A stretch of 24,000 nt of DNA from Aliivibrio finisterrensis (GCF_008933155.1 NZ_WBVP01000024.1:2571-26570), one strand, 5' to 3'; shown: positions 1 to 24,000, numbered from the stretch's first letter. Translations and numbers: made by a program. Notes: generated by a model not told the origin, from the letters alone.

Positions 1-411
1 TAAGCGTAATAATGGCATGGCGAGAACGTAGAATAGACAGAAGCTGAGATGGTATAAGGTGTTTGGAATAAAGAGTAGGTTAAAAAAACCTTAAATATCA
101 ATACTTACTATGCTGAAGGCTAATATCTTTAGCTTAGTAAGTGTTCACTAAGCCTTATTAACATAAAAAAGTGTTCTGACGCACGTAATACAACATTAAG
201 TACCTATAAAGAAGTTATCCGGAATCTAAGTCCTTTCATTTCCTATAATATCAATAACTTAAATATTGATAATTTTCACGTTGAAAATAAAATCAGATAA
301 TGGATTGAAAATCACATCAACGTGCAGCCCAGATCTTTTAGTCGTAAAACAAAATTACGAATTAATTGAAATATTAGAATGGATAAAAATTTATACGAAC
401 ATCCTCGATGA

Positions 412-1566
412 TTAATCTTGAAGCAATAAATTTGGACTATTATCATTGCTTAAACCGCGCAAGTATCTCAATACCATCTCGTTACTCTTCCAATCCCCTA
501 GTTGGATCAGTTGCGTTAAACTTAAACCCGCTTTATAACCGTCCTGTAATGCACCGACTCGACTAGAGTGTCCACTCCACACTTTTCGATGCGCTCCGCC
601 ACTAGTGACAACGTCACCTCTGTCGAGCAGGAGTTTATGCGCACGTTGGTAAATGCGATCAATCGTCATTCCTGACATGGGCGTCTGGCGGTAACCTGCG
701 GGTCGATCTCCTTTTACGGTTAACCAACAAAAAATGAACTCCTCTTCACTAAGCCCCTGGCAATACACGTAAAGATAGCGTTTTACAATGGCTGAAAACC
801 GACCGGTTAATCGCTTTGGCTCTGGGCTGATAGTCGTTTTTGAGGTGACACGTTCGATATTTATATCGCCACAATCTAAGATCTTAATGTGTTTTTTACG
901 TATTTTCCCTATTTCTCCTTCACGCAATAAGGTGCCGTAAGCGAGGGTTAATACTGTCAGATCTCGGTATTGAATCGCTATTTTCTCGTTACCCCATATG
1001 TCCATTAAGCAAGTGAGATGGTGCTTATGAAAGGGTTTGGCTTGTAATTCTATGGTTTGAGTTCCGGTCAATTCCATTTCATCTTTGGCTAATGAACTAA
1101 AAAAATGAGCAACGACAGGCAGTTTGGTGCTGTCCGTTGCATTCATGATCTTATGAAATAGGCTTAATTGCGCTCGGTATTGTTTTAAGGTGTTTATTTT
1201 GTTTTCCTGATCTAACTTCATTGATTTGAACCAGGCTAACAATACCGGGGCATGAATAGGAAAACTGTACACCGAGAGATCTTTGCAATGCTCATCCCAT
1301 TTTCTCACCACAAAGGCCAGCATTTTTAAGGTGTTAGTACTCAACCCCCCTCGGTTTTCTTCAAAGTCAGCCAGATGAAGCAAGCTGTTAGGCAACTCTG
1401 GCCAGTCGGGATCGAAGCTGTGACTCAGATCGGGAAAGTTGAGTTTAAAGCGACTGAGGTGTTGTTGCTGTTGTGCCCACTGTTGATGGATTTCATCGTG
1501 TTTCTTCAAGTGTGACAGGGTCACCTCTGACTGCTTAATTAGCGGAAGGTGGATGGTATTTGCCAT
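412..1566 (-). CDS. Cre-like tyrosine recombinase (phage P1 Cre family)
   Basis: 384-aa ORF. C-terminus WSGHSSRVGALQDGYKAGLSLTQLIQLGDWKSNEMVLRYLRG aligns by eye with Cre WSGHSARVGAARDMARAGVSIPEIMQAGGWTNVNIVMNYIRN (H-x-x-R, Trp, catalytic Tyr). LAYGTLLREGEIGKIRKKHI...VTSKT matches Cre IAYNTLLRIAEIARIRVKDI...GRTKT (Arg, Lys). N-terminal TLKMLAFVVRKWDEHCK resembles Cre TWKMLLSVCRSWAAWCK. Confidence 0.88.
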   Translation of the reverse strand: MANTIHLPLIKQSEVTLSHLKKHDEIHQQWAQQQQHLSRFKLNFPDLSHSFDPDWPELPNSLLHLADFEENRGGLSTNTLKMLAFVVRKWDEHCKDLSVYSFPIHAPVLLAWFKSMKLDQENKINTLKQYRAQLSLFHKIMNATDSTKLPVVAHFFSSLAKDEMELTGTQTIELQAKPFHKHHLTCLMDIWGNEKIAIQYRDLTVLTLAYGTLLREGEIGKIRKKHIKILDCGDINIERVTSKTTISPEPKRLTGRFSAIVKRYLYVYCQGLSEEEFIFCWLTVKGDRPAGYRQTPMSGMTIDRIYQRAHKLLLDRGDVVTSGGAHRKVWSGHSSRVGALQDGYKAGLSLTQLIQLGDWKSNEMVLRYLRGLSNDNSPNLLLQD

Positions 1567-1584
1567 GACGACGTCCCTACTCAG

Positions 1585-1618
1585 GTTGTGTGATATAAGT
1601 GTAATTATATCACACTAT
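1585..1618. promoter_or_regulatory. Candidate lox-like core site or operator (13-8-13 inverted repeat)
   Basis: GTTGTGTGATATA-AGTGTAAT-TATATCACACTAT. The inner 10-11 bp of each arm are perfectly complementary (GTGTGATATAA / TTATATCACAC) and the central spacer is asymmetric. It lies 19 bp upstream of the Cre-like start codon. The geometry matches loxP (13-bp arms, 8-bp spacer). Confidence 0.4.
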
Positions 1619-1679
1619 TTTTTATACTAACGGGAACGCAATAGAAAATCGTGACACTGTTCATCCATACATGAAAAAC

Positions 1680-1708
1680 TTGACTCTTTTCGTGGTCGCC
1701 ATTATTAT
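1680..1708 (+). promoter_or_regulatory. Sigma70-type promoter for the leader and 497-aa gene
   Basis: TTGACT (1680-1685), a 17-nt spacer, then TATTAT (1703-1708). The predicted start near 1715 coincides with the foot of a perfect 8-bp 5' hairpin (CATTCTGG-CACAT-CCAGAATG, 1714-1734). Confidence 0.55.
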
Positions 1709-1713
1709 TAACG

Positions 1714-1933
1714 CATTCTGGCACATCCAGAATGTGGGATTAGTACCCCTCTATTATCAGGAATAGCAGGCAGAAATGTCTGCTATGTGCTCTTGCACAC
1801 CCAAACAATGGTGAGCTGAGTAAGGCGACCTTGCGTCGGCCGTTCCTGATAACGGTAGTACTAACCTTATTTAGCTCGCCACCCAAAGATTAGTACCTTT
1901 TGGTGGTGAGAATATTACCTATCAGGAGGTCAC
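1714..1933 (+). promoter_or_regulatory. Structured 5' leader with duplicated target boxes (a1/b1 upstream, a2/b2 over the ribosome-binding site)
   Basis: ATTAGTAC occurs at 1739-1746 and 1889-1896. TATCAGGA occurs at 1755-1762 and 1920-1927, and the second copy overlaps the AGGAGG SD (1924-1929) before the ATG at 1934. Both motifs are complementary to the single segment 1843-1864. The hairpin 1879-1888/1897-1906 displays the second ATTAGTAC in its 8-nt loop. Confidence 0.6.
1810..1885 (+). ncRNA. Candidate c4-like antisense RNA embedded in the leader (~76 nt)
   Basis: An 8-bp closing helix, GGTGAGCT (1810-1817) with AGCTCGCC (1873-1880, one G-U), is followed by ACCCA. Inside are a hairpin at 1824-1841 and the hairpin CCGTT-CCTGAT-AACGG (1840-1855), which presents the b' core in its loop. 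b' is TTCCTGATAA (1843-1852) and a' is GTACTAA (1858-1864). Size and box order mirror the P1/P7 c4 RNA. The ends are inferred, not observed. Confidence 0.5.
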
Positions 1934-3427
1934 ATGATCAAACTACCCACACTTGCTGAGTGCATTTCGCGCACTTGCGATTCACTCACGACCGATATTA
2001 TTGATGACACCGCCATAAGATCCATTTTTTGTGGTGGTAAGTTGTCTGCATCTGCGTTACTTCAACACGTCTTTCCAGAGCACGATTTCACACAAAAGCA
2101 GTTCAACCGTCGTGCTCAACACGCAGAATTTAAAATTGCACTAGCGCGACCGCTAACCCACTTTCTTTCCATTCATTACCCCTCAACAGTAGATCCGGAG
2201 CGTCACCTTTTTACCTTTAAGTACAGTGACTTAAGTGAGAGTGAGTTCGTTGAGTTAGCCGCTGACTACCGCTGTTTTGGAGAGATGAAACGACAAAATG
2301 ACACCCTGGCAAAAACGATCATTGCGCTCGATAAGCATCAACACCGACACATTCAGAATGCAATAATGGCAGCGTATCCTACCTATTTGCGGACTCAACG
2401 GTACGTAGTGAGTGACACTGTCACGCTTCAGTCATTCCCAGAGGTGCTGGTTTATCGCTTATTAACTCAATTACACTTCACTTTTACTTACGACTATGCC
2501 TCTAATGCGCTCGGTAAAAAGAAGCCGTATTCGATTGATTTTGTGATCCACGATGAAGCCAATACCCCGTTGTTCGGCATTGAAGTCGCTCGAAATGATC
2601 ATGAGAAAAGAGACTCCGCTTCCGTCGCTTACCACCGTCGTAATCTCAAAAAAGCCATTGCCTACCGCGACAATGAAGATTTTGAGGTGTTTTTTATCAA
2701 TAGCAATCAACCCGAAGCCCACTTTTTTAACGACGTCATTACTTTATTAACACAAGAATTTGGCGAAGATATTGGGCCATTCCCGACACTTGAGGCCTGC
2801 TCTGTGTACCAAAAGCCCGAATATGCTCAATTTTTGGCCATGGCGCCAAACGCGCTCATCGACTACATCGTTGACGAGTTAGGAGGCGTGTCTGCGCTTA
2901 TTAATCAGCATTCTTCGTTGCACCATTTTTTACAGCGCCATTATTCGAATACTAACCTGGCTTACGATCAGATCTATCAACACGCAAAAGCAATGGGTAG
3001 CACAAAGAAAACAGCCAGAACGGCCCGCACTCGAAAGGGCATCAGCAACAATAAATACCATGATGTTGTGGCCTTACCTCGACAGAAATTAATCACTTAT
3101 CTTCGAGCGCAAGGGTACTTCACTCGCTATATGCTAAAAAATACCAATCCAGCGTTATTGCGGGTTTTGACGGAGTATTGGGGGACGGACGTTGATGGAT
3201 TATTGTCAAGATTAGAGTCGAGTTCAAAGAAAGAACTGAGCGAGATCCGCTATTATTTTCGTTCATTATCTCTCGATTTATCCTCCACCCAATCAGCAAG
3301 AACCGCGATAAAAAAGGTCCCTCATTTATTCAGTGTGAAAGCCTTTCACCTCAATTATTTTTCTAAGCGCTTATACCGAGCGCTAAAAGAAAGACATGAT
3401 TATTCACTGATAATCAATAACTTGTAA
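1934..3427 (+). CDS. Hypothetical 497-aa protein with a central PD-(D/E)xK-like (DUF559/DUF2726-type) core
   Basis: Strong SD (AGGAGG, 4-nt spacing). The central block SFPEVLVYRLL...YSIDFVIHDEANTPLFGIEVARNDHEKRD resembles the nuclease-fold signature S-x-x-E ... DFv(i) ... l-x-IEv-x-x-x-x-H. The motif PTLAEC (aa 5-10) recurs as PTLEAC near aa 285. The product is otherwise not recognisable. Function is low confidence; coding status is high confidence. Confidence 0.75.
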   Translation: MIKLPTLAECISRTCDSLTTDIIDDTAIRSIFCGGKLSASALLQHVFPEHDFTQKQFNRRAQHAEFKIALARPLTHFLSIHYPSTVDPERHLFTFKYSDLSESEFVELAADYRCFGEMKRQNDTLAKTIIALDKHQHRHIQNAIMAAYPTYLRTQRYVVSDTVTLQSFPEVLVYRLLTQLHFTFTYDYASNALGKKKPYSIDFVIHDEANTPLFGIEVARNDHEKRDSASVAYHRRNLKKAIAYRDNEDFEVFFINSNQPEAHFFNDVITLLTQEFGEDIGPFPTLEACSVYQKPEYAQFLAMAPNALIDYIVDELGGVSALINQHSSLHHFLQRHYSNTNLAYDQIYQHAKAMGSTKKTARTARTRKGISNNKYHDVVALPRQKLITYLRAQGYFTRYMLKNTNPALLRVLTEYWGTDVDGLLSRLESSSKKELSEIRYYFRSLSLDLSSTQSARTAIKKVPHLFSVKAFHLNYFSKRLYRALKERHDYSLIINNL

Positions 3428-3433
3428 TATTTA

Positions 3434-3462
3434 ATCGCGTTAATCAGTCCGATTAACGCGAT
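3434..3462. other. Perfect 12-bp stem-loop just after the 497-aa gene stop
   Basis: ATCGCGTTAATC-AGTCC-GATTAACGCGAT. No U-tract follows, so it is not a canonical intrinsic terminator. It could be an RNA-stability or protein-binding element. Confidence 0.5.
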
Positions 3463-3480
3463 GGCAGATCTCAACATGTT

Positions 3481-3784
3481 GGGCTCTGTCGCAACGTTTT
3501 TCTTAAGTACAACGTGCCGAATTCCAGGCACGATTATGCAGCGAGCGCGTAAAAGCGCTCCCATACTGGCAACGAATCATCCCCAATAATCTGTCCTCGT
3601 TCAGTAAATAGTCGTCAATATCACGGTAGCTTAATTTGTAAGAAACGTAATAACGAACAGCTGGAGGATCACATCTTTTGGGTATGGAAACCAGAAAAAT
3701 TCATAAATAAGGATACAAAATGATAAACATTGAGCTTTGAGAGCTCATTTTTAGAAAAATTGCAATATAGATGCGACAGAGCCC
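3481..3784 (-). mobile_element. Internally deleted IS6-family (IS26-like) element, ~304 bp, with both terminal inverted repeats
   Basis: The ends GGGCTCTGTCGCAAC (3481-3495) and the complement of GATGCGACAGAGCCC (3770-3784) resemble the IS26 IR GGCACTGTTGCAAA. The minus strand keeps a frameshifted transposase N-terminus, MNFSGFH.. / ..PKDVILQ / ..AVRYYVSYKLSYRDIDDYL (compare IS26 MNPFKGRHFQRDIILWAVRWYCKYGISYRELQEML). The rest is deleted. The flanking 8-mers differ, so there is no target-site duplication. Confidence 0.7.
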
Positions 3785-4035
3785 CATATACGATAGAGGC
3801 TTAAATGGCAGAGTCTCTAGCAAAAATTAACGCTGAATTTCGCCATATTTTTGAGGAACTGTTCCAATATTATATTTATGATACAACCCAACGATTAGCA
3901 CCGAAAATGCCAAGCGTTGGGAATCACTCTTAAATTGCTTGTTGAACGAAGCCGCTTCGCGGCAGAGTAAAACCTGTATCGTCCATACTCTCTGTACCTC
4001 CATCATTTCGATGGCGGATAACAGGAGCAAATACC

Positions 4036-4425
4036 ATGAGCCCAACTGAACTAGAGCGATATCATCGCCTGTATGAATTACACCTTACCAACTTAACTCT
4101 GCAAGGTAAACGACCTGCTACCATTGATGCCTATTCTCGAGCGGTACGCCGGATTAGCAAGTTCTTTGACCGCTCTCCCGATACATTAAGCACGACTGAT
4201 TTAAAAAACTTCTTCGCCAGTTTAATTAGCACTCACTCGTGGAGCACCGTTAAACTCGACCGCAATGGCTTACAGTTTTTCTATCGCCACACTTTAAATA
4301 AACAATGGGTATGGCTTGATATCGTTAAACCTCCTCAATCTAAAAAACTGCCCGATATCATAACCCCACGACAAGTTCTATATAGGTATTTACTACAAAT
4401 GATATTTAAAAGCATTGTCGATTGA
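4036..4425 (+). pseudogene. 3'-truncated tyrosine recombinase (N-terminal SAM-like domain only)
   Basis: The first ~115 aa, ...TIDAYSRAVRRISKFF...DLKNFFASLISTHSWSTVKLDRNGLQFFYRHTLNKQWVWLDIVKPPQSKKLPDIITPRQV, is a typical integrase N-terminal core-binding domain of the type I recall next to IS91-family transposases. Homology stops near 4380 and the frame runs into unrelated sequence. No catalytic domain is present. Confidence 0.65.
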
Positions 4426-4525
4426 TAGTTCTCTCTTTCTATATTGCGAAAGACCTAGTTATGATATTACTTAGGTTTGTGAAAAAGAACACTACGCGGA
4501 AATCGTTATTGCAGATAGCTAAAAC

Positions 4526-4558
4526 GAAAAAAGCCACGTATAAAAGACGTGGCTTTTC
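4526..4558. terminator. Bidirectional rho-independent terminator
   Basis: AAAAGCCACGT-ATAAAAG-ACGTGGCTTTT. A 9-bp GC-containing stem is flanked by an A-run and a T-run. Confidence 0.7.
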
Positions 4559-4671
4559 CCTTAACTTTTGTCTTCGGTAGTCTGCAAAGCAGTGATGTGC
4601 CGAAGCTCTCATTTATAATAGTAAGCCTTTTTGATTCGGGCGTCAAATTCAACGGTTGTAGAGATTGCTAG

Positions 4672-5280
4672 ATGGATAATACCAAGATCATAAACACGCT
4701 TTCGACTTCTCGATTTAGTACTTATCTGTATGCCAGTAAGAAACATACCGGTAATGAAGATGAACAATTGGCACTAAAACTATATGAATGGAATGCAACG
4801 GTATCAAGCCATTACTTACTTCCCCTTCATGTTTTTGAAGTGTTTTTACGTAACCTGGTGAGTGAGGCGATTGAAAATCGATATGGTAAAGATTGGCCAG
4901 TTGATCCTCAATTCAACTACACTTTGAAACGTTATGAAAAAGCAGAGTTAGAATCTACGGTTAAAAAGCAAAAACATTACCGAGATGCAAATCAAGTTAT
5001 CCCTGAATTAAAGTTTTATTGGTTTGAACATCTACTGACTAAGAAACAAGATGTGCGTCTTTGGAAGCATAGAAACTTTCTCGAAAAGGCATTTCCCCAC
5101 TCCCCATATGAAACAGCTGAAGAACTAAGGCAAGAGCTGAGAGAGCGTTCAACTTTGATCCGAAACTTCAGAAACCGTTGTGCCCATCACGAACCTATTT
5201 TTTATCATCAGCATGTACTGAAAATCTATGAGTACATTGATGAAATCATTTATTGGCGATGTGCCGATACTCGTTCCTAG
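4672..5280 (+). CDS. Abi_2 family (AbiD/AbiF-like) abortive-infection protein, HEPN-type
   Basis: 202 aa. N-terminal LSTSRFSTYL and LYEWNATVSS..LPLHVFEVFLRNLV, plus C-terminal IRNFRNRCAHHEPIF (R-x4-H HEPN motif), match the Abi_2 family layout. Confidence 0.82.
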   Translation: MDNTKIINTLSTSRFSTYLYASKKHTGNEDEQLALKLYEWNATVSSHYLLPLHVFEVFLRNLVSEAIENRYGKDWPVDPQFNYTLKRYEKAELESTVKKQKHYRDANQVIPELKFYWFEHLLTKKQDVRLWKHRNFLEKAFPHSPYETAEELRQELRERSTLIRNFRNRCAHHEPIFYHQHVLKIYEYIDEIIYWRCADTRS

Positions 5281-5347
5281 CTAAACCAGATTGAAAAAAT
5301 CACACCATTAATCAAGGAACCTATTGTATAAAATCAATAATTATATT

Positions 5348-5368
5348 TCTGGGGACAATGGGGGTTGT
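5348..5368 (+). repeat. 21-nt exact direct repeat, copy A (partner at 15578-15598)
   Basis: TCTGGGGACAATGGGGGTTGT is identical at both loci. A further ~21 nt upstream is about 70% similar (5327-5347 vs 15557-15577). The sequences diverge completely just downstream. Confidence 0.9.
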
Positions 5369-5380
5369 TTTAGGGTATTA

Positions 5381-5824
5381 CTAACGTTTCCAATCGGTTA
5401 TATGCATTGAACTACGATAAAAGGCCGCTCTTCTATTTCTGAATAATAACTGTAAAGAATCGTAGTTTGCGATAAACATAGATTGAACCAATCCATCTAC
5501 TCTAGTAGTTAAAATGGATCGTAAGTGATAGGTAAAACTGCAGTCCAGTGGGGCTAACATATCGCAATTATCGAACCATAATAATGTCGGCTTTGAGATA
5601 GAGCGAATAGCTTCAAAGAAAGCGTCATTCTCAGAGCTGGCAAGCACTTCTTCAATTGACTCATACCGTGAAAAATCTAAATACAATACATTGATCCCTT
5701 CAGCTTGAGCTAAAGTTGTCGCTCTTGCAATAAAATCAGATCTTAAACATTCTTTTTCAGCAGAGAGAATACCTATATTGATATCCCACGCAGCCTCAAT
5801 AAATCTTTCTGGTGTAAGTTCTAG
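5381..5824 (-). pseudogene. Fragment of an AAA/ATPase_2-like ATPase (Walker B side only), fused in frame to a umuC remnant
   Basis: PTLLWFDNCDMLAP (a hhhhD-type Walker B-like motif) and NRRAAFYRSSMHITDW resemble the distal part of archaeal-type ATPase domains. There is no Walker A. The assignment is weak. Confidence 0.3.
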
Positions 5825-6110
5825 CATCATTAATTCCGTATTATTTGGGGTAAGGTTCAGCATATCAAATTGCTCATGCTTCCCATTGCTCAAGTCCAGC
5901 AAATCAACGCCTACTTTGTAATAATTAACACCTGGCTGAAATAATGTTTTAGCAAGCGAGGTAGCTACGGAAGTCAGTTGTGTTGCATCTGCCGTTGGAT
6001 AAGCAAAGTTATGAAGTGATTTACTGTTCACTGGCTTTTCATCAAAAGGGGCAACACATCATAATCTTACACAGCGAGCCTTGTTTTCTCGTAAGCGCTT
6101 AACTAACCAC
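5825..6110 (-). pseudogene. umuC: umuC (Y-family polymerase V subunit) 3' fragment
   Basis: The minus-strand translation ..VKRLRENKARCVRL*CVAPFDEKPVNSKSLHNFAYPTADATQLTSVATSLAKTLFQPGVNYYKVGVDLLDLSNGKHEQFDML..NNTELMM parallels the E. coli UmuC C-terminal region (..AAEKLR..C..SPF..PT.D...I..A...L..IW..G..Y.KAGVML.D......Q..LF.....SEQLM). It has an in-frame stop and lacks the 5' two-thirds. Confidence 0.6.
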
Positions 6111-6440
6111 ACATATCAATATTAAGCATGCTTTGCCATAGTACCTTTTTAATCGGAGGTACTATGGATCAGCAAAGTAAGGCGACTATTAGACTAATAT
6201 TTTAGAATAGCAGAAAAAGAGATAACCTATCTATCAAGTAATTAGTGCATAAAACAATCGGGTTTTCTAAAAGTGAAGAAATGAACGACAAGGTTATTGG
6301 AACGTTTATTTAGCGTGAGTATTATCTTTAGTCAACAGGTTGGAGTCATGACCTCTTTGTAGGTACTTATGTATAAATTAAGCGTGTAATTTATACATAA
6401 TTATAGAACCATATAAATAAAGCTAGCGTATTTTCTGTAA

Positions 6441-7534
6441 TGCCCTGATTTCAGATAATAAGTGCGACATTCATGGAAAGGTGTAGAAGAGGAAGCCAAC
6501 TGCTGAAAGTGGTATGCTCTTCTCGCCAAAGAAACAAGCAGTACTATCATGAATTATCAGCAGTTGACCGAGGGCAGAAAATACCAGATTTCTGCTCTTT
6601 TGGAACGGGGAATTTCGGTTTCTGAAATAGCTAAAACCGTTCAGTGCCATCGCTCTACGGTATATCGAGAGCTTAAACGCGGCAGCAAAGGCAGTCATTA
6701 TTGCCCAAACGAAGCTCAGGTATTATCAATCAAAAAACGCACATCAGCGCGTAAATACAGAATACCTCAGGAGCGGGTTGATTTTATCCGCCTCCTTTTA
6801 GAAGCGGATTGGAGTCCCGAGCAGGTTTCCAGTGTGTTAACTAAAATCGGTGCCACTGTTAGCCATGAATGGATCTACCGATTTGTTGCGCAGGATAAAC
6901 GATTGGGAGGCAAGTTATATCGCCACTTAAGACAAGGTCATAAGCGGTATCGCCGCGGTAGAAAAGAGAAAGCACCAGCGATCAAGAATGCTGTATCTAT
7001 CGATGATAGGCCTAGCATCGTTGACAGTAAGGAGCGATTGGGTGATTGGGAAATTGACACGGTATTAGGCAAACATGGTACTGGCGCTATGGTGACAATT
7101 TTAGAGCGTAAAACACGATTTTACGTAGTCAAGAAAGTACCATCGAAGTCAGCAGATGATGTCACTAAAGCCACCATAGAACTGCTCATGCCTTATAAGG
7201 AGCATGTTCATACCATCACGGCAGATAACGGGAGAGAGTTTGCAGGTCATGAAACCATCGCAAAGGCGTTAGAAGCTGATGTGTACTTTGCCCACCCTTA
7301 TAGTTCTTGGGAGCGTGGAGCGAATGAAAATGCTAACGGACTTTTAAGACAATATGTAAAGAAAGGAACCGACTTAACAACGGTCACAGATAGTGATATT
7401 GAATTCGCTGTATCACGAATAAATTATCGACCGAAAAAGTGTTTAGACTTCAAGCAACCAGCGATTGTCTTTAAAGAAATGGTATTGGCTGCTTGATATT
7501 GGCGAGTGTCGCACTTCGCAGTTGAATTCGGGCA
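6441..7534 (+). mobile_element. IS30-family insertion sequence, apparently intact (~1.09 kb)
   Basis: The imperfect terminal IRs are TGCCCTGATTTCAGATAATAAGTGCGACA (left) and the complement of TGTCGCACTTCGCAGTTGAATTCGGGCA (right). They share a TGCCC tip and an AAGTGCGACA core. A single transposase ORF fills the interior. No clear 2-3 bp target duplication was found. Confidence 0.85.
6549..7496 (+). CDS. IS30-family DDE transposase
   Basis: 315 aa. An N-terminal HTH (ISALLERGISVSEIAKTVQCHRSTVYRELKRG) is followed by RLGDWEIDTV..., ITADNGREFAGH and YFAHPYSSWERGANENANGLLRQY, the canonical IS30 catalytic blocks. Confidence 0.93.
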   Translation: MNYQQLTEGRKYQISALLERGISVSEIAKTVQCHRSTVYRELKRGSKGSHYCPNEAQVLSIKKRTSARKYRIPQERVDFIRLLLEADWSPEQVSSVLTKIGATVSHEWIYRFVAQDKRLGGKLYRHLRQGHKRYRRGRKEKAPAIKNAVSIDDRPSIVDSKERLGDWEIDTVLGKHGTGAMVTILERKTRFYVVKKVPSKSADDVTKATIELLMPYKEHVHTITADNGREFAGHETIAKALEADVYFAHPYSSWERGANENANGLLRQYVKKGTDLTTVTDSDIEFAVSRINYRPKKCLDFKQPAIVFKEMVLAA

Positions 7535-7608
7535 CAATTGTTAACGACACAACTTACACCAAATTAAAAAATAGGTGTAAACAATAAAGGTGAAACCAAA
7601 GTTATTCA

Positions 7609-7652
7609 ACCGTAATTTTGGTGGGTTTTAACCGTTAATTTGGTGGGTTTTA
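7609..7652 (+). repeat. Two tandem 22-bp iteron-like direct repeats
   Basis: ACCGTAATTTTGGTGGGTTTTA followed by ACCGTTAATTTGGTGGGTTTTA (20/22 identical), head to tail. They lie 75 bp beyond the IS30 right end and next to an A-rich tract. Confidence 0.8.
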
Positions 7653-7705
7653 AGCTTTAAAACATATAAATATCAATATTTTAAGTCGCTTAAAATAGAA
7701 ACAAG

Positions 7706-7759
7706 AAACAAAACAAAACAAAACAAAACAAAACAAAACAAAACAAAACAAAACAAAAC
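7706..7759 (+). repeat. (AAAAC)n pentanucleotide microsatellite, ~10-11 units
   Basis: An uninterrupted AAAAC run in the intergenic region, downstream of both the IS30 element and the minus-strand 124-aa ORF. Confidence 0.95.
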
Positions 7760-7800
7760 AAATAAACTTCGTTTAATTTGATTTTATTTACTAATTTAAG

Positions 7801-8175
7801 TTAATTTAAATCTTCAGTTTTGAGTGAGATGTCACAATTTCTTGGCTCTGGTACTGTCACTTTTACGTTATATAACAAGAAAAATTTATTCAAAATTGAA
7901 TACTTTTCTCTTCTTGTTTTATCACTTTCATTCGTTGTTCGTTTCCAGTACCTAATGATCTGAGCTTTTCCAATTGCTGATAGTCTCGGTTCTCCTTCTT
8001 TTGTCATAATTTCATCTAAGATCGCAACTAAACGAGTCATTTGTTTTTTTTTGTAAGCTGATTTTTTACCCTTACTTGTGTATGAACTCATTATTTGTCT
8101 TATCTGAAACTGTAATTGATTATGCATAGTGCTATCCAAGATAATTATTTGTGATCGATACGCGCTCGTGTCCAA
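7801..8175 (-). CDS. Small protein resembling the N-terminal domain of Integrase_1-type recombinases (domain-only paralogue or truncated gene)
   Basis: 124 aa. LVAILDEIMTKEGEPRLSAIGKAQIIRYWKRTTNESDKTRREKYSILNKFF resembles the recalled Phage_int_SAM_2-type signature (g..qvi.yW.r....s..T...yy.al). It overlaps the upstream gene by 44 nt and has no catalytic domain. Confidence 0.45.
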   Translation of the reverse strand: MDTSAYRSQIIILDSTMHNQLQFQIRQIMSSYTSKGKKSAYKKKQMTRLVAILDEIMTKEGEPRLSAIGKAQIIRYWKRTTNESDKTRREKYSILNKFFLLYNVKVTVPEPRNCDISLKTEDLN

Positions 8176-9091
8176 GTTCGTTAGATATCTGTAATCTAGT
8201 ATTGTGATCTAGAATTTTGGCATCAGCTAACGTGATATTTTTCTCATTTGCGATATATTGAAGATGTGATTTACCGTGTTTTTCTTGTGATCGAACAGGG
8301 CTTTTTACTCCTGAAATTTTTTCATATCTATCGTTTGCATAATTGTGTCTTTCGCCATGAAATTTAATATTAGTTTGTTGTATCTCACGGTAGCATTGAG
8401 ATTGATACTGACTCCATTTCATATCACTTGGTATCAGACTTCTGTCGTTACACTGTATCGCTGCTGCATTCTTAAGAGCTGTAAGTTGCTTATCACTACT
8501 AACCTTGAACTCTCTTAACTTTCCGCCTTTTGTTCCATTTTCTACTCTGATGATCCCATTTTTTACTGCATGATCTAATGTGTTTTTTGCATCAATTAAA
8601 GACGATTCTTTAAATCGTAAACCTAACTCCCTTTGTAGTTCTAATTGAACTGAGAGTCGATCTGGAACTTGAGATAGTGCTGTTTCATGTGACTCTTTAT
8701 CAACGCTATGATCGTATGTTGCAATGCCTGTGCGTTTCGGTAAGCCGGCTTCTCTAACTCCGTCAACTCTACAATCACGATCTAAACGAGCGTTTTCTAA
8801 AGCGACATTTACTTTGCTTAAGTAGTTCTGAGCAGAAGATGCACTTATTTGGTCATTTTCAAATTTATTATTCAGCTCGTTTGCATAACTAAGAACGTGA
8901 GATTTCTCAACTTTTTTAAGATCGTTGATGCCCTGGTCTTCTTTTAAATGTTTTGCGAAATCGTTAAGAGCTGTCTTGCATTGATTCTTTGAATTGTCTC
9001 CGTTCTCCTTCATTTGATATGCCGTTACTAACGCTCTACTCATATTGCTTGAGCGTAATCCGAAATTTCTAGCATTCATGTTTCTGTTCAT
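8132..9091 (-). CDS. Integrase_1-type tyrosine recombinase-like protein (plasmid or prophage integrase-domain protein)
   Basis: 319 aa. Candidate catalytic set: LGLRFKESSLI (Arg), GTKGGKLREF (Lys), HGERHNYA (H-x-x-R), LGHERVSITNNYLG (His and terminal Tyr). The N-terminal part has the SAM-like pattern (SHVLSYANEL...SAQNYLSKVNVAL). Confidence 0.7.
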   Translation of the reverse strand: MNRNMNARNFGLRSSNMSRALVTAYQMKENGDNSKNQCKTALNDFAKHLKEDQGINDLKKVEKSHVLSYANELNNKFENDQISASSAQNYLSKVNVALENARLDRDCRVDGVREAGLPKRTGIATYDHSVDKESHETALSQVPDRLSVQLELQRELGLRFKESSLIDAKNTLDHAVKNGIIRVENGTKGGKLREFKVSSDKQLTALKNAAAIQCNDRSLIPSDMKWSQYQSQCYREIQQTNIKFHGERHNYANDRYEKISGVKSPVRSQEKHGKSHLQYIANEKNITLADAKILDHNTRLQISNELGHERVSITNNYLG

Positions 9092-9344
9092 TTTTGCACT
9101 CGCTGCGCGTCATTGACGTGTTGTTAAGAGATTACGTGCATTTTTGGTTGCACTTCCGTTCGCTTTAAAGGCTTATTGCATCCAGGCGATTGTTGCGAGT
9201 TTTACTATGTCTCATCCGTTGGCGTGTGACATCGCACATTTTGCGATGCTGCGGAGTCCTAAACATTCATTTCGACCAGAAACTTCTTGAAATCAGCACA
9301 AAAGCAGAGCTTAAGTTTAGATTAAAAGTAGTTATGTGGAATTT

Positions 9345-9387
9345 CTTTAAGTCCGTCTAATTTTTTATTAAATTAGACGACTTAAAG
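9345..9387. repeat. Long AT-rich inverted repeat (18-19 bp arms, one bulge)
   Basis: CTTTAAGTCCGTCTAATTT-TTTATT-AAATTAGACGACTTAAAG, in the ORF-poor region upstream of the integrase-like gene. It could be a protein-binding or recombination site. Function unknown. Confidence 0.6.
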
Positions 9388-10646
9388 ATCAAAGCAAAAG
9401 AAGACTGTTAGTTTAGTTAAATAGAATGAAATAAAGCAGAATTTGATTTAAGAATAACAACGCACTAGAGCGTTTGAATGCAAACTAAATTAGCTTATTT
9501 ATATCTATTTAAGAAAAACGACTTAGATCTAATGTGTGCATGATGCTCACAAGTTGCAGTGATTTTGTTTCGATTTGTTTGCTATTTGAAAATTAGATTA
9601 TCTTCATATAGCTTTGCTGAAGTTAAATTACGAGCGCAAGTCGCAAAGTGCTGAAGCATCTTTTTCTTTTAGATGACTAGTTCGCAGCTAGATTTTGTAA
9701 ATGCAATCTCTATTTAGCAAGCTGATTGCAGCTTCGTTCTGTTCATTTACACAGTGAATATCTGTCTGAATTTTATCTTCTTCGTATTACTTTACTTAAA
9801 AAGTAATCGAGCGTTTAAAGTTCAGCGAGCTACATTTGTTTATATTTTTGATAAATTAAATCGAGAATATAAAGAAAGAGGAAGTATTGGCATTGTTCGA
9901 TAATTATACATTGTTGAACTAACAGAGTCACGCAAAGAGTAGTTTGTCGCATAAGCAGATCTAAGAAAAGGGTAGAAACATACGTTACATGGTGATTATT
10001 GAGTGAACGGGGGCGAGATTTTATTGCCCTGTAAATTGCCCAGAAAGCGTCATAAAGTTTCAACCGTGTTTAGGGGTATATCGGTGTGGTTTACACCTAA
10101 AAAGCGGCACTGTGAGCTTCTAAGGCTGCGAAAGCATGGTTTTTATAGGCTAACTTATGGATTTAACATAATAGGAATAATGAACACCGATTTTTGAGTG
10201 GTAGAACATCATTTGGTTTGGGTGGAAACTGAATTTTAAGCATAAGGTCATCTTAGACGTTGCTCATGGAAAGAATAAACAAGGAGCTTTGCGACCTCAT
10301 CTATTGGCTTATCAAAGCCCATTAGCGTCTATTTTCTTCGGCTGACCAAACCGCATGGGGCTAACTACTGTGGTGCAGTTCCAATACCATGAGCTAAAAC
10401 TCGTTTCATCTCGTCACTAATTCGTGATTACTTTAGTAGGAGCTTATTGAAAAGTTCTCTGTAAAGTATGTCGGTCAAATGAGTCATCAATACACCGTCT
10501 GAAAGTGCTGCGCTGACTTAAGAATGATTTATTGTCGTTGAATGGTATTCAGTGGGTAGTGACAAACCTAGCCCACCTGTACTAGAATGATTACGCTAAT
10601 AAGTTATTGCTAGTACAGTTCTTAAGTGAGCACTAGAATACTTCCT

Positions 10647-10682
10647 AAAAGCCGGAGATCGCAAGGTCACCGGCTTTTTTGT
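10647..10682 (+). terminator. Strong rho-independent terminator (plus-strand sense, weaker in minus sense)
   Basis: AAAAGCCGGAGATC-GCAA-GGTCACCGGCTTTTTT. A ~10-bp stem (one mismatch) with a GNRA tetraloop and a T6 tail. No plus-strand ORF precedes it. It also lies 50 nt past the stop of the minus-strand 79-aa gene. Confidence 0.7.
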
Positions 10683-10731
10683 GTCTGTAATTTAAATCGA
10701 AGGTTCAGCATCCCTGCATCAAATTGCCTTT

Positions 10732-10971
10732 TTACAAAAAATATTGCTCAAGTACATTTTTTATCCTGTTAAACTCCTCTGTGGGTACAACACAGTTGTA
10801 ATCCGTGTATGGCTGAGCCTTTTCTCTTACAATCACATAATGCCGCTTTCCATTTTGACTCCTAAGAAAGTCTTGTGAAAGAAAAATTGTATCTTCAGAA
10901 ATGTCACATGAAGCAATTTGACCCATATTGAAAATAGAATTACGAATCTTTAACCCTGAAGGCTTATCCAT
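10732..10971 (-). CDS. Hypothetical 79-aa protein (second gene of a two-gene mini-operon)
   Basis: The ATG lies 7 nt after the upstream gene's stop and GAGG sits upstream of it (GAGGTAATTAATAATG). No recognisable motif. Confidence 0.5.
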   Translation of the reverse strand: MDKPSGLKIRNSIFNMGQIASCDISEDTIFLSQDFLRSQNGKRHYVIVREKAQPYTDYNCVVPTEEFNRIKNVLEQYFL

Positions 10972-10977
10972 TATTAA

Positions 10978-11130
10978 TTACCTCAACTTTTTACTTATGA
11001 AATCCACATCAGATTGACAAGATTTACATATTCCATTGTGCCCATCTTTTTTTGTTCTATTTCTATGATAATCAGAAAGGGTCTTGGGAGTGTTACATTT
11101 TTGGCATATTTTAATTACTGTGCTTTTCAT
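10978..11130 (-). CDS. Small zinc-ribbon protein, 50 aa (not in the supplied ORF track)
   Basis: MKSTVIKICQKCNTPKTLSDYHRNRTKKDGHNGICKSCQSDVDFISKKLR, with CxxC...CxxC and an intervening KDG. The SD is GAGGA, 5 nt before the ATG. A candidate promoter, TTCACA-17 nt-TATGCT, lies upstream on the minus strand and overlaps a CATACC/GGTATG inverted repeat (11161-11183). Confidence 0.5.
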   Translation of the reverse strand: MKSTVIKICQKCNTPKTLSDYHRNRTKKDGHNGICKSCQSDVDFISKKLR

Positions 11131-11490
11131 TTTGATTCCTCTAAATTAATTAAAGTACAGCATACCTTAATTTGAGTGGTATGTGAATCAGTTATAGAAA
11201 CTCCTTGATTTGCTGAGAGTCTCTTGTTTTGACTTACTTTGCCAAAGTAAACATGAAATAGGTCTTTTAGTTGTTGATTATAGTTGGTACAAAGGCATAA
11301 CACTGTTCAACAGGGCTTAACTCCAGAAGCCAACACACGAAAAGATATCCACTTAAGATAAGACAACCCTCGGTTGCGACTTCCACGCTGTAAGTCTTTC
11401 GAATACAATAACGTGACAGCATCACGTTAGGCTTTTCAATGTACGACCCTAATTATTTTAATTGAACATAACAGCCGAAATACGAATCGC

Positions 11491-11518
11491 AAAGGTCGCC
11501 TAATGGCGGCCTTTTTGT
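11491..11518. terminator. Rho-independent terminator (strong T-tail on plus strand, usable in minus sense for the rep pseudogene)
   Basis: AAAGGTCGCC-TAAT-GGCGGCCTTTTTGTT. Confidence 0.65.
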
Positions 11519-11612
11519 TACTGCGTCACGCCCTATTTATCTTCTTGTGCATGGGTAATTGGTACGTACCAATTCAGAGCTAAAACTTGAATTTGATGGT
11601 GATTTTAAGTAG

Positions 11613-12538
11613 TTATAACTTCTTAGTTCGTAATGCTATTTCATTTCTAACACGGTCTTCTGTAATTTTGTCACAAATAGATGCGTAGTCTGCAATTTTA
11701 CGTAAATCAGCTAACGTTAATTTTTCTTTATTATCGTACTGCTTCAACTGTACTTCATACTCAAGAAGTAAAGCTAAGTTCTTACGCATCCAAACACCTT
11801 CTTCATGTGAGCCTTTCAGAACTTTCGGTCGACGAAAAAGACGAGGGCGAAGCGGTTTCATGCATGATTCATCTTTTTCAAGAACATAATTAAACTGGAT
11901 AGCATCTACTTTTCTTCCATTTTTTACTGGTTTCCAGATAACAGAAATATCTGTTTTTGCATTAATTTGCTCAACCGCTGGATTTATTACTTTAGCTTTA
12001 AATACATCCCATCTTTCATATTTACCCTCTAATCCAGATTGCTTTTTCATCCATTCCAGATCTAAAGACACTTTTATAGTTCCATTTTCTTTTGAAGAAT
12101 TTAAATTCTTAGCTTCATTAAACCATTGGTACAAACGATATGAGAACGGGGACGTTAACTTCGCAGCTTCTTCAAATTTAATAGATGTGAAATTTTATTT
12201 AATATCGACTAGATATGGTGCAAGTTCTGGGTTAAATGTCATTTTTATTGAGGTGCCGTAATCTGCATTATCGTACTCATTAGAAGATAACCAAAACAAT
12301 TCTCTTACTCTACTTGAGTCAGCGACAGGTAAGACTAATGGTTTCCTTCCGATACCTTTTACGGCAACTCGTAAAGAACGATAAACATTCTTAGAATCAA
12401 CATTAAAAAGACGTACAAATTCAGATGGTAATATCTCAATTTCTTTAAGCTCTGATTTTAAGCTATCAATTTTACTCATCGCTAAAAAGAGTAATCTCAT
12501 TTCATCTAAGTTCAAAGAATAAGCAGCTTCAACTAGTT
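11613..12538 (-). pseudogene. rep: Rep_3-family plasmid replication initiator, inactivated
   Basis: The two track ORFs (12195-12515 and 11613-12134) are in the same frame. ...PYLVDIK-TAA-NFTSIKFEEAAKLTSPFSYRLYQWFNEA... is interrupted by a single in-frame TAA (12192-12194). Typical Rep_3 blocks are present: ELVEAAYSLNLDEMRLLFLAMSKI, SPFSYRLYQW, and INPAVEQINAKTDISVIWKPVKNGRKVDAIQF. The extreme 5' end and promoter are missing at ~12538. Confidence 0.75.
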
Positions 12539-12553
12539 CAGTTGAATTCGGGC
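12539..12553 (+). repeat. Possible solo tip of an IS30-family right inverted repeat
   Basis: CAGTTGAATTCGGGC is identical to 7519-7533, the outermost 15 nt (minus one base) of the IS30 IRR, in the same orientation. It sits exactly at the junction between the truncated rep and an IS4 fragment. A 15-mer match alone is only marginally above chance in 24 kb. Confidence 0.35.
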
Positions 12554-12717
12554 CTGACCATAGCGTAACTATGTTCGATAAAGGGTTCTATTCATTAGGA
12601 TTACTACATAAATGGCAGATGACAGGCTCAGAGCGTCACTGGCTTATTCCCCTTAAAAAAAATACTCAATATGAAATAATTCGATCGCTAGGTCGTAATG
12701 GTAAAACCAAGACCTAA
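12553..12717 (+). pseudogene. Internal fragment of an IS4-family transposase gene
   Basis: The translation PDHSVTMFDKGFYSLGLLHKWQMTGSERHWLIPLKKNTQYEIIRSLG resembles the E. coli IS4 transposase block ..MFDKGYYSLGLLNAWSLAGEHRHWMIPL.KG.QYEEIRKLG. No start and no ends are present. Confidence 0.65.
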
Positions 12718-12736
12718 ACGATATGCCAGAAACAAG

Positions 12737-12766
12737 AATGCCGTTCACCCTTAAGTGAACGGCATT
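12737..12766. other. Perfect 12-bp stem-loop at a mosaic junction
   Basis: AATGCCGTTCAC-CCTTAA-GTGAACGGCATT, between the IS4 fragment and the duplicated gene fragment. Confidence 0.5.
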
Positions 12767-12767
12767 A

Positions 12768-12920
12768 CCGCTGTGGTGGCCTTACCTCGATATAAATTAA
12801 TCACTTATCTTCGAGCGCAAGGGGACTTCACTCGCTATATTCTAAAAAATACCAACCCAGCGTTATTGCGGGTTTTGACGGAATATTTGGGTACGGACGT
12901 TGATGGATTATTGTCAAGAT
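12768..12920 (+). pseudogene. Fragment of a second, diverged copy of the 497-aa gene (matches 3062-3212)
   Basis: The 145-bp core (12776-12920 vs 3068-3212) has 8 mismatches, about 94% identity. It encodes VALPRYKLITYLRAQGDFTRYILKNTNPALLRVLTEYLGTDVDGLLSR versus VALPRQKLITYLRAQGYFTRYMLKNTNPALLRVLTEYWGTDVDGLLSR. Homology ends abruptly on both sides. Confidence 0.85.
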
Positions 12921-13013
12921 CCATTACGTGTGTAGCGTGGGAAATGGCAGCAAGTAAACCAGAACAAACTGGAATGATTTGCACACTGGCCTTATTGCTT
13001 TGGATGTTGCACA

Positions 13014-14381
13014 TTATCCATGCAATTGACGCCACTTTTCTAACTGAGACGGCCTTAGACCGTATCTAGCCAGTACTCCCTCGTGGATTCGTCTTAACTC
13101 TTCTAATGCAAGGGCAATAATGTTTTGCTTATCCGTGTCTTCTTCATTGCGAATAAACGATTCAATGATATCAAGGGGTTGAGATTCAGGCGTCAGTATG
13201 ACTTGTTTAACAATCTCCTTTATCTTTGCTCGATATTGCAAGCGTTGTTGATCTGGCTTTACTAGCTCTTGTTTAACGGCTAGGTATTCTTTTGTTGAGC
13301 GCTCGTACGCCCATAAATACAGATCACGAAGCAGCTCAATTCTATTCATTTCGTACACACCAAGTACCGCTTTGCTGTAGGCTTCTTCCGGTACATCTAA
13401 AAATGTAAGAGGACATACGTTGGCTTTAAGCAACGGAATATTTGCAGCCAAACGAGAAGTGCGTTTATTAATGTCAGCAAAGGGTTGCAGGTAAGGTAAA
13501 TGCACCATAATAAAAAATGATTGTTCAAATGGATCGATGATTTGATTGGCTTTATTGAGTACCGCTTCTAGTTGAATAGAGAGCACCTCTTCAGATGACA
13601 TCGGTTTATAGACACTCCCGCCGATTTCAACAACATGACTACGCACTCGTCCTTCATCAAACGGGTTGGATAATAAGTTTTCTGAAAGCGCACTGTGCAA
13701 ATTCAATATTGTAAAACGATTGAACTCAACGGTATCGACATTATCAATCAGCAATTCAATCGCTGATTTATGATTTAAAATCATCTGTGTCTCGATGATG
13801 TCTTTTCCTTGTGCAAACTGGCCATGCTCAATTAACTCAACAGTGTCTAATCGACTATAGGTATTGCCCTCAAGGTGGCTTGATGCCCAAGATAAGTCGA
13901 TTAATAAGCGGTTGTAGATGTCTCTTCCATACGTGCCCGCAGGTTGCGTTGCATAGATGGTTTTTCCCATGCGATGTAACTGACGGCGAATAGGCTCAGA
14001 AAGGTAGTATGTTTTATTTGGAGTATAATCATTTAAAAAATCACGAGCATAACCAACGGGTTCACGCTCAAAAATAGGCTTATCTAAATAATTAAGAATG
14101 TCATGGCTATCTGGTGAGAGTGGGATCGATTTTGGAAAACTATCATACTCATTATCGGTTGAATTGATAGCCACTTCTCTAACAATACGCGCAATGTATT
14201 TACGAGAACGACCGTCACCAATGACTTCTATCTGTTTATCTTCAATCAGTATGTTAAGCCAGCGCTGAAGCGTACGACGAATTAAATCTGGATGATCACT
14301 AATAATGTCGGAAATAGACACAGGGTGGCATTGCTGCTCGATATAACGCTGGATTTCAAACCTATTCATGACATAAACCAT
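13014..14381 (-). CDS. Fic-domain protein with an N-terminal winged-helix domain, a Fic_N inhibitory motif and a degenerate active-site loop
   Basis: 455 aa. N-terminal wHTH-like ISDIISDHPDLIRRTLQRWLNILIEDKQIEVIGDGRSRKYIA. WASSHLEGNTYS matches (S/T)xxxE(G/N). The Fic loop reads HLPYLQPFADINKRTSRLAANI where HPFx(D/E)GNGRxxR is expected: Gln replaces the catalytic His and NK replaces GNG. The start may be the ATG at 14381 or at 14369. Confidence 0.82.
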   Translation of the reverse strand: MVYVMNRFEIQRYIEQQCHPVSISDIISDHPDLIRRTLQRWLNILIEDKQIEVIGDGRSRKYIARIVREVAINSTDNEYDSFPKSIPLSPDSHDILNYLDKPIFEREPVGYARDFLNDYTPNKTYYLSEPIRRQLHRMGKTIYATQPAGTYGRDIYNRLLIDLSWASSHLEGNTYSRLDTVELIEHGQFAQGKDIIETQMILNHKSAIELLIDNVDTVEFNRFTILNLHSALSENLLSNPFDEGRVRSHVVEIGGSVYKPMSSEEVLSIQLEAVLNKANQIIDPFEQSFFIMVHLPYLQPFADINKRTSRLAANIPLLKANVCPLTFLDVPEEAYSKAVLGVYEMNRIELLRDLYLWAYERSTKEYLAVKQELVKPDQQRLQYRAKIKEIVKQVILTPESQPLDIIESFIRNEEDTDKQNIIALALEELRRIHEGVLARYGLRPSQLEKWRQLHG

Positions 14382-14386
14382 TTTAA

Positions 14387-14460
14387 TAGTGACACCTTAC
14401 TAAATGAAAGTGTCACAATTATGGCGTATTTATCTTTTAGTGACAACGAAAGTGTCACTA
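14387..14460. promoter_or_regulatory. Operator-like array upstream of the fic-like gene
   Basis: TAGTGACA occurs at 14387-14394 and 14438-14445. Its complement TGTCAC(A/T)A occurs at 14411-14418 and 14453-14460. The 11-mer GAAAGTGTCAC is repeated 42 bp apart (14406 and 14448). The second pair is a perfect 8-7-8 palindrome. Confidence 0.5.
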
Positions 14461-14702
14461 AAAAAATATAGATTGCTCCGTTTAGTGCCGATGGTTGACG
14501 CACTTTGTTTGCGCTTTTTGTAAACAAGGTGCGCCGAAAATAGCTGGCACGAAGTGCGAGCGCCCCAAACTTGGGGAAGGGGGTGGTAATATAAAGCAAC
14601 CCACGCTTTTGCGCCTCTATGGAATAATTTTTTTCACTCCAGAGGAAAGCACAACTATTTCATCGCCTTGGTATACAGACTTACACGCGAAAAAACGTTT
14701 TT

Positions 14703-15686
14703 TTGTCACGTTTACTTGGACATTCTGCTATAGAAACCACATTCAGTTCATACGTGCACCTAACTTCTCTTCATATTTATTTACGTAATATGAAGAGAAA
14801 TGAATCTCCTCTGAATTTTCTACAGCATAATATTGATTATACAATTAAACTCGATAACGAAAGTATGAGACCGATACGGAAAGGTAATCCATTAGCGCTT
14901 TATCACGATACGCTACCAGTTGAATTAATTGGAAAGCGTAGACCAGATTTAGAAAGTTCGCTTCAATTCATCCTCAATAAAGAAGAGGGAGAAGTAAAGT
15001 CGGATACTTTGAAGATGGCTGATATTTTAAAATGTATCTCATTATTATCTTATAGTTACTCTATAAATCAATCAGCTGAATTATCCAAAGTAACTGAAAG
15101 AGCTATAAGTCGAATTGCTTTTAGATTAGAAGATCACAAAGAAATTTATACTAAACGATCAAAAAGTACACTTCCGGAGTTCTGCGGTATAACTAAGTTA
15201 AATCAATATCAAAACAAACAGCTCACGTTTTTTGTTCAGCAGTTTGATCAATCGATAGGGTCAGGATCGTTACTTAACGCCAAAATTGATTTCCAACAGG
15301 TAACAAATACACTTCATTATTGTGTTGGAGCCAAAGGTCACTTAATTCGAACGCATAATGTAAAAGTCGTCGCATTCTTACTGAAAATGATGAAAGTGGT
15401 GGGTATAAGAGATTATCACATAAGAATTAAATGGCACTTTACTCATGAGATGGCAACTGATGATATTACAATTGAGAAAGTAATATCTCATTATCGATAT
15501 TGGGAGAACCTAATACAAAAACGGGTTGGTTATGAGGCTACAATTATCGGAGTAGAGCATAAAATCCATACCTACACTCTGGGGACAATGGGGGTTGTAA
15601 TTAAAAACCATAACTTAAATCAGCCTAAATATATTAGTTTTCTATTCCAACCCATCAATCAAACCTTGGTGGAATGTAACCATTAG
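14703..15686 (+). CDS. 327-aa ORF: tyrosine-recombinase C-terminal motif followed by ~300 aa of unknown sequence
   Basis: The first residues, SRLLGHSAIETTFSSYVHL, match the conserved recombinase terminus LLGHssiettxxYxHL (His and the catalytic Tyr). No upstream catalytic domain exists in this frame. The remainder has no recognisable motif. The ORF contains repeat copy B (15578-15598). It may be a remnant or fusion rather than a functional gene. Confidence 0.45.
   Translation: MSRLLGHSAIETTFSSYVHLTSLHIYLRNMKRNESPLNFLQHNIDYTIKLDNESMRPIRKGNPLALYHDTLPVELIGKRRPDLESSLQFILNKEEGEVKSDTLKMADILKCISLLSYSYSINQSAELSKVTERAISRIAFRLEDHKEIYTKRSKSTLPEFCGITKLNQYQNKQLTFFVQQFDQSIGSGSLLNAKIDFQQVTNTLHYCVGAKGHLIRTHNVKVVAFLLKMMKVVGIRDYHIRIKWHFTHEMATDDITIEKVISHYRYWENLIQKRVGYEATIIGVEHKIHTYTLGTMGVVIKNHNLNQPKYISFLFQPINQTLVECNH
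15578..15598 (+). repeat. 21-nt exact direct repeat, copy B (partner at 5348-5368)
   Basis: TCTGGGGACAATGGGGGTTGT, here inside the 327-aa ORF (codons for TLGTMGVV). Confidence 0.9.
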
Positions 15687-15724
15687 TCAAGTCGATATTC
15701 TTATTCATCCATTGTAAGTGAATA

Positions 15725-15769
15725 TCACCTCGAGAAACGAATTCGAATTCGAATTCGAATTCGAGGTGA
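15725..15769. repeat. 45-bp near-palindrome containing (GAATTC)4 across the 3' end of the giant gene
   Basis: TCACCTCGA-GAAAC-GAATTCGAATTCGAATTCGAATTC-GAGGTGA. The outer 9-bp arms are complementary and the core is four tandem EcoRI sites (15739-15762). On the coding strand it reads CCT(CGAATT)4CGT TTC TCG AGG TGA, giving P(RI)4RFSR-stop. Confidence 0.95.
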
Positions 15770-18700
15770 AATTAATCGAATGCACAACAGCATTAATAGT
15801 AATATTGAGTATATTGTTATACTACCACCTGATGCACCACTAGATTCAGGCTGTGTTGCTGATATTTCTGCTGAATAATTAATATTCATATCAACTGTAC
15901 CAACCGCACCATCTAATTGGACGGTAAACGTTAATGCCTGTGCAGAGCGATACCAACTCGGAATTTGTAAATCAATACGAGTGCCACTGTTAGCAGTAAT
16001 GTTAGTCGTTACATACTTAGATGTGATGCTAACGACTTGAAGTGATTCACAATCAGTCACAGCGATATAGTCACAAAGATCAATATCTACAGAGAAATTT
16101 AGAGGAATATTGTCAGGATTATAAGTAATAACATAATCAAAAGGATCGATATTTAAGCTAGGAATAGAACTGTAAACGTAACTTGGGTCGTCAATATTAT
16201 CATCATGGTTATTATCTCCATCGTGTCGCCCACCATCTTTGATAGTCATTTCAATACAATAACCACCGACTACAATCTCTTCTTGATAAAGAGAAGAATG
16301 AGGAGGAGGACAATTGCCAAGTTCCCCTCTTGCGTACTTAAGATTACTGCCATCTTCGCTTTCGTCAAAGTCAAACCAGCCTTCTTGGTCCGTGTATTTA
16401 CGTAAAATGCTGCCTGACGACAAAGGTTCTAACAGCGGAATAACTACAATACTGCTTTGTGAGTTTTGATTACGAACCGTAAAGTTGAACACATTTTCGG
16501 ATGAATAATTAGGGTTAGTTGAGTCATCAGGAATAATACCAGACAGTGTGCTTGCATTAATATAAGGTGAGCTTGCGTCAATTTTATTAGATAGTTGGCC
16601 TAGTATGAGGCAATCACCTGGTGTTGACTCAAAGATCAAACTTAAACTGGTATTAACAGCATTGCTTTGTAGTTCACAATCATCAATAGGATCGAGATAA
16701 TTCGGTATCATGTCGTTATCGAAATCGGCAAATCCTTCTTCGGCATCAGTTAGACCATCGTTATCTGTATCCATGTCTAGGCTTAGCTCGACTTCTTCGA
16801 CTATCCGTAGCGATGTTTTGCCGACGATAGGTTGTTGTTCTAAGCCTAACGGGTATGCGGTAAATGTAAAGTCGTAACGACCTGTCTCTTTAAGCTCTGG
16901 CAAGATGAGAGGTTCATAATTGCTCGTCTGTCCCGCACTTTCTTCTGAGATATTTGGCCCACTATAGTACCAATCGATGATCACGCTATTATCATCATCT
17001 AATGGTACATTGCTGTTAATGATGATATTTAAGTCAGATAGTGAAGCCGGAGTGGCTATAGATACAATATTATTATCTGCGTTATAAAAATTAGCATTTA
17101 GCGTTATTGGCTGCTTATCTTCAGATATAGTAAGGACTGCTTCTGATAATGGTCCGGTATGAACATTACTTGCGAAACTAAGGTGCAACGTTTCTTCACC
17201 TTCGTTAAGGTTGTCTTCATAAATATCAATTTCAAGAATACCTTCTGTCCCCGATGTGATAACGACGTCATTGGTATTTAAGAGTGATACAGAATGATCG
17301 TTATTATCACTCGTACTTTCGGTGCTAACTATAACGGGTATCGTAACCGGATAGCTTGGCGCTGAGCCACTGAGTTTAATTCTAATCTGAGCAGTTGTGC
17401 CTTCATAGGTAGTAGACATCGGGATAAATTCGGCGTAAGGGGTAATATTAACTTGCTGACTAACGATTTGAGTTGTGTTCCTTGCTGCATCAACAGCCTG
17501 CCAATAAATCACATGAGAGCCAGAACGAAGCAATAGTGTGCCATCATATAATGAAACTGGGATCGGAACACCGTTAATGTCAGTTGCTTTTGGAGAGAAT
17601 ATCTCTATACGATTAAATAATCCGGTTGCTTTTAAATCGAGACTAGGGAGCTCTTCAAACTCTGGCTTGTCTGTTTGAAGGCTATCTGATTCTAACTTTA
17701 TGAGTCCTTTATTGCTTGAACCATGCTGATCAGCAATTACGTACTCGATATACCACGAGGCAGGTAAATTAGTTGGTAAAGTATATTGTATTTTATTATC
17801 CACTATCGCGATGTTACCAAATTTACTCTTAGCACTAACAAGAGTAATTTGATCGCCTTCATCAGTGTCGTAATCATTGTCTAGTGGCGAAAGTGTAATT
17901 GTTGTTGATGGTTCAACTTTCACACTGTCATCAAGCGCAATAGGGGCATTATTTTTGTTAACCACAGGCGGTAAAGGCTCTCCTGTCAATAACTGGCTCA
18001 TATAGTATCGGTCACTGTAGAGCACTCTATATATCGAAGCATCTATCACGCTGGTTTGCACTGCTTTCACCTGAACCCAACCAAGTGAGGCTACATTTGT
18101 TACTAAATCTTGGAGTGATGAATAGACTCTATTAGGATCACTTGCGTCAAGATATTGAAGTTCAAGTGTAAATAGCCCTGACTCTTGTCCGTTATTTTCG
18201 AGTGGTGATGAGCTAATAAGTGCGGTTCGAGAACTTCGAACTACAGGCTTATTAGGGGCCAGTACGAGTTTACTATACCAAGATTCCATTGACGCTTTAT
18301 TCGTATCGGATTGGACTGCTGCCTCACTCAATGCATATTGACTGACTAAGCTATCACCATCTTGGTAGACGAGATGTAATAACACATATTTATCACTTAC
18401 ACCGCTGTCTGTAGAAATCCAGCGATTTGAATTGTGTATGTCATTAGGATCATCTAACACGTACCATGTTTTGCTAACCACATAATCACTCGATGACAAT
18501 AGCTCACCATCTTGAGAAAAAGTAATGTCTGCCGTTAGAGGCGTATCTAGGTAAATAGGGTTTGGCATTTCGATATGCACTTTAAGTTTATCCAGTTGAT
18601 TGTCTTGTGGTGATACGAAATCGGATAATACTTGTCGCGCGACACGAGTTTGAGTATCACTGTTTAGTGTCGCTTCAACGCCTACGTAGTAATTAAGATC

Positions 18701-21700
18701 ATCAGCTGTGATGTGATATTGGGCTTGGTTCGCACCATTAATAGGTTGTGCTAGCGCCCATTTACCCAGCTTAGGCAAGCGATACCACTGATAAGATACC
18801 TTTTCAGAATTATCAACAGAACGATGTGCAACCTTAAGTTGAGTTGCAATTATAGGCTGGACAGCATAAGGCAGAATTGAGATCGCCCATGGTGATTGAG
18901 TGGCATCTATTTGAATGACATTCGAGAAAAGATCTGGTGTTAATTCACCAAAATCATCTTGTCGATTAACGATAACACGTAAGTATTGGTCAGCAGTTTG
19001 AACGGTGTAGTACGCATTGATTTCCCCACTGATATTTGCCCATGAAATACCATCGCTACTGTGTTGCCATTGATAATTGATTACCGGAGGTAACAAATCG
19101 AATGAGAGTTTACTACCGACCAATTGTGTATTAAGTGTTTGATCTGTTGTTGCTGTACTTGCGCCTCCTTGGATTAAAACAGTATCAAAGTAACGCGCTC
19201 TATCCATGGTATTGGCATGCTCGTCGGTTGCTTGTTGGTCACTGTTACCAGACCATACAGCGGTAATACTACTAAATAAGCGAGCGCCATTATCTAGCGT
19301 AATTTGTAATTGATGAGTAAAGTCTGTGTCATCTTCATTGAGCGTATAGCGAGAGGCTACAGCGCTATTAATAGCGATACCATTGCTCTGCCATGAACCA
19401 TTAACAGGAATACGATACCATTGATAAGCACTTACGTTACTGAATGTCTGTGCTAGATAATTCTCTAACCATTGTTTCGATGTATTGCTGATCTCATAGC
19501 TGTTATCTTCAGGAGTGAAGTGAATAGCTAATGTTTCGGTTGGTAGTGTATTTGGATTATTGATAATGGCATTCGACGAGTCAGAATAATTAGGACTGAG
19601 GTCGTCTACGCCTTCGCTTAATATAAGTTGCAAGCGAAGTTTTTTGCCGACATCTTCAGTGCTAACTTGATAGGTGGCCATGTTAGCCATGTCAATATCA
19701 GCCCAAGACTCACCATCGACACTAGACTGCCACTGATAATTTGCTGTTATCAAACTTTGAGCATTAAGCTGTGCCAGATCACTTTCTGTTAACGAAACAA
19801 GCATACCGGTTGAAAGGGTTGTCTCAGATAAAGTGAGCGATAATTTATTAGACAAGTCAATCAATGTATTTGATTGCGGTGCAATGATGACGATATCTGT
19901 ATCAATAGTACGTTGGATAATCAGCGTATCGTTATCGTAATACATCACTGCAATACGGAGCATCGAACCAAGGTCATTAGAAGATGGTATATAGCGGTCA
20001 CCTTGTATAAGGTTAGTGACAGTGCCATTAAGTGCTACTCTTTGCCAAATAATTTGACGTTCTGTAAACATTGCTGGCGGTTCAGATGAGAGCAAACTTG
20101 ATTTTAAGCTGATAGCCAGACCTACTTGAGGTTGAGCAATATCTGCGATAGAAATATCATAATTAATGATGCTATTTTGTACTTTAGGCGTGCTCGCAGA
20201 AAGACTCTCATGTATCTGATTATTATCGTTATTGGTGGCCTTTATGCTCAGACGGTAATGATGTCCTACAGTAAGCCCAGAAGTAAGGTCTTGGTAACTT
20301 TGACTCTCACTCCCTAAGTTTTTCCAACCACTATCATCATTAAATTGCCACTGATACGTAACTGAAACTGGGTAGTTTTGCATGAGTGCTTCAACATCGT
20401 TAACGACTACTGCTTGGTTGCTGAGCGAAATGGTATCGTTTGGCGTTAAAGGTTGGTCAAACGAAAGATGAGGAATAATATTACGAATAAACAAAGCCGG
20501 CTCTGGGTTGTAGTTAAAGCTTGCTTCAAATGTTCGAGTATCATCAGAGTTTGTTTGGGAGATCTGTTTTGCCTTAACCTTAACTGAGTTGGTATTTGGA
20601 TATGAAATTAACAAATCAGATAAATTGTTTCTTGCGTCACTTGGGGCTTTATCTGAGTAGAATGTGTAATCTACTGTGTAACTGTTACCAAGATTTGGAG
20701 CCAACGTTTCTTGATCATCCTTAGCTGAAAGGAAGGCGGTTGATGTGGTATCTACTGGATCTCGTGGAGACATATCAATAGTACTGAACCACTCAGAGAA
20801 GGTCGTTGGCGTTGTCTCGCTGCTTACAACGGTGTTACTTAGCACAACTAAAGATAGTGGGTTAGTTAAGCTGTCTTCGTTGTAATTTATTGACAATAAA
20901 ACATATTTCCCAACAGCGTTGTCGGTTAAAATAGTGTTCGGCATGGCTTGCCAATTTGACGATATATCTTTGTCACTCAATGAAGAAACCAAATACCACT
21001 CAGCAGTGATGTCGCCAGAAGGTGCGCCGACAATCTCTCCGTTTTTATATAACTGCATGTCATATTCTAAGTGACTATCTTGATATAGCATCGATGGAGA
21101 CAGTGTTGCTGATAGGTAATAACTATCAGAACTGTTACTGTTGCTTGCTTTGACTGGACTTGTGATACTCATTTGTGCACTAATTTGAGCCCCAGTAGCA
21201 TCGGAGACTGTGGCGGTGACAGCGATAAAGTAACCAATATCGTCTTCGGAGAGAATATAATCTGCCTTCGTAGCATTAGAAATCGCTACAGCATTACTTG
21301 TATCAGCAGTACTCATTCTATGCCACTGGTAGGTGACATTCTCATCCAAAACGACATCTCGGTGACTAGCCGTAATTGGCTGCCCAACAATATATTCACT
21401 TGTTTGAGTCAAATTGACTTGCCATGGTGTGAGTGGGTTGTTACTGCTGTCAACGCTGCGTGCTGGTGCGATCAGCTGTGGCAGTGGATTACCATTGTTA
21501 TCTTGGCTATCGACCAGTACACGAATATCCATGCCTTGATCACTATTTGCTAGTGTATAGCTTGGATTATTCAAGCCAATATTACTCCAATCTCCTTGCG
21601 TACCTGTAAGACGACTTTGCCAAGTGTAGCTAAGGTTTGTAGGTCGTTGATCTTTTTGTAAACTACTACCATACAGTTCGGCAGTAATCGTATTGGTACT

Positions 21701-24000
21701 ATTGAGAGGCGTGTTACCGCCGACTATCTTAACGCTGTCAAAGAAACGATTGACCTGATTGATTTCGGATGGATCTTCGCCATTATTTTTCCATGCCTCT
21801 GTTCGTTCAGAATAAATAACCACACTGTTATCAAGTGTCACAACCAGTTGATGTTCAAAATTCTCATCACTAGTAGGATCGAGGGTGTAGTTAACGTTGG
21901 TTGCAGCATTAATGGGTTCCCCGTTGTTAGCTAAATCACCACCGGCGGGAATACGATACCACTGATATCCTTGAATACTAATCGCGTTGTCATCTTGATA
22001 TTTAGTGAGCCATAGCGTTGCACGCTCAGACAGATCATAGGATAAGTTTGTTGTATCAAAGGCGAGTGTTAAAGTCTCTAGAGAGGCTGTAGTATTGTTT
22101 TTCACTTGTTCGGTTTGATTAGACACAAGCGGATTGAGTTGAGAATTGCCATCAGTTAATGTCAATTGCAAACGAAGATAGCGGTTTTCATCTGTGTTGT
22201 CTGTTGTATATCGAGCACTATTTGCATCGACGATATTGCTCCAAATATTAGTATCAAGGCTGTACTGCCATTGATATTCTGCCGTCATATTATTGGCTGC
22301 AATAGCACGGTCGATAGCAGCAATATCAGTGATATTTAATGCCACTTCTGCTTGAGTGCTTAATGTTACAGGGCTGATGTTGAGGGTTAGTGTATTGGCT
22401 AAGTCGTCTAAAGTATCAGAGCCTGAAGCCGCACTCACAGGCTTAGTATCGATGCTACTTTTTACAATAAGCCCTGCATCATCATGATATTCGACAGTAA
22501 TGCGTAGTGAATAGCCTTCATCGTTGGGTTGAGGTGTGTAACTATCAGTATTGGCCAAATCCGTTAAGCCATTGATACCAATTCGATCCCAATACACTTT
22601 ACGTTCGGTAAATAACGCTGGAGGCATAGATGAAATTAAACGAGTATCTATTCTTTGTTTGATACCCACTTGTGGCTCTGCCAAATTATCAAACTCGATG
22701 TCGAAATTGAGGCTGTTCGTTTGTACTACAGATGTCACATTGGAGCCAACTTTAGCGCTGGTATTGGTATCGAGATTTTCTGATAATAAACACAGACGAT
22801 ATTGATAGCCACTGGTCAACGACATTAAATCATTGTAATCGTCAAGCTCAGGACCGACAGGTTGCCACTGATTGGAAGACGATTGATCAAAATATTGCCA
22901 TTGATATTTAACCGTAACGGGATAGTTGTCTCGTAATGCCTGAACCTCATTGAATACATCCGATGGATTACTCAAACCAATTGTATCTGACATATTTAAT
23001 GGGTCATCAAACTGTATTACAGGTTGGATCTCTCGAACTAGGAACGCAGGGTTTTGAGTTGATGAGAAGCTCTCTGTAAAAGTCCGCCAGATGGTGGAAT
23101 CGGTTTGTGATATTTGTTTTACCGATACGGTTACAGACTTTGTATCAGGGTAGAGGTCGAATAAATCACTCAAGCTAGTGAGGCTATTGCTAGGCTGAGT
23201 ATTTGAACTATAACGGTATTCCACCGTGTAAGTATTACCTTGGTCAGGTGCTTGAGTCTCGTTGCTATTTGATTTTGCCATCAAATACGGGACTGATGTT
23301 GAATCAATCGGATCTTGAGGGGCCATTTTAATCGCACTATACCAAAGAATAAAGTCTGAAGGTTGAGTGCTATTTTTAATGGCTTCTTGACTGACGACCG
23401 ATAATGTTAGAGGTTTTTTAAGTACATTTGAATCTTCATAGCTGATTGACAACAGTAAGTATTTTCCAGCACTACCATTCGCTAAGTTGTTACCAGTGAT
23501 TGGTTGCCATAGCGTCGCTGAAGATTGATGACTCGGGTCGTCGATCAGATACCAACTGGTACTAAGTGTACCTGACGGATTAGCCACAATATCGCCATTT
23601 TTTTCTAGTTGCCATATATAAGATAGGGCACTGTCTTGATAGAGTGGCGTAGAAGTTAAATTGGCTGTTAACGTATAGCTATCGTTACTCCCACTGTTGG
23701 TTTTTTGAACCGGATTTGAAGTGACATCAAAGGCGACGACATCTTGGTTTATCGAGTCACTTATCGTCGCTTTGATACCGATATAGTAACCAACATCATC
23801 ATCGCTGATAGTGTGATCGGCAGATTTCACACCACTAGAAGAAGCCATACTCCAAGCCGTCGGGCTATCGAGTCTAAACCATTCATATTCCACATTTTCA
23901 GTTGTTAAAGTGCGATGAGAGGCTGTAATAACTTGTCCTACGATGTATTCGCTTGATTGTGTGATATTAATTTGCCAAGGCAATAACGGGTTACTACCAG
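15725..24000 (-). CDS. Giant repetitive surface or adhesin-like protein with a GlyGly-CTERM sorting signal (5'-partial, more than 2750 aa in the window)
   Basis: The frame stays open to the window edge (..GSNPLLPWQINITQ). An ~850-aa super-repeat begins at the PWQ motif at aa 2, 853 and 1698 (nt 23980, 21427, 18892), and the third copy is ~310 aa. Each unit holds ~8 modules of ~100 aa with the signature Y-x-W...D-x-G-x-x-[IL]-R-[VL]. Then, approximately: a cadherin/VCBS-like domain (APIALDD...LDNDYDTDEGD, nt 17690-17953), an HYR-like domain (nt 17440-17665), a Calx-beta-like domain (nt 17130-17440) and a thrombospondin-3-like Ca-binding run (DMDTDNDGLTDAEEGFADFDNDMIPNYLDPIDD, nt 16690-16790). 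The C-terminus is SGASGGSITIYSILLLMLLCIRLISPRIRIRIRIRFSR. Confidence 0.9.
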   Translation of the reverse strand, partial: GSNPLLPWQINITQSSEYIVGQVITASHRTLTTENVEYEWFRLDSPTAWSMASSSGVKSADHTISDDDVGYYIGIKATISDSINQDVVAFDVTSNPVQKTNSGSNDSYTLTANLTSTPLYQDSALSYIWQLEKNGDIVANPSGTLSTSWYLIDDPSHQSSATLWQPITGNNLANGSAGKYLLLSISYEDSNVLKKPLTLSVVSQEAIKNSTQPSDFILWYSAIKMAPQDPIDSTSVPYLMAKSNSNETQAPDQGNTYTVEYRYSSNTQPSNSLTSLSDLFDLYPDTKSVTVSVKQISQTDSTIWRTFTESFSSTQNPAFLVREIQPVIQFDDPLNMSDTIGLSNPSDVFNEVQALRDNYPVTVKYQWQYFDQSSSNQWQPVGPELDDYNDLMSLTSGYQYRLCLLSENLDTNTSAKVGSNVTSVVQTNSLNFDIEFDNLAEPQVGIKQRIDTRLISSMPPALFTERKVYWDRIGINGLTDLANTDSYTPQPNDEGYSLRITVEYHDDAGLIVKSSIDTKPVSAASGSDTLDDLANTLTLNISPVTLSTQAEVALNITDIAAIDRAIAANNMTAEYQWQYSLDTNIWSNIVDANSARYTTDNTDENRYLRLQLTLTDGNSQLNPLVSNQTEQVKNNTTASLETLTLAFDTTNLSYDLSERATLWLTKYQDDNAISIQGYQWYRIPAGGDLANNGEPINAATNVNYTLDPTSDENFEHQLVVTLDNSVVIYSERTEAWKNNGEDPSEINQVNRFFDSVKIVGGNTPLNSTNTITAELYGSSLQKDQRPTNLSYTWQSRLTGTQGDWSNIGLNNPSYTLANSDQGMDIRVLVDSQDNNGNPLPQLIAPARSVDSSNNPLTPWQVNLTQTSEYIVGQPITASHRDVVLDENVTYQWHRMSTADTSNAVAISNATKADYILSEDDIGYFIAVTATVSDATGAQISAQMSITSPVKASNSNSSDSYYLSATLSPSMLYQDSHLEYDMQLYKNGEIVGAPSGDITAEWYLVSSLSDKDISSNWQAMPNTILTDNAVGKYVLLSINYNEDSLTNPLSLVVLSNTVVSSETTPTTFSEWFSTIDMSPRDPVDTTSTAFLSAKDDQETLAPNLGNSYTVDYTFYSDKAPSDARNNLSDLLISYPNTNSVKVKAKQISQTNSDDTRTFEASFNYNPEPALFIRNIIPHLSFDQPLTPNDTISLSNQAVVVNDVEALMQNYPVSVTYQWQFNDDSGWKNLGSESQSYQDLTSGLTVGHHYRLSIKATNNDNNQIHESLSASTPKVQNSIINYDISIADIAQPQVGLAISLKSSLLSSEPPAMFTERQIIWQRVALNGTVTNLIQGDRYIPSSNDLGSMLRIAVMYYDNDTLIIQRTIDTDIVIIAPQSNTLIDLSNKLSLTLSETTLSTGMLVSLTESDLAQLNAQSLITANYQWQSSVDGESWADIDMANMATYQVSTEDVGKKLRLQLILSEGVDDLSPNYSDSSNAIINNPNTLPTETLAIHFTPEDNSYEISNTSKQWLENYLAQTFSNVSAYQWYRIPVNGSWQSNGIAINSAVASRYTLNEDDTDFTHQLQITLDNGARLFSSITAVWSGNSDQQATDEHANTMDRARYFDTVLIQGGASTATTDQTLNTQLVGSKLSFDLLPPVINYQWQHSSDGISWANISGEINAYYTVQTADQYLRVIVNRQDDFGELTPDLFSNVIQIDATQSPWAISILPYAVQPIIATQLKVAHRSVDNSEKVSYQWYRLPKLGKWALAQPINGANQAQYHITADDLNYYVGVEATLNSDTQTRVARQVLSDFVSPQDNQLDKLKVHIEMPNPIYLDTPLTADITFSQDGELLSSSDYVVSKTWYVLDDPNDIHNSNRWISTDSGVSDKYVLLHLVYQDGDSLVSQYALSEAAVQSDTNKASMESWYSKLVLAPNKPVVRSSRTALISSSPLENNGQESGLFTLELQYLDASDPNRVYSSLQDLVTNVASLGWVQVKAVQTSVIDASIYRVLYSDRYYMSQLLTGEPLPPVVNKNNAPIALDDSVKVEPSTTITLSPLDNDYDTDEGDQITLVSAKSKFGNIAIVDNKIQYTLPTNLPASWYIEYVIADQHGSSNKGLIKLESDSLQTDKPEFEELPSLDLKATGLFNRIEIFSPKATDINGVPIPVSLYDGTLLLRSGSHVIYWQAVDAARNTTQIVSQQVNITPYAEFIPMSTTYEGTTAQIRIKLSGSAPSYPVTIPVIVSTESTSDNNDHSVSLLNTNDVVITSGTEGILEIDIYEDNLNEGEETLHLSFASNVHTGPLSEAVLTISEDKQPITLNANFYNADNNIVSIATPASLSDLNIIINSNVPLDDDNSVIIDWYYSGPNISEESAGQTSNYEPLILPELKETGRYDFTFTAYPLGLEQQPIVGKTSLRIVEEVELSLDMDTDNDGLTDAEEGFADFDNDMIPNYLDPIDDCELQSNAVNTSLSLIFESTPGDCLILGQLSNKIDASSPYINASTLSGIIPDDSTNPNYSSENVFNFTVRNQNSQSSIVVIPLLEPLSSGSILRKYTDQEGWFDFDESEDGSNLKYARGELGNCPPPHSSLYQEEIVVGGYCIEMTIKDGGRHDGDNNHDDNIDDPSYVYSSIPSLNIDPFDYVITYNPDNIPLNFSVDIDLCDYIAVTDCESLQVVSITSKYVTTNITANSGTRIDLQIPSWYRSAQALTFTVQLDGAVGTVDMNINYSAEISATQPESSGASGGSITIYSILLLMLLCIRLISPRIRIRIRIRFSR

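Follow-up and report, generated by a model that had tools for sequence, protein, structure and literature searches.

What kind of regulatory element lies between the divergent Cre-like recombinase gene and the 497-codon ORF of this Aliivibrio finisterrensis sequence, and what does it control? Within the window, by which we mean the whole 24,000-nt stretch of DNA analysed here, the first-pass annotation had interpreted the leader of this ORF as a c4 circuit of the P1/P7 immI type. We found this reading upheld both by a covariance-model match and by the geometry of the annotated P1 immI region (AF234172) used for comparison. The search with the Rfam C4 antisense RNA model (RF01695), which that annotation had suggested, was positive: the match at 1804–1886 on the plus strand covers the full-length model (positions 1–87 of 87) and scores 57.7 bits (E 5.9e-9), the gathering score of the family being 45 bits. 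No other Rfam family reaches its gathering score in the window, so that C4 is the sole Rfam match. The window RNA is a genuine member of the P1-type C4 antisense-RNA family RF01695, and its counterparts in two homologous loci, L001 and L002, score 57.7 and 58.5 bits, respectively. The features of the locus are collected in Table 1.

Table 1. Features of the C4 RNA locus and its immediate surroundings (window coordinates).
Feature	Position	Strand	Remarks
Cre-like tyrosine recombinase, 384 aa, divergent	412..1566	-	Pfam Phage_integrase; phmmer vs PDB
28-bp perfect palindrome GTGTGATATAA-N6-TTATATCACAC (11+6+11)	1588..1615	.	Between recombinase gene and C4 promoter
Sigma-70-type promoter TTGACT-17-TATTAT	1680..1708	+	10/12 consensus positions; predicted driver of the leader
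5' leader hairpin TTCTGG-CACAT-CCAGAA	1716..1732	+	Directly precedes a1; read from sequence
a1 target box ATTAGTAC, core TTAGTAC	1739..1746	+	Complement of a'
b1 target box TTATCAGGAA	1754..1763	+	10-nt perfect complement of b'
C4 antisense RNA	1810..1885	+	Rfam RF01695; 17-bp closing stem, two hairpins, single-stranded a', 3' GCCACCCA
b' UUCCUGAUAA	1843..1852	+	Core CCUGAU is the loop of hairpin 2
a' GUACUAA	1858..1864	+	In the unpaired joining segment
a2 target box ATTAGTAC	1889..1896	+	Complement of a'
b2 target box TATCAGGA(G)	1920..1928	+	Overlaps SD AGGAGG (1924-1929)
497-aa ORF, controlled gene	1934..3427	+	Start ATG 1934
12-bp perfect inverted repeat ATCGCGTTAATC-N5-GATTAACGCGAT	3434..3462	+	7 nt past the stop codon, no T-run

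Folding of the window RNA yields the C4 topology with a minimum free energy of -35.6 to -36 kcal/mol, and the same arrangement, a long closing stem around two hairpins, is obtained for all variants and for P1. The first-pass annotation had described a small closed unit with the CCUGAU core in a hairpin loop; its size (74–76 nt) and the loop are as stated, but the helix that closes it comprises 17 bp (1810–1826 with 1864–1880), not 8. The loop of hairpin 2 corresponds to b' and the unpaired run, AGUACUAA, to a'. Judging from the sequence, an RNase P site is expected just before G1810, between AU and GGUG, and the excised unit of about 74–76 nt would extend from G1810 to C1883 or A1885, of which C1883 is the equivalent of the P1 3' end. 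When eight C4 RNAs were aligned, RNAalifold detected compensatory (both-sided) changes at 15 of the 26 pairs, and ATGGTG at the predicted RNase P site was invariant in all eight. The 3' GCCACC is common to P1 and the window-type loci, while the Vibrio phage copies carry ACCACC.

The target boxes were likewise as described initially. We recovered the a boxes (ATTAGTAC) at 1739 and 1889 and the b boxes (TATCAGGA) at 1755 and 1920 to the base, and outside b1 and b2 there is no further occurrence of TATCAGGA in the whole 24 kb. The antisense segment 1843–1864, TTCCTGATAACGGTAGTACTAA, contains both complements in inverted order and can pair with either set of boxes, as had been proposed: with a1 and b1 through 7 bp (a) plus 10 bp (b), and with a2 and b2 through 7 bp plus 8 Watson-Crick pairs, or 9 if G-U is included. 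The coordinates also bear out that the second b box (1920–1927) covers the AGGAGG SD (1924–1929) of the gene whose ATG is found at 1934. Mononucleotide shuffling of the leader (93 nt upstream and 51 nt downstream) puts the joint chance of all four boxes at about 6e-11. Before processing, an alternative hairpin of the transcript (GCUCGCCACCCAAAG with CUUUUGGUGGUGAG) can present a2 in its 8-nt loop; L002 and phage O395 are predicted to display their a2 in this way as well, and the P1 fold is less clear in this respect.

As for the start of the leader, the near-consensus promoter TTGACT-17-TATTAT noticed earlier does match the consensus at 10 of 12 positions. Comparison of the loci revealed that its -35 box and the flank upstream of it are kept in L001, L002, and L030, and transcription is expected, from the sequence, to begin near 1715. 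The 5' leader hairpin has an equivalent in phage O395, where it is followed by GGGATTAGTACCCC. Positions 1722–1734, which overlap this hairpin, constitute one arm of the direct repeat behind the deletion in the L003-5 variant described below. We also considered LexA control through CTGTTCATCCATACAT at 1657–1672, and rejected it, matches of that quality being at chance level in the window.

The variation among homologous loci is the most informative evidence about whether these pairings matter. Full-length loci with the recombinase, C4, and the 497-aa gene are represented by the window, L001, and L002; L030, obtained from the L002 sample, covers the recombinase and the leader but reaches only to about codon 137 of the gene, and all related loci stem from a handful of samples. 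The window and L001 share one set of boxes (a' GUACUAA; a1/a2 TTAGTAC; b' UUCCUGAUAA; b1 TTATCAGGAA; b2 TATCAGGA). In L002 we found a' GUUCGAAU, a1/a2 ATTCGAAC, b' UCCUGUGAU, b1 ATCACAG, and b2 ATCACAGGA, and L030 combines the a' and a1/a2 boxes of L002 with b' UCCUAUG, b1 CATAGGA, and b2 UAUAGG. The four natural variants thus display three b-specificities and two a-specificities. The covariation that the first-pass annotation had named as a test is present in these homologues: the a box changes in L002 and L030 as ATTCGAAC with GTTCGAAT, b' changes with b1 and b2, and whatever differs in the RNA has its counterpart in the upstream and the downstream target, i.e., compensation extends to all three sites. 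The b2 pairing of L030 is weak, with 5 contiguous bp, or 6 including G-U. By crude duplex energy, the cognate target is the best partner for five of six C4 RNAs, with a margin of 2–13 kcal/mol. Only for the L030 RNA does another target, that of L002, come out slightly ahead, L002 and L030 having the same a box.

The same loci indicate that RNA and genes do not travel strictly together. Between the window and L002, most 50-nt bins of the gene are 96–100% identical, while the C4 region is 55–80% identical; between the window and L001, the gene is about 83% identical (dS 0.5) and the stretch from a1 to the SD 98%. As read from these comparisons, the RNA cassette of ~190 nt has an evolutionary history apart from the flanking genes and is subject to modular exchange.

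The nearest relatives of the RNA point to vibriophages. They are encoded by the K139-like Vibrio phage O395 (AY147036), Vibrio phage 10N.286.54.F9_PE001 (PQ189358), and the phage-plasmid plas3 of V. alfacsensis (CP140106), show 73–78% identity to the window over C4, a2, the 3' hairpin, and the SD, and reach 64–73 bits with the Rfam C4 model. In O395, a' is identical to that of the window, b' is one inserted base apart, and the stretch from a' to the SD is 78.5% identical. The alignment with O395 and PE001 extends over the 3' stem, a2, and the next hairpin as far as GGAGGTCAC(T)ATGA, the start codon being its limit. Downstream of the phage C4 genes are the antirepressor-type genes bro-N (O395) and rha (PE001), or small ORFs. 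Since the phage homology stops at the start codon and a different gene follows, we conclude that a phage immI-type cassette was joined there to another gene. In the Vibrio phage modules, C4 is preceded by an isrK-type element (RF01394); we looked for such a leader element in the window and rejected it, no match being obtained even at E<=10. Further afield, a specific C4 DNA pattern found no match in metagenome contigs, and a looser one applied to viral contigs retrieved 12 loci, only one of which (L019) contains a real C4, of high GC content, in a phage where it precedes a Bro-N+ANT protein.

The controlled gene is of another kind than the icd/ant pair of P1, as had been claimed. Pfam, NCBIfam, and PADLOC scans of the 497-aa ORF revealed no family match, including ANT, Bro-N, Rha, and KilA. 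With a dN/dS of 0.19–0.24, it is, on sequence grounds, a genuine protein-coding gene under purifying selection. Its relatives are very few, namely 2 clusters among 5.8 billion and 8 among 1.84 billion cluster representatives, and nothing was found in GTDB genomes and IMG/VR; the homologue alignment is too divergent for locus searching. The AF2 single-sequence model attained a pLDDT of 34, while with a 10-sequence alignment the core around residues 160–290 reached 83–94. The model consists of a helical N-terminal region (residues 1 to ~150), a restriction-endonuclease-like core (~160–260), a helical region carrying a conserved G-x5-N-x2-S motif, and a C-terminal third of low confidence. A nuclease-like core had been suggested at first reading, and the model comparisons point the same way: Foldseek against BFVD returned 14 matches with E<=1e-3, named restriction enzyme, DUF2726, VSR homing endonuclease, and DUF559, and the PDB list is headed by restriction-endonuclease-like folds, none of them individually significant (best E 0.014). 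At the sequence level, the lone hint is a PHROG 'homing endonuclease' match (E 0.0025), and a PDB profile search gave nothing. S167, E170, D202, F203, E217, Y233, and K240 are invariant in the homologue alignment. Among these, E170, D202, and E217 would form the (D/E)xK constellation, but the motif departs from the textbook one, as the position two residues after E217 is Ala instead of K, followed by R/Q, and the invariant K240 lies elsewhere. We read the protein as a putative nuclease having a PD-(D/E)xK-type fold with a Vsr/DUF2726-type core.

The association of this protein with C4 seems young. No C4 was found upstream of the distant homologues (24–30% identity) in the three contexts fetched (P0003-P0005), which are located in variable islands; this indicates an association of recent date and narrow spread, and an ancient partnership of RNA and protein was dropped on the same account. 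Only one natural variant is without C4, namely L003-5, represented by seven contigs of three sources; it has lost codons 1–137 as well, and what is left of the gene is split into ORFs of 190 and 112 aa. The deletion runs from a1 through codon 137, between 13-nt direct repeats (1722–1734/2348–2360). A broken gene in the variant devoid of C4 would fit, short of proof, a gene that is not tolerated uncontrolled. A recombinase site near 2345, where the L003 deletion endpoint and the end of the L030 contig coincide, was considered and rejected, the 13-nt direct repeat explaining the coincidence. Past the stop codon, the inverted repeat at 3434–3462 marks the end of the conserved module and may form a transcript-end hairpin.

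The neighboring recombinase is indeed Cre-like, as noted before: phmmer against PDB matched only Cre and the Cre-derived Tre (E 2e-27, residues 64–378). The palindrome beside its gene is present in a single copy in the window and has a dif/lox-like layout. Eight loci (L001, L002, L011, L013, L027, L028, L030, and L031, the last being the L001 contig again) retain the two 11-bp arms unchanged next to the recombinase gene, although these genes are just ~70% identical at the DNA level; the palindrome is a candidate recombination site or operator. The recombinase, C4, and the 497-aa gene form a 3.1-kb block (window 353–3477) that also occurs in L001 with different cargo beyond it. An integron-cassette/attC reading of the module boundaries was dropped, the boundary alignment having no shared repeat. 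C4 is absent where the recombinase has relatives in the genomes of Vibrio fortis, V. metschnikovii, and Vibrio sp. D404a; three more relatives, from metagenomes, are on contigs of 1.6–2.3 kb. Among the window ORFs scanned against Pfam, there are no phage structural or repressor genes. What the scan revealed instead was Rep_3 (as a split gene), IS30, Fic, and Abi_2, and elsewhere the window is made up of broken genes of mobile elements, in mosaic fashion.

Taken together, we consider it probable that positions 1680–3427 constitute a C4/immI-type antisense-RNA operon in which C4 blocks translation of the 497-aa ORF via a2/b2. A single promoter would drive the leader, in the order a1-b1, C4 RNA, a2-b2 over the SD, and then the ORF. 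RNase P would release the C4 RNA of ~75 nt from this transcript at the AU/GGUG junction, beside the tRNA-like 3' GCCACCCA, by analogy with P1/P7, for which the mechanism was described by Citron and Schuster (1990) and by Hartmann et al. (1995); we follow the summaries of their work in PMC5320573 and PMC12197685. The loop b' and the single-stranded a' would then pair with a2 and b2 of the same or a sister transcript and thereby block ribosome binding, a1/b1 representing a second, upstream copy of the target. Translation would be expected only when C4 is scarce relative to its target, as might occur briefly after entry into a naive cell, upon titration of C4, or during a transcription surge. Just as we infer RNase P processing from the analogy, so we infer translational repression by C4 in vivo and any toxicity or function that the 497-aa protein may have. 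Since neither a repressor nor an antirepressor is visible as a partner, the logic of a lysis/lysogeny switch does not transfer to this locus. Our preferred reading is that the protein serves a plasmid-like or island element of Vibrio as an effector acting on DNA, and that its expression has to be prevented in established cells; in that case, co-occurring elements would be set apart by their C4 specificities as immunity types, like those of P1 and P7.

Other roles have to be weighed against this one. The module could be a toxin-antidote or abortive-infection system with C4 as the antidote, in which a nuclease-like toxin would be translated, and would kill or arrest the cell, once the element is lost or once a phage infection shuts off or titrates C4. 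This differs from the preferred effector role in biological terms alone, the RNA mechanism being the same. That an antisense RNA occludes the SD of a nuclease-fold protein speaks for it, as do the broken gene of the C4-less variant, the location of homologues in variable islands, and the defence/Abi-type cargo around the module, i.e., an Abi_2/PD-T4-5-like gene at 4672–5280 in the window and CARF, DUF87, and DUF2357 genes adjoining the module in L001. Yet PADLOC returned no match, C4 and its target depend on one promoter, so transcription shut-off removes both, and C4-type RNAs are tRNA-like and expected to be stable, unlike a labile antitoxin; we regard this role as rather unlikely. A related idea casts C4 as the sensor of an RNA-triggered defence or exclusion system. 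It would keep a DNA-cutting effector silent in an established cell, until the matching a/b leader transcribed by an incoming K139/O395-type phage or a related element titrates or swamps C4 and so frees the nuclease-like protein. We hold it to be quite improbable; if true, the three b- and two a-specificities would be recognition types of an arms race and not just immunity types.

Two further explanations would demote the cis target. The phage-derived C4 might be kept mainly as a trans-acting decoy against K139/O395-type vibriophages, resident or incoming, e.g., for antirepressor silencing, with control of the 497-aa gene being secondary. The identity of a' with that of O395 and the 78.5% identity from a' to the SD agree with such a function, and pairing across the two systems is predicted by the crude energies, with -17.1 for the O395 C4 on the window target vs -19.0 for the cognate pair. 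In the reverse direction, the window C4 on the O395 target yields -13.4 vs -24.9 for the cognate pair, which is compatible with some pairing in trans but far weaker, and b' is one inserted base off that of O395. Moreover, the element family has preserved the two target pairs in cis without a mismatch and in step with changes of the RNA, as cis control predicts, and we deem the decoy unlikely. Finally, the leader could be an inert piece of immI from a vibriophage, which recombination placed in front of an unrelated ORF and which regulates nothing. The phage-module homology ending exactly at the start codon and the broken mobile-element genes around it are what such a relic would leave behind. 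The three-site compensatory changes in three specificity classes are strong evidence against it, however, and so are the 98% conservation from a1 to the SD between loci whose flanking genes have dS values of 0.5–1.3 and the intact promoter, SD, and fold in each full-length copy, which together make inertness extremely improbable.

The locus offers a clean natural case of three-site compensatory evolution, involving an antisense RNA and both of its target pairs, and of a specificity cassette swapped independently of the neighboring genes. It shows that the P1-type C4 switch is a portable part, re-attached in this case at the start codon to a gene other than an antirepressor, on mobile DNA that is not a phage. 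It also flags a very rare, unnamed family of nuclease-fold proteins, whose tight control by an RNA hints at potent activity. With its three specificity variants, nature provides ready-made orthogonal RNA/target pairs for studies of cross-talk.

Among known systems, the closest in architecture is immI of P1/P7. In P1 (AF234172), the P1c4/P2c4 promoters are followed by a1, b1, the 77-nt c4, a2, b2, and the start of icd, and the window has the same order of promoter, a1, b1, C4, a2, b2 over the ribosome-binding site, and gene. Spacing is also alike, a1 being placed at +61 and b1 at +75 nt from the start of the -35 box in both. Shared as well are the RNA fold, in which b' occupies a loop and a' is free of pairing, the ATGGTG where RNase P is expected to cut, and the 3' GCCACC, and the specificity variants of the window family resemble P1/P7 heteroimmunity. 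In contrast to P1, where the small icd is translationally coupled to ant, the target in the window is one nuclease-like ORF of 497 aa; a C1-type operator or repressor and phage structural genes are not visible in the window, and C4 adjoins the Cre-like recombinase with its dif/lox-like site, whereas cre of P1 is located far from immI.

By sequence, the window RNA is nearest to the C4 modules of Vibrio P2-like phages and phage-plasmids, O395 even having the same a box, but these modules differ in their upstream isrK-type element, absent from the window, and in the genes that follow, none of which is the 497-aa gene. The motif itself has been recorded before: both c4 and, as a motif of its own, c4-a1b1 were catalogued by Weinberg et al. 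(2010) for Proteobacteria and phages (PMC2864571), and their prediction of c4 in Vibrionales is reported in PMC5320573. Membership in RF01695, this earlier listing, and the Vibrio P2-like phage relatives refute the initial proposal that the locus represents an undescribed regulatory module. Re-use of phage-derived RNAs of the C4/isrK neighborhood also has parallels elsewhere, in IsrK/AnrP of Salmonella Gifsy-1, where IsrK is an activator and not a repressor (PMC12197685), and in the C4-like sRNAs of Acinetobacter baumannii, which are apparently processed at GGW as in c4 (PMC5320573). The A. baumannii copies have no established cis target, whereas the window RNA has clear targets in cis that vary along with it.

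The 497-aa protein resembles PD-(D/E)xK nucleases of the Vsr/DUF2726/DUF559 type in its predicted core (~160–260) and in the conserved E170, D202, and E217, but stands outside their sequence families and has large additional helical N- and C-terminal regions. The CI RNA of satellite phage P4 is a small structured immunity RNA, cut from its own target leader and having complementary sites on both sides; it acts by transcription termination and belongs to a different RNA family. The window RNA is like it in being a structured RNA derived from the leader that it would control, and unlike it in matching C4 alone at the Rfam gathering score. All in all, the RNA family is known and the regulatory principle is a textbook one; what is unusual is the very rare nuclease-like cargo that replaces the antirepressor.

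According to the folding predictions, once the C4 antisense RNA has been removed, the new 5' end of the mRNA of the 497-aa gene (1886-1950) forms one long hairpin (-21.9 kcal/mol, z -3.5), in which both a2, the downstream target box of C4, and the Shine-Dalgarno sequence are hidden. For the unprocessed transcript an alternative is predicted, where the C4 stem contributes its 3' strand to a downstream pairing and a2 is displayed in an 8-nt loop. Such alternative folds, as modeled, could constitute an additional cis layer of control. Upstream of the leader, a LexA-like box ends shortly before the -35 element, which begins 8 nt further downstream. The box is nearly invariant in 4 of 4 loci, with a single substitution, found in L001 (one of the related loci combining recombinase, C4 leader and 497-aa gene); within the window, matches as good as this one are no commoner than expected by chance (9 found, 11 expected).

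The C4-less variants (L003-L005), known from JGI, ENA and Logan contigs, lack everything from a1, the upstream target box, up to and including codon 137 in the 497-aa gene. We found that this natural 610-bp deletion is bounded by 13-nt direct repeats, and that the contig of L030, a related locus retaining the leader and the first ~137 codons, ends at the same point. Residues 378-426 of the 497-aa gene recur in the window as a partial second copy (12772-12920), the DNA of which is 94% identical to 3064-3212. The 72 nt preceding it (12697-12768) match a spot of L030 near an IS240-type transposase gene. The partial copy looks like the remnant of a further copy of the module. A Fic protein is also encoded near the recombinase in L032, a fetched locus with a recombinase relative, where it lies beside parA and parB genes.

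Features of the window and of one related locus (positions refer to the window unless stated otherwise)
Feature	Position	Strand	Details
Palindrome, perfect, 28 bp	1588-1615		GTGTGATATAA-N6-TTATATCACAC, 11+6+11
LexA-like box	1657-1672		CTGTTCATCCATACAT; one mismatch to CTGT-N8-ACAG LexA core
Direct repeats, 13 nt	1722-1734 and 2348-2360		CACATCCAGAATG and CACATTCAGAATG
~310-bp stretch	3479-3790		inverted GGGCTCTGTCGC ends at 3481 and 3787
Integrase N-terminal SAM-like fragment	4036-4425		
Abi_2/PD-T4-5-like protein	4672-5280		
UmuC C-terminal fragment	5381-6031		
IS30-type transposase	6549-7496		flanked by 26-nt imperfect inverted repeats, 5810-5835 and 7536-7561
Integrase_1 gene	8132-9091		after the debris run 4036-7561
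Rep_3 plasmid replication initiator, two ORFs	11613-12515	-	WH1 12195-12515, WH2 11613-12134
ORF with partial second copy of 497-aa gene	12755-13069	+	gene fragment fused to unrelated sequence
Fic/DOC-domain protein, 455 aa	13014-14381	-	adjoins the 497-aa gene fragment
Giant ORF, at least 2752 aa	15725-23983	-	bacterial Ig and cadherin-like repeats, adhesin-like
Group II intron domain	L012 16510-16586	-	Rfam RF00029, 64.7 bits

The split Rep_3 gene is probably a frameshifted pseudogene and suggests plasmid-derived DNA. Over its first 123 bp, the ~310-bp stretch shares 89.5% identity with a plasmid of Aliivibrio wodanis. A separate 40-60-bp element (3885-3943) recurs on numerous Vibrio plasmids; stretch and element alike have the look of short MITE- or attC-like repeats. 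The region 4036-7561 consists of a series of mobile-element debris. The giant ORF holds internal 28-nt repeats (family D2).

Among the related loci, the group II intron domain was detected in a Vibrio metschnikovii locus bearing a recombinase relative. The C4-Rha module of Vibrio phage 10N.286.54.F9_PE001 (L035 2388-3658) directly adjoins an annotated PD-T4-9 defence system, with replication gene A on one side and late genes on the other; this location is a P2-type cargo hotspot.

The perfect palindrome is situated upstream of the Cre-like gene, at a distance of 22 bp. Both 11-bp arms are kept intact in 8 fetched loci, representing 7 distinct contigs, among them loci of Vibrio fortis and of Vibrio sp. 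D404a, whose recombinase genes show no more than ~70% DNA identity. The palindrome also scores as terminator-like, because it is followed by a T-run on the + strand. We consider it a candidate recombination site or operator; its layout is like that of dif or a short lox.
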